A stretch of 64,000 nt of DNA, taken from Podarcis pityusensis (Eukaryota). The notes under the pieces are model-generated. The model made no database searches. It worked only from the letters and a program-made list of their open reading frames with translations, and was not told where the DNA came from. Location of the stretch: the NCBI GenBank assembly GCA_964106645.2, contig OZ067039.1; one strand, given 5' to 3'. Below, piece by piece: positions 1-64,000 of this stretch (positions within the stretch are counted from its first letter, which is position 1; the number at the start of each line of letters is the position of its first letter). A program made the position numbers and the translations under genes.

Positions 1-796
1 GCTGGTGTGTAGAAATTTAATGCAGAAGCAAAGCTTCTGATTCTTCCTTGCAGCTGTGCTGGAGGACAAAGGGAAGAGAGGGAGGGGAATAGCATGACTT
101 TTGAACCAGGCCAGTACCTGCTGCCACCACCAAAATAAATGATATGTAGACAAAATATGCAGTTCTGAAGCATCCCATACAGGAGTCCCATAGCTAATAT
201 ATTCAGTGAATTCACTCTGACATGCATTCCATGTGGTATAGACTTAGGTTTGAACTATGAAGCTTAGGAGCAGGTCTTGGGCAACTCACAATCCTTTAAC
301 TTACCTCATAACAGGAGTGCCAACTTAGCCCCTTGACCATGGGTGCCATGCAATGTGCATGTGGCCCTGGCACCAGAATTTGTGGGTTCCCAGCCCCTTT
401 ATGGGGAATTTTGTGAGTGCTCAGGCACCCAAGGCCTCGGAGAGTTGGCACCTATGCCTCATAAAGTTGTTATGTGGACTGAATGAGATAATGCTATGTG
501 TTCTTTTAAATTACTTATTATAGATATTTCCAAATCGTTTAGACCTTCTTGGAGGAAGGGAAAGAAAAATATGCAGTTGCTAACAATAGATGATGCAGAG
601 TCCCATTTTATAAAGAGTCTCACTTTGGTGCTGTCTGCAACTGAAGAAATAACTGTTGCTGAAGGTTGCTCTTTCTTTACAAATATGTTATCACGGAACA
701 GTTTGCCAAGGACTCACAAATAAAAATGGGTTTAATGTGCTAACGAACAATGTATCTGTCTCCACTTGTGTGTGCCCACTTCTTGCATAAATATAT

Positions 797-802
797 TTTA
801 TT
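797..802 (-). promoter_or_regulatory. Candidate polyadenylation signal AATAAA
   Basis: tttatt on the + strand at the end of an AU-rich tract downstream of the COL23A1 stop. Confidence 0.4.
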
Positions 803-952
803 GTGGCACTAATGAGTTGTTTTTTTTAAAGAGAGTTCAGAAATGAAAAGTACTTTTAAATATTTCTTCTGGATTTTGTTTTTCCAGTGCTGCCACTGAC
901 AGCTGTTAATAAGAGAGAACGATGAAGAAGTAATTTGTCTATTTTCTCAAAA

Positions 953-980
953 AAGAAAGAAAGAAAGAAAGAAAGAAAGA
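953..980. repeat. (AAAG)n microsatellite
   Basis: Seen directly. Confidence 0.9.
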
Positions 981-3900
981 ATAGTATAGCCAGTATTAAA
1001 TTTCATAAGCAGTTATCCAGAAGGGCATGGATGCATGTGGCCTTTTTTTGAGTGTTCACTCACAGAAACTTTGCCCTCCCTGCCAAAGCCAGTAAATTAC
1101 TAACTGAACTTCCAAAATTGAAAACAGTGAGGGGATTTGGCACAAAAATGGGAGTTGGGGGGGGGGGGGAGAGGATTTAAAGCAGCCAGTCCACTTGCAT
1201 CTGTCTTGACTGGGGCTATAATTGTGCATTATTACTATTGTCACACTACGACATACATGCTCCAGCCTTTTGCTTCCTTTCCTTTTGCTAAGGATGACAT
1301 TAACAGAATGGCAATTAGATAGATGTACAGTGTACTCAGCAAACACTACAGATTGCAGGGAAATATTTTGCCAGGAGATAAGATTTGGAGGAAATGATAT
1401 GCCGTAGACTAGGAAGAAGAGAGTTGATTTTGCTGCCCATGGACTTGCCACTGGTTTTTGCCACCTGTAAAAGAGTATTACATGCAGAAAACGAAGCTAT
1501 GCACACAGCTGTTTGACTTTCAAGGAAGCCTTGAAAGCTAGTCTTTTGTATGGAAGGTTACAGCATTTTAACTGACAATTTAAAGTATCTAATTTCTTTC
1601 TTAAGTCAGTGTAGTTTATCTTCATTTACACAACAGTCTAATATCATTACCGAGCAAAATGCCATACGGACATCAGAAATCATACAATAAAGCTATCTTA
1701 TATGTAACCCAAGTAGTTAACAAGTGAAGCAATGTTAACTTTATAGTCTATTTTTGTGTGTATAGTATGCATCTTCTACCATGTGAAGAATTGTACACTG
1801 TTTAAAGCATTAACTGCAGTTTTTCTAGAAGACTTTACAAGTAGTAATAATAGAAATAATATACATTATTGCTAAAGATTCAGAGGATAGCAATCCAGAA
1901 CCCCTCTTCTACCTTACACTGAGAGCACCATGCCATCCTTACACATGTGACTTCTGATTAGTAACGCGAACCAGCACTTTGGAATAGAATTACACCCCAT
2001 CTCTGGGAATGAGGGCTTAAACTCTGAATTAGGATGAAGCCAATTAGCACCAAAATAAAACGGGAGAGGGAAATGCAGGCTTCCTAGGTTTTGTTCAAAC
2101 CGCGAAGTATTATGTCCCTTGGTTCCTATAAACGTGAGCTTTCATCATAGTTTTGTGCCTAGTTGATCACTGTCACTGCTTGCTGGTGTTCAAACAAACA
2201 TGACTCTGAGGAAACTGTCATATTAGGCATTAACTAAATGTTCAGAGGCGAAAGGGTTCAAATGCTTCCATGAAGCTGTAACCTCTTTCCACGGGTCAAC
2301 ATTGCTCAGTCAGTTCTGCAGCTGCTCCCAACTATGCTTGCCAACTCACAGAGAACTGCTGTGCTTTTAGCAGCTGTGAGGCAGAGAGAGGACCAAGGCA
2401 AACAGCTTCTGCTATCACAGTGGTCAGACCAGCAGGACCAGATGAACTTTTTCTTGCCCTATGGAAGACATTGGTGCTCTTCAGAGCCAGGAGCCATTAA
2501 CTCCACTTCTGCTGCTCTCCCTATTTACCTCAGTACCTTCCAAGCAATATACCGTACTTCTACCTAACATGTTTTGTAGCCCTTACTTCTTAGGTAGCAT
2601 GCCCCCTGGATGCTCCTGGATCCACCCAGCATCAAAACATCATTTGCCAGAACCTTTCTATACTCATTGTATGCTTGTGAAAACATTTTAGTTAACATGG
2701 CCTTTTAAATAAAAGATTCGAAACCTGGAGCGTGAAGAGTTTCTCCAGTGTGGTGTTTGGCCGAGGAAGCAAACCGGTGGAAGCTAACCTGTATCCTTCC
2801 AGATGCTGTTGGACTCCAGCCCCCATCAGCCCTAACCTGAGATGACGGGGTTGCAGTCCAGCAACATCTGAATGGCTCCCCATCCCTAAAGTAAACAAAC
2901 TGTGTGTATGTGATCCCATTGGCAGCACAACAACAAGGGGGGGTATAGAACATTATATAGTTGCATAAATGGGTGAACAGTTTTGGCTGTGCTGCTTGAA
3001 ATGAAATTGCTTATTGCTACAAATATAGGTTCAAGGTAGGCTATGTGTGGACATGCTTAGGTTCTTGAAATTAGTAAGCTATTGTTCAATATACCAATGG
3101 TAAATATGCAGGATCCTCCACTAGCAGTATTTTCTCCTCTTATTTGTGCTCATACCCACAATCCACTGGGACTAGCTGCATTCCAATCAACTGCTAGAGT
3201 TCCATGCTTTTTGTAGCCATTGTGTTTGGATTTGGCCAGAAGTTCTCAGGCACACTAAAGAAATGTGCCTGTTCTCACTTTATGCTTTGCTGTAAGGGGT
3301 CACTGATGTAACACTGGTACACCTTTGTTTGCTGCATAAAATATGGAGATTCTCCTAGACACCTTTACTTTGAAGAACTGAAACTGAAAGAGTTGTTTCC
3401 ATGACCAAGTAAGTGACCAAACAACCACTGATGCTATTATTGAACTCCTGCGCTTCTGACCATAGGTAGTTTTATTTGGGAGGTGCTTACACACCAATGA
3501 AGATACTCCTCCTTGAGTTATGTACTTGGTTCTGCATATGGGAGTGGGAGAGCAAAGTACAAAAACAGAGCTCCAGTTTATCAGTACTGATATGGCAAGC
3601 CCTGCCAATTCAGGGAAGCAAGCACTGGACTTCATACAGGAATCCCTTCCCAGTTTGCAAACATGAGCTGGCACTCATGGACTGTGGCTGTGGAAGGGGT
3701 TTTAATCAGCACTGGTGTTATGCTGCAAATCTGTAAAACTGAGATGAATATTGTACTGTTTCCTCTGTGTGTTTGTGTGTGATCTGTATGATATGTGAGG
3801 CACTACAAGTTTTTCCAATTCCGCAGTAATTACAAAAGTTCCCGAAGAGAATCAACCCGCTTTAAGTCACAGATTGTAGAATGATAAGCAGAGGTTCTCC

Positions 3901-5026
3901 CGGCGACAAAGTTTTCTACATGTGGAAAAAGCTGCCACAGATGACAGAGGTGATCATAACGACCAAGAACGTAACTGTTTTCTTCAAGGTGGAGGTATGT
4001 AGCAGCATGTGTGGTTACGTTTGTGTTGCATTTCCGGGTTGGAGGTTCCTCCTACATTCATCCGCAAGCCACCGTTTGTCTCATTTCTAAGGCTGCAACT
4101 TCTTTTTCTTTTTCATTTTCTCCTCCATTTCTATCTGTGGCTATGTGCAACAGAATTGCAGAGTTGAAAGCCATTGGTTGAGAAGAGGGGAAGTTCCTTC
4201 TCCCATGCAATAAGGCACACAAGGCACAGTTTCTCAGTGCTGTTATTCCACACGGTAGCGTTAGCAGCAAGTAACAATCATTCCCAATTATTTCAGTGTC
4301 CAGTTATAAAATAGTTATTGGTTATGTACGCTTGTCCTATGGGCCTTGGAAACGTTTATATCTTTTAAAATCCATACATGAAAGCATCCAGTATAAAAAG
4401 ATCAATATATTACTGTTGAAGAGTTATTGTTTTTTTGTGACTTCCCCCCTCTTTTTTGTATAAAAATTAGAAAAAGATCAAAATATATCACACTATTATT
4501 TACACTGTCCATGCTTGGAGGATCACTGTAAAAAAACACAAACATGTTTTAAAAAACACACACACGGGCATAGCATGCATCTCACTCTCATCTACTGCGA
4601 GACAGTGGTGACATTGCTGACTTCAATCTATTATTATTATCATATATTGCATGGTTTAAACTCACTAAGCGCAATCTTAAATGAGGATGTGGAGGGAGTA
4701 AAGTAGACGACCATCTACTTTTTCCAAAGCTGTACCAGTGTGTATCATCCAAGGTGGAAGGTAGGCCATGTAATTATTCCATCTAGCAGTGCTGATTCTT
4801 TTTCTTTAATTCTCGCCATTTTCTTTAATACTCGCTATTTTGAAAATTTTTGGAGGGGCTGGAGGGTGGGGAGATTAATGGGCCCAATCCCAGGGCCTCT
4901 TGAGGGAGTGTATGGGCTTTGGATTCAGCCGACTGAAGGCCACCTCTGCCCTGCCTCTGCTGAGTCCATTCTGTCCCTAAAATGCTCCATTTGGGGGCCT
5001 AACACTAGCTACTGCTGGTAGAAATA

Positions 5027-5342
5027 CAGTGGTGCCCCGCAAGACGAATGCCTCGCAAGACGAAAAACTCGCTAGACGAAAGGGTTTTGTGTTTTTTTGA
5101 GTCGTTCCGCAAGACGAATTTCCCTATGGGCTTGCTTTGCAAGACGAAACGTCTTGCGAGTTCTTGTGAATTTGTTTCCTTTTTCTTAAAGCCGCTAAGC
5201 CGCTAATAGCCGCTAAGCCGTTAATAGCCGCTAAGCCGCTAATAGCTGCTAAGCCGCTAATAGCCGTGCTTCGCAAGACGAAAAGACCGCAAGACGAAGA
5301 GACTCGCGGAACGGATTAATTTTGTCTTGCGAGGCACCACTG
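5027..5342 (+). mobile_element. Tc1/mariner (Tigger/pogo-like) MITE, copy 1
   Basis: TIRs CAGTGGTGCC(C/T)CGCAAGAC, TA duplication, internal (AATA)GCCGCT microrepeat. Confidence 0.9.
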
Positions 5343-6463
5343 TACCACTTGCAATAGGCCTATGGAAATCTATGCCTGCAATAGATGTATGTCCACATGC
5401 TTTCCTCGCTGGTAGAAAGACAGCTCCATCCTATCCTGATCTTTTCCAGTCAGTAGATCTGAGGGATTGCTCTGCCCTTGCTTAATAATGCCTGACATGT
5501 GTAATAATCTCTAGGTTGCTTGTGGAATCCTCCTGTTGGTTGCGACGGCTTTCCTCTCCACTATAGCTTGAAACAGAAGCACCACCCAGTCATTTGCTGC
5601 CCTTCTTTGTATATATAGCCCTGAAAACAAAACACTACAGGGGAAAGCTGCACAGAGACTCTCAGAAAAGGTTGGTTGGACATAGGAAGAGTTACGATAA
5701 TAAAGAAAAAAAAGGCACTAGGTTGTTTTGTTTTTGCCTCTCACACAAGAACTGAGCTAAAATGGGGGAGCTGACTTTTGTACATGGCTTTATGCCCATT
5801 GAAAAGTGTCATATAGGTGTGGGGGAGCATGAAATATTTGCAGAAAGAGTCTCATCAGCCATGGCAGCAGAGCCATTTCCCCCTGTATGGAAATCCAAAA
5901 TTGATGCAGCTCTAGTATTAAAACCTGACTCAGAAAAATAACTTAAGAAGAGGGTTGATGCCTGCCAGCACAATTTTACTGCTGTGGATTGTGGCCTGCA
6001 TTCAAGGACACTGGTTTGCCACCATCATGGGCAGCTCTGCCCTAAATTTGCACTAATCTAAATGTTTTTTTAAAAAATATATAGCATAATGCAGACATGA
6101 AAGCAAGATGCAAAGTCAGCATTAAAATGGAAATAAAACCAGATTTATTTGCCAGGCATAGAATCAAAAAGATAGAATCAAGCAGGAATAAGTTGGCATA
6201 TTTCCTGACCAATTAATTTTAGTTATAATTTCATAAGCAAAATGCTGAGTTTCTTGTCTCTTTGGTCTAATCCCTCTATGATGGCTATATTAATATCGGG
6301 TATTCAGCAAAGATATCTACATTTGCCTCAGTTCATTTTCTCCCCCTTTCCCCCCTTTTCCTTTACAAAATAGCTCTATTATGTATTAGTTCCATGCTAT
6401 TACTCTTGCTAAGCAACTATCTTAATTCAAGCCAAAGAGAAAATCTAAGGTAGGGTACGATAC

Positions 6464-6502
6464 CTTGTGCCAACATCCTGGTACTGGTAATCCATCTGGT
6501 CC
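6464..6502 (-). CDS. COL23A1: COL23A1 exon, 39 nt, GPDGLPVPGCWHK (NC4)
   Basis: ttgcag|...|gtatc; peptide matches the collagen XXIII C-terminus. Confidence 0.95.
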
Positions 6503-8064
6503 CTGCAAAAAGTAAGTAACAATTTTGTATTCTTGGAAAGCACCAAGTGTATCATAACAGCAACACACACACCCACACACACACACCCACCCACACCCAT
6601 ATATGATGGATCTGCAAGACCTACCATTACCATAAACGTATTGGAAATATCCATACAAAAAAAACCCATGTGCTGTGTTTGAAAAGTAGGTATGTAGGAA
6701 CAAATCACATTCCATGTATTTCACAAATAAAACAAATTCATAAACAATTACTCAAATTCATAAACAATTGCTTAAAAAATTCATCAGCTCTCCGTATTAA
6801 AGCAAATTTAGTTTTTTTATTTTAATATGTTTTGTTTCATGCTGTAATATGAGTTTGATGAAGGGAAGAAAGAGCTATACAAGGATAAACTCAATACCAA
6901 TATAAGTAAAATTATTTCAGGCAACTCTCAGACAGTATCTCTTAGCTCAACTCTGTGACACGGGAGACTGACTGGTGAATGGCTGTCTTTCAAAATGGGA
7001 AGTACAATGCCAATGGACAAGCAGAGGCATGAACATCTTCCCTACCTATCTTAGGTAAAGCATTCTTTGCATATTATCCATACTGTTTCCAGGTTTAGTT
7101 TCTGGCTATCAATTGTAAAATACTTTCCTTGCTCGCAAACCATTTTCTTTCTTGCAAATCAGCTACACAGGTCAATTTATAATGTTAAAAATGCATTATA
7201 AAAATGTGACACTAGATGGTGCTATAGAGCAGAATCTAAAGTCAATGGCAGATACCTTGGGAGCGTAGTTGTCCCCCCCCCCCCATAGCATTTTAATGGC
7301 ATTTTTTATATCTCTATAGATCCAGCAATGCTCTTGAGGGGGGTGGAATAGGCTCGCAACATCAGAATAACTCTAGCCTATGGGATTGGCTGATGTGATA
7401 ATGTATGCAAGCTGGCCATTCATTCAGAAGTCACAAGACAGGGAGAGTGCTTTAGATAACTGAAATGTTAAAATCATTTGTGGCATCAGATACATAAATA
7501 GGCATAGCTGTTGATTTCAACCTGTACACATTGAAACTACTCAAACTTATTTGCACTAAGAACGTGTTTCAAACCCCATGATATCCAGGAATATGTGGCT
7601 GAATGACACAAACATACTAAATGTTTGTGCAAATTCATATCAGTTTAAAAAAGTTTTCCTCCCTCCGCCCTTCCAGGTATTTAACTGCCTGGTTCATGCA
7701 TACAACTTGCTAAGCTTATAGTAGCCAGAAGTATTGACAGACCTTTGGCTACAAAGCCAGACTCTAGAATTAAAAATATATAACCATTTAGTTTCACAAC
7801 GCGGCATGAATCTGGGTGGAACGAACTGGAGCATTGTGAACTGGCTTGTGAAATGTCAGTTCTTCCATATGTCTGTACAACGTTTGGTCTTTCACAAGTC
7901 ATACAGACACCTGACAAATTCTGGCCACATTTTCCTATAAAAGAATGGAGGTTCCAGAGGGAAAGGAAGGGAGAAAGCGGAAAAAGACTATGTTATGCAA
8001 GAAAAGGGCTAAGTTATGCAGAAAAAGTCATGCAAAAGAAGAAAGAAAGGGGGGGATACTATAC

Positions 8065-8114
8065 CAAAGGGCAGAGCATATCCACACCATCCAGTTCAGG
8101 TAAACCTGGCTCCC
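8065..8114 (-). pseudogene. COL23A1: Degenerate alternative NC4-proximal exon, (G)EPGLPELDGVDMLCPL, 50 nt
   Basis: ttaaag|...|gtatag; paralogous to the GLDQPCPV exon but one base short of frame and carrying a Gly>Glu change. Confidence 0.6.
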
Positions 8115-9049
8115 CTTTAAAAATGAACTGTTAATTGAAAATGGAGAAATACACAGAAAAGTTTATAAGAAAGCAAAAGGAAAGAAGGAACAGAAAAAAG
8201 TGAAGAAATAATTCAGAAGCTTACAGAAATGTTAAGCATGGGGGATCTCTGACCTGGAGGGCAAATGTGGTCCTCCAGACCTCCCTTATCCGGCCCTTTG
8301 TACTCTCCCCAGGCCACACCCCTCACTGGCCCTGTCCCCACACCCTCTGGGGCTGCTTTCCTTGTGTCCTTCAACTGTAAGAATGCCTCTTACTTGCCTG
8401 GAGGTAGGGTAGACAGGTGTGTGTAGAACTTCTGACTTTTGCATGGCCAAAATGCAGCCTAATGTAAGAGTCACATCCATCGCTCCAATGATTTTCGTCT
8501 GAGGGCACACCCACCGGCATGTGACTCCCGCATGCCTGTCCATGATATTCAAGATATTTAAGGCTGCCCCGTCCCTTTTTGTGATGTTTTTTGGTCACTT
8601 CTGGGTTTGGCACATTGTACGTGGTTGTGCACATATCAGACATGCCAAAAATGGTCACTGCCTGTATACAGGACTGAAATAAATCAAAACTGGCTTGAAG
8701 AACGAACCATCTGTTTGTGCCTATTGTGTGCTTGGTTTCTGTTCTGTCCTCCTACTGTTAAGCTCAGTGAGCAGTTACATTGTTTTTTTCATGGGTTCCT
8801 TTCTTTGATTGCTGATTTGCATATGAGGTGCCTTTCCCATTTTGTGTCTACCCTAAAACATGTACATCAAGAAAGTGACATTCCAGCATCATGATAAAAA
8901 GAAAGGCCAGTGAAATGGAACTATTGGCCTTCTGCCGTTATCCAAGTTCAAAGGAGTCTGCCTCCAGAAACCTTTTTGTGCTTCAGATGTCAAAAAGCAA
9001 CGGAGATAATTTAAAGCAAACATATATTCCCAGCAATATCAAACCATAC

Positions 9050-9136
9050 CACTGGACAAGGCTGATCCAATCCAGGCGGCCCTGGCTCTCCCTTTTGCCC
9101 TTTTGCTCCTTTTCTACCTGGAAGTCCTCTTTCTCC
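9050..9136 (-). CDS. COL23A1: COL23A1 exon, 87 nt, GERGLPGRKGAKGQKGEPGPPGLDQPCPV
   Basis: AG/GT boundaries, Gly-X-Y repeat, diagnostic LDQPCPV. Confidence 0.95.
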
Positions 9137-9870
9137 CTGTGACACAACAGAAAAATCAAAGCTCTTTTATAATCTGAAAGATTGGAGTGAGAGAAATACC
9201 ACTTATTAAGTCATGAATTTAGCGTCCACCTGTTTGCAATGTGTTATAGACTTATATAAGTGGCTTATATATCATGTGAAAGCTCAAATATAATACAGAA
9301 ATTAACAGAGAAGCACCGGAAAGAAAGAATAACCTGCTGTGTGAATGCAGTCCATGAGTGGTCACTTAAGAACAAACCTTCGTTAGCACTCATGGTTCAT
9401 TTGGTGAGCAGCAACCTACTAAGCTGCCTGGGTTTGGATGTAGTGCTTAGCCAGACTATGGTTTTGCTCTTGGCAGCATGGCAGCGGAATCAAGAGTAGG
9501 AGAGAAGCAAAGTGGGACATCAAGAACAAACCTGGTTACTGCTCATAATGCTTTATACTTTTGCCTTGCATATGCATTCACCTACAAAATCTGGCATATG
9601 ACCACATAATATTTCTGCAAATTTGAACTACCTTCAATTGAACAAGATATAGTTGGGCTCCCCTGTCCTCAAAGATTAAAGGTGAAATATATGGCCCTGT
9701 TCAGATATGCAGTAAATAGTTCTCCAGTATTAAAAGACTCTATAATGACAAATCATCTAGTGATATCTAGTACCATTTATGTAGATGAGGGCCAACATTT
9801 ATTTTAGGGGATGTTGTCAGTGAGTATGGACTTTTTGTGTGTGAACAGATGAATTAGAAGCAATACAGAC

Positions 9871-9924
9871 CTTTTCTCCTCTCTCACTTTTTTCTCCTTT
9901 TTCTCCTCTTAGGCCTGGGAAACC
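9871..9924 (-). CDS. COL23A1: COL23A1 exon, 54 nt, GFPGLRGEKGEKSERGEK
   Basis: AG/GT; carries the SER helix imperfection I recall from mammalian COL23A1. Confidence 0.93.
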
Positions 9925-10244
9925 CTATAAGAGCAACATGGGGGAAAAAGTATGTGTTTAGTGCCAAATAGTTCTGGTAATGAGGAAAAGGAAAAACAAG
10001 GTTGTTGTTTTTTAAAAGCAACCACTATGAATTGAGACAATGAAACATTTTCAGGAAAAAAGTATGTGCGTGTTTTGTACTAGAACTGTTTGTTTATTTC
10101 TTGCACCCTACTCTTCCTCATACAAAGCCCAGAACAGCTTAACACCATTTATAAAGTTCAGCATTAAAAACAAAGCTAGGCTGTGATTCACTACAAAGTG
10201 CAAAAAAAAATATCACTTGGGATATTGCTATTAAAGCATTTATC

Positions 10245-10317
10245 CTGATGAAGCACAAGGATGTTGCAGATCTTATACTACTACTCATATGTGGCCCAGC
10301 GACACCTCTTTCACCTT
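10245..10317 (-). pseudogene. Partial duplicate of the 15589-15660 exon end and its donor flank; donor destroyed
   Basis: Near-identical to about 15546-15617, but ctcacat is changed to ctcatat (GT>AT on the minus strand). Confidence 0.8.
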
Positions 10318-10465
10318 GGTATAAACCAAGGCTGCATCTACATTGACCTTCTAAACGTTATTGAACTGAACATTCTCTAAGGTTCAGTGGCAGTTTCCCT
10401 TTGTCAGTGGTTCACTGCTCTGCAGCGTGACAAGTGTAGATCCACCCCAAATCAGGCAATAGGTC

Positions 10466-10836
10466 TGTGGAGAGAATCAGAACCTACAGGGTTAAGAGGT
10501 TCTGTGTGACGTCTTACATTCTGAGGCGTGGTTGAGTATACTGAGGGGAGTGTTTCCTGAGTTCAGTTCTGGTTTCGCTTTTGCGGAGAGAGGACGCAAG
10601 ATGTGTGCGTTGTCGCCCGGAGAGATTTAAGAGCTGTTTTTCTACACGAATAAAGACTTTTAGAAGATAAGGAAGACACCGTGCGTGCTGCCTGATTTAT
10701 GTTTACACACACGCACAGCAACAGTTTCTCGCTGCGTGCACTCTGCCCCCCTGCCTAGGTCAGCTTCAGGCTTCCGAGCAGAGCTGCGCAGGGGAAGCGC
10801 TGGCTGGACGGCAGGGCAATTTGCCAAAGGCCAATA
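10466..10836 (+). repeat. 5' LTR (371 bp, TG...TA)
   Basis: Direct repeat of 13794-14164; AATAAA at 10649-10654. Confidence 0.95.
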
Positions 10837-10844
10837 GGTTATGG
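10837..10844 (+). promoter_or_regulatory. Primer-binding-site-like GGTTATGG
   Basis: Immediately after the 5' LTR; matches the first 8 nt of the copia-type GGTTATGGGCCCAG site for an internal fragment of tRNAiMet. Confidence 0.6.
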
Positions 10845-11095
10845 ATGGTCAGAAAACGCTTTGAAGCTGTTGCCAGACGTGCCGGGGTGTGTGTGGGAGC
10901 CAGCTGAGGAGAGGCTGTGGAGAGCTTGGAGCTGTGCCTAACGTTTGAAGGCAAGCTGACGACGCTGAAGCCAGCTTTGAGTCCTGCCTGAAGCTGAGAG
11001 AGGCAGACGAACTCAGCTGGGAGGAGCTGATCTGCTGGACCGGGAGCTGGAGAGCTGCTGTTTGTTTACGTGAGTACGCTGGGCCCCGGGGAAAG

Positions 11096-13837
11096 ATGGC
11101 AGATGACCAAGAGGTGCTTGAAGCTCCACTTGAGAAGCTTGAAGAGCTCACCACCCAGTCGTGGGAAACCTGGGTCAGGAAAGTGAGAGCCTGGTTTTGG
11201 GCAACAGGGCTGTGGGAAGTATGCAAGATAGAGCCGTCCCCAGCCAAACCGGCTGCTACTGAAAATGCAGAACTGGTGGACAGAGATGCAGAAAAGCTGC
11301 AGTCTGCTTTTCTGGAGGAGAAAATGCAGAGAGAGAAAGCTATGAGAGCTGAGATCTGCATGTTGAGAGCAAGCGTACATGCTAAGCTATTGCCGCATTT
11401 GGAAGGCATTGAGTCGGCCTGTGAAGCCTGGAAAGTGCTGAGGGGTTTGTGTCAAAGCTCAGCAGGAGGCCAGGAGCAGGATGACGCCGAGTGCTCAGCC
11501 AGAAGCCCTGATTTTACAGCCTCACGGAGTGCTGTTGGAGGTGTCGGGGGGGCAGAGAAGCCCAAAGGCCAGTTTGGAAAAGTTTCCACTGTGTATGACG
11601 AGGAGGAGTGCCGTTTCAGAGGGGGCGGAGCTGGCCCGGAAGCTTCGCTAGCTGAGAGCTCACCCCAGTGTTTTTCCACTCGTTGCTGCTACGTTTGCAA
11701 TTCTCCTGACCATCTGCGTCGCAACTGCCCACAGAGAGCAAAGGAGACAGGGCAGGATGTCTCCAAGGTCGTTTCCCATGGGAATCAGCCGGGTTTCCAT
11801 GGCAACCAGTCCAGCAGAGGGGGCAGGCGTGGGAAGTCGCAGAGAGGACGTGGCTCAGAGGGGGAAGACGGCGCTTATCAGCTAACTGCATCCATGGCGG
11901 TTGTAAAGGACACCTGCAAAGGCCCCAAGGACGGGGGCAGCGGGACGTTTGTTGCTATGGCAGCTTTGAAGGACAGCTGCAGTGAGAGCAACGTGATACG
12001 TTGGATTATTGACAGTACTGTCAACAGACATCTGATAACTGAGACACCTGGTGTTGAGATGTGGAACTGCAAACCTGTTTTGGTTGGGAAGACAGTGTGT
12101 TTTGCAGACAATTTACAAAAGCCATTGTCTAAAGTTGGACATGTTTATGTTTCTGTTTTGCAGGCGCAGCTGCGAGTCTACGTGGCGCCGGGGATACAAC
12201 ATTGTATTTTATCTGTACCTTGTCTCTTACAGGAGGGGTATAAGGTTTGCTTTGAGAAGGATGTCTGCACAATTTCCAGAGGGGGGAAAGTCTTGATCAG
12301 TGTTCCAAAAGGGAACAACGGCTTTTTTGTTCTTGAAGCACCTCTGGAGGGTGAAGGGTGTGCTGAGAAAGTACAGGCAAAGTCTGCAAAGGTTCATGCT
12401 CATGTTTCATGTGCTTGCGTGTGGCACAAGAAAATGTCACATGGTTCCTGTGAGGATATCCAGATGCTATCGGAGTGCACTAAAGGGTGCGAAATAAGGG
12501 AATGTGGTAGACCCCTAAAGTGCAGGGCTTGCAGAAAAGCCAATGTAAAAGGGTGTGGTTTTCCCAGAGTGGAGAGGGTGGCCACAAAGCCTTTTGAGCT
12601 TGTGCACACAGACCTTTTTGGTCCCATGCAAAAGCAAAGTCTGGGCGGGGCCAGGTTTGGGCTGACGCTGCAGGATGATTTCAGCCAGGTTGGCTGGTTT
12701 TATCCTCTGAAACGGAAAGAGGATGCAACGCAACTGATCAAAGATTGGATTGCGGAGGTGGAACTAAGGTTCTCCACCAAGGTGCAGGGGTTCCAGGGTG
12801 ACCGAGGGTCAGAGGTCACTGGGTCTGCTCTGCAGAAATTCTTTCGCCAGAAAGGGATACGTCACAAGGTGACTTCTCCTCAGGAGAAGGGAGTGGCAGA
12901 GCTTAGGAGCAAAGCTCTGGTTCAAGCAACAGAGATTCTACTGAATGACTCTGGTTTGCCTCAAAGCTTTTGGGGGGAAGGAATTAAATTTGTAAATTTC
13001 ACGAAGAATAGGTCCTACAATTCAGTGGTAGGTGACACCCCGCATTTTATGCTTCACGGAGAGAAGCCGAACCTGCATTTCCTCCGTGTATTCGGTACGA
13101 GAGCTGTGGTGTCGGTACCAAAGTTTCTGCAAGAGCAGGGTGGTCCAAAGGTCCAGGAAATGATCTTCTGTGGGTATGATCCTGCAACAAATGGGTGGAA
13201 GTTTGCATACCCAGAGGGTGATCAGACCAAGCTTCTGGTCAGCAAGCATGCTGAGTTCTGTGAGCAGGATGGTTGGGCAAGGCGCAAAGTGAGCCCTGAC
13301 GTTCTCTCAGATTGTCTATCTGAATCTGAGGAGGAAGGAGAGCTAGAGGCTGAACCTGAAAATGAGGACCAGGTCCAGGATCAAGGTCCGGAACAGGTTT
13401 GGGCATCTCCACGGGTTGTTAAAGGAGTGTCCAAAAGTGAGCCTTCATCTCCAGTGAGCATAATGGAGAAAGCTCACAGATGGGTCAAGTCAGAGGGGGA
13501 GTCGTCTGGTGAAGAAGACGCACTTGCTGGCCCCAGTGGGTCAGAAGAAGCACCCCAGTTCGTGCCCAGGCGTTCATCTCGGGCAACAAAGGGAATTCCA
13601 CCTGAAAGGTATGAAGCCACTAGTGTTTGGGTTGGTGTGGCTAGGTGCGAATCTGAGATTTGTGAGGAGGTTCAACAGGTGCCTGACAAAGACGCCAGGA
13701 AGAGGCGAAAGGCAATGGGGAAGGTGTTGAACTCTCAAGGGTCTGTAAATATGTGTGTCCACAACTCCTCTCAGAATGTAAGGCGAGAGGGGGTGTGGAG
13801 AGAATCAGAACCTACAGGGTTAAGAGGTTCTGTGTGA
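11096..13837 (+). CDS. Copia-like Gag-protease-integrase polyprotein, 913 aa, no RT or RNase H
   Basis: Gag N-terminus WETW..VRAW....GLW; CCHC knuckle CYVCNSPDHLRRNC; protease-like WIIDST..RH; HHCC WHKKMSH..CRAC; integrase LVHTDLFGP / GDRGSE / GVAE; SH3-like MIFCGYD; stop lies inside the 3' LTR. Confidence 0.92.
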   Translation: MADDQEVLEAPLEKLEELTTQSWETWVRKVRAWFWATGLWEVCKIEPSPAKPAATENAELVDRDAEKLQSAFLEEKMQREKAMRAEICMLRASVHAKLLPHLEGIESACEAWKVLRGLCQSSAGGQEQDDAECSARSPDFTASRSAVGGVGGAEKPKGQFGKVSTVYDEEECRFRGGGAGPEASLAESSPQCFSTRCCYVCNSPDHLRRNCPQRAKETGQDVSKVVSHGNQPGFHGNQSSRGGRRGKSQRGRGSEGEDGAYQLTASMAVVKDTCKGPKDGGSGTFVAMAALKDSCSESNVIRWIIDSTVNRHLITETPGVEMWNCKPVLVGKTVCFADNLQKPLSKVGHVYVSVLQAQLRVYVAPGIQHCILSVPCLLQEGYKVCFEKDVCTISRGGKVLISVPKGNNGFFVLEAPLEGEGCAEKVQAKSAKVHAHVSCACVWHKKMSHGSCEDIQMLSECTKGCEIRECGRPLKCRACRKANVKGCGFPRVERVATKPFELVHTDLFGPMQKQSLGGARFGLTLQDDFSQVGWFYPLKRKEDATQLIKDWIAEVELRFSTKVQGFQGDRGSEVTGSALQKFFRQKGIRHKVTSPQEKGVAELRSKALVQATEILLNDSGLPQSFWGEGIKFVNFTKNRSYNSVVGDTPHFMLHGEKPNLHFLRVFGTRAVVSVPKFLQEQGGPKVQEMIFCGYDPATNGWKFAYPEGDQTKLLVSKHAEFCEQDGWARRKVSPDVLSDCLSESEEEGELEAEPENEDQVQDQGPEQVWASPRVVKGVSKSEPSSPVSIMEKAHRWVKSEGESSGEEDALAGPSGSEEAPQFVPRRSSRATKGIPPERYEATSVWVGVARCESEICEEVQQVPDKDARKRRKAMGKVLNSQGSVNMCVHNSSQNVRREGVWRESEPTGLRGSV
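13780..13793 (+). promoter_or_regulatory. Polypurine tract
   Basis: aaggcgagaggggg immediately before the 3' LTR. Confidence 0.8.
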
Positions 13838-14164
13838 CGTCTTACATTCTGAGGCGTGGTTGAGTATACTGAGGGGAGTGTTTCCTGAGTTCAGTTCTGG
13901 TTTCGCTTTTGCGGAGAGAGGACGCAAGATGTGTGCGTTGTCGCCCGGAGAGATTTAAGAGCTGTTTTTCTACACGAATAAAGACTTTTAGAAGATAAGG
14001 AAGACACCGTGCGTGCTGCCTGATTTATGTTTACACACACGCACAGCAACAGTTTCTCGCTGCGTGCACTCTGCCCCCCTGCCTAGGTCAGCTTCAGGCT
14101 TCCGAGCAGAGCTGCGCAGGGGAAGCGCTGGCTGGACGGCAGGGCAATTTGCCAAAGGCCAATA
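13794..14164 (+). repeat. 3' LTR (371 bp)
   Basis: No mismatch with the 5' LTR found by eye; followed by the AGGTC TSD. Confidence 0.95.
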
Positions 14165-14422
14165 AGGTCCACCTCAGCAGTATTAGCATCTGTTATGATT
14201 GCAAAGGACTCTTTAGGATTGCTGGTGGAAGTTGCTTCTGACAATGCAACCAGAGACCCTTGGCCAGAAAAGGCTTAACCTGAGATGAAAGCATTTTTCC
14301 TGCTACACAGTCATGACCCCTCCCTCTACTAATCATTTACAACGCATGAAAAATTCTGTTTAATTTCTTCCTGCATTGTTTGCTGACATGCTGATAGTAT
14401 AGATAGTATACTCATTACTTAC

Positions 14423-14449
14423 ATCTAATCCTGGTTCCCCTGGCTTTCC
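14423..14449 (-). CDS. COL23A1: COL23A1 exon, 27 nt, GKPGEPGLD
   Basis: ccctag|...|gtaagt. Confidence 0.92.
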
Positions 14450-15429
14450 CTAGGGTTAAGAGAAAGAAATGGAGACAGTTAACTGGTGAGAGTGGGAAAC
14501 CACAGGATTCAACTAATGGGTCCCGTCAGAGGAAGTCCTGCGCAAGGACTTATGCTTGTGCAATGGGGCTTCTCCCCTCCTTACCCTGTACAAACAATTC
14601 CAGTGCTGCCCTGAAATTGGCTTGCGGGTGGGGGTGCTTGGGATAACGTCCACAACAGCACACAGAGGGAGGATATCATTCTGTCTGTTAAGCCAAAATG
14701 CTTCCCCTGATGGAACAACTGCCTTAGTGTGATGTTGAATTTCCCCCCATGTTAAGCAGGTTACATTTATGTTAAGCAGATACCTAGCTCCCTCCCACTG
14801 AAATCCATATTAAAAGTGCTTTGCTGACTGGATTCTGGCCCCTGTGTACAGCATCTGGACAATACACACATTTTTGTTTTAACAGAACTTCTGTAACTTT
14901 AGTAACACAAAACAACCAAAGAGGAAATACTATTATTGTTGTTTTTCCATTTTCCACTTTTTCCATTTCCACAGACGAATCGTTTAAAAAACAAAACAAA
15001 ACAGAAAACTGCAGAATTTTACCACTGACTCAGATATGATGTCTATAGTTTGGACAAGCTAATCACATGCACTTTTACTGTAAGCAGACAATCAGAATTA
15101 TCACTGCTGCAACACTGATGGAAAGGGTCTGAGAAAAAGACCACATGAGGTTTCAAAAAGGTTTCTGAAATCTGTTTTAAATTTCCATGTAGGGCTCAAT
15201 AACTATTCTTATCAAATTCTCTACCATTACAATAGAAAACAATTTAGAAAACAATTTAAGTTTGCCTGTAAGGAACTTTTATGTAACACAGAAGCTTTCT
15301 ACTTCATTAAAATTTAGTAGTTTCAAATAAAAAAAAATACAGTTATGAGTCATTTCGTATCCCTTTGGAGGACTGTGGTGGATGAACGCGTTAACCCATT
15401 TCCCATAACAGATCTATATGCGTTCTTAC

Positions 15430-15483
15430 CTTCTCCCCTTTGGTGCCTGGTAAACCGATAAGCCCAGGAGTACCAGCAGGACC
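15430..15483 (-). CDS. COL23A1: COL23A1 exon, 54 nt, GPAGTPGLIGLPGTKGEK
   Basis: ctctag|...|gtaaga. Confidence 0.93.
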
Positions 15484-15588
15484 CTAGAGAGAAAAGAAAA
15501 CTACTAGAAAAAGGCTTGGAATATTGCTTTCTGCTTTCTGCTTTCTGCTGAAGCACAAGGATGTTGCAGATTTTATACTACTACTCAC

Positions 15589-15660
15589 ATGTGGCCCAGG
15601 GACACCTTTTTCACCTTTATGACCACTTTCACCTTTTGCACCCTTTGCACCATCTGAGCC
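15589..15660 (-). CDS. COL23A1: COL23A1 exon, 72 nt, GSDGAKGAKGESGHKGEKGVPGPH
   Basis: atgcag|...|gtgagt. Confidence 0.93.
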
Positions 15661-15967
15661 CTGCATAAAAACAAATACATTTATTAGGGTTTCAACTAGC
15701 TGGTCTTAAAAAAAAAAATCACTTGCTTTATGCCCAATTCATTTTTTTCAATTAAGTTAAAATGAAGTTTCATGTTATCAAAATTTCACTCAAGGCATCT
15801 TTTAAAAATACTAAAGGAAATGCAAGTCAACATACAAATAAAAGCTCCCTATTATAATAATGCACCAGACCAAGAGTGCACATTACCAGCCTTGGCACCT
15901 GTTTACAGAGGAACAAGAGATTGCAGGGTGGGGAGAGATAGTAGAACAATGAAACACTGATCTTGGT

Positions 15968-15968
<1 letters not shown>

Positions 15969-16012
<44 letters not shown>
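15969..16012. repeat. (CAG)~14 intronic microsatellite
   Basis: Seen directly. Confidence 0.95.
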
Positions 16013-16015
<3 letters not shown>

Positions 16016-16705
16016 TTTTGTGGGAAAGGGCAAGTGCAAACATACCCTTTATTTGCTTACATAAAGTTATACAAGCATTTTTTTAAAAATAGATTGCATA
16101 AGAAAATTTCAAACCAAAGCTATGAGTTATGAACAGTATAATTCGATTCCTGAATTCTTGCTTAGTTTCTGAAACTCACATGGTCTGAATCAGAAAGGAA
16201 TTTGACTGGTGGTAGATTGGGAAGTGACTGAAAGATCTCAACCTATATTGGGTTCTTATATCTATCTGCCTGAAATAAATCTTTTGTACTGGTGGGCTCT
16301 AAGTTGGGGTTGGCCCAAGACATTTTGCTTCCCGAGCTGAAGAACAAGATGGCATCTCACCTCCCCATCCCATGTACAGATGCTGACTGGACTTGCAGGT
16401 TAATCTTACTTCAGTACTGGCAATGAAATAGGCTAAGGGTGTAGGAAAGGCTGCTTGGCACACCCACCCACCTCTGTCTTCCCACAGAAGGGTAAGGCCA
16501 GGGGCCTTGGGTGAAAATAACATGGGAGGCTGACCCTGCTGCCTCCCAGCATCTGCTGACAGAGCTGGCTGTCTCATTTGGTCTAATTGTAGGGCAGGGT
16601 CTGCTCTAGGATAAGCTTTGTTAGTCTTCAGTGGTCAAAGTGGTTTGTCCTTGTGCTCAGTTCCAGTTCAATTCATAAATGGTGTGCACAATTTTAGTGA
16701 CCCAC

Positions 16706-16732
16706 CTTGTGTCCTTGAATTCCTTGGGGACC
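16706..16732 (-). CDS. COL23A1: COL23A1 exon, 27 nt, GPQGIQGHK (second copy)
   Basis: ttgcag|...|gtgggt. Confidence 0.85.
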
Positions 16733-17819
16733 CTGCAAGATATCAATGATGCATATGAGAAAAGAAAATACAAGGGAGGTTGGGGGAAAGTTGATCTGTA
16801 ATTCAAGCCTTATCCTCAAATCCTCAATGCCTGTGCCATAATATTTATCTTTCAGACATTTTATTTAGATGTAGAGAGAAACAGAAGCCACTCATGCAAA
16901 TATGCCTGCATAATTCAGAGGATGTGGCTACAGTAGACAGGCCTAACTGTTTTTCTTTTTCTTTTTTAGAATGCTGTCATCTTAGTATGTTACTGGCCAA
17001 CCTATAGCCTGAAAAGAATAAGGCACAAAGCTAGAACTTTAAATGCAGTTGTTCTACACCAGGTTTTGGTGAATGGTGCATGTCTTAAAGTTATCATTCT
17101 AAAAGTATTCTTTAAGATGAAACCATATAACCCATTGCATTTTTCTTTAGAAATCTACATTATATTTCAGTGTGGAAGGAAGCTGTGAGCATGGAAATTT
17201 TCCTTTCAGACAGAAATATCAACTCCTAAAGCCAAGTGAGAAAAACCAGCCATGTTTGTTCATCTCTAAAGTGAGGCTGTGTGTTTAATTTTTATAAATT
17301 GGTTGGTAAAGGTAGCTCAATCCTGGCCCTGCCATACCCCACTGCTCTGGGGAAAATGGGGATGAGAGGCAAAGTAGTCCATTCAGTTCATCTTTTCTGA
17401 ATCTTGTCATAAAAAATTACATCCTACCACTTCCCTTTCTTTAAATATGAACAGGGAAAACAGATGAAGAGCAAAACTGGTAGCTTCTATCATGTCCCAT
17501 TTGTCTTATAAAATTTAACAGTAAATGTATTAAAAAATAGTGTCAATAAATGGTAACTCTAAAGGGAGTTTGAACAGCCAGAAGGTGACTGACATGCTGA
17601 GGACACAGAATCATGGAAGGTCTAGGAAACAGTGAAGCGAAATGTCTCGGCATGTTCTTGATGTTACCTATCATTTATTTATTTGTCAACTTTTAGTTTG
17701 CTGTTGAAGTAGGCAATGCCGCAGTATTTTGGCCAATATTCAAAAGGATTAACTGATCAATATATCTCCCCTTAATTTTTTTAAAAGATTCATAATTACA
17801 AGAAATAAAAAAAAATGTC

Positions 17820-18052
17820 CAGTAGCACATTAGAGACCAACTAAGTTTGTTCTGGGTATAAGCATGCACATGTTTAGGAAAGTTTTTAATATTTAATGCT
17901 GTATTGTTTTTAACACTCGATTGGGAGCCGCCCAGAGTGGCTGGGGAAACTCAGCCAGATGGGCGGGGTATAAATAATAAATTATGATATATATATATTA
18001 TTATGAAAGCTTATACCCAGAACAAACTTAGTCGGTCTCTAAGGTGCTACTG
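17820..18052. mobile_element. Palindromic (Penelope-like) element interrupted by a LINE/SINE 3' tail
   Basis: Inverted repeats of about 44 bp at 17820-17863 and 18009-18052; internal block ends gggcggggtataaataataaattat. Confidence 0.65.
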
Positions 18053-18369
18053 AAAAATAATTACAAGAGAAAATGGTATCAAGCATCATTCATGGACTAA
18101 GGCAAATGTAAAAGTTATTTGCCTTAACATTAAAAATAACTGAAGGAAGAAAGGGAAGGATAACATTCCCCTCCCAATAAATCTGTAGGGATAGGCTCAA
18201 GTGTGTATCCTTTGGCAACAATATAATTAAATAACATGAATAAATTGTATTCAGCAAGAAGTAAAATAGTAGAATTTCAAGCAAGGGCACATATTACTAT
18301 GCCATGATCTCAACAAAGATATTTAATGTAGGTTGGAAAAACCACATGGCATTTAGGTAATAGACTCAC

Positions 18370-18396
18370 CTTATGCCCCTGTATTCCTTGAGGACC
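18370..18396 (-). CDS. COL23A1: COL23A1 exon, 27 nt, GPQGIQGHK (first copy)
   Basis: ctttag|...|gtgagt. Confidence 0.9.
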
Positions 18397-19509
18397 CTAA
18401 AGACAGCAATAGTTCATTTGTTAAAGAATGCTTAAAGTATCCCTAGTACATCTTTCATTTTGTACACACAGCTATCAGACTTCCTCTCTAGGTAGAATAC
18501 ATTTGTTTGTATCCCCCCCCCATTATCATGGGTTAAAAAACCCACCCCAATCTAAACAAAATAAAAGTTTGATCTAACTATGTATAATGAAGTTGTCAGG
18601 GATTCTAAAATTGTAGAAAGGAGCCTACCCTGACTTCACCGTCCCCTGCCAAATATCCATAAATATACTTCCTATGGCAATGTGCATCCTTTTCTGGAAA
18701 ATGTCTTACCAATCTGTGATCACCAATATGTGTGTCGCTACAAATGTCCACATTCAAACAGTTGTAACAAAGAGAAATAAATTTTAAGACTGAAAATGTT
18801 TAACAGTGTACATTGTTCACTTTTTATTCAACCTGGACCCCCAAATTCCCCTTCCCCAGATATGTGCTGAAATTACCACACAGCAGTTCTTACAGTCCAC
18901 TTACGTACCTCAAGTCAATGCTCTGGTATGGGCTTGCCATCTGCTGGAAGGTTTAGGATCTGATCTAATGGCTAATTATATCAAAGGAAACATTTGACTA
19001 TCTGGATCTCTCCTATATATAGTCAGTGGGATCAACCTTCCTGTCAAACAACTAGGGTCAGCAGTAAAATGCCTGATGAGCATATTGGGATCCAAGCTTA
19101 ATGAAGCTTAGCTGTTCTGGGCATGCTCTCAGCACAGCATCTATCCTGTGTGTGTGCAGTGTGACGTTTGGGCCTTTAGCACTACATTCCATCACAAACA
19201 CTTTACGTCTCACAAGGAATCATTTCATAGCTGCATGGAAACCCTTGTTATGGGGTTTTGTTTTTTGGCTCCCAACTCTGCCGGGTGTTATTCCATGCTT
19301 ATCCCACAGAAAAAGTAGATAAAATATTAGAGATTTGCTAAAGTACTAAGTTGATTTTATTGCAACAACTCAGTGATTAAGTATTTTAGATTTGTACACT
19401 CATCATCAAAGGTTGTTGATCTGCACACAAAACAAACCTCCCTTGATAGGTTAGAGCCACAGAGATTGTAACTTGGTAAATAATCTGAGTATTAAAACAG
19501 AAGACTTAC

Positions 19510-19575
19510 CGTAGGGCCTGGTGGGCCTGGTAGACCTGGAACACCAGGAGGTCCTGGTTCAGCTATAATCTGCAC
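19510..19575 (-). CDS. COL23A1: COL23A1 exon, 66 nt, VQIIAEPGPPGVPGLPGPPGPT (NC3/COL3 junction)
   Basis: ccatag|...|gtaagt. Confidence 0.92.
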
Positions 19576-20616
19576 CTATGGATTTTGTTACACAGTGAAG
19601 TGATTTGACAGAATACAGACTTGTATGGGCATGATAAAAAAACAACACATTTAGAATGAATTATTGGTGAATGAAAATGCTCTTAAGAAATATAGAGAAC
19701 AAAGCAATTAATAAAAACTTTTTAAAATAACATTAAATAAAAAAAGTATTTTTTAAAAGTCAATTTTTTTTAAAAAACATTCTTTTAAAAAAGCTAATGT
19801 AACACATAATGAGCATGTTCCAGGTTATTATGGGTGCAGTATGCACATGCAACCAATACCCACAGGCTGAATAGTGCTCTGTTCTCCCCAATGCCTTGCT
19901 GATGGGTGTGTGCAAAGATGGCATGGCAGGCCATTCAGGGAAATGAGAGGCATTTGTGTATCTCCAATATTCTCTTTCTCAGCCACCCTTCCCACCCTGA
20001 TACATTAACATTAACCAAATGAATATAGGTGTGCAAGCGCCTCCCATTCTCCTTGCCAAATTGCTTGTGCACAATTGCCACAGGTGAGGGAGGTAGCAAG
20101 CAAGCAAGCAAGCGGGGAGCTATAGAGCCTATTGAAATGCTCTGTATTTGGGTGCTGTGCCCACACAGTGGACTGGATTGGACCCAATATGTTGAACATA
20201 TATTGTTTTATGAGAATAAGATAGGATAAAAACAGAAGGCAGTATTTAACTTCAGTACACTTTATGGTCACCATACATAAATAAGGCCTGTTTTGGTTTT
20301 CCTTTTTAAAAAAGAAGATTTACTGACAAAGTCTACCCTTCACTCTAATTACAGAAATGCTTTCAAAAAATATCTTGAGTACAGGTGAGGATTCAGTGCA
20401 CAACAAAACAAATTGTAGTCCCAGTGATTTCAAATAAGGCTTAAGCAAGTTTCACTGTATGTTCAGAGTCTGGGCTTAATAGTAAAAAACAAACAAACCC
20501 CTTCCGAGGTTTAAAACAATTTATCTCCTATGAGACAATTTCATTATTTTGGCACTGTACTGGCAGTACATTCTTGGTATAGCAAATTTATGTTTGGATC
20601 ACAGATGACTACATTA

Positions 20617-20659
20617 GATTGATTGATTGATTGATTGATTAGATAGATGATAGATAGAC
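20617..20659. repeat. (GATT)n(GATA)n microsatellite
   Basis: Seen directly. Confidence 0.85.
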
Positions 20660-21570
20660 AATGTTCCTTTTATTCAGAAAGTGACCAAGTGTTTGTAAGT
20701 TGTAGGTGTTTGTATGTAAGTTAGAACTCAGGAAAGTGCCTTCTGTGAATACAAGAACTTAAAATTATAGTCAGGCACAAGACTGAAATTTACTCTCTTG
20801 GCCATTTCTAAGGCTGCTCTTCTGACTTCATTTCTGTATCTTAGGCAAACAATTTAAATTCGAATCAGATGTGATAATTTTTCACCCTGGAAAGCCTACC
20901 AGATATATTTGATTTATACACAGGTATTGGGGTACACAGATAGTTCAGGCAGAAAACAGCAGACACATATAATATTTGTTGTGTTGAAGAAAGTTCCTTG
21001 CCTGTAGGAAAATTGTTAGCATGTGAAGCAGTCTTTAGGTCATGATCTTTATTGGTAAGCGATTCTCATTGAAATCAACAGGACTTATTTCCAAATGAAT
21101 GCATTTTGACTTGGGTTCTGAAGGCACTATTAAAAGTAAAGACTGTCACAACACGTATTAATTTTGTGGCAAAAATTCAGGAACCTGTAATGTGGAGTCT
21201 CAGTGAAAGCAAAAGTCCTGTTTCATATTAAAAAGTGACTATTGTCCCACCAGTGTGGAATACCTGAGGTGGGGTGACCCAGTGGAGGGTCTTCTCAGTG
21301 GTGGCACCCTCCATATGGAATTTGTCGCCTTTGGAGGCGTGCTATGTGCTACCAAATATTCAGTTTCATCATTTGCTTAAGGAGCACCTCTTCACACAAT
21401 GTGCCCCTCCTGATAGTGTTTGGGCATAGGTCTTTTGGATCTTTTGATTTGCTGTACAGCCCACAGGACTCTAATCTTACTGCTGATTTGTACCATTTCT
21501 TAATGGCGATATAAATGAAATAGAACAGATAAACGAAACATATGTCACTCTCAGTATGTTTACAACTTAC

Positions 21571-21621
21571 AAGATCCTTCTCACAGGGAGCGCCAGGTTC
21601 TCCTTTTGGTCCATCAATGCC
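21571..21621 (-). CDS. COL23A1: COL23A1 exon, 51 nt, GIDGPKGEPGAPCEKDL (COL2/NC3 junction)
   Basis: atttag|...|gtaagt. Confidence 0.88.
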
Positions 21622-22399
21622 CTAAATAGTAAAAAGAAAGAGTCTGGTGTCTGAGGATGTATTTTAAGATATAAAGTTTGTGGAATAAGAAGGGGGTGGG
21701 GATTCTCTTTATCTAAACTAACCTACTAACCTATTAATTTTCGGTGGGACTTTTTCCTTGCAGGGCTGAACTTTTCTTGGCTCTGATATTGTGTCAGTTA
21801 CAGGCAAATGGAAGGTGAATTATTTTCCCTATGCCTGGCAATTCCAGCTGAGCTGTGCTAGGAAATAGTAGGCAGCATGACAGCACTGTAAGTGGCTATA
21901 TACAATGTGCTTGTTGCTCTTCATGTTTCTTGTAGAAAGTCCCATCTATATAAACTGCTATCAACCACTTCTTCATAGCGAGATCTCATGCGGATGTCTA
22001 TGCACCTGCAACCCATGTCTGTGAGGCCAGTCACATGGCTCCTTCCGACCCAATCACAACCCTCACTCCCAGGAAGGACTCAAAACAATTCACCTCTCTA
22101 ATTTGACTCCAGAATTCAGGTTCAGAACACTGCAGAAAAGCAGTTCCCATCCTGCTAGCATATGAATAAAGCCTCAAATGATTAAGAGGCAGTGTTATCT
22201 AAAGAGTCACCTGTACCTGCCTGAGCTTGCCAAAGCATTGGCTTTGGAGGCAAGAGCCATTAGACTGTCAGGTAACAGGGAAAAGACTCTCTTCCATGCT
22301 TTTGGAACCCCAGGGAGCTAAGTATGGTTTAATAACTGCTAGTCTTTTAAAAACCTCTGAAGACACATTTATAGAAGTCTGTGTGGGTTGAATTGTGCT

Positions 22400-22700
22400 G
22401 CACTTTTTCACGCAACACACAGATAAAACATGGTAATTGTTCCCACAAGAGGCAGTGATGGCCACTAACTCAAATGGCTTTAAAATATGAGTAGAACAAC
22501 ATATGGAGGAAACAGCTATCAACTGCTACTAGCTAGTGTATCTATGCTCTTCCTCCACTGTCAGAGGCAGTGTGAGGCGAAGAGATTCACAAGTGGAATC
22601 GAGCTGGACACTCAGAGAACAGGATGCTGGAGTCTGGACTTAGATGGGCCTTTGGCCTGATCGAGCGAGGCTTATGTTTCTCTTTCTTATGCTTATGCTC
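22400..22700 (+). mobile_element. CR1-like LINE 3' fragment
   Basis: gcagtgatggccact..tggctttaaaa..atggagga..gctatcaa and 3' end ggacttagatgggcctttggcctgatc..cttatg. Confidence 0.6.
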
Positions 22701-22806
22701 TTAAGCACCTGATATATAATACACACAAGTGAAAATTAACTTTTTTTCTGGTAATTAGCATCTATGACAACCGTCTAGTCCCGAATTATGTTGAAGACAG
22801 ACATAC

Positions 22807-22896
22807 CGGTGGACCAGACAAGCCCATTTCTCCTGTCTCTCCTCTCTCCCCCGCTATTCCGGGGTTTCCTTGGTCTCCTTTCAATCCTTTCGGACC
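22807..22896 (-). CDS. COL23A1: COL23A1 exon, 90 nt, GPKGLKGDQGNPGIAGERGETGEMGLSGPP
   Basis: ttgtag|...|gtatgt. Confidence 0.92.
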
Positions 22897-24079
22897 CTAC
22901 AATGTAAAGGAACAGCATGTTTCCCCCCCTCATCACCAGATAGATTCAGAGTTATGAACACACACATTCTGCACATGCCCACCCAAAGTAGCCCTCCATA
23001 TTCAGTAGTCTGCGAACTCTGAAAAGGGGTTGGCGGACTTGGCAAGGGAAAATCAGGTCAGTATTATACACATATACTGACAGGCACTTTCCTTTAACAA
23101 GTTTCTATAAGCTAAAATTAATAATTTCCTAATACAGCCTGCTAGAAAACATCTGTCAGCCCACAAAACATATGTAAATGGTAGGTGCCGAATGGAAGCA
23201 CCAGAAAGCTCTTTTATTAAAAGAACTGATACTCACTGCAGACAAGTGGACAACAGAGTCCCTTACTGTTACTTTGAAATGTAATTGCTCAAGTAACAAC
23301 CTACATCTATCACCCCAGTCCCCTAACAAATACCCTTTTCCATTATGTGTGCAGATGCAGCCATAGAAAGAATGCTGGGAACACAGAGGGTGGTATTTTA
23401 CGAGAGCATAACCAATGAAATGAATGGACCTAACTCAGCCATGTTCCAGAATTTCAATGGGTCTCCTCTGAGTAAACCTTAGTTGAACACCACCCATAAA
23501 CACAAATGCAGATTTTTAAACTGAAGGATAGAATTTGAGGGGAGGGAGTTGTTTTGCCAAAAGAAGTCACAGGAACTTTAAGAAGAAAAGAAAAGAAACC
23601 TCAGGCTGCTTGTTACCTATCAGATTGCACATCTTGTCCAGATACTCGCTGAGTTAGTGGGATGTGCAAAAACCTGGGGAGCCAAAATAGAACAGAAAGA
23701 GGAGACAGGCTGGACACAAATCCTGCTAGTGAACAGATGCTGAGAACTACAGCAGCTGATGCCACCCTGACTGAGGGCAAAGTGGCCATTCCAGGCTCCA
23801 GCCAAAAAAGGGCCTACTGATCTCTTTAAAGTGTGGACCATGACTTTCTCAGGGAGCCTCTGTGAGGAGGCTCTATTTAGGAATCTAACCTTGTTTTCCA
23901 AGCCGCTTTATGAATTCCTTCAGGGATCTCCCCACCCCTCAGATTATCAGAGACGCTATACCAGGCACTTACACACTCATTTCCCATAGTGTGAGTATGT
24001 GTGTGTAATGCACCTTGTATACCAAACAACTGTATCTGTGAAAACAGTATTTAGTAATAGATATTGAAAACAGACATAC

Positions 24080-24169
24080 TGGGAGACCACTCATGCCAAC
24101 ATCTCCTTTCTCTCCTTTTTGTCCTATGAGTCCGGAGCTTCCTTGGTCTCCTTTCGAACCTTTAGGACC
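24080..24169 (-). CDS. COL23A1: COL23A1 exon, 90 nt, GPKGSKGDQGSSGLIGQKGEKGDVGMSGLP
   Basis: ttacag|...|gtatgt; paralogue of 22807-22896. Confidence 0.9.
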
Positions 24170-24978
24170 CTGTAATTTAAAGGGGGGGGGTGGAATGTAA
24201 GATAATTGGGTTTTAATTAATAGTATTCATTATTTTCCAGTGTTACTCTGTTACAATATTTTTTATTTTGATTGTGTTAGAGGAATGGCTGACAATCAAA
24301 CACTGATTAAGAAGTGGAATGGAATTTAATAGATCACGTGGATGTGACCACTTCAAAGCACAGGAAACTTCAATAAAGATTCGGACATGCACACACTCAT
24401 CCTGCACACAACAATCTTAAGTATTTATTTTGAATTAGATGTAAATTAAATTACTGACTGCAATAATTTGATCATGTATCGTGGAGGGGTGCTTAATAAA
24501 GACTCGGATGGAAAGATGCAACATAGGATAGTGGCACTGCCTTCCCTCTCTGTGCTCAGGAATGATTGGAGGGTGGAGGAGAGCTTTAGTTGCGGTTGCT
24601 TGAATACTTTATTTGGGAAATGGCAATCAGGTGTGAACCTCACAGAGACCAAATCATATCAAAATTAAAACCATTGCAATTAATATATATATTTACAATT
24701 ATTGTCTCTGTATTCCTCACACACACATACACACACTCAACATGCCATGCAGATTAAAAATTAGTAGATTGTCAAGTAGGTTGTCCATATTCCAAGAATA
24801 TGGAATGGTTGGGAAAACTGCAGGATGAAGAGTTTGCAATTTGCCTATATTTGCTTCTGAAGACTGCATGCATTCCAACCACTTTAGTAACTCTTAAACA
24901 TTTAATAGGTAGCTTCAGCCTATTACAGAACTTTAGTCACACAATTGAATACAAATTTATTAATAATGCCCCCCACAC

Positions 24979-25023
24979 CTTCTCTCCATCAACTCCAGGT
25001 GGGCCAGGCAATCCAAGTTCCCC
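24979..25023 (-). CDS. COL23A1: COL23A1 exon, 45 nt, GELGLPGPPGVDGEK
   Basis: ttccag|...|gtgtgg. Confidence 0.92.
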
Positions 25024-25643
25024 CTGGAACAAAAAAAGGGATAAATCAGAGCAATGACCACATCATGAATCTAACCAATAAAAATCTTTTCCCCCTCCAC
25101 CAAAGAACTATATATTGCAGTACTCAATATTTTAAAGGTGCATGATTGATGTTACATATTTCAAGGGAAGTGTCAAATTTATTTAAGCCGAGACAAAGCC
25201 CTATACCGCTTGTGACCTGGTGACTTTTCAACAAACCTTCCAAACAGAGATTAAACTAGAGGATCTTCAGCCAGCATGTGGGCTATTTGATCATTCAATT
25301 CATGCCCAATGCCATTGGCAACACTGTTTTATCTGGAACCAATAAAATTGTGGCCTAATTTGAATCCAACACTTGTCTCTTGCTTCCTTTGCCATCTGCA
25401 CCATGGTCTCACTATGCCTGGGCCCACAAACAAGTGATTATAGACACTTGTTAAAATTCTTCTCCCTTTGCTAATTTTGAAACTTTGAACACATTACCCA
25501 CCACTCTGACTCCCCCAAAGTTATCCAAGGGGATATGTCATGAACAGAAGATTCACATATAAACCAAGCTTAGTGTTGCCAAGCAGGTACTGAGTACAGT
25601 ACAGAACAAAATACATTTTATGTAAAAGGGAGTAAAACCCAAC

Positions 25644-25697
25644 CTTTGGTCCTGGAGCTCCTTGGGGGCCTGGGGGCCCTTGGGGACCTGGTGGGCC
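25644..25697 (-). CDS. COL23A1: COL23A1 exon, 54 nt, GPPGPQGPPGPQGAPGPK
   Basis: ttccag|...|gttggg. Confidence 0.93.
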
Positions 25698-27260
25698 CTG
25701 GAACAAAAGACAGCAAATTATCTGTTAACTGCTGTTAATACAAACATTCTGAATTAACAGAGATGAAAAACAACTGGCAACAAAATCTATGGTTAGCAGG
25801 TCATTTAGTTTCCAACTTAAGTCCATCTTCCATAATGTAGATAATTTCCCCAAGAGGCTAGGAAGGCGATGATCAGAAACAACAGAGAAAGGTGGGCAGT
25901 GGCTCCATGACCCCCTGCTGCTTTTTCTGCCTGTCTCCAAAGGAGTCTTCAGAATTCTCAACCATCAGAGCACAGCTACAGTTTCCCTGGCAGATGACTA
26001 GAGCAACACCTAGCTAGGACAGAGGACAACTCCCCTTGGGAGTTCTGCCATCTTAATGTAATGATGATGGGAATAGTGAGCCAAATGTAAGCACTCTTAA
26101 ATCCCACTGATTTCAGCATGAAATGTGAAGCATATTTTCAAAATAATGCCTAATGCAATTTTAAAGAAGCAAGCCAGAAACTATGAAACAAAGCAATTAA
26201 ACACATTCATTACTTGATTATCACTGTGTCTGACATCATGCTGCCAATGATTCAACCTAAGGGGTTATGTCATTATTTTGTTAACAGAAATCAAATGTTT
26301 GGTAGAAAATTTCTGAGGACCATGATCAAAAAATCTAAAGCTGAAAAGCCACATGCTAGGCCATTAAAAAAAAAAATCCACACAGGCATCTGGCACATAA
26401 CAATTTTACCGTCAATCTGAGTTTCCCTGCAGCCTGTTATAAAACAGTTAGAATAGTTTTCAAATGTATTAAGAATTAAATATTTATGCTATTCAAATAC
26501 TTTTCCAATTGAAAAGACCATCATCTAAACATTTTTTATTGTTGAGAACATTATTATATAACACCCCCCATTTGATCTGAAAGGACAAACTGAAATTCTA
26601 CCCCAATCAGTCTCCTTGCAGTCATTATGGAAGTTACAACCCACTAAGTAACGAAGAGCTGCTTATTTCATTTGTGAGTCACTTCCACCAGATGTGCCTG
26701 AATTTGCCTACAGCTGTTTCTAGTGGTTTCTAAAAACAGTTTTGATGGTCACCACACTGAACAGCTTAGCTGCTTTTGGCCTATTCAGAAACAACATAGA
26801 TACCACTATAGGCACAAATTATTGCACTAGCCTAGCATGAACTGTATAAAGGATTCCACATTCGACTCTCACTTCCTTCCAGAGCATCCAGACATTGTTG
26901 CCTTGTCATAACATTTCTCTTTCAAGGTCCTTTGCCCTTGATTGTCCCTTGCTTTTGATGACAGATTTGGTGGTGGAGTTGTAGCAAAAAGCTCTGACAA
27001 CGTGGACATTTTGCTATGGCTTCTGTGGACCATGCCCAAATTCCTCAAACTGGCTTGTATGTTGGACATTTGATTCTATTTGAATATCAATCTTGCCATC
27101 ATGTCCTTCTTTGTAGGCTTTCCAAAGGTGGGAAACAGGACACTGAGCCAAATCACCCTTTGGTCTGATGTATCAGGGCTCTTCTTATGTTACTAAAATT
27201 TAGTGCCACTTCATGTTGAAGCAAATTGTATAATTATCACATTATTATCATAAAGGTTAC

Positions 27261-27338
27261 CTTGAGAGCTTCCAAGATTCTACCATCGTAGTCAATTACT
27301 ACTGTATCACCCTGTTCTCCTTTCAGGCCTGGAGGACC
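27261..27338 (-). CDS. COL23A1: COL23A1 exon, 78 nt, GPPGLKGEQGDTVVIDYDGRILEALK (NC2)
   Basis: ttgtag|...|gtaacc; diagnostic NC2 peptide. Confidence 0.96.
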
Positions 27339-28446
27339 CTACAAAGAAAAGAAAAGGTAATTGTAAACTTTATGGGAATAGAAATAATTTTCTGCTTTTC
27401 ACATGCTATTAAGAAGTCACAGTAAATTCTAGTTTCATACTTAAATACGGTGCTTTAATTGCTACAGTCTAGATAATAACTGTTCACTGGATGAAAGTGG
27501 AATAAACCACCTATGCTGTGACAGTCCCATTAAGGCCCATTGGGTACTGGAGGTCCTGCTCTTAGAGCCATCATTAGTTAAGATAACCTTGGCAGATGCT
27601 TTTGCAGTAGTAGCAACACAACTACGGAATTCCTCCACCAGGGAAATCCTCCAAGCACACTCTCAATGTCATGAGCTATGAAAATATTTTTGTTCCTCTA
27701 TGCTTTGGCACAACAATCCTATGCTTGTCTACTCAGAAGTAAATAAGAAGTCAGATTCCAAAGGAGCTTATTCAAAGGGAAGCAGCTATAGGGCTGCAGC
27801 CAAACAGTGCAAATCTCTATGTATGTCTACTCAGTAGTAAATCCCCTTTGAGTTCAATGATGGAACCACCCAGTTAAGCGTGTCTAGGGCTGCAGTCTAA
27901 ATCTTACTGTCTCTTCACACATCTTGCACCCACCTCCATTTCTGTTGGACCTTTTCTCTTAAGCCCCCAGCGCCCCCCCCCCCGGCTCCAGCCTCGCAGG
28001 TGGAGCCAAACACCATAAATAACTGCCCCCTCCTCCTGGATCAATCTCCTGCCCTCTTCTTTCTGCAACACAATCATCAGAGAGCTGCCAGTCCCTGACA
28101 ATGATTCATGACATAGGTCCTGGTGCAAAATGATTCGAATGCACTTCAATATGGAATGCAGAGATGTCATAGCACATGGAACCTCCCTTTGAGGTTTTCA
28201 ATGGCCTATAAAAGTCAAAACTAGTACCCAACCCATTTTATAAGTCCACACACAAATGTCAAAGACTGAAATTCAAGGAAACCATTTTCTACTCCAGAAT
28301 ATTTATACTGATTGTATTGTTGACAACGGGGAAAATCCCTAGCTTTTGCATAGTTAATTTATCTTCCACAAATCTCACAGTGTATGTTTATTTCAGCTTG
28401 AGTGTTTTTTTTAGCAAGCTAAGGAAAGAACAAAAGTAATTCATAC

Positions 28447-28491
28447 CCTTGGTCCAATGTGTCCATCTGCTCCTCTTTCACCAGGTTCACC
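28447..28491 (-). CDS. COL23A1: COL23A1 exon, 45 nt, GEPGERGADGHIGPR
   Basis: tttcag|...|gtatga. Confidence 0.92.
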
Positions 28492-29648
28492 CTGAAAATA
28501 AATGTTTGTTACTCTAAAATATTGATTCAGAGACAAGATACGTCACATATCTATGTGTCTTGAGGAGCACAGCATAAGCAATAGCAGGCTTAAAAGACCT
28601 TCACACAATCCAGCTGCAAAACAAATCAGCCAAATCAGATACAAGATAATAAAACCGCCCTGCAGGTTTTAGTGTAACAATATGCACACCACACTGCTGC
28701 AAAACCAACTAACTTTTGAACAAGAAATTAGCCTGGCATATAAACTTAATCATGTCACGATTATACTTTTGCTTTCACATATTGTATTTTGTGCTTGCAT
28801 TGTTTACACTGTCAAATATTTCTTTTTGTAATCTCTGTAGTTTATGAAAAATTAACATGGCAAGTAGCAAAAAGACACTCTAGCACGTCAAATCTTTATA
28901 AATTAAGATAGTTGCCACATTTACTGTAGGTATTCTGAAACACTACGCTCTTCAGTTTTCCAGCATAAAAAGAGCTATAACCTAATAAAGAGGAAGATAA
29001 GTTTGATGCAGACTTCATGAAATACAGATTAGCTCTAAAGGATTAGCAACCTGTCTAAATGGACGTAGCATAAACAAATGTTTCCCTTTCTTCAAGAAGA
29101 AGACTCATGAAAAATTACATAATCAGTTCTAAAATATTTTATCTTGGAATGACCAAAGAGGCAATTAAAAGAACACTCTTTTCCCATCTTCCTAACTGAC
29201 TGAACAGAGAAGCATACCAATGAACGTTGCACTGGTTCAAGCCATACATTTTTGTCCCCTCTCTGCTGGCTTGCTCCACTTCCTCCTTCAGTGGGGAAAA
29301 GCTATTAAGTTCAGCTGGGTGGGTGCTTCAGAAAGCAAGAAAGGTATCACCATTATGGTCATATGTCAGGGGCATCTAGCTCAATGCAGCTGGCCAGTTT
29401 ACTGTTTTATCATTTCATATCACACCTATCTTCTTTCCTGGAAGACTGAAAAAGTAGGAGGCTTAAATGAGACCTGCTGTTCCTACAGTAATGCAGTTCT
29501 GTGTGCATCATGGCAGGTTTTTAAGAATGCAAATTGTAATTGCTTGGTGGGCAGGATAATTACCAGAGGCAATATGGAGAAGGGAATTTAATTCTGCTGT
29601 GGTCCAGGGAAAACAATCCTCTTCTGTATCTGGTATTTTATTTCAAAG

Positions 29649-29797
29649 GAGCTCAGTTGGTTAGAGCCTGGTGCTGATAACGCCAAGTTTGCAAGTGCGA
29701 TCCCCGTATGGGACAGTTGCATATTCCTGCATTGCAGGGGGTTGGACTAGATGATCCTTAGGGTCCCTTCCAACTCTACAGTTCTAGGATTCTATGA
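29649..29797 (+). mobile_element. tRNA-derived SINE with CR1-type tail (Squam3-like)
   Basis: A box agctcagttggttagagc, B-box-like gtgcgatccc, tail ggtcccttccaactct..attctatga. Confidence 0.8.
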
Positions 29798-30324
29798 ATC
29801 AAATAGGGATTATCAGAGGCAATTTCCTCAGCCCCTCAGCAGAGGAAGAAAGGGTTAGATTCTTTCTCCATATTAGCTCTGACATTACTAATTATCAACA
29901 CCCCCCCCGAAGCAATTTGCATTGCAAAAAACTTGCAGGTTAAATGCAAATACACTTTTAACTCAAGTCTAGACTGGGCATCCTTCTTAAATGGAGATTA
30001 TGATTTATTTATATTTCATCTATAGGTCTTCATTTTGCTTTGAGCCTGACATTCAGAATAGAATAGGGGTCACCACCCCTTTTGGGTTTGTGGGCACAGT
30101 TGCAATCTGAAGAAATTTCAATTTTTTTCCCTCCAAGCCTATTTTTTGGGGGTGGGCAGTGGAAGCAAGAGCACCCCAGCTGTAATCTCCAGAAAGATCC
30201 TCCCCACAAAAATCCCTCTATGTTGGACACTGCATTGGTGACCCATGGATCAGAAAATCTTCAGGTAATAAAGAAACCTGCAGCTCATATGATACAATGC
30301 CCTAGAAGAGGCTGATTACAGATA

Positions 30325-30570
30325 CAGTGTGGTGTAGTGGTTAAGAGCTGTGGACTCGTAATCTGGTGAACCGGGTTCGCGTCCCCACTCCTCCACATGC
30401 AGCTGTTGGGTGACTTTGGGCTAGTTACACTTCTCTGAAGTCTCTCAGCCTCCCTCACTTCACAGAGTGTGCTTGTTGTGGGGGAGGAAGGGAAAAGGAG
30501 ATTGTGAGCTGCTTTGAGACTCCTTAGGGTAGTAATAAAGCGGGATATCAAATCCAAACTCCTCTTCTTC
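30325..30570 (+). mobile_element. tRNA-derived SINE
   Basis: A box tggtgtagtgg, B box ggttcgcgtcc, LINE-like tail ending in a short repeat. Confidence 0.8.
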
Positions 30571-31883
30571 TCTTTTATTTTATTTTTTTTGGAAAAGGAC
30601 TCCCAACTCTTGAAAATATTTCAGTTCTCTATTTTCCTTGGGCTAATGTTATGCTGATCATGCAAAACAAAGATACTTATGCTATTTTACATTCCATCTT
30701 GATTTCATGATACAGTATTTCCAAACTAACCTATTTGCTTCTTCCTGTTACCAGAGCAAATAAACATGCCATCTATGAAATAATGTCGTTTGCTGTAGGG
30801 ACTTATAAAATTTGTACACTCTGTTGTCATTTCCTGTACTGGTAATCAAATTATTGAATTACCATGCATTAAATTAATTAGCAGATTCGTGTTTGTGTGT
30901 GTTTTTTACTCTGCATGTCTTTATGTTAGAATGATTCTACATTTTATTTCATAAAAAATTAATGCAGTATTGTTTTTTATCCTGTATTAGCAGAGAAAAT
31001 GAACGTTCTATCTTAATTTGCCTTAATTTGGCAGTTTTTGTTCTAATTTAATGGTGCCTGGTGTGGAGGACAGAGCTCCATAAGTGCAGGATAAAACATT
31101 CAAAGAGCCAGGGTTTGAGGTCACTAGGTATGGGAAGTTGGATGTGCAGCACCAGAAGCCCTGCTAGCACACTAGCAATTTCTGATAGCTATGTGCCAAT
31201 AGCAGCCAAAGCTCATTCCATCGCCATCCTCCCATGTGGAAATCCAAGTGCATACAGCTCTTTAAACCACACTAGGTGCCCTGCTTTTCAGCATTCGCCA
31301 TCACATAGACAAAAGGGCTCAAGCTGTCTCACCAATTCAACATGAAACGGAATTTCATGTGAACCTGGACCTCACCATTTCACAGTAAGCATGCAAATAC
31401 CCTGCTCTGCACCATTCATGTCTTGTGCGTGAAACATACATCGAGAATCATATGGAAAGGAAGAGGCTTGGGAGGGGAAGGAGTTACATAAGAAAAGAAG
31501 CAGTTGGAGAGCAGATTAAGCAGGACCCTCCCAACACCTCTCTGATCCAAAATGGTCATCATCCTGAAACAAAAATGACCACCTGTGTTTTGATGCATAC
31601 ATTTGATTACCATGGTTCATTTTGCTCTCTGTTACCAAGCAGGGTTAATACTAGTCTTGGGCTATGATCCAAGGGAAGTCTTCTACATGTGGACTTTTTC
31701 AGCTACAAAAAGTTTTCTTCAAACATCTGATAAGCTGCTCCTGAATGTTGGAGAGCATGGCAGTGAAACATCCCATTAGATGTGAGGGGATGCTGCTGTA
31801 AATGCAAGTTGCAATTTCATTGCGAATGAAGCATTTTGCATGTTCATATCCAGACCTTACTATCCTTCCCATTTGATACTTAC

Positions 31884-31946
31884 CTTTGGCCCTGGTAGAC
31901 CATTTATTCCATTCACTCCTATTGGGCCAACACTTCCTGGTTCTCC
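31884..31946 (-). CDS. COL23A1: Array exon GEPGSVGPIGVNGINGLPGPK
   Basis: 63 nt, AG/GT, open. Confidence 0.8.
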
Positions 31947-32037
31947 CTGTAATGTTTGAAGGAGGTGCAATGGAAAACTCTCAGTTTCTAAGCAGGCCAG
32001 GTGCTAGTCTCACTATCCTTTCCAATGTGATACTTAC

Positions 32038-32100
32038 CTTTGGCCCTGGAAGGCCATCTGTGCCTTTCTCTCCTGTTGGGCCAACACTTCCTGGGTCTCC
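32038..32100 (-). CDS. COL23A1: Array exon GDPGSVGPTGEKGTDGLPGPK
   Basis: 63 nt, AG/GT, open. Confidence 0.8.
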
Positions 32101-32191
32101 CTGTAAAGTTTGAGAGAGGTGCAATGGAAAACTCTCAATTTCCAAGCAGGCCAGGTGCTAGTCTTACTATTCTTTCCCATGCGCCACTTAC

Positions 32192-32254
32192 CTTTGGCCC
32201 TGGTAGACCATCTGTGCCTTTTTCTCCTGCCGGGCCAGGGCTTCCGGGTTCTCC
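32192..32254 (-). CDS. COL23A1: Array exon GEPGSPGPAGEKGTDGLPGPK
   Basis: 63 nt, AG/GT, open. Confidence 0.8.
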
Positions 32255-32520
32255 CTGAAATGTTTGAAAGAGGTGCAATGGAAAAGTTCCAGGGCTGGAT
32301 CCAGATTCTGCTAGCAGAAGCCCGCACAAGGCATTCTACTCGCACAATTTCCTTCTCTCTCCTCCCCCTGTGCCCTGCCATTTGCTGGAGTGGGTGGGAG
32401 AACCCCCAGATCAGTGGGGAGAGGGTAGGAGAGGGGAGATTGTTTTGTTAAGCAAACAGATATGCTTGCATTGATATGAATGATGCCTAACCTCACTATC
32501 CTTTTCCATATGCTGCTTAC

Positions 32521-32583
32521 CTTTGGCCCTGGTAGCCCATCAATGCATTTGTCTCCTACTGAGCCATTGCCTCCTGGTTCTCC
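32521..32583 (-). CDS. COL23A1: Array exon GEPGGNGSVGDKCIDGLPGPK (Gly>Cys)
   Basis: 63 nt, AG/GT, open; one triplet Gly replaced. Confidence 0.7.
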
Positions 32584-32672
32584 CTGTAATATTTGAAGGA
32601 GGTGCAATGGAAAACGCAGTTTCTAATCAGGGCATGCGCTAATCTTACTATCCTTTCCCATGCGTTGCTTAC

Positions 32673-32735
32673 CTTTGGCCCTGGTAGACCATCTATGCCT
32701 TTCTCTCCTATTGGACCAGGGCTTCCTGGTTCACC
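32673..32735 (-). CDS. COL23A1: Array exon GEPGSPGPIGEKGIDGLPGPK
   Basis: 63 nt, AG/GT, open. Confidence 0.8.
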
Positions 32736-33227
32736 CTGCAATGTTTGAAAGAGGTGAAATGGAAAAGTCTCAATTTTTAAGCAGGGCAATAAGACCCAGT
32801 ACAAGCAGCTGGACATCTGGGAGGCTGGGTAAGAAGAGTCACCACCACTGCCCTCCTCAGCACTGCCCTCTGTTTCTGTCAGCCTCCTCTGGAGGACAGA
32901 TGAGGAAGCCAGATGTGAACCATCTAGTTAAAAGACCATTCTTCTGCTGTACTGTATTTATTGTCCGTTAACTTTCATTTTGCTCTATACTTAGGCGTTA
33001 GGTCTAGATTATATTTTTGTAATATTGAAGACAGTATATTCTACGTTTCTTGCTGAATTGTTGTTGTCTTTACAAAACTGCTTTCTCCCCAATCAATGTT
33101 TTGCAGTTTAATAGGAAAAAGGGAATTTGTTGTAAGCTGCTTTAGGAACAGCTCACTGTGCAAATGTGCCATATACATAAACTTAAATGAACTAAACACC
33201 CTTCAATCTTTCCCGTGCTCTGCTTAC

Positions 33228-33290
33228 CTTCGGCCCTGCTAGACCATCTAAGCCTTTCTCTCCCATTGGGCCAATGCTTCCGGGTTCTCC
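33228..33290 (-). CDS. COL23A1: Array exon GEPGSIGPMGEKGLDGLAGPK
   Basis: 63 nt, AG/GT, open. Confidence 0.8.
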
Positions 33291-33381
33291 CTATAATGTT
33301 CGAAAGAGATGCAGTGGAAAACTCTCAGTTGGTAAGCAGGGCATATGCTAATCTTAGCATTCTTCTCCATGCACTGCTTAC

Positions 33382-33444
33382 CTTAGGCCCTGGTAGCCCA
33401 TCTATGCCTCTCTCTCCCACTGAGCCAGCGCTTCCTCGTTTTCC
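33382..33444 (-). CDS. COL23A1: Array exon GKRGSAGSVGERGIDGLPGPK
   Basis: 63 nt, AG/GT, open. Confidence 0.8.
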
Positions 33445-33531
33445 CTGTGGTGTTTAAGGAAGGGCAATGGAACTCTCAGTTTCTGAGCAGGTATCATCAA
33501 GTCTTAGTATATTTTCTGATGTGCTGCTTAC

Positions 33532-33594
33532 CCTTGCTCCTGGTTGCCCTTTTATGCCTTTTTCCCCAGTCTGACCAATGCTTCCTGGATTTCC
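33532..33594 (-). CDS. COL23A1: Array exon GNPGSIGQTGEKGIKGQPGAR
   Basis: 63 nt, AG/GT, open; strongly diverged yet all Gly kept. Confidence 0.8.
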
Positions 33595-33686
33595 CTGTAG
33601 TGTTTGAAAGAGGTGCAATGGAAGACTTTAAGTTTTCAAGCAGGGCATGTGCTAAATCTTAGCCGTCATTCCCATGCACTGCTTAC

Positions 33687-33749
33687 CTTTGGCCCTGGTA
33701 GCCCATCCATGCCTCTCTCCCCTGTTGGGCCAATGCTTCCCCGGTTTCC
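33687..33749 (-). CDS. COL23A1: Array exon GNRGSIGPTGERGMDGLPGPK
   Basis: 63 nt, AG/GT, open. Confidence 0.8.
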
Positions 33750-33842
33750 CTGTCAATTTTGAAAGAGGGAGAATGGAAAAACTTGGTTTCTTAGCAGGCT
33801 ATGTGCTTAGGATCTTGTTATCCTTTCCCATGTAATACCCAC

Positions 33843-33905
33843 CTTTGGCCCTGGTAGACCACTCATGCCTCTTTTTCCCACAGGGCCAATGTTTCCTGGT
33901 TCTCC
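33843..33905 (-). CDS. COL23A1: Array exon GEPGNIGPVGKRGMSGLPGPK
   Basis: 63 nt, AG/GT, open. Confidence 0.8.
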
Positions 33906-33996
33906 CTGTATTATTTGAAAGAGGTGCAATAGGAAACTCTAAGTATCTAAGCATGGATTGTGCTAATCTTAGCATTCTTTCCCATGCACTGCTTAC

Positions 33997-34059
33997 CTTT
34001 GCCCCTGGTAGACCATCTATGCCTCTCTCCCCTACTGGGCCAGGACTTCCTGGTTCTCC
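33997..34059 (-). CDS. COL23A1: Array exon GEPGSPGPVGERGIDGLPGAK
   Basis: 63 nt, AG/GT, open. Confidence 0.8.
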
Positions 34060-34148
34060 CTATAGTGTTTTAAAAAAGGTGCAATGGAAAACTCTGTTTC
34101 TTAACAAGACATGTGCTAGTCTTTTATCAAGTCCCATGTGCTCCTTAC

Positions 34149-34211
34149 CATTGGCCCTGGTAGACCATCTATGCCTCTCTCCCCTACTGGGCCAGGACTT
34201 CCTGGTTCTCC
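34149..34211 (-). CDS. COL23A1: Array exon GEPGSPGPVGERGIDGLPGPM
   Basis: 63 nt, AG/GT, open. Confidence 0.8.
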
Positions 34212-34302
34212 CTGTAGTGTTTAAAAGAGGTGCAATGGAAAACTCTCAGTTGCTCACCAAGGAAAGTGCTAGCCTTTTTATCCTTTCTCATGCACTGCTT
34301 AC

Positions 34303-34365
34303 CTTTGCCCCTGGTAGACCATCTATGCCTCTCTCCCCTACTGGGCCAGGACTTCCTGGTTCTCC
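34303..34365 (-). CDS. COL23A1: Array exon GEPGSPGPVGERGIDGLPGAK
   Basis: 63 nt, AG/GT, open. Confidence 0.8.
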
Positions 34366-34457
34366 CTGTAGTGTTTTAAAAAGGTGCAATGGAAAACTCT
34401 CAGTTTCTCACCAAGGCAAGCACTAGCTTTTTTTATTCTTTCCCATGCACTGCTTAC

Positions 34458-34520
34458 CTTTGGCCCTGGTAGACCATCTATTCCTTTGTCTCCCATTGGG
34501 CCAACACTTCCTGGTTCTCC
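34458..34520 (-). CDS. COL23A1: Array exon GEPGSVGPMGDKGIDGLPGPK
   Basis: 63 nt, AG/GT, open. Confidence 0.8.
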
Positions 34521-34610
34521 CTGGAGAGTTTATAAGAGGTGCAATGGAAAAATTTCAGTTTCTGAACAGGACATGTGCTAGTCTTTTATCCATTCCCATG
34601 TGTTCCTTAC

Positions 34611-34673
34611 CTTTGGCCCTGGTAGACCATCTATTCCTTTATCTCCCATTGGGCCAACGCTTCCTTGTTTTCC
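34611..34673 (-). CDS. COL23A1: Array exon GKQGSVGPMGDKGIDGLPGPK
   Basis: 63 nt, AG/GT, open. Confidence 0.8.
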
Positions 34674-34763
34674 CTGTAGCATTCAAAAGAAGTGCAAAGA
34701 ACACACTCATTTTCTAAGAAGGGTGTTCATCAGTTTTACTGTACCATTCAAGAAGATGCTTAC

Positions 34764-34826
34764 CTTTGGCCCTGGTAGACCATCTATTCCTTTCTCTCCC
34801 ATTGGGCCAACACTTCCTGGTTCTCC
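34764..34826 (-). CDS. COL23A1: Array exon GEPGSVGPMGEKGIDGLPGPK
   Basis: 63 nt, AG/GT, open. Confidence 0.8.
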
Positions 34827-34917
34827 CTGTAATGTTTGAAAGAGGTGTAGTGGAAAACTCTCAGTTTCTAAGCAGGCCAGGTGCTAGTCTTACTATTCTT
34901 TCCCATGCACCACTTAC

Positions 34918-34980
34918 CTTTGGCCCTGGTAGACCATCTTTGCCTTTGTCTCCCATTGGGCCGGGGCCTCCAGGTTCCCC
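34918..34980 (-). CDS. COL23A1: Array exon GEPGGPGPMGDKGKDGLPGPK
   Basis: 63 nt, AG/GT, open. Confidence 0.8.
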
Positions 34981-35071
34981 CTGTAGTGTTTAAAAAAGGT
35001 GGAGTGGAAAACTCTTAGTTTTTGAGCAAGGCAAGTGCCAGTCTTTTTATGCTTTCCCATGCGCTGCTTAC

Positions 35072-35134
35072 CTTTGGCCCTGGTTTACCGTCTATGCCTT
35101 TGTCTCCCATTGGGCCAACGCTTCCTTGTTTTCC
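35072..35134 (-). CDS. COL23A1: Array exon GKQGSVGPMGDKGIDGKPGPK
   Basis: 63 nt, AG/GT, open. Confidence 0.8.
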
Positions 35135-35224
35135 CTGTAGCATTCAAAAAAAGTGCAAAGAACACTCTCATTTTCTAAGAAGGGTGTTCATCAGTTTTAC
35201 TGTACCATTCAAGGAGATGCTTAC

Positions 35225-35287
35225 CTTTGGCCCTGGTAGTCCTTCATTGCCCTTCTCGCCTATGGGCCCAATACTTCCTTGTTCTCC
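35225..35287 (-). CDS. COL23A1: Array exon (first in transcript order) GEQGSIGPIGEKGNEGLPGPK
   Basis: 63 nt; unique upstream acceptor flank tctcag. Confidence 0.88.
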
Positions 35288-35657
35288 CTGAGATTAATAC
35301 AAATTAAGGTGAACATTACAATCTTGCTTTCACCCCAAAGTCCAAATATTGAGCATCCTTCAAAAAGAATTCAGGCTCTAAATGACAGTCTTTAAACACG
35401 GTACAGCTGTTCTGATGGCTATTCAAGCTATTCTTTAAGAATGGTTGAGCCCCATAGGACCAAAGCGAAAGGGAAAAACAATCTTTAATTTCTGATTCAG
35501 TTTGCTCTATGTAGTGTAGAATATGACTCTCAATCACCAAAAATATTTAGGATTGAAATTTAACACGATCAACCTGTATGCCAATACTGCATTGATTCTA
35601 CTTTGTTACCCATAATATATATGATTGGGGGCGGGGAGCTACAAAAAGGAAGTTTAC

Positions 35658-35702
35658 CTTTGGCCCTTGAATCCCTGGTTCTCCTGGGATTCCAGCATCA
35701 CC
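35658..35702 (-). CDS. COL23A1: COL23A1 exon, 45 nt, GDAGIPGEPGIQGPK
   Basis: catcag|...|gtaaac. Confidence 0.92.
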
Positions 35703-36740
35703 CTGATGAAATAGAACACACATAGGTGACACTGAAATACAAAAGTGCATTAAGTTTCCCAGGGTCAATGCTGGCAGAAGCTCAACAGTTCACACTGTAA
35801 GCCTAACCAGAAAAGCAACTGCCAAATATTTTTGATCCAGAAGTTGGGACTTAATTTCTAATACTTAATTTCTAACTGTTCAGAAGAGAGAAAGAGAGAT
35901 TTCATTTATTAGCTCAGAGTAGTCTTATTTGCAGTGTGGATAAATCATGAAGACATCACTCATTATCTGTGGAACACACTGAAATGTAATCCTTAAACGT
36001 GTTTCCTAAAAATACTGTAGCCATAGGTTATGTGCAGTTCTGAACAGCATGAATTAATAATAAAGTGTTTTCCAACTTGGCCACAGCTTCTTGGTGGCCC
36101 TTCTAAGGTCCATTATATGGAAAAGGATCTTTAGCTAACACAGTCCAAAATAAATACACACATATCCTGCCCCCGACTCAGCTGCCTTGGAGAAATATAT
36201 ACAGATATTTGCTTCTTAAAACTCCAGTCCAGATATTAGCAAACCACTCCATTTGGACAGTTTCTAGAGGGGTAGCTGTGATCACTTCTTGCAGCAAGAA
36301 TGGCAGAGTCTTGTTACACCTTAAAAACTGTTATGGCAGAAGCTTTCATGTACTGGATCAGCTTCAGGGATACAACAGCACAGAGTGAATAATGTTTGAT
36401 CTACCATATCCATGGATGGGTGAGCCCCATGTGATTAGCTCTGATTACAATGCAATAGTTACACAACTCCCCTGTAGTTTGGGATGTTGCTGGATGCTAC
36501 TGAAATATCAAGAGCTTTGCTCCTCCCTTGCTCATTCTGCTGCTGCGCTGGGCAAGAAACAAACCATGGTCTGCTCTGGATCAGAGGATTGCTTTGCGCT
36601 ATTGTATTGCTGGGGTTTTTTTTGTTTTTTTTTAAAAGGTTATTTTAAATGTGTTTAGTAGTTTTAACTGCCATGTTATTTTACTTTCAAGTTGGAGATA
36701 TTTTGTGACTCTGTTGTGATAACTGAGTTGTGAGGTAGAA

Positions 36741-36745
36741 ATAGA

Positions 36746-36791
<46 letters not shown>
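36741..36791. repeat. (ATAG)n(ACAG)n compound microsatellite
   Basis: Seen directly. Confidence 0.95.
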
Positions 36792-36792
<1 letters not shown>

Positions 36793-36854
36793 GGTTGGGA
36801 ACATGATGTCTCAATGCAGATAGCATTTGAAAGAAAGAAACATAAATAACTTAC

Positions 36855-36881
36855 TTTTCCTCCTGGAATACCAGGCTCACC
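36855..36881 (-). CDS. COL23A1: COL23A1 exon, 27 nt, GEPGIPGGK
   Basis: ttgaag|...|gtaagt. Confidence 0.9.
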
Positions 36882-38624
36882 CTTCAAAACAAATAAGTGA
36901 AGCACGTTATGTTTGACTTAAAAATATCAGGAATGAAAACATTTTTTTTCCAATGTCTAGGAAATGTTACAAATAAAATTGTACCGTTTTCAAAACAAAA
37001 CAAAACGCAGCCAAGCTCATTAAAAATGTTGCTGGGCTGTCAATCTTTTTGGGGCCCAAAGGTCCATTTGCAATTTAGAGGAAGCGACATGGGCACCTCT
37101 ATAAAATGGCTGTTGGGTGTAACCAGTCACAAAACTTAAATAGAAACACAATACCTGAGGCCATCCAACAAAGCTGAATGTTGGAAGATTCAGAAAAAGG
37201 AAACACTTTTTCATACAATGCATAGTTAAAACTATGGAATTCCTTACTGCAAGCTTTAAAAGGGAATTATTGGGGTAGGGAGAGAGAAAGGCCCACTGCA
37301 CAAACAGAAGCCCTTGTGCTGACAGGACTCACTAGCTGAATCCTGCCCACTATGATTATTACCCTTTCCTCACCTGCAGGTCTCAGGGTGGATTTCAGCA
37401 TTTTTTAATTCAGTAAGAAAAAACAGTCAAAACAAAACACAGTCGCAGGAATAGGGTGGGTCCTCAAAACATGATGGGAATAATTCAGTTTAGAGCTAAG
37501 GAGATCGCTCTGTCAGCACGAGCATTTCTACTCGCCTGCTATAACGATCTCCCTCTCCTCTGCCCACGCGCTGTTCTGGGGGGTTCTTTCAACTCATCCT
37601 AGCCTATTGGTGGTGGGGTGGGGTGGGGGCACACAGTGGGAAGATTGCTTCTGAGAATATACCACCAACCACCAACATATGTTTAGCAGCCATGTGGAAA
37701 CATTTCTCTTCTTCCAGGCCTTTGCCTAATTAAACAACCTATGGCCTTTTAAAATCTCTCTGCGTGGAGGTGTTGTTTTATTTGTTATTATGTTACGTAT
37801 TTTTGTGTGTTTATATTGTAAACCGTGCTGTGATCCTCAAATGAAGAGTGGTATATAAATGTAATAAATAATAATAATAATAATAAATAAAAAATTCACT
37901 CATGGCCTGTGATCTTTCACGTCAAGATGCTGTAAATATAGTACCCTTGAAAGGCTTGTGAAAGGGCAGTGGGTCATCCATGCAGTAGCACGCACAGGAT
38001 GCGGAAGTGGAAATGGGTATTTCTCCTATGACGAAATACACTTGGGAGTTAAGTTTGCTAGCATGGTATCTTATTACAAATGTTCTGACACTTAAAAAGA
38101 GGTCAGCAAGTCTTTTGATAGTCTAGGTTTTGGCACTTGTAGTTCTCATGCGCCACAGTCAGTGCATGTAGCAATTAAAAAATATTACAATATCGATGTA
38201 AAGAAATAACCTAAATAAGTCCTGACAAAAGAGCTTATGCGAAATGTTTGTAGGACAACAAAAGACGGAAGAGAACGAAAAAGTGCTTGGGGAAAGAGGC
38301 TCACCTTATTTTTTCTGATGGTGCAGTACAGAAAGCTGACTCGTAAAAACAAACGAGACTCTGACTGTTTCATAAGCCCTAGACAATTAAGCCTGACAAT
38401 TGTTCTAAACTCAACATGGCACAGATGGTAGACATGTATTTAGGGGTAGTGATTAGATGGCCAAAGCATAGTCAAGGAAAGGAGCTGTATAAAACTATTA
38501 TAGAGCAGAATGAGGAAGAGGAGGAGGTTACACACATCTGAGGTAGGCTAGGCAAGCTTCTCATGCTTAATATGTGAAATCAATCCATTAGGATATGTTT
38601 TAATACCATAGATTGCATACTAAC

Positions 38625-38660
38625 CATGATACCAGCTTCTCCAGGTTGTCCTTTCTCACC
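38625..38660 (-). CDS. COL23A1: COL23A1 exon, 36 nt, GEKGQPGEAGIM
   Basis: ctttag|...|gttagt. Confidence 0.9.
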
Positions 38661-39546
38661 CTAAAGAAACACAAATCTAAGTTATTTAAATAAAGAGACA
38701 ATGAATGCATTTCTAAAATTACTTTTTCAAAACGCTCCCCTCCCACCTAAAAAGCACAACAGTGAAGAAGAGAAGCTTAAGGAGATTGCGTTATTTCAGT
38801 TATTTCATTGACTTAGGGAATGTAGAAATGTTGCCATGTCTTGATGATTTAGATTAGTGTCATTAATAAAGTGAAAATACATACAGGTATGCTATGGTTC
38901 TATTTACTGTGGATTAACATTGAACACATAAACTGTATCTCATCTCAGTTATCTTTGCTTGGTAGATAATGACTGCTAATTCTCCTAATTCAACAGCAGG
39001 GAATTTAGTGATTAATTTAATGACTAAGGACTGAGTATGAATGGTTAGTTAATAAAAGACTACTGTGAAGATCATTTTTATGACATAACTACCGCTTGCC
39101 CTACAGAACAATCCCATGGGCACTGCCAAAAGAGATTGCTGCTGCAGCAGCAAGGGAAACTTGAATGTTGATAAAACCCCAAAGCCTGCCATATTGCTAG
39201 AATCTACAAGCAGAATTGTCAGAATATTAGCTGCTCGTTGCAAAATGCAAGATAACCATTCCAAGGCAAGCCGCCACCACAAAGCTTTGTTGACTAGATT
39301 ATCGTCCCTGTTCAACGCAAACAGTTTGAAGATGAGTTCTGCCTCTGGTTTCAAGATATTGAAGAGTGATTTCCCTTCGCTCTTACTCTTTGCTCCAAAA
39401 ATGCCTGTATCCTTCCCCTAGCACCTTGATACATCTGAGTTCTAGGCTCAGGAACTTATAGCTGAAATGCATTCATGAGCAGGATATCCCCGCAAAACAT
39501 GCATTTTAATTTTCAACAGTTATCTTAGCTAATAACTACGCCTTAC

Positions 39547-39663
39547 AGGAAGGCCTGGGGGTCCCCTTGGGCCATCTTTTCCTGTGTCTCCAGGGGGCCC
39601 TCTTGCACCCGGCTGTCCAGGAGGACCTGGCGGACCAGCAGCGCCATCATTACCTTGATCCCC
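39547..39663 (-). CDS. COL23A1: COL23A1 exon, 117 nt, [39 protein letters not shown]
   Basis: ttatag|...|gtaagg; conserved [13 protein letters not shown]. Confidence 0.95.
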
Positions 39664-42600
39664 CTATAAGAAGTTTAGACAAAACATCGCAATGTGAAAA
39701 AAAGAAAAACAAAGTCTTTATGGGTGGACTGTGGCTGCAAACTCACTGCATAGCAAAATGAGAGAGGGAAAGAAAGAAAACAGGACACATGGTCAGGGAA
39801 TCAGTATGTTTGAGTTTAAAGATAAAACCTTGAGCCTGCAAACTGACTGACCTTTCTATGGTACGTAAACTTACTGAAAGAGAAGAAATTTATGCCTAAG
39901 GTTTCTTGGTGTTTGTTTTATTCTTCCAAACAATTCATCTAATCACAAATATTGGTAATTAGTATTTCTAACTCATCCGTGTCCAATTTGTGTGCCTGCA
40001 TGGTACAGAATGGCATATTCTGTTTCTGCTTGCAGACATTGGACTCCGATACTGCCTAGTTTTGAGAAATGATTAGTGAAAGGTAAAGCAACTAAAGAAT
40101 GAACCCCAGTTCTTTAAATACCACAGTACTATCGCGAGAAAGTAAGAGATAAAACTACCACCCGGATTATGCTTGTAAAACAACATTCTTTATCTGAGTA
40201 TACATATAGTAAAGCAAATCTTTAAAATATCCAAAAATGCTAAACCTCAAAATTAGCATCAGTTTATTTTTACATGGATAACTTAAGAGTTCTGGCATCT
40301 AGAAGATGCCAGAATTACTGTAATTATTACATTTATATCCAGCCTTTCTTTCACAGACATAAATGAATTTGATTTTTATGAAGGGTTCAAAGGCATTCTC
40401 CCATCTAGGTATTGACCAAATCCAGGCTTGCTTAGCTTCAGCAAATTTGTTGTATCATGTGTCTTTAGATCATACCTAATTTATTATCTTGGGGGGGAAG
40501 GAGGAATCTAGTAACTTTCTGATTTATTTATTTTTACAACATTTTAATGCATTCTGTAAAAAACACAAATCATTGATTATAAAGGAGAAAGGGTTGGATG
40601 TCACAGCAAGAATACACACAGATGTAGAATGCTAGCATACATTGCACACCATGCTCATGGAGCGCGTACATTTACTATCAACATCTAGTGAACACAAGAG
40701 AAGACTCAAAACAGATATAATGTTGGTTGTATAATAAGTACACCAATTATGTAATAAGTGCACTAGTAATCTGGTCACAATCTACAGAATTATGCAACTG
40801 TGTGAGCAGCAGAGGATTTTATTTCCTGTTTTCAAATAAGAAGACTTTTATCCTTAAACAACAAGCAGCTTTTTATATGTTAAGCTAGTTTTCCAAAAGG
40901 ACTTGCAACAAAGCATAGCCAGATATTTCATCTCTGATCATGAATTCCACACTTAACCTTTGTTTCATGTACAGGGCATACAGACGCTCTTTCTGAGGCA
41001 GGCCACACTTATTTCATTTTTACTAAAGCCAAGAGAATGGTTTCTTGCTTCTGGCTAAAGCAGAGAATTGACACCAGGTCTCCAAGATCTATCATTTAGA
41101 TGACCATGGCTGCCTATTAACATTACTGTTCCTGGGGTTATGATCTACTGTGGGTAAGTTGGGGTGAAGAGCTCCGCATCTAGAACTGGTCTGCTTGAAC
41201 ATATGGAAGCAGCACTGAAACCCCCCATGATAAGGGTGGATTATAAAGCTCTTTATAACATCTGGGCAGGATGTCTCCAGTGACAGACTTGTACTTAAAG
41301 TCATCCTGCTATAAATCAAAAACCTAACAGTGAAAGCCATTCTACATTCCAGTTCAGAAAGCCATACTACCAAGGTCCAGTTCAGAAATTTCCCTCACTG
41401 AGCAACGATATGAGTACAAGATAAAAACAAATGGACCTATAAAATCTCTCAGTATATTATTATTTATTATCATTTCTTTTATACACCAACATATTTTTAT
41501 TCACAAAATATGCAGGCATCCTCCAGCTATAATCCTGAAAGTACATTTCAAAATCAGAGTCAGTCTTCAAATGCTCTGCATCCAATAAATCAGAAAGCAT
41601 GGTCCTTGACAAATTTGCCGTTTTTAAGCAAATGCTTAATTTGTGTACATTTTGTAGGCTGATAATCTTGTGTGCAGGGACCATATCACTTATGTATTCT
41701 GTACTGTGTGTGGAACTCAGTACATATAGTAGTGAACCTAGATAGGTCACTCTGAACTCGGGTATCTTCAACCTATTTATTCATTTATTTTGTCTGAATT
41801 TTTATTGAAAGTTTTCAACACAGAATACAAGGATTACTTTTTTAGATCCAGGACCTACTTTTAGCCCAATCTGGCATCTGGGGACCCATTTCTTAATCTT
41901 TTATCATATATTTGCATGGTGGTAGTGCTCCTGTTGCAACCCACCAGTTGAAGACCAGTGGTGACTCATCTGATGGAATGACCATCTACAGAAAAACTCC
42001 TTGCACATAGAAAACTAGATGTCAGGGAGAAGGGTTCTTGTCTAGCCTCGCCCCTGATAGATGCCAGTTTCTCGTTAGAGGGAAACACTAGCAGGGCTTC
42101 AGGGACGTGTGTTTTGTCTCGCTCCTGGAGCTATGTGACAGCTCTGGCCCTTTGTGTGTTTTTGGCATACTTTGGGAGCCTTGTGTAAAGGCTACCTACC
42201 CAAGCAAGATGATCAAGGTTCCCACTTGCACAAGGAGCCTTTAAATGCATAAGGCACCCAGATGCAGATGTCCACTGTAAACAATTCTATGGTCTGAAAG
42301 TCACATGGCTCTGGGGGATGGGCTAAAAGTGTGCATCCCAACTCTATTCAGTGTTCCCTTTTCAGGCAATAATATGTTAATGCCTGAAGAGGGCTCTGCT
42401 GCTTCTGAGAACAGAAACACTGTACAATATTCTATTAACCTATTCAGGTTTTCAGGGAGACTGGCTCAATATTGTAATTGAGAGAATGCAATTCTGGCCA
42501 GGGGAAAAGTATTTATCTTTGGGAAAGCCTACTAGTCATCATGACATTCAGCATGGCTTTGATTGTGTAGATGACAAAGAATGTTAGATCTGCTTTCATG

Positions 42601-42955
42601 AAAGCAAATGTGAAATCCTGTCAACACGATGAGGCTGAGTAATTTGCTCATAGTTAATGGGATGACTGCTTTAAATTGTCTCATTAGTTGATGTTTACCT
42701 GTGAATGTTTCTATTATTATTTTTGGCACTGTTGCAATGGGGAAAAAACCTCAGATTCTAGTTGTCATGGCAATTGCTCCATTTTGTTTATGATGTAAAA
42801 CTGTAGGGGGGTGGTTGTTAGATTGTAAAAGAACAGAACAGGAGAACGAAAGAATGGAAAAGAAGGAGGCATTATCAGATCATAAATTAGAAAAGTTTTT
42901 AAAAAGCAACCTCACAAGAAAACACAGCAAGCCAGAAGATTAAAAGCGGTTCTAC

Positions 42956-43024
42956 CTTAAGGATACGTCGGCTAAAAATAGGCTGGTCAGAGAGAAATCC
43001 ATGACTGAGGCGAGGGAAAGCCAT
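42956..43024 (-). CDS. COL23A1: Non-collagenous cassette exon, 69 nt, MAFPRLSHGFLSDQPIFSRRILK (internal acceptor gives 27-nt PIFSRRILK, 42956-42982)
   Basis: gactag|...|gtagaa, in frame; resembles COL25A1 MVFPKINHGFLSADQQLIKRRLIK at the equivalent position. Confidence 0.8.
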
Positions 43025-44800
43025 CTAGTCAATGTGTGGCAGGAAAGACAAAGAGGTCAAGACAAATGTTATGATGGTAGAGAAAAATGGTTCAATCAGC
43101 ATAATATATGAGAGGGAGCCCAGTATGGAACAAACAATTGGTATCACAAGGTGAAATAATAAATGGAACAGCAACAATAGGTTTTAGACACATTATTCAA
43201 TAGCTGTATAGGTGGTATCAGAATGTACAGCTTTCCATTAGGTCAGTATCACAGACTTCAGAACTACAAAATAATGGCGGCAGTGGTGGTGGGTGGGGAT
43301 CTTACTAATTCCTCAGTTTCACAGGACATAGTTTAAGATATTTTTCAACATTTCTTTAAAGGGCAATAATTGCTATCACTTCAGCAACGGTGATTTTATA
43401 GGCATGTGTGTTCCTTGGCAACTGATATATATACCCACTAAGGAAGAATCTAGACAAATTCCAGCTTTCTAATGCTGGCATACCATAACCATTTGGGAGT
43501 TCATGTTTTCCATTTTGAGTAGAGATGTTAAAATATTCAATTTTCAAACTTTTCTACTCTCATATTAGGATTTTGAAAGTGACCCGAGTGTCTGTTTAAC
43601 TATATGAAGCTGAAATTCTAAATAAGCTTACTTGAAAGCAAGCCCCATTGAATACAGTGGTACTTACTTCAGAGTAAGCATTCCTAGGATTCTACTACAT
43701 GATCTTTGTATTTGAGATTTGAGCTAAACTGTAAAACCATTCACAGGGCTGTATGCCAACCTGTCAGCCACAGTAAATCTCATTTCTATCCAAGTATGTT
43801 AAGCCCTAAAATAAAGTGTAACTTGAGTTACTGTACATACTTACAAGTGGTTTAAATATAGAAAAGCATGAGCCTGACTGCTTTGCCAGTCAACCCGTTT
43901 GGATAAGGCTAATGCCTGACAGCCAAGTAAACTCAATTCATCTGCTTGATGTACTAGAAAGGAGATAATTTCTGTATATGGTTATGGGTGCTTTCTGTAA
44001 AGCTCATCTTCCTCATAAAAGAAAGAAAAATCAAATGGGATTTAAAAGAATCTAATTCATATAGTATCATTACATGTATCAAATGTTGTCCTCCCCGCCA
44101 ACAGCATATAAATACCCTGGAGTCAAGCAATTTAGTCCTAAAATGTAATTAAGTTAGACGTGGAATGTGGACCAGATTACAGAACTGGATACCAGAAGCA
44201 CTGCTCCCCTGTTCGATAAAAGAACAGCAACAATGGGGGGTGGGGGGAGGGAACTGTCTACTACCATGGAAGAACTACCAGTGCTTCCATGAGTTTAGTT
44301 GAGGGTTGTCTGCAAAGTCGTAAGTTGCATGTAGCATCTGCAACACAGATGTAACATTTTCATATCCTCATCCTCTGTCCTGAGGCATGTCTCATTGAAC
44401 TGCATGTAAATTGTTTTAGTTGAGTACACGAACGATTAAAATCTTAGCTGAAGGACAGATCAACATGCGAGATCTACACATTTGTTTTGGTATAACTGCT
44501 AGCAACACCAAATAAGAAGCACCTCTTGGAAAAGAAATTTGAAAAAAATTAAGTTGTTTTTGTAGAAAACAACTCATGTTGCCCAAGGCTGAGCAAAGAC
44601 AATCTGCAACACTCTTGGAAACAAATGGTCATGATTTTAAGTAAAACGGTTGCATGACTTAATGAGAGTAGAACCCACTTTCTTTCCACATCCTATTTCT
44701 AACTACTTTGACAACAGAGAGGACTCTCGACAGCATAGCAGAACCATGGTTCTTGTTCTGAACAACACTAAAACAACATAGGGCAGCAACTGCTTTATTC

Positions 44801-44940
44801 TAGGGCAGCTTTCCTCAACTTTGTGTTCTTCAGATGCTGTGGGCTCCTATCCTTATCAGCATTGGCCAGCATGGTCAAAGATCAGGGATGATGTACTCCA
44901 GAAATGTCTGGAGGGCACCAGGTTGGGGAAGGCTCCTCTA
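44801..44940. mobile_element. Degenerate relative of the palindromic hAT-type MITE
   Basis: Shares ttcctcaac..cagatg..cagggatgatg..tctggagggc..ttggggaaggct layout with 55098-55233. Confidence 0.55.
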
Positions 44941-45449
44941 GAGAACTGGGAGAAGGAATTTCAATCCTAGTCAGTGCCCAATATATCACTGACTTTTTGG
45001 AAATACATAGCTATGGGTTGCAAATACTTCACGGTTCCCCCCGAATGTATTTTTGCATACACTGTTTATCTTGTTTCCTAATAAATGTCTTGTACGTTCA
45101 TTTTGATTTGATTAGTACATAGATAACAATGGTAGCATTGCTAGTTTTTTAAAATACACATTCTATACAGTTTCTCCATTTCTTTTTACTTTTATTAAGT
45201 ATACTGCAGTAACTGTCAAGAACTGTTACATGTGGTAGATTTATTATCAGCTCCTTGCTTCTTTCTGTGTGCAGGCATATTTATAAAATTCAGTAAAAGC
45301 TAGTCAGCAACAGTACAAACTGTGGCACTTGACCGAGTTTTGCAAAACAACAGTACAGCAACACTCCTCTCCATTTGTTGAAAATGCTGTATGCTTCAAC
45401 CAGAAATTCAGTCTCATTAAAAAGTCCTATCAAATTTCAGCAGAAGACA

Positions 45450-45720
45450 CGTACCACATTTTTCGCTCTATAGGACTCACTTTTTCCCCTCCAAAAATTA
45501 AGGGGAAATGTGTGTGCGTCCTATGGAGCGAATGCAGGCTCCTTGGTTTCAGCGATAGCAACGCGAAGCCTCCGAAGTGCAGAGGGAGCGCTCCCTCCGT
45601 GCTCCGGAGGCTTTGCGTTGCTTTTGCTGAAGCCTGGAGAGTGAGAGGGGTCGGTGCGCACCAACCAACAGTCTTGTTCTCCCGGCTTCAGCAAAAGGAA
45701 CCTGAAGCCTGCGGAGCACT
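45450..45720 (+). mobile_element. Probable DNA-transposon fragment with internal repeats
   Basis: Abrupt CpG-rich block starting at a TIR-like tttttcgctctatagga; internal inverted gaagcctccg/cggaggct repeats. Confidence 0.5.
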
Positions 45721-46941
45721 GTTCTGAGATACAAAAACAGTGGAGAGTTGCTGCTTTCATGTCCTGCTCGTGGGCTTCCCAGCAGCATCTGGTTGACCAC
45801 TGTGAAAACAAGGAAACTGGACTACAAAGATGGGATGTTTTTTGTCCAGAGTTGAACTTTTTTGGCAAAATAGCCAAAAAGAATTTGCCGTTTTTGAGCT
45901 ATTTTTATGCAAAATCAGCAAAAGCAGCACCGCTGTCATGGGTTGCCATACACCCAGATTTTCCTGGACATTTTTTTTTCTGATTTATGCCCAGACACTG
46001 CTGCCGACTGCAGTATTCCAGATATGTCCAGGGAAATTATGGATATATGGCAACCCTAGTTCTAGCCTTTTGACTTTTCTGTTTTTGATGTTCTTAAGTC
46101 TGTTTGGGTTGCTCATGCATTTTAATTAAGACATGATTATTTTTTTTTTGGTGTGTTTTGCTTGCTTGTTAAGGCACTTTGAATGATTCCTTCAGGGTGG
46201 TAAAAATGGAGATTAAAAATAATAATAATTTAAAAATAAATTAAAAAAGCATACTGTAATCCTTCACCACTGTCTTCTTGAAAATTTATGAGCCTGAATT
46301 TCTTTTGTTTTGCTTTGAAAGCAACTGAAAATGCTTGGGGAATTGTATGCAAGCAGATAATGCAAAATGCATGATTGATGAAACAAATTGTTTCAGTTTC
46401 AGTTAAATTAAAAGAAATACATTTTGGGAAAGTCTGAGCTAATTCTTTAAAAATAACTGTAATTTTGAACTGGGAAAAGAATACTGGCACCATGTTTTTC
46501 CATGAGAAAGATGTTGTCAAACAGAATAGATGCATTAAGCTAGTACTACTCAAGCTTAATGCATAGTTTCAGAACAGGATGCGCTCAAATAAAATTATGC
46601 AATTTCCATTTTAATTAAATTATTACCCTGTCTCTAAAAACCCCCCTCTTAAGACAACTCCTTCTCTCAGAGGCATTAGCAGCTGCTGATTGTTTTTTCT
46701 TTACTGCCACCACAGAACATGTAATCTGAAATAACGTATCCTCCCATATAAACCATGAAACAACTTTAGGAAATAAAGTCTATCACTGAGGCTAAAGAAA
46801 AGATATTGCTCAAGTTAAGGAAGTAAAGATAATTGAGGCCAGGTGGTGTCACAGGAAAGGTCCCAGGAATTGGAAGAGAAAACAGAAGGACTGAGGAGCC
46901 AAATAAATGTCCTAAACATCCAGAATCATTAACATTTGTAC

Positions 46942-46987
<46 letters not shown>
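46942..46987. repeat. (GT)n(GA)n compound microsatellite
   Basis: Seen directly. Confidence 0.95.
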
Positions 46988-46988
<1 letters not shown>

Positions 46989-49616
46989 AGAGAAAATCAC
47001 AAACAGTTAGTACCATAATCTGATTACTTGATGATCCTGCTGAGCGACTGGAGCTCAGTTTCCCCAAGGGATACAACGCATTTGAGAAACTGGGGCATGA
47101 ACATATTTCATAACATGAATGCTTCTAAATGCAGACTGCTTTCATGCGTAATTGATAACATCTGGGGACTGCTTGCAACGTTTTCCATCTTTTTAAAACG
47201 TAACATATTTCTGAATGGTCTCCATTCAATGGTTTATATTTAATGGTGACAACTCTCTTCTAGGAACAGATATCAGGCATCACCAGTCACCACACACCTT
47301 TTCCTTACTACTCTTTCAGGTATAATCTTGTCTCAGGAACTTATACTGATATGGTTTTGTTCATAAAGTAGCACAAGATTTCCTACATAGATAGTTTGAG
47401 GATGAAAGCCTCTAAATCCTACTTTATGAGGTGCATCCAGATATAATTTGCCACGTGAAACAGAGCAATATCATAATATAAAGTGTGCTGTCCTACTTCT
47501 GATAACGTACAGGAAACATTTCCCCTACAGAATATATTTCACAGTAGTTTGTATCACAGTGAGTATTGTGTAATTTGAAAAAGGAATTCCTCATTTTTTT
47601 CAAAGTAGTTATATTAGCTTAAAAAGATTACACATAGGGTATACTGTACTTCCTATGATCAAGGGCCTCCATAACATTCTGAATTATAAAGTTAGAAGGT
47701 TCTAGAATCTCATCAGTGTTTTTTCAGCGCTCATTGATTCACTGGCCTTGCTGACGGGTTTTTTTCACCTACACTGTACTGATTTGATGGCATATGAGGA
47801 GGGTATCAGGATGGCAAAGGCTGATCTAATGTCTAGCATATTCCTGGATTACTCAGCTATATGGCTGCCCTCACAGGAGATGATACAGAATCAATCTGTA
47901 GCATTGGCACAGCATGCGTGCGCATGCTGAAGCCAAACACCAGGCTTCTCCATTCCCTAGTAGCTGCAAAGGCTGTTCTCCATGGCAGCCACTTTGGGCA
48001 TAACAGCAGCAGGATTCTGTGCCTTGAATTCACAAGCCAAAATTGAACCAGGCATGTCTTCTTGTGCCTCCGTGTTCTTCAGCTATGAAATGGGATCAAT
48101 GTTCTCTGAATGGAATAAATGCAATATCATACCTATATGCATATTATATGTTTGACATTCTGTGTAGCCTTTGTCACCTGGAGGGACTCGTGCTTAGTTT
48201 CATTTCCAGATTCCTGCTTGTGCTGTATTTGAGTATGGATTACGTTTATTGATTTTATTAATGATAGCAAACCTTTTAAAAGCATAAGCAACGGAGTTCC
48301 AGCAATAAAGAATTGCCATTTAATAATGATAAAAGCTTGGGGGAAAATTTTAAACAGTTCTTTTGCCTATTTTTCACCTCTCCCACGAAAACATCCCTAT
48401 TATGGATAAATAACTGTGACTATTACTATTCCAAAACTGTAATCCTTAAATAGAAAAACTGTGACATTAGAAAAAAAGAATTTGGACTGCTTTTTCAACT
48501 TGCTTTGGTTTTTGCTACCACATTTTCAACCAAATGTCTTTGTTCATGGAGGCTAGAAACTTATTTTAAAACAGATGCAGAGATCCTTAGAATCTAAATG
48601 GAGCCTTTAGGTGAAGGTTAACCCATATGTTGGCTAAGTTTGGCCTGTCCATTTTATAATTTCCCATACCAGCATTCATTATTTTACTTGCTGTAAAATC
48701 TAAGCTGCTGTGAAAAAGCTCCTGGTCCTATTTATCAGTTTATGCCTGCTCAATTTCACTACTCTCAAGTTTAAAAACAATATTCTTTGAACTAATTTCC
48801 AGAACACTTCATTCATTTCAGGCTTTTTGTTTTGTTTGTTTTTGTCTCTACCTCATACAAATGCACAAGAAGACACTTAATAAAGTTGATTGCAAATCCC
48901 TGAGGAGTGGGGGTGGGAAATAGAACAATGCTTTGCCTAGAAACAAACAAAAATATATATGCATCTTTTCAGTTCACTGGAGGTGGAAATCCTGTTGTGG
49001 ACATGTATATATTACAGCTGAACTCAGTCCCACTCCATTAAAATTAAGTAGAAAGAAAATGAGTCAGAGGAAGGATGCCCATATGCTAGCTTGTATGACG
49101 TTAAGAAAGGTTTATTAAATTCTAACTTTTATAGTTTAATGAGTCAGTCTTCCATATGGATGAGGACCAAGAAAAGGAAAGATGAAACAAGTTCACTATC
49201 AATTTCCTCATTGCCCTATGCTCTTTCTCTGCCTTTTTAAAAAAATATCTCATTCAGCCGAGAATCATCTTAAATTTGGGCTTCGATTTTCTAATACATG
49301 CCAAGAATTTAAGGCACCAAATTTCCTCCTGAGTTATCATAGCCATCCTCTTCTTCCAATTAATTTGTTTTCATTATAGACATCATTAGAGATCTTTGTA
49401 AGCTGACAATAAAAAAAAAAGTGATGGAGGAAGAACAAAAGAGGAGATAGAGAAATGTAAGTGGAGTGGGATGAATATGATAAAGTGCAGCTGCACACAC
49501 AATTTTTCCTTTTTCACCTTGTTTCGTCTTCACATGCAAGTACATCTGTCTGTGCTTATCAAAGCCAGGCTCTAACATAAGCTTTAAAAATGTTCATAGT
49601 TAGGAACAGTGCTTAC

Positions 49617-49643
49617 TCTTGGGCCGATGTCTCCTTGATCCCC
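49617..49643 (-). CDS. COL23A1: COL23A1 exon, 27 nt, GDQGDIGPR
   Basis: ttgcag|...|gtaagc. Confidence 0.9.
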
Positions 49644-49979
49644 CTGCAAAACAGAAAAGTCATCATAATTCTTCTTTCCCCCATTTCATTTACTTGTTGT
49701 TTAAGAGTTGCTGTGTTGAGAGAATTCATTTCTTCCACATACAATAGAAAAGGGTGACCAACTGAATGAAGGAAGTTTACAAATTAACATTTGACCATGT
49801 GATGGACGTCCTTCACATATTTCATGCATGCAAAGGCCTCAGTCTTTCCATTTAAAGGACTGCTGATCTATACGCAAAAAAATAGTTAGGGCACATGCAA
49901 GGAATTCCTGTGGGATTGTGGTATCAAGACAGGGCATGGATAAAATATCTGTGGAACTTTTTAAAAATTTGATTTTTTT

Positions 49980-51170
49980 ATTTCAGGAAACAAAACATAT
50001 CCATACAAGGAAAACAGAGCTTAGTAGTTGTATAGAAAAGAGAGAAAAATAGGGGCTGATGGTCGTAGTTTTAGAAGCTCCAAGAAAAGCAATCAAATGA
50101 AAGTGTCTTTCCATGAGGTTCCATGAATCAATAAAAGGATATCATGTCATACAGAAGGTGTGTCTTTCTCCACACCGCCTGATTGATATTCCTTTTGTAA
50201 AATAATTAATTTGTCCATAAGCACGTTGTCCCACACTTGTGAAATCCAGGCTTCCAAAAGATTTGCATTTAAAGTTTTCCTATTATTCGCAGTCACTAAT
50301 CTAGCTGCAGTTAATAAGTGGAGGAGGAGGTGTTTGTCGGTTATGTTCTTAAACTGAGGAGTAAAATAAGATAGTGGGGCTAATTTGGGGTCTGGTTGTA
50401 GCGATTGTTCCATCATTTGAGAATACGTTTTGGGCAAAACCACCACATATGTAGCAGAGAGCCAGGCAAATTGCATTCCCTCCAGCAAAGGTTGGATGTG
50501 TAACAATTACAGTGGTGCCCCGCAAGACGAATGCCTCGCAAGATGAAAAATTCGCTAGACGAAAGGGTTTTGCGTTTTTTGAGTCATTCTGCAAGACGAA
50601 TTTCCCTATGGGCTTGCTTCGCAAGACGAAACGTCTTGCGAGTTCTTGCGAGTTTGTTTCCTTTTTCTTAAAGCCGCTAAGCCGTTAATAGCCGCTAAGC
50701 CGCTAAGCCGCTAATAGCCGCTAAGCCGCTAATAGCCGTGCTTCGCAAGACGAAAAAACCACAAGACGAAGAGACTCGCGGAACGGATTAATTTCGTCTT
50801 GCGAGGCACCACTGTAATTCTATATAATTTGGCTGGGCAACGTGATATCTTTAAAGCATTTTCTTGAGTTCTAATTGAGATGCATCCAAATGGGAGTTTA
50901 TTCCCCATTTGTTTCCAGAGTTGTACCTCTAATTTTTCTCCAAAATCTTGACCCCATTTTATTCGTAATGAAATGAGAGGAAGTGTAGCCAGTTGTGTGA
51001 GACTGTTATACAGCTGGGAGATGATTGCCCTTCCCAGTGGGTTGGTTGAGTTGAGTAGTTGCTCAAAACCATTGAAAGTGCTTGAACCCTTATATTTGGC
51101 TAATTTAGAAAACATATAATTTGGTGTATCTCTAACCAGTCACATGGTACATCTCCCAATATAAAATTTA
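49980..51170 (-). mobile_element. Decayed L1 LINE 3' fragment (ORF2 C-terminus)
   Basis: Broken frames give ISQLYNSL..KWGQD..LEVQLW, RTQENALKI, CWREC..GSLLHMWWFCP (L1 CCHC domain) and LLTAARL. Confidence 0.75.
50510..50814 (+). mobile_element. Same MITE family, copy 2, nested in an L1 fragment
   Basis: Same TIRs and TA flanks; highly similar to 5027-5342. Confidence 0.9.
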
Positions 51171-51609
51171 TTTCTAGAGCTGTAAGGAGCTTTTGGTTCT
51201 GTGGAATCCTTTGATGGCAATCATGTCAAAATCAGAGGGTCCAAGCAGCAACAGGTAACCTGTGGCCCTCCTGATGTCATTGGGCTCCACCCACCCCAAC
51301 CAGCAGGGCCAAGGGTGTGGAGACGTGGTCTGGAAGGCCACAAATTCCCCTAATGGAATGCAAAAGAAACATGTCCTAGTGGGAATTCCCCGTGGCAACT
51401 GGGACTACAGATTCTGATACAGAAGCCTTGTGTATGGAAAAGCCAATTGCTGACAATGGACACAGGAAACAATATGACCCAAAGTCCAAACAGGAAGATG
51501 ATTAAAAAAAATAAAAAATTGAGACACAACTCTTATTAGAATGCTTAGGAACCTACTTTTAAGGCAATGTTCTGAATTTTAAGGCAATGTTCTGAATGAC
51601 CAATCTTAC

Positions 51610-51636
51610 CTTTTCCCCTTTCGCTCCTGGAGGCCC
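51610..51636 (-). CDS. COL23A1: COL23A1 exon, 27 nt, GPPGAKGEK
   Basis: ctacag|...|gtaaga. Confidence 0.9.
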
Positions 51637-52264
51637 CTGTAGAGATCAACAAAATGATAGTAAGGAAGTAGCTGATTAATCTACAGTTCAGCTCCCCCCT
51701 CCCAAACCTTTACTAAAACAAATTATTTCAAGGAGCAAGAGGGGCCATTTACCTCTAATGTAGGGATGAAGAACATCCCTGATTTAACCTTTCCCCTGTC
51801 TTTATTTGTAGATATTTATGCTGGACCCCTTCCCCTGACTTCTATATATTTATGTGTGTGAAATATTTTCCCCCTCTATAGAGATGCATTTAATCATGTG
51901 AACAATCTGAAGTGGTGCAGCCGAGACCTTGGTTGACTAACTCACTGACTGAGAGCTAGACCATATTTGGGGCCCACAGAGCAGCTGTGACTCTCAGGTG
52001 ACGGTTTTTATTCTTGCTTTATTAGAACATAAATATTTTATTCTTCAGTAAAGCTTTCTCAGAATATTCACTTTCTCAGACTACTTTCATGAGCTCTGGG
52101 CCCATTAGTACAACCCAACTAGGTTCACACAGTTAAATCAATGGATTTTAGATACCGTGGAGCAGTGCCAAGCAGCTTCTCCTCCTTATGCTTTTGCATA
52201 TAGCTGAATACTGACACTTTTAATTCATCCACAGTGTGCGTGTGTTACTCAGAGCATAACTTAC

Positions 52265-52291
52265 TGGTTTGCCATCCAGTCCAAGAGGCCC
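52265..52291 (-). CDS. COL23A1: COL23A1 exon, 27 nt, GPLGLDGKP
   Basis: ttttag|...|gtaagt; matches the mammalian peptide as recalled. Confidence 0.92.
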
Positions 52292-54364
52292 CTAAAACAA
52301 AAGAAGACAACAATGTGTTATAAAGCAATATTATTTTTGTAGCACAGTAAATCCTGCCTTCCCACCTCAGAGGGTTTTCCCATGTGATCAGTGAAAAGCA
52401 TGTCCTGAGGGCATCACAGTCTTTCCCCATAATTCTGAAAAAGCTCCTTTACAGGCTAATAATACAAGAGTGCAAGACTGGCGTGTAGGGTCTTCAGTTT
52501 GGCGCTACCCATCCTTTGGAATGTCCTAGGCACTTTCTCTGTTGACTTTTTGGTGCCTGCTAAAGACATTGCTCTTCCAGCAAGCCTTATAAAACTTTGA
52601 TCCCAAGTTGGTTTCTGTCCTGCATCTGAACTGATTTCATGTATCTGCTGTTTATACTTTAAACTGGTTTTTAATTTTAAAGGTGGTTTTTTTATTAAAA
52701 ATGTTATTATATGCAATTGTTTTCAACTGTTTTTATATATGTTACTGTTTTATATATGTTTTATATCATAAAGTGCTTCAAGATGTCTCATGAGAAACAA
52801 TTCATAAATTAAATCATCATCATCATCAATACTTTTGATGTGTCAGTACTCACCAGTAGAGAATACCAGCACCTCTTTTTTAGTTTTGTTTTTTCTGTCC
52901 ATAACAGCCATGATGTCCTGGCACCCATGACACTTCAATCAAGATAAAAGAGTGCCAGCAACTCACTGATTTATTTGTTTTTTTTACCAAAAAGTACTGA
53001 TAATATTGGTGCAGAACTAGCAAGACATCCACCCATGGCTCCTTTGGGAAGAAGGCGAGGATAGAAATTTAATAAATACAAGAGACATGGAAAGGAGTAG
53101 CCTCATTGTGTGGGAGTGTATGGCTGTGTTCCCCCCTTACAAGTATTTATTAACACATCAGCACAGGAGAAGGTCAGAGCAAATTATGACAAACAAAGCC
53201 AAATGAGAAAATCAACAGCAATGGTGTTTGTGTTTGTGTTGTTTTTTAATGGATGCACCTCACCATTACCATTTTAAACGAGTACTCCTGCACAGGGTAG
53301 GGGGAATTCAAAGGAAGAGAATGGAATAAAAATTAATGAAATGATGTAAGCACAGAATGAGGAAGGCTGCACCACTAATCAAGTCACATGCAATACTTAT
53401 TAGGTGCCTGACGTACATTCCAAACAATAAACATAATACATACGAACATACTATATTTCCTTTGGGCAAATAATATTGCAAATTTGAATACTGTACTGTG
53501 AAAATGTGATATCCTCAGGACAGTAGTACAAACTCCAGAGGCAATTTGTTGACTTTGTACACTATTAATGAACAAAACTGATCATGTGGGAAAACCCTAG
53601 ACATTTCGAAAGGTGTTTAATTATTGAGCAATATTTTGGTTGGTTGTTTTCGAGGGACCACATCCTTTTCTAATTCTTTGTAAAATGGAAACCAGTTGGC
53701 CTTGTCATGCAAGAGTTGGTACCCACCCTTTAATGTGCTACTTTATTTGGAGGTTGTCCCTCACTGCATCTGCTTGCTAATTTTAAAAATGATTAATTAC
53801 TAGCAGTGGTAAAAGCAGGGTTGCCATATTTCCCAGAAATCCAAGTATTATCTGGATTAAAGAAACTGCAGATGGTGCCTGGGTAATGCATCACCTGGTT
53901 TAGATTCTAAGCTTTTATGTGAAAAAGAACATTTCAAGTTGCAGAGAAAAACAGGAAAACGTGCCAATCACCTGGTACTTAGTAAAAAAGTTGTTTCTCC
54001 TCCCAAAGTTGTTTCTTTGTTCTAGGCAATGATGCTTAACCACTTAGCCACTCCTAACCATCACATGTGAATGAAGAAGAGTGGCTAAGTGGACCAAATG
54101 GTTACCTAAACACTTGAAGGACAGAGCTTAACATTTGCTGAACTCCTCTCCACTCCTCTAACTTCTTTCTAACAGTGAAGGTAGTGCTTGTTGGTGAAAA
54201 GGTTCTGCCTCTTTTTATTTGCCACTCTGGGTGATGATGGGGACTGCTACTGCTGCATTTCTCTTTTCTGCTTGTGTATGCATGGACTCTTAAATTAAAA
54301 GCAATTATATAAAAAAAGAAGCTGTGTGATATCAATGAGCAGATCACAAAACCATTATCAAAGT

Positions 54365-54640
54365 ATCATAGAATTTGTAGAGTTCAAATGGTGATCTAGT
54401 CTAACCCCTTGCAATGGAGGAATCATAGCTAAAGAATCTCTGACAGGTGGCCATATAAAAAGGGTTTTAAAAACTGCATTGAAGTTCACCACCTTCTTAG
54501 GTTGTCCATTTCACTATTGAACAGCTCTTTCCATCCGAAAGTTCTTCCTAACGTTTAGCTGGAACCTGCTTTCTTGTCATTTGAATCTTCTGGTTTGGGT
54601 CCTGCTCTTTCGAGCAAACAGAAAACAAGCCTGCTTAAGG
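54365..54640 (-). mobile_element. CR1-like LINE 3' fragment
   Basis: atcatagaatttgtagagtt..gatctagtctaacccc..gaaagttcttcctaa is typical of a reverse-strand CR1 end. Confidence 0.65.
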
Positions 54641-55097
54641 TCACCCGGTAAGTAGTGACTGAGTGGGTAAAAGAGCTGAGCTCAATTCTTTCTTCCCTGG
54701 CATTGTAATCGCCAAACAACCACAAGCCCTTCCATGGGTTCTTTTGTCACTGCTCAGTTTCTTGGCAACTAGTAGAGAGATAATTTTTTAAATAGAAATC
54801 ACACAAATGAGATAAGATTGTCCCGCTATGTCCAATTTGCATAATAATTTGCTGTTCAGTTTTCTGGGGCTGTGATATGGCAACCCTACATAAGGTTTTT
54901 TTCTTAAAAAAGCTATTTCTTTATACAAATATAATAACAGTAAGCACCAGCAATCATCACATATGATATATTAAGAGCGTCAAAGGAAATGGAAAAAATA
55001 TTGATTTGTAGCAAGGTGAAAGAAGTGGGGAGGGATGATAGCAAAAGAAGTAGCCCTGAAATTCCTAAACATTTTCTAAGAGAAGTAACACCAAGAG

Positions 55098-55233
55098 CAG
55101 ACTTCCTCAAACTTGGCCCTCCAGATGTTTTTGGCCTACAACTCCCATGATCCCTAGGTAGCAGGACCAGTGGTCAGGGATGATGGGAACTGTAGTCTCA
55201 AAACATCTGGAGGGCCGAGTTTGAGGAAGCCTG
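55098..55233. mobile_element. Palindromic hAT-type MITE
   Basis: Near-complete hairpin; 8-bp TSD ACCAAGAG at 55090-55097 and 55234-55241. Confidence 0.88.
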
Positions 55234-55424
55234 ACCAAGAGCATTAGAAGTGCATGCTTGATCAAATCTCCCTGACTGCACAGAAGATTAGATTGCCTTT
55301 AAGGATAAACCCTCTCACTGCTGCTTATAGAATAAAATAAAGTATAAAAGCAACAGCAATGAATAATAAACAGCAGTAATCATAATAAAAGAAACATCCG
55401 GTTGAAAAATATTAAAATCCAATA

Positions 55425-55721
55425 CAGTGGTGCCTCGCAAGATGAAATTAATCCGTTCCGCGAGTCTCTTCGTCTTGTGGTTTTTTCGTCTTGCGAAGCA
55501 CGGCTATTAGCGGCTTAGCGGCTATTAACGGCTTAGCGGCTATTAACGGCTTAGCAGCTTTAAGAAAAAGGAAACAAACTCGCAAGAACTCGCAAGACAT
55601 TTCGTCTTGCGAAGCAAGCCCATAGGGAAATTCGTCTTGCGGAACGACTCAAAAAACGGAAAACTCTTTCGTCTAGCGAGTTTTTCGTCTTGCGAGGCAT
55701 TCGTCTTGCGGGGCACCACTG
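55425..55721 (-). mobile_element. Same MITE family, copy 3, inverted
   Basis: Reverse complement of the 5027-5342 family, TA flanks. Confidence 0.9.
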
Positions 55722-58700
55722 TACACAAATGCTACTAAAAGCAATCAGCACTCCAATACAACAACAACCAGAAAAAGCCAAGCAAACCAAATGGGTCGTT
55801 AGGTTTTTTGTTAAAGTCCTGTAATGACTGGGCCTGGCAGACCCCACATGGTAATTAGGTATGGCAACCAGGAGGTACTTTGGTGATTGTAAGGGTCGCA
55901 CCAAAGCGCCTCTGCTCTGGTACGCCCTTTTTACAATCGCCAGGCACCTTCCCAGAAGGTACTTTTGTAAGGGATGCACCAAAGCACCTCTGGAAGGCTG
56001 TGACTGCAGCTGAAGGAAGCAGCAGCAATCGAGGAGGAAGCAGCAAAGGTGTGGGGCAGGGGAGGGGAGCGAGTGAGCGAGCAGGCAGGAGACAAGTGGT
56101 GGCAGCAAGATGGTGGTGGAGGAAAAAGAGGTGGCAGTACGCTGTACTGACCCAAAAAACACAATGCTGACTTGAAACTCGAGTTCCTGAATATGATGGT
56201 AAGTAAACATGCATACAACTGGGTGGAACACCAACTCATTTAATTACCAATTTCAAAAGGGATTTTAGAAATACTGTGTGATTTATGCAGCGTGTACAGT
56301 ATGCACATTCATCTCCTGCAGTTTAGCATCCAAGTAATAAAAGTATAAACCAAGCCTATATATAGCCACCCTTGTATAGGGCCTTCATAAAACATCAAAA
56401 TAAAGTTTCAGTCATCTGTTAGTGCCAGGCCACGTCTGTATCCTAAGTGGCTGCATATGGGAGGCAGACAGCTGAAAAGTAAAGTCACTCCACCACTGAG
56501 TGTCCACACTGAGTGTCCTCAAACAATTTGGCAATTGCTCTGAAAATTTTTCATACTGCTATTTTGTATGGTGAAGTTAAATTGGGAGAAATCATTTGGC
56601 AGAGTAATATGGTGAGGGACACACTGACATCATTCTTGCTTAAATGCAGACCTTTATTGTTATAATCAGTCCCACAACATCCATCTGCAGTGCAGATGGA
56701 AGCAGATCTTTTCCTGAGTTTTACTATGGACAGCAAGGACCAGATATACCCCAGAGTGGATCCAGTGAGGATCCCACTTCAGAATTTGATTATTTTAGGG
56801 TGAATTCAGGGTTCACTGGAGCTGTGCGGCAGCCACTTAAGTCTACCTTGTGTTGCTGCCTATATACAGAGGGGTGATGAAGTTGTTTGTAGCCTTTGAT
56901 CATACTGTTAAGTCCAACATTATCCTCCTTCTGAAGCCTTCTCTATATCTGGAGCCTTGGGTGATTGCCAATGTTGGGCTTCACTGCATAATCAAACCAC
57001 TGCCGCCCTATGTGATACAACCATTAACTATGTAATAAGCTTTAAGCAAAGACCTGCAGTTCCTAGTTATCTGAATCTAGCAGTTCCAGATCCGGAGCAA
57101 ACCTGGCCCTCCTCTCATCTGATCAGCACATAAAGCTGTCCCAGCAAGTTCTATACCCACTAAAATATGGGCAGAAGACAAATGCCCTCAGCCACCACAC
57201 CGCTGCAACATTTTGCCAATAGAGGAGGCAAGTACAACCTTCAGGTCCTTGAGGCAGCAATCTCAAAAATGACATTTCTCTTACAATGCGTTTTAAGCAT
57301 TACAAAGCTCTGCAACTATTTTCTGCAGAGGTAGCGTTATACTGTAAAGTCTTGGACTGGAAATCTATCTTTAAACTGGCCACAAGTACAAGTATTAGAC
57401 ATACATTTTGGGTTTATTTTATTTCACACAGTGGTACTTCAAATGAGTAAGTACTCTAATAGGAAAAATGATTGGCTAAGACCAGAAGGAGTTGTGAAGG
57501 GTCAGCCTAAATATCCATGTTGCTCAGTATCCTCTTTTGGACAGAGGCCAAAACAAATGCTTCAGTTGCTGCATGGGAAATCAGGCTATTAATCTCCTTT
57601 GTTCAGTTGCAGTCAGCACTGTCATTCTAGTTTTATGCCGAACTATAATTTTGGTCCTTGCACATCTTTGACCTATACTTTTCTCCTCTGCAAATACTCA
57701 CATACAAAGCTGGACACATAGAATGCACCAGTTTTTTTATTAAAAGCATGCTCATCCAGCCACACATATTCTATAGCAGACTGGTCAGTCAATAGCTATC
57801 TGAAATTGTGCTCCTCCACTGAGTGTAGCCAAGCTAAGAGTATAGCAATTCTAAATTGCATGGGTTTTTTAAAGCACCCCATGCAGGCAACAGCACCCTT
57901 TACAATAAGGAAATCCCAGATAATAATTGCACCATATAAGCTACTCCTCCGACTTTTTGAGGCCCCTGCTTTATATAACCTTCTACACAGTTATTTAAGT
58001 TTTAGGAAAAGTGGAAGAACAAGCTGATGTTCCATGGCCATATTATGGCTGCATCTTGGCTGATAGCAATAGGCAGACTCAGATCTTGGATTTAGTAGAA
58101 TATACCATGTGATGTGAATTTCATTTGTGTGTGTGTGAAGATCACTTCTGTAATGCTTAGCAAATCTCAGCACATCGTGTAAGAAATCCAAATACATGGA
58201 TCTATTATAACCACTGCACTTTGCATATCAATCCAAACTAGGAAGCAGCTGATCATCTCACATGCATCATTTGGCCTCATGTGTTCTCATCTTCCTCTCT
58301 AGTGCCAAACCCATCACTACACAGTACAAATTAGGAACACTGCAGCCACAAAGTAAGAGCGTAGAGCAGATATGCTTTTCTAACTCATATTTGCACATAA
58401 AAGTTGCCACATGTTACACACATTACATCTTCCTTTAAATCTATACATACATAGTGGGTGTTCATTACCAGCATAAATCTGAAATAACCACAAATGCAAT
58501 CATGGAGTGTGGACTTCCACCTCGAAAACAAAATCTGAACATTCCTCTGTGCTTTAGCATAAAATTCACAGGGCAACCAGCTCAGTCAAACAGTCTGAAA
58601 TGATGCATGCTGGGGGTGGAGGCATAATCTATGAAAAGCATTATTGCTAAGAATATGTATTGAATTCTCTGCTGTCAACTTTCTCCCCACTTTTTGCGAT

Positions 58701-59050
58701 TCAAAATAACCAGAACTTCTGACTGGAGCTGTCCTGATGAATGTCAGAATTCTCAGTTGTTCCAGCATTTTACTTCAGGAATTCATGTGCTTTCAGAAAG
58801 GCAACCTTAAACCTTTAAGCTTAGGGTCTAGGGATTTTTTTTTTTTTTTAAGGTTACAGGAAAGCAAGGCCCTAAAAAAATCACAAAAGAAATAAACACA
58901 CATATTTTAAAACTCCTATTGGAGTGCTTGTTTACTCCTTTAAAAATACCCTTGTTGAAAATAAAATTACTCCTTTGAGCTATTTCTTCTTTTTTATGGA
59001 GCTGAAAGGAATAAACTTTCCCTTTTCTAGAGAAGAGAGTGAGTGTGAGA

Positions 59051-59076
59051 GTGTGTGTGTGTGTGTGTGTGTGTGT
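59051..59076. repeat. (GT)n microsatellite
   Basis: Seen directly. Confidence 0.9.
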
Positions 59077-59901
59077 TTGAGAGGGGGAAGAGAAAGAGAG
59101 AATCAACACTGCAAAATATTCATTTCTTTCCAGAACAATCCATACAGAATTGAATTTCAGAATAATAACAGTGCAGAACTGAGGAAATCTGTTCATACCT
59201 GCTTATTTGATTTATCATTTGCGCATATAGATCCACCATTCTTCATTAACAAATTATACTGTTTACAAGAATTACTAAGCATTGTCGCATGATGGTCTGG
59301 AGTTTGTACAATGAAGCTGTATGAAAAAGAGTGGTGGGACAGCTGTCAAGAGCTAGCTTTGTTGCTTACAACAGAACAAGAACATTGGAACCTGCAGCTC
59401 TCTATATGGGGAAAAGCAAGTTTGCATTGTACGTGGAAGCAGGGCTTTTTGTTTCAAAAAAGCATGATTAGTTGCAAATTAGATAATCAGTAAACAAGTG
59501 TTGTATCCAAACAGTAGTCCTCCTGCTAATGCAAGGAATTCCTCCTACAGAATGGTACTTCCTATTCTGCCCGCCAACCCTCCACATCTCCCCAAATCTG
59601 CCCCAGAGCATGAATGAACCCCAAGAATATTAGTTATATGGGATTTACCCTCACGTATGTTGGGATTGCATGTTTGCAGTCTAACAATTTTTAAACAGTA
59701 GGTAAACTTTGAAGTAACTTAGTTAACAGTAGGAAAAAACAGTTAATCTGTTGGTAAAAGTGGTAACTCAAATTATATTAATAGAGGTTTTCATCTTCTC
59801 CTCTCATCATCAAGCCATTGTTCATTTTCCTGTACTGCTCTGAGGCTGCATGCAGAAAGATCTTTTGCTCCCACAGCTTCTTACTTTGAACTCAAAATAT
59901 T

Positions 59902-60884
59902 GTCATGAGTTCAAGGGTGCCAGACTCCCTTAAATTCCTGCACCCAGTAAGTGTTAGAATTTAACCAAGTCTCCTGAATTCTTGGATCCAGCAGGCGGTT
60001 AAAATATAAGCCAAGCTAGCTTCCCCATGGGGTAATCACCTGAGCAACGGGCAATTAAGAGAACAAAGGGGAGGTGATGAGCCATTAAGGAACCAAGGAA
60101 AAGGGGCTCTGTGCCAGACAGCAAGTGGGTGGTGCCCCTCCTCCTCCTCTTAGTTAGACAAAGCAGGAGTTTGGAGGACAGCGTTGGCTGTGATGTGAAC
60201 TAGAGGAAGAAGATGCAGGCTGGAAAGGCTGAGAAAAAGCCATGGCTGATTTTCTGCTTGAATCTAAGGCTGCGGCTATGGGAGAAACAAGACCCTTTGG
60301 GGTGTTAATGCTGTGAACCCCTCCATCATAGCCTCAGGTTGTATATATTTGCAAATAAACCAACTATCATAAAGAAGGCTGATCGCCGAAGAATTGATGC
60401 TTTTGAATTATGGTGCTGGAGGAGACTCTTGAGAGTCCCATGGACTGCAAGATGATCAAACCTCTCCATTCTGAAGGAAATCAGCCCTGAGTGCTCACTG
60501 GAAGGACAGCTCCTGAAGCTGAGGCTCCAGTACTTTGGCCACCTCATGAGAAGAGAAGACTCCCTGGAAAAGAGCCTGATGTTGGGAAAGATTGAGGGCA
60601 CAAGAAGAAGGGGACAGCAGAGGACGAGATGGTTGGATAGTGTTCTCGAAGCTACCAGCATGAGTTTGACCAAACTGCGGGAGGCAGTGGAAGACAGAAG
60701 GGCCTGGCGTGCTCTGGTCCATGGGGTCACGAAGAGTCGGACATGACTAAATGACTAAACAACAACAAATCATAAGGACACCACGGTCTTTGTGCCTCAT
60801 TGCTGAAAGGAAACATGGACTCTGGGTGAGTGCCTGGAACCCCTGGAATCTCGTATTGCTCAGAGATTGGGGTGGCATGCAACT
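59902..60884 (+). mobile_element. Probable solo LTR interrupted by BovB
   Basis: Starts TG, has AATAAA at about 60354, and the sequence resumes after the BovB insert; boundaries approximate. Confidence 0.4.
60368..60768 (+). mobile_element. BovB (RTE) LINE, 5'-truncated 3' fragment
   Basis: Peptide RRIDAFELWCWRRLLRVPWTAR*..LKLRLQYFGHLMRREDSLEKSLMLGKIEG; (CAA)n tail; ATCATAA duplication at both ends. Confidence 0.93.
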
Positions 60885-62039
60885 GTTTGTTTCCTGGGTT
60901 TCTTTTCTGGTCTGAGTGCAGCTTCCAGAAAACACCAGACACGAAATAGAACTAATCCATAAGACATGCCAACATAACTCTATTTCAGAGCTGAGCTGCT
61001 GGCAACAACAAGAAGAAAACATGTTGCTAAATGAAGCAAAGGCACGTCTGGCTGCCACATGGATGTTGGAGTCAACACCCTGGATATGATTGTCCTGGGG
61101 TTTCACGACCTGCCATAGGCAACACACCACCTGAAGGCACATATGCTGCATCAAAGTACAAAAACACACAATGGTTTATTTATAGACTAATTTATAGCAG
61201 TAAAAATATATATAGAAAAAAATGCTGGGTGGGTGGGGGTGGAATGTAAGATTCAAGCATGTTTCTTTTAATTGTAAAATGTACTGTAACATTTATTCTA
61301 CACCTTTACAGGCATGAAATGTGACATTTTATTTTTAGAGTAAATTCTTAGATTCAGAAATATTTAGCCTCCTTTAAGATTTGGATTAAAAAAACCCAAA
61401 ACAACAACAACAAAACAACAACAACAACCCAGAAATAAGGTACTTAAATAACCTTCAAATTTTATGTTGGGAGTGTTCGTGCATGTTTGGTGCTGGCTTA
61501 CAGCAGCAGTTACATTTGAAAACCAGATTTATTTGGTGGGAAAATATTTATTTGGTGGGAAATTCACACCCAAGCAAACAGTGAATCTGTCATGCTCTCT
61601 AGTGCAGAACACAGTTATTATGGCTACTGACTACCTTAAACACATTCCTCTCCCAGTCCACAACACAATGTCAGGCTGATCATCTTCTCTCCCACAGGCT
61701 TTTCTCAATGCCACACTGAGCTGTAAATTAGGTAATTAGTAAGCACGCCATTGTATATGAACGCTTATGATTTTGCCTTCCTTCTCAGAACTCGTGGCAG
61801 CATGTGTGAAATGTTTTAAGAGGAAAACATGTTGAATGGAGTCTGCATGAACAACTGGGGGAAAGATAATTGCCAGCATCTCGACGGATGAATGAAGACA
61901 GCTATTAAAATACAACATACAAGACAACGCAGTATTAATGACTATTAGCCAGGTAGCTCAATTGAACCTCCATGGGCAGGAGCATGTCATATCAATACCG
62001 GAAGCTGGATACGAAGATCAGACAATGTCAGCATCTTTA

Positions 62040-62290
62040 TGCCTTGGGTGCCTTTAAAAGAGGATTTCACAGATTCAAGGCGAAGCCCATCAACAGCTAC
62101 CAGCCAGGGTGGTTATGTTCCACCTCCACTGTTATTGGCAGCATGGTCCTGAAATACCAGTTGCTGGGCAGAGTGCTCTTAAGCTCATGTCCTGCTTGTG
62201 GGCTTCTCATAGGCTTCTCTGGTTGGTCACTGTAAGAACAGGACACTGGATTGGACAGGTCAGCAGGCTCTTCTTATATTCTTATACCTG
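62040..62290 (+). mobile_element. CR1-like LINE 3' fragment
   Basis: Same tail family as 22400-22700 (tttaaaagagga..atcaacagctac..ggctcttcttat). Confidence 0.55.
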
Positions 62291-62370
62291 ACTTGATTTT
62301 TTCCCTAGGGGCATTAGGCAAGCCTGGGTTGAAAAACAATGGGCCTTGATGTGATTCAGCAACCCATATA

Positions 62371-62521
62371 CAGTGGTACCTCGGGTTAAGTACCGCTGGA
62401 GCACAATTTCTGTTCTCATCCTGAAGCAAAGTTCTTAACCCAAGGTAATATTTCTGGGTTAGCGGAGACTGTAACCTGAAGCGTACGTAGACCTGAAGCG
62501 TATGTAACCCGAGGTACACTG
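62371..62521. mobile_element. Short Tigger-like MITE, second family
   Basis: TIRs CAGTGGTACCTCGGGTTA / TAACCCGAGGTACACTG, TA flanks. Confidence 0.85.
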
Positions 62522-64000
62522 TAGTCTTTAATGTTGTGTGCCTACCAAATTATCAGAAAATCAACCCCGGCTGATAAAACAGCAGTAACAAGAGATGATT
62601 GATTTTCAGAATGCATCACAGATAAATTGTTTGGAATGCTAATGCTTTCTCCTTCCACCTACTGATCCACTACCTACAACAGGGATTCCAAAACACTAGG
62701 CTCTCTTCCCTTCTCTTTCATGTGTGTTTCTGATAATCTCACCACTAGACCCAGCAGTGTAATCTCCCCTACAAGAGTGTCTAAATTTCATACTCAAGAA
62801 GATTAGTTCCATTTATTTATTTGTTCACAGTATGTTGACCAAATAGAGCCTCTAATACTCTACCACAGACCTTTACAAAAAGTTATTTCAGTTAGTTAGA
62901 CATGGCAACCATTTCCGCTTCTAATGTGAGCTGACACTTGAGGCAGTAATGGTGGGGTGTGTGTGAGGGGATCCAAAAGTAAAAATCAGCTACTGTTTCC
63001 ACATGAGCTCTAATGAAAATTGAGCAATATTAAAAAAAGCAAATTAAATGCTATTGTTAAGACCATGCTGTAAGCGTAAGGGCAATTTGCTTGATTGTAG
63101 CTTCCAGTGTTATTCCTTGAAATCACAAGGATCAAGGAATGAAAAATGATTTTCAAATTTCATTTTACTTGGGAGAGAAAATGGGCCACTGGGCCTTAAT
63201 ACTGAAAATGCATTTGACGATATAGGCAGGCATGTGCTCAAGTATGTACACAATACACACACACACACACACATGTTCCACCAAGGTTCTGAATAACCAG
63301 TCACTTACTTGCCATTGTTACCATTCTCTCTTCTAAAAACAATGCAACATGGTTTGGAACGACCGTACATTCCGATTTAACTTATGCTTTTTATTAAGCA
63401 TTACAGCACCATGCTGCATTAATTATGTGACAATCCCAGAGTAGCATTTTAAGTTACTGATTGGTTTTGTGAAATAAGAAATTTCTGGACTGAAGGATTT
63501 ATGGGATTGACCAAACATCAGTTGGAGGCGGTGTTTAAACATGTTTTAAAAGTGTTTAAACGTAATTTCTGCTAATACAAATTCCAGGACTGATTTATTT
63601 TTTAATTTGTTGTTTTCAATGCAAAATAAGACATTGTAAGGAAAAGACTTACAGAAAAGAGCTACAAGGATGGTAGTCTGCTGTATAGCACTAGTCCAAA
63701 AATTCAATTACAATCAGTAAATAACGGTTGCGCTATATATTTATATTCAGTATATATTTATATATTTATATTCAGAAGACATGCTGCATGCAAAGTGCTG
63801 CAGTGGCTTTGCATTTAACCTGTGTAATATGCATGGCTGATGATCACACATGCCCATGGTCACATGGAAGAAGTATTCTGTGTACTGCAAGTGGTATATA
63901 GTGGCATAAAGGATTCCAGTGCACAATTTTTAAAACCACCATGACTGTGAGAAGCTCACTGGGTAGCCTTGGCCTAGTCACCGTCTCTCAGCCTAACCTA

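Follow-up and report, generated by a model that had tools for sequence, protein, structure and literature searches.

We report a recently inserted copia-type retrotransposon in a 64,000-nucleotide stretch of Podarcis pityusensis DNA (the window), whose family, designated family A, has neither RT/RNase H nor the capsid C-terminal domain and is likely carried as a passenger in the particles of its relatives. This reading is given a probability of roughly 0.72.

Structure of the element and its locus

The element (3699 bp, all features on the plus strand) is situated within an intron (9137..15429, minus strand) of a host collagen gene marked by Gly-X-Y exons at 9065-9136 and 15430-15483, in antisense orientation to that gene. 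It is bounded by the TSD AGGTC on the left (10461..10465) and on the right (14165..14169), and its 5' LTR (371 bp, 10466..10836) and 3' LTR (13794..14164) are identical at 371/371 bases. The LTR ends are TG...TA and not TG...CA, as in 6/6 family-A copies with a perfect TSD. The 5' LTR is followed by an 8-nt primer-binding site (PBS), GGTTATGG, at 10837..10844, and the 3' LTR is preceded by the PPT GAGAGGGGG at 13785..13793. The coding interior of 2.9 kb holds a single ORF of 913 aa (11096..13837), whose stop falls 44 bases into the 3' LTR. The identical LTRs, perfect TSD, PPT and uninterrupted ORF ending inside the 3' LTR had been proposed in an initial annotation made from the letters alone, and the sequence comparison confirmed them. 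A predicted poly(A) signal, AATAAA at 10649..10654, would place a tRNA-like stretch downstream of it in U5, and, as weak evidence, the RNA depth of related LTRs drops past 10650. Six other ORFs in the 64-kb window gave no Pfam matches.

Coding capacity of the ORF

Pfam scanning of the element returned SH3_retrovirus, rve (31.1 bits, slightly below the cut-off of 32.6) and zf-CCHC, the last being an intact CCHC zinc knuckle at 11687..11728. The integrase (HHCC, core and SH3; 12425..13264) retains HHCC and D-D-E in 6/6 family-A copies and 24/26 invariant residues of its core, with a catalytic loop that is 3 residues shorter in 6/6 copies, while the protease domain (12002..12340) has lost one invariant residue of its active-site motif in all six copies checked. 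Downstream, a pre-RT remnant (13613..13784) is fused to the 3' end of the element at a deletion junction near 13753, and about 1.44 kb of RT-RNase H is gone relative to family D. In agreement with the initial annotation, RVT_2 is absent from the element in the Pfam scan, and the YxDD and KARLVA motifs are absent from all three of its forward frames. Protein homologue searching yielded four distant copia polyproteins at an uninformative 22-30% identity. By descent the element belongs to Ty1/copia (Pseudoviridae), since two LTRs, PBS, PPT and a 5-bp TSD are all present, the domains fit the order Gag-PR-IN-RT-RH, and the integrase branches within lineage D, in which rve is followed by RVT_2; the RT/RNase H, two-domain capsid and TG...CA termini of autonomous Ty1/copia elements are lacking.

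The annotated Gag proved to be only partly present. Its capsid N-terminal part (11096..11470) is of family-F type, with 58% likeness to family F and 38% to family D, and is followed by a linker (11471..11686) that replaces the capsid C-terminal domain of full-Gag relatives. In hhalign (98.5%) the element Gag aligns to columns 1-112 only of the full-Gag profile, and no Retrotran_gag_2 match was obtained for the element ORF, which six relatives match at E values of 1e-20 to 1e-31. The missing part corresponds to a four-helix domain in the family D model that matches the solved copia and Ty1 capsids, superposing on Ty1 CA-CTD with a TM of 0.8 by target length and falling inside the solved copia capsid. 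A PDB sequence search with the element Gag gave no capsid matches, and its single-sequence fold, with a mean pLDDT of 42.5, was set aside. The family A ORF is thus without a capsid C-terminal domain, against the earlier claim that the family makes its own Gag; a helper is likely to be needed for capsid as well as RT.

A shared deletion under selection

Genome-wide searching, as suggested in the initial annotation, recovered seven two-LTR copies of family A of about 3.7 kb with the same deletion, representing six independent insertions, and complete relatives (family G). The copies are 97-100% identical, 3677-3703 bp long and have LTR identities of 98.9-100%; the 16 LTR matches at >=98% comprise seven pairs and two singles. 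RT was found in 0/7 copies, so the outcome named beforehand as contrary, that all other copies are full length, did not occur. The ORF is unbroken in 6/7 copies, the TSDs vary between copies, and an empty-site pattern for the insertion is present in another sample, which upholds the description as an active non-autonomous family. Three reads of the raw DNA run X23 aligned and were uninformative. RNA reads from related organisms map chiefly to the LTR and conserved stretches and are not attributable to family A.

One deletion junction is common to families A, B and C. Its B/C form gave 167 further pattern matches against 1 for the control, 40/40 fetched junction-bearing copies are without RT, the junction also occurs in contigs of two other organisms, and the RT-less integrases form a single branch within lineage D with support of 100/99. 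Judged from these sequences, the RT-less clade is old and long-lived, united by one deletion junction. The dN/dS check that had been proposed gave 0.39 for A versus B over 576 codons, against a neutral expectation with a median of 0.92 and a minimum of 0.71 in no-stop simulations (n=300), showing purifying selection on the remaining ORF of the clade. By region, the values were 0.30 for the integrase core and 0.36 for the linker; comparisons between RT-positive families gave 0.08-0.10, with dS near saturation. As the constraint on the core is barely above that on the linker and below that in RT-positive families, integrase activity is uncertain.

Relatives and exchanged gag segments

The background statement of the initial annotation that copia elements are uncommon in amniotes fails for this genome, where RVT_2 was found in 150/150 scored matches out of 2321 candidates. 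Families E and F are young and abundant; RT is present in them, and the capsid C-terminal domain is absent from 5/6 and 6/6 copies respectively. The young subfamily J, which accounts for 8 of the 40 fetched RT-less copies, has a whole Gag and no RT, and such loss of RT with retention of Gag has occurred repeatedly, in lineages D, E and F; going by sequence content, a family that makes Gag and borrows RT would be a description that fits the sister subfamilies J and C instead. Complete elements are also young: family G contributed 11 matches with 1385-aa frames among the 150 scored, has LTR identities of 99.7-100% and shares PBS and PPT with family A, while L091 is complete with identical LTRs and L189 is likewise complete and young.

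The family-A copy L007 bears a gag patch of about 200 bp that is identical at 198/207 bases (96%) to the F copy L098, with about 75 F-type informative sites uninterrupted and A-type sites on either side. The gag cassette of family A is present in four B copies, and dS between L001 and L063 is 0 in its N-terminal part. These comparisons indicate that gag segments have been swapped between family A and RT-positive F, and also RT-less B. The best donor found for the L007 patch is 96% and not 100% identical.

Proposed life cycle and competing explanations

It can be presumed that family-A RNA is co-packaged with families F and B, with RT supplied most likely by F and capsid by the full-Gag subfamily J or by complete elements such as G. 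The zinc knuckle, the capsid fragment and perhaps the integrase of family A would act on the RNA or cDNA of the same family, a role that would account for the frame having stayed open. The F-type gag patch in L007 is what co-packaging of A and F would be expected to produce; co-packaging is itself deduced from sequence, and the patch could have arisen by gene conversion at the DNA level.

That family A builds its own working capsid and borrows RT alone is improbable in our estimation. In its favour are an open frame, under purifying selection, in which the capsid N-terminal helices and the zinc knuckle are preserved, and the young, abundant families E and F, which lack the same domain and make a non-canonical particle conceivable; the missing Retrotran_gag_2 match, the position of the lost part within the solved copia capsid and on Ty1 CA-CTD, and the loss of the domain by differing routes in several lineages, as expected of parasites, weigh against it. 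To be taken more seriously, though still short of likely, is the view that every defective family including A parasitises complete elements (G, full E and older D) and that the complementary defects are coincidental. The complete young elements mean that a split partnership is not required, and both the G copies with the same PBS and PPT and L091 would suit this view. Against it, the swapped gag segments tie A to F and B, RT loss with retained Gag recurs in three lineages, and comparison of three A/B elements with L093 revealed no G-derived segment except one 54-bp match at 78%. An isolated deletion that followed insertion, or an error of assembly, has a practically negligible chance, being refuted by the RT-less copies and the junction counts, with the same deletion in six independent insertions and its junction in contigs of two other organisms; no point in its support emerged.

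Primer-binding site and the U5 tRNA copy

The PBS is complementary to nt 32-39, in the anticodon arm, of initiator tRNA-Met (tRNAi-Met), for which the genome's own gene (L104:2820-2891) served as reference, and is of the half-tRNA type. The U5 region of the 5' LTR in addition carries a same-sense copy of this tRNA at 10777..10807 (score 38, p=0.002 versus dinucleotide shuffles), spanning nt 1-29 in the element and reaching up to nt 35 in relatives. The copy scored above the host-window maximum in 64/64 tested LTRs of the clade with a short PBS (8-9 nt), and was absent in 7/7 outgroup LTRs, whose PBS is longer and of canonical type (14 nt in most members of outgroups H and I). It is weak in some members, with scores of 20 (L208) and 18 (L195), and in L144 its score equals that of a control query. 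On the region of the 5' LTR, Rfam gave seven chance-level matches and no tRNA. Such a primer-tRNA copy in U5 is new here; no published description was found in the literature searched.

The predicted primer is the initiator tRNA-Met 5' half, paired over no more than 8 bp, and owing to the U5 copy the first DNA made would be complementary to primer nt 1-35. That this nascent DNA folds back on the primer tRNA half is, as a model, a little less than an even bet. Wobble or substitution bias, considered as proof of fold-back, has two confounders: CpG decay and a common change at tRNA nt 22 in the U5 copies, one that fold-back would not tolerate. LTR ends across the clade are TG..TA/AA/GA/CA. A wider proposal is speculative and on the doubtful side: the 8-base PBS would be compensated by the U5 primer copy and fold-back, with the LTR end freed from the CA rule, and the capsid-only and RT-only elements, arisen repeatedly, would form a community whose members complement one another and carry doubly defective passengers.

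Two readings without fold-back are each considered unlikely. In one, the copy acts as RNA, either in a U5-leader stem or as a D-arm-like hairpin for RT, nucleocapsid or a tRNA-cutting enzyme, which would agree with a paired change in family D that preserves the D-stem, with the frequent G-U at the pair concerned, and with the partial complementarity of A and D leaders to the tRNA half (p 0.013-0.13). That change, however, sits at CpG sites, the stem is broken in 4/7 A copies, predicted folds vary by family, and conservation is highest in the letters of the D-loop. A U5-leader stem as common explanation was rejected, the duplexes being no better than shuffles in 10/10 short-PBS LTRs (p 0.056-0.75). 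In the other, the copy has no priming role, being a remnant or side product of reverse transcription, in which the primer would have been copied and folded into U5, or a Helenus-like polymerase III promoter; tRNA-derived LTRs are described in PMC10886601, and B copies show unusual variability in U5, as repeated re-templating might produce. Yet the copy survives in A, E, F and G LTRs that otherwise hardly align, and it extends no further than the predicted end of the primer, with the tRNA 3' half wholly absent. The polymerase III promoter was rejected for want of a B box (0/11 elements), and no intact A box is present in the copy.

Implications and comparison with known systems

For defective LTR retrotransposons, partnerships have mainly been deduced in plant genomes, on the basis of termini that the partners have in common. 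The present vertebrate genome harbours both complementary halves, young together, along with recombination scars naming the partners, so that sequence data and cDNA from tissue can put trans-complementation to a direct test. In RT-based repeat surveys of this genome, at least 170 young copies without RT would be overlooked. The U5 primer copy, which goes together with an 8-nt PBS, is relevant to the holding and removal of half-tRNA primers, could mark the clade and, should fold-back be true, may point to an undescribed start of DNA synthesis.

Active copia elements are on record in the corn snake (PMC4657000, PMC11948899), and plants are known to have partner pairs of defective elements (PMC11302176, PMC9744471). 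In wheat, RLG_Quinta/RLG_Cereba and the semi-autonomous RLG_Sabrina with WHAM are, as these sources describe them, plant Gypsy elements whose defective member has an intact Gag and no integrase. Family A resembles these pairs in being a long-lived RT-less lineage under selection, in sharing its PBS with RT-positive partners and in having gag cassettes interchangeable through recombination, and differs as a vertebrate copia with protease and integrase domains and a broken capsid; the Quinta-like member here is J. As described, TR-GAG elements of plants (PMC4350172) are likewise under 4 kb, with two LTRs, one ORF and no RT, and encode Gag only, whereas family A encodes a partial Gag, protease and integrase. 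Family A accordingly falls outside the Gag-provider class (Quinta, Sabrina_SA, TR-GAG), its Gag not being intact and rve and SH3 being present, while the intact Gag of that class is found in sister J. Rice Tos17 (PMC3977881) and barley BARE-2 (according to PMC9744471) are presented as active copia elements that keep RT, lack functional Gag and use the particle of a relative. They resemble families E and F, in which RT is retained and Gag defective, and differ from family A, where RT too is missing and a single open frame still encodes a zinc knuckle and a piece of the capsid.

With regard to priming, the closest likeness is to the Hemivirus elements Drosophila copia and yeast Ty5, which use half-tRNA priming (PMC8515867; also treated in PMC10886601). 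The family A PBS pairs similarly with the anticodon arm of initiator tRNA-Met, the actual primer being a prediction here, and the capsid fold of the full-Gag relatives matches that of copia, whereas the 8-9 nt PBS, variable LTR ends and same-sense primer copy in U5 set the clade apart. Helenus TRIMs (PMC10886601) are described as non-coding elements of 311-1263 bp with A and B boxes and a tRNA-like part reported as unrelated to the PBS. Like Helenus (TRIMp3), family A is a non-autonomous element with tRNA-derived sequence within its LTR; unlike it, the copy here corresponds to the predicted primer, comprises the 5' half only without a B box, and is found also in coding, RT-positive families.

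Family A in the host genome

The copia-type element at window positions 10466-14164 (3699 bp) belongs to a family, designated A, that is real, active and doubly dependent on other elements, and is better supported than the initial annotation could show. Its identical LTRs, AGGTC TSD and uninterrupted ORF were re-measured and borne out: the duplications stand on both sides, the two LTRs (TG...TA) are equal at 371/371 bases and the single ORF (11096-13837) encodes 913 aa. A Pfam scan of this ORF returned the integrase SH3 domain, a zinc knuckle and, marginally below cut-off, the integrase core, and RVT_2 was absent from the element as had been predicted. The element lies antisense to a host collagen gene, in an intron between Gly-X-Y exons 9065-9136 and 15430-15483. 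Elsewhere in this gene, whose last exons presumably resemble COL23A1, a 154-bp exon-plus-intron unit is repeated in tandem (31859-35290, minus strand), with 18 in-frame 63-bp Gly-X-Y exons and their splice signals listed; the collagen could have been lengthened through recent exon expansion there.

Searching the 1.5-Gb host genome (40 scored of 1380 candidates) yielded seven family-A copies, 97-100% identical along their full length, which were found again with a gag-protease probe. They measure 3677-3703 bp, with LTR pair identity of 98.9-100%, an unbroken ORF in six and perfect TSDs in six; since L003 and L004 have one common TSD, six independent insertions are represented. These two loci lie 22 kb apart within a duplicated satellite-like tract, and L005, the copy without a perfect TSD, is nested in a second copia element, one of the family D type. 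The 16 LTR matches of at least 98% (40 scored of 276 candidates) comprised the seven family-A pairs and two single LTRs, of which one was fetched and has a TSD; no RT-bearing element with a family-A LTR occurred among the matches scored. The one-off deletion, which the initial annotation had set against its own reading, was thus not borne out, all seven ~3.7-kb copies having the RT-less form. In sequencing run X2, from another sample, one contig tracks the left flank up to 10465 and continues with 146 bases off the LTR, which, as we read the alignment table, is an empty-site pattern.

The RT-less 3' end is also present in contigs of two other organisms, coded B and G independently of our family letters. 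Contigs from runs X17 and X19 (organism G) show a related element in which another 247 bp of gag, at window 11116-11364, have been replaced. Near 10568 (organism B, runs X21 and X22), loose ends of reads that look like a template-switch adapter weakly suggest a transcript start inside the LTR of related elements. Within the host genome, a 38-Mb contig (C19) carries a substantial fraction of the copia matches overall, as might be expected of a repeat-rich sex chromosome, and none of the seven family-A copies.

Origin and maintenance of the RT-less clade

The RT-RNase H junction near window 13753 is common to families A, B and C, with ~1.44 kb missing relative to the RT-positive family D; one element, L015, retains 146 extra bases there. 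Searching the host genome with a pattern of the junction in its B/C form gave 167 matches (control, 1). Of the first 41 places listed, all 40 other than L008 are without RT, and an LTR pair was found in 35 of these 40 (identity 98.8-100%). An integrase tree (25 rows, rooted for drawing only, family G on a long branch) places the RT-less elements, together with the partial copy L065, on a single branch (support 100/99). This branch is nested in lineage D, and its sister is L015.

The dN/dS comparison named in the initial annotation gave 0.35-0.83 within family A, where changes are few, and 0.39 between A and B from protease to linker (576 codons), below the minimum of 0.71 (median 0.92) in 300 neutral no-stop simulations. 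Under simulated neutral decay, 0 of 2000 frames remained uninterrupted, even with as few as 0.1 changes per site. The ORF product therefore mattered through many rounds of RT-less replication. The integrase SH3 region (13079-13264) has an A-B dS of 0.31 against ~0.9 elsewhere, and this closeness is, judged from sequence, the trace of a second and older exchange between A and B. Family B (L143-L182) is itself young and RT-less. Its roughly 160 copies carry gag cassettes of at least three interchangeable types, and their U5 and LTR ends differ widely even among near-identical copies.

Coding capacity and candidate helpers

The activity and non-autonomy proposed initially are upheld by the seven young RT-less copies; the dependence, however, is probably twofold rather than for RT alone, and the claim that the family makes its own Gag fails. 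A capsid needs its C-terminal domain. Retrotran_gag_2 matched the full-Gag relatives (D, G, H, J, L091 and L197; E 1e-20 to 1e-31) and had no match in A, E, F, B copy L063 or K-type copy L144, and family-A Gag aligns to columns 1-112 only of the full-Gag profile. For the family D Gag model (pLDDT 78.5), the solved capsid of Drosophila copia is a match (E 1.5e-7), and part of the model corresponds to the C-terminal domain of the Ty1 capsid; family A lacks that part. The zinc knuckle is intact in the window ORF, and an invariant residue of the protease motif is lost in 6/6 family-A copies. The possibly active integrase retains HHCC, D-D-E and 24/26 invariant core residues but has a 3-residue deletion in a loop, and constraint on its core (0.30) is near that on the linker (0.36).

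The capsid C-terminal domain is likewise missing in all six fetched RT-positive F elements, five of six E and 4/12 D loci, and E and F LTRs are 98.5-100% identical despite this loss. Families E (L081-L084, L099) and F (L086-L098) are young, with intact ORFs of 1350-1450 aa; E has also lost the zinc knuckle and ends TG..AA. The 40 junction places without RT are B-backbone copies; a different truncated gag is present in 27 of them, a whole Gag (family J) in eight and a shorter remnant in two, and three have no gag in the stretch. J-like frames of 928-935 aa occur in 20 of 150 scored capsid-domain matches, five of them checked among the fetched junction places. Within the E and F lineages, too, RT was lost separately while the capsid domain stayed, in L197 (964-aa ORF, LTR identity 99%), L194 and L196. 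Complete young elements comprise family G (11 of 150 scored matches with 1385-aa frames; LTRs 99.7-100%), L091, and L189, in which no LTR pair was detected. Complete young elements thus coexist in one genome with RT-positive, capsid-defective families and RT-less, Gag-whole ones.

Family-A copy L007 contains an unbroken run of ~75 F-type sites with A-type sites on either flank, the patch being identical to F copy L098 at 198/207 bases, and the family-A gag cassette is present in four B copies. We read both as putative scars tying family A to its partners. Template switching requires co-packaging; gene conversion is the alternative. Under the partnership reading, RT would be supplied by F and capsid by J or G.

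A copy of half of the predicted primer tRNA in U5

The family-A PBS pairs with nt 32-39 only of a 72-nt host tRNA-Met (gene at L104), which we take to be the initiator; outgroups H and I have a longer, canonical-type match, 14 nt in most. Nucleotides 1-29 of this tRNA recur in the same sense at LTR position 312-342; this copy, which extends to nt 35 in relatives, lies 3' of AATAAA and 10-41 nt ahead of the LTR end. Scored over the last 110 nt, the copy reached 24-48 in 64/64 LTRs with a detected pair (A, B, D, E, F) and 10-14 in 7/7 outgroup LTRs, the maximum across 437 host windows being 22; two further elements (L208, L195) scored just 20 and 18. It outscored 31 control tRNA-half queries in nine of ten short-PBS LTRs, with one tie. 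No B box was found in the elements searched, and U5-leader pairing showed no excess over shuffles in short-PBS LTRs. LTRs with perfect TSDs terminate in TG..TA (A, 6), TG..AA (E, 6), and TG..GA and TG..CA (B, 15 and 16).

The DNA made by copying U5 would be complementary to those primer nucleotides that the PBS leaves unpaired. The reading we favour, at slightly under even odds, is that the nascent DNA folds back on the primer. Fold-back could hold a weakly paired primer in place, or supply RNase H with a long hybrid through which the primer is removed. Predicted duplexes of minus-strand U5 DNA with the primer have energies between -42 and -69 kcal/mol, and those of the outgroups -19 and -24; these energies use RNA parameters and follow from the tRNA likeness itself, so they are no independent test of fold-back. 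Substitutions within the U5 copy are also compatible with an RNA hairpin or with CpG decay.

Comparison with known systems

Copia is reported absent from mammals and birds (PMC4350176), which fits our reading of the host as a lizard, and active copia in a snake has been published (PMC4657000, PMC11948899). Searches of the openly accessible literature listed neither a vertebrate RT-less copia clade nor a same-sense primer copy in U5, with nothing closer in PMC3286476, PMC7472051, PMC13570524, 10.1101/710657 and 10.1101/2024.02.21.581285. Plant elements are published in which one partner provides Gag and the other borrows it, with exchange of gag cassettes: Quinta/Cereba (PMC11302176), Sabrina, WHAM and BARE-2 (PMC9744471), Tos17 (PMC3977881) and TR-GAG (PMC4350172); the partnership proposed here is a variant of this known system. 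Half-tRNA priming is already documented (PMC8515867) and is also covered in PMC10886601, which reports tRNA-derived promoters in Helenus LTRs that are unrelated to the element's own PBS, whereas the U5 copy here is half of the predicted primer tRNA. Of all these findings, novelty is most probable for this U5 copy of the predicted primer.

Follow-up and report, generated by a model that had tools for sequence, protein, structure and literature searches.

The COL23A1 gene in the window (the whole 64-kb stretch of DNA analysed, which contains no N) carries an array of 19 intact 63-nt exons (31884–35287, minus strand), and the reading favoured here, to which we give a probability of about two in three, is that a unit of ~154 nt was duplicated, expanded to 19 and now acts as a single regulated block of cassette exons, that is, as a length switch. 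All 19 exons are phase 0, bounded by AG and GT and free of stops and indels, and they have been amplified together with introns of ~90 nt, since 16 of the 18 spacers measure 87–93 nt (the other two, 266 and 492 nt) and the short ones form one alignable family in which indels do occur. Glycine opens 132 of the 133 triplets, the sole exception being a cysteine in copy 16. Concerning the number and integrity of the copies, the co-amplified introns with small indels and the glycine count, the initial annotation of this DNA was reproduced in full.

The host gene was identified from its exons as COL23A1, encoding collagen XXIII, a MACIT collagen, with the array lying in COL1. In fact, the exon which ends COL1 and encodes NC2 (27261–27338, minus strand) aligns with human collagen XXIII, and not with XIII or XXV, the flanking exons follow the collagen XXIII order, and the C-terminal two-cysteine motif is conserved (exons at about 9136 and 6480), all three features being as in the human protein. 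The exon map gives three collagenous domains with NC regions between them, and the exon at 39547–39663 has a Pfam Collagen match. Matches in the ESM Atlas were to generic collagen clusters only, protein searches, made exon by exon and under a length filter, yielded nothing but ORFs of exon size from genomic contigs, and Rfam gave no match. The 5' exons, for the N-terminal transmembrane anchor, the coiled coil and the furin site, were not found within the 64-kb window. On the minus strand, the array is preceded by a 27-nt exon (36855–36881; joint 35701–36854) and, directly upstream, by an ordinary exon of 45 nt (35658–35702; joint 35286–35657), and it is followed by another ordinary exon of 45 nt (28447–28491). 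Human collagen XXIII, with 540 residues, has a single such segment and an NC2 of the same type (PMC4678570 supplement), which confirms the size of about 540 residues and the single segment that the initial annotation had given for it. The short lizard isoform likewise holds one copy of the segment, whereas the window has 19, and COL1 within the window goes from 150 residues with one copy up to 528 with full inclusion.

Other exons of the gene are also found in pairs. A 90-nt COL2 exon occurs at 24080–24169 and 22807–22896 (minus strand), each copy intact with AG/GT and the two 76% alike including their flanks, a pair which may represent an older duplication, possibly alternatively used. A 27-nt COL3 exon (18370–18396 and 16706–16732, minus strand), with identical peptides and several synonymous differences, constitutes a third exon duplication in COL23A1. 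In addition, the end of a COL23A1 exon and its donor flank have been copied into an intron as a 73-nt repeat (10245–10317 and 15545–15617, 93% alike), the intronic copy sitting 150 nt from a copia-like LTR element. This intronic element (10466–14164, plus strand) has identical LTRs of 371 bp and an ORF of 913 residues with zinc knuckle, integrase and SH3-like matches, a reverse transcriptase match being absent. A MITE-like element of ~310 bp is present three times in the window (5022–5344, 50508–50816 and 55423–55723; 90–94% alike). Both kinds of element have counterparts in lacertids, which points to a lizard as host.

Within the array, all on the minus strand, copy 1 (35225–35287) has its own acceptor type and is the probable ancestral exon. 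It is followed by copies 2–6 (34458–35134; acceptors at 35134, 34980, 34826, 34673 and 34520), by copies 7–9 (33997–34365; acceptors at 34365, 34211 and 34059), whose exons are near-identical, those of 7 and 9 completely so, and which represent either the youngest block or a gene-converted one, and by copies 10–14, the most diverged set (33228–33905; acceptors at 33905, 33749, 33594, 33444 and 33290). Copies 15–17 (32192–32735; acceptors at 32735, 32583 and 32254) and the intact copies 18–19 (31884–32100; acceptors at 32100 and 31946) complete the series. Tandem Repeats Finder gave a period of 154 and, at a higher order, periods of 306 and 461; moreover, introns 1 and 4 are alike, copies 2 and 5 group together, and units 1–3 and 4–6 look like the product of a higher-order duplication. 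Copy 16 (32521–32583) combines the Gly-to-Cys change, the cysteine being read from the window sequence alone, with an Asn-Gly-Ser sequon, and the joints on either side of it are present in RNA of relatives.

The comparison of substitutions at glycine and X/Y sites, which had been proposed as a check on the copies being selected as coding sequence, was made as pairwise pN/pS among the copies and upheld that claim, the value being 0.027 for glycine codons, far below the 0.86 of X/Y codons, and 0.60 overall. When variable columns were counted, leaving out the splice-site glycine, only 1 of 12 glycine position-1/2 columns varied, compared with 21 of 26 at X/Y codons, 18 of 20 third positions and all 16 intronic consensus-G columns; the contrast is large, and its p-values of ~1e-5 to 1e-6 are indicative only, because the copies share ancestry. 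Frame, splice sites and glycine register are thus kept beyond neutral expectation. There is strong purifying selection on the glycine codons, and its target is the register of the helix, not the X/Y residues.

Evidence on the use of the copies in RNA came from four public runs (X15, X17, X20 and X24) of related species, not of the assembled one. A single species label (organism F) covers X15, X17 and X24, and X20 belongs to another species; X15, X17 and X20 consist of contigs, which lose rare forms and whose depth is a poor gauge of level, and X24 of raw reads, 22 of which were placed. Each of the four runs shows copy 1 joined to the exon upstream of it, and this copy belongs to both isoform classes. 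The main contig of X15, like that of X17, passes from the two upstream exons through copy 1 directly into the downstream exon (contig depth 81.6 and 54.4, respectively), with a loose end at 35224 matching 28461–28490 with 0 mismatches, and the copy-to-copy joints of X15 reach a depth of only 2–7. In X20, a single 360-nt contig links the upstream exons to copies 1, 2, 3 and 4, other contigs contain the joints 9-10, 10-11, 11-12, 12-13, 13-14, 14-15 and 16-17, loose ends are consistent with joints into copies 6, 7 and 16, and no loose end of the short form is listed. RNA depth was recorded over copies 7–9 of the array. The raw reads of X24 gave the joints 1-2, 2-3, 3-4, 9-10, 15-16 and 16-17, all first mates lying on the plus strand, as expected for minus-strand RNA in the usual stranded library. 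All the joints listed read GT-AG, and 11 of the 13 copy-to-copy joints link immediate neighbours, the other two being internal skips, from 12 to 15 in X15 and from 7 (or the identical 9) to 11 in X20, each in one low-depth contig. For copies 18–19 no spliced joint was listed in the four runs, with slight raw-read depth on copy 19; no molecule spanning the whole array was present among the run contigs and the 22 raw reads, and the four runs showed no joint by which the last copy included would lead on to the downstream exon.

These data bear directly on the way in which the array is used. The copies are spliced into mRNA in relatives, as had been proposed, and the serial joints of X20 and X24 contradict the opposite outcome, in which transcripts would only ever include the same single copy. 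Since skipping (X15, X17) and serial inclusion (X24, and at low depth X15) both occur within organism F, the splicing is alternative, and the isoform pattern differs sharply between runs, which carry no tissue labels. Two states are mainly observed, copy 1 only and most of copies 1–17, a pattern which resembles a block switch more than an even ladder of 63-nt steps. A cluster of mutually exclusive exons, with one copy per transcript, was ruled out by the 11 neighbour-to-neighbour joints.

As for its distribution, a search with a profile built from the copies led to a contig in run SRR31508491, from the skink Prasinohaema aff. flavipes, with three intact copies and one decayed, at a spacing of 149–153 nt. 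The fourth skink copy (L002, 604–666) has lost its acceptor and first glycine and has one stop and a 1-nt gap, the donor being kept. The skink introns are 56–64% identical to the introns of the window array, whereas shuffled sequences reach 46% and the upstream intron 48%. Skink copies 2–3 share derived residues with the window copies (Met 9, Lys/Arg 12 and, in one copy, Ile 14); skink copy 1 retains the outgroup state and, taking acceptor plus exon, groups with copy 1 of the window (support 89/90, not starred). As regards copy number, which the initial annotation had suggested comparing across relatives, the outgroup locus L005, from a GC-rich amniote, has a single copy with the next exon immediately after it. 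Two viper contigs (L006 and L007) stop 591 nt short of the downstream exon, on its upstream side, and are uninformative on the array in snakes, and an exact DNA pattern had no match in metagenome contigs. Given the skink copies and the single copy in L005 and human, the expansion looks old in squamates, with a variable copy number. A single origin before the skink–lacertid split would be the simplest reading of these sequences, not a proved one, and an AU test did not reject separate origins in the skink and the window lizard (p 0.24–0.42). The skink–lacertid split dates from roughly 170–190 million years ago.

Several other readings of the array must be weighed against these observations. That it might be an assembly artefact, or a non-coding intronic satellite, could be suspected because mis-assembly of tandem arrays is frequent and the exons of copies 7 and 9 are identical. 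Nevertheless, identity between copies averages only 81% for exons and 71% for introns, and splicing occurs at the GT-AG sites of the array. Furthermore, in a search of word content, 63–84% of the query words were found in 14 genome-sized runs (1.2–1.5 Gb; 11 guessed to be DNA and 3 of unrecorded kind) from five close organisms, and, as the array makes up 40% of the query, these runs must include array words. Adjacent copies in the same order are also crossed by unspliced contigs from another species. The array is real, and the artefact which the initial annotation had named as a possible refutation is contradicted by the runs and by these contigs; such a reading is hardly credible and is already refuted as to existence and splicing, the exact copy number being excepted.

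The initial annotation had further supposed that splicing could tune the rod in steps of 21 residues, the copies being included more or less independently to give many rod lengths as well as sequence variants. This graded use has in its favour that any subset of copies keeps the frame, that two internal skips do exist and that combinatorial exon skipping is found in collagen XIII and in the worm COL-99 (PMC4678570). However, both skips are of low depth, neighbours are linked in almost all of the listed joints, and the main alternative is a jump past all 18 extra copies; moreover, established collagen biology would lead one to expect unequal chains to mis-register in a homotrimer, and a near all-or-none switch per cell would fit folding better than a random ladder. 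The data point mainly to two states instead of free tuning, and we regard a graded ladder as unlikely. It could also be thought that the array is merely tolerated, a unit amplified by crossing-over and included by default in some cells, where selection purges only what breaks the helix, the extra length serving no positive function. The wide range of copy number (19 compared with three plus one), the near-neutral X/Y sites and the decayed skink copy would agree with this, as would the unspliced X20 contigs over the 90-nt introns, whose depth, about one-fifth to one-half of the spliced one, suggests inefficient splicing. Against it, extra copies have been retained in two distant lizard lineages, all 19 window copies keep the frame and both splice sites, when loss of an acceptor would silence a copy easily, and the sample-dependent switch looks regulated, which makes this explanation quite improbable.

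Under the preferred reading, that of a regulated block, a segment of ~154 nt comprising the end of one intron, the 63-nt exon and the start of the next intron would have undergone tandem duplication, probably ahead of the skink–lacertid split, with later growth to 19 copies by unequal crossing-over in the lineage of the window. A segment spanning the exon and both its flanks would create a new short intron with donor and acceptor, so that each unit would be spliceable at birth; units 1–3 and 4–6, as well as copies 7–9, would record unequal crossing-over or conversion. As each copy is phase 0 and encodes seven Gly-X-Y triplets, the COL1 triple helix is extended without a break. The extra copies would then be regulated together, as a single cassette: depending on the tissue or the state of the cell, either copy 1 would be joined directly to the next ordinary exon, giving a collagen XXIII of ordinary length, or most copies would be included in series, making the membrane-proximal rod and the shed ectodomain up to 378 residues longer. 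At 0.286 nm per residue, full inclusion of these 378 residues corresponds to ~108 nm of helix. This reading presumes that the long chain is translated and folds, the protein itself being lengthened, and that the switch is under tissue control. The long form might be a spacer or tether of greater length, offering additional binding sites; the 19 copies contain 30 Y-position lysines and five GxxGER hexamers, the latter being candidate integrin sites.

Regarding the control of the switch, the acceptors of copies 2–19 are poorer in pyrimidines than those of ordinary exons (fraction 0.67 versus 0.77), which fits skipping by default. The motif GCATG lies at position +10 in 9 of the 18 array introns, and an RBFOX-type site of this kind downstream of an exon usually promotes inclusion; these sites are a lead only, because the motif is absent from the skink contig and the copies are not independent. 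A mechanism based on RNA looping-out was unsupported, the inverted repeats flanking the block being short and imperfect.

Among known systems, the closest within the family are collagen XIII and C. elegans COL-99, also MACIT genes whose collagenous exons are skipped in frame; they drop distinct ancestral exons from a fixed set, whereas the lizard adds a homogeneous array as a block (PMC4678570). The splicing of collagen XXIII itself has been described as inadequately documented (PMC4678570). Mutually exclusive tandem exons are also paralogous and of equal phase (PMC9013439), but neighbouring lizard copies are joined together, and the array functions as a cassette-exon block and not as such a cluster. 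Dscam is of the mutually exclusive type; CD44 variant exons, tenascin-C FNIII repeats and titin PEVK exons are serial or block arrays of cassettes. With the latter the lizard array shares a short standard form and insertions of exon runs that change how long an extracellular or elastic segment is, and it differs in that its introns are recent enough to be aligned and its units extend one continuous triple helix. The classic model derives fibrillar collagen genes from an amplified 54-bp exon unit, and here too a helix grows as a short phase-0 Gly-X-Y exon and its intron are tandemly amplified; nevertheless, the lizard unit has 63 nt, its product is optional and the process is still legible in higher-order repeats and a decayed copy. 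Tandem exon duplication is common, and automated gene models may already include the long form; in the literature covered, on tandem exon duplication in the collagen XXIII gene and on this gene in lizards and other squamates, Podarcis included, no paper describing the array was found.

The rod length of vertebrate MACIT collagens is thought to be fairly fixed. A switch which more than triples the COL1 of the window would alter the reach of the membrane-bound collagen and the size of its shed form, and it raises the question of how chains keep their register in a homotrimeric collagen when their lengths are optional. The array constitutes an amplification of a collagen-helix exon unit in which duplication order, homogenisation and decay are still legible, and its copy number lends itself to comparison across squamates. 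In this context, it may tentatively be proposed, at clearly less than even odds, that in many squamates an old array, tuned in each lineage, would work as a tissue-specific on/off length switch, possibly controlled by RBFOX-type sites that recur close behind the donors, adding ~100 nm of helix with repeated binding or glycosylation sites, and would offer a living example of the growth of a helix by amplification of exon units.
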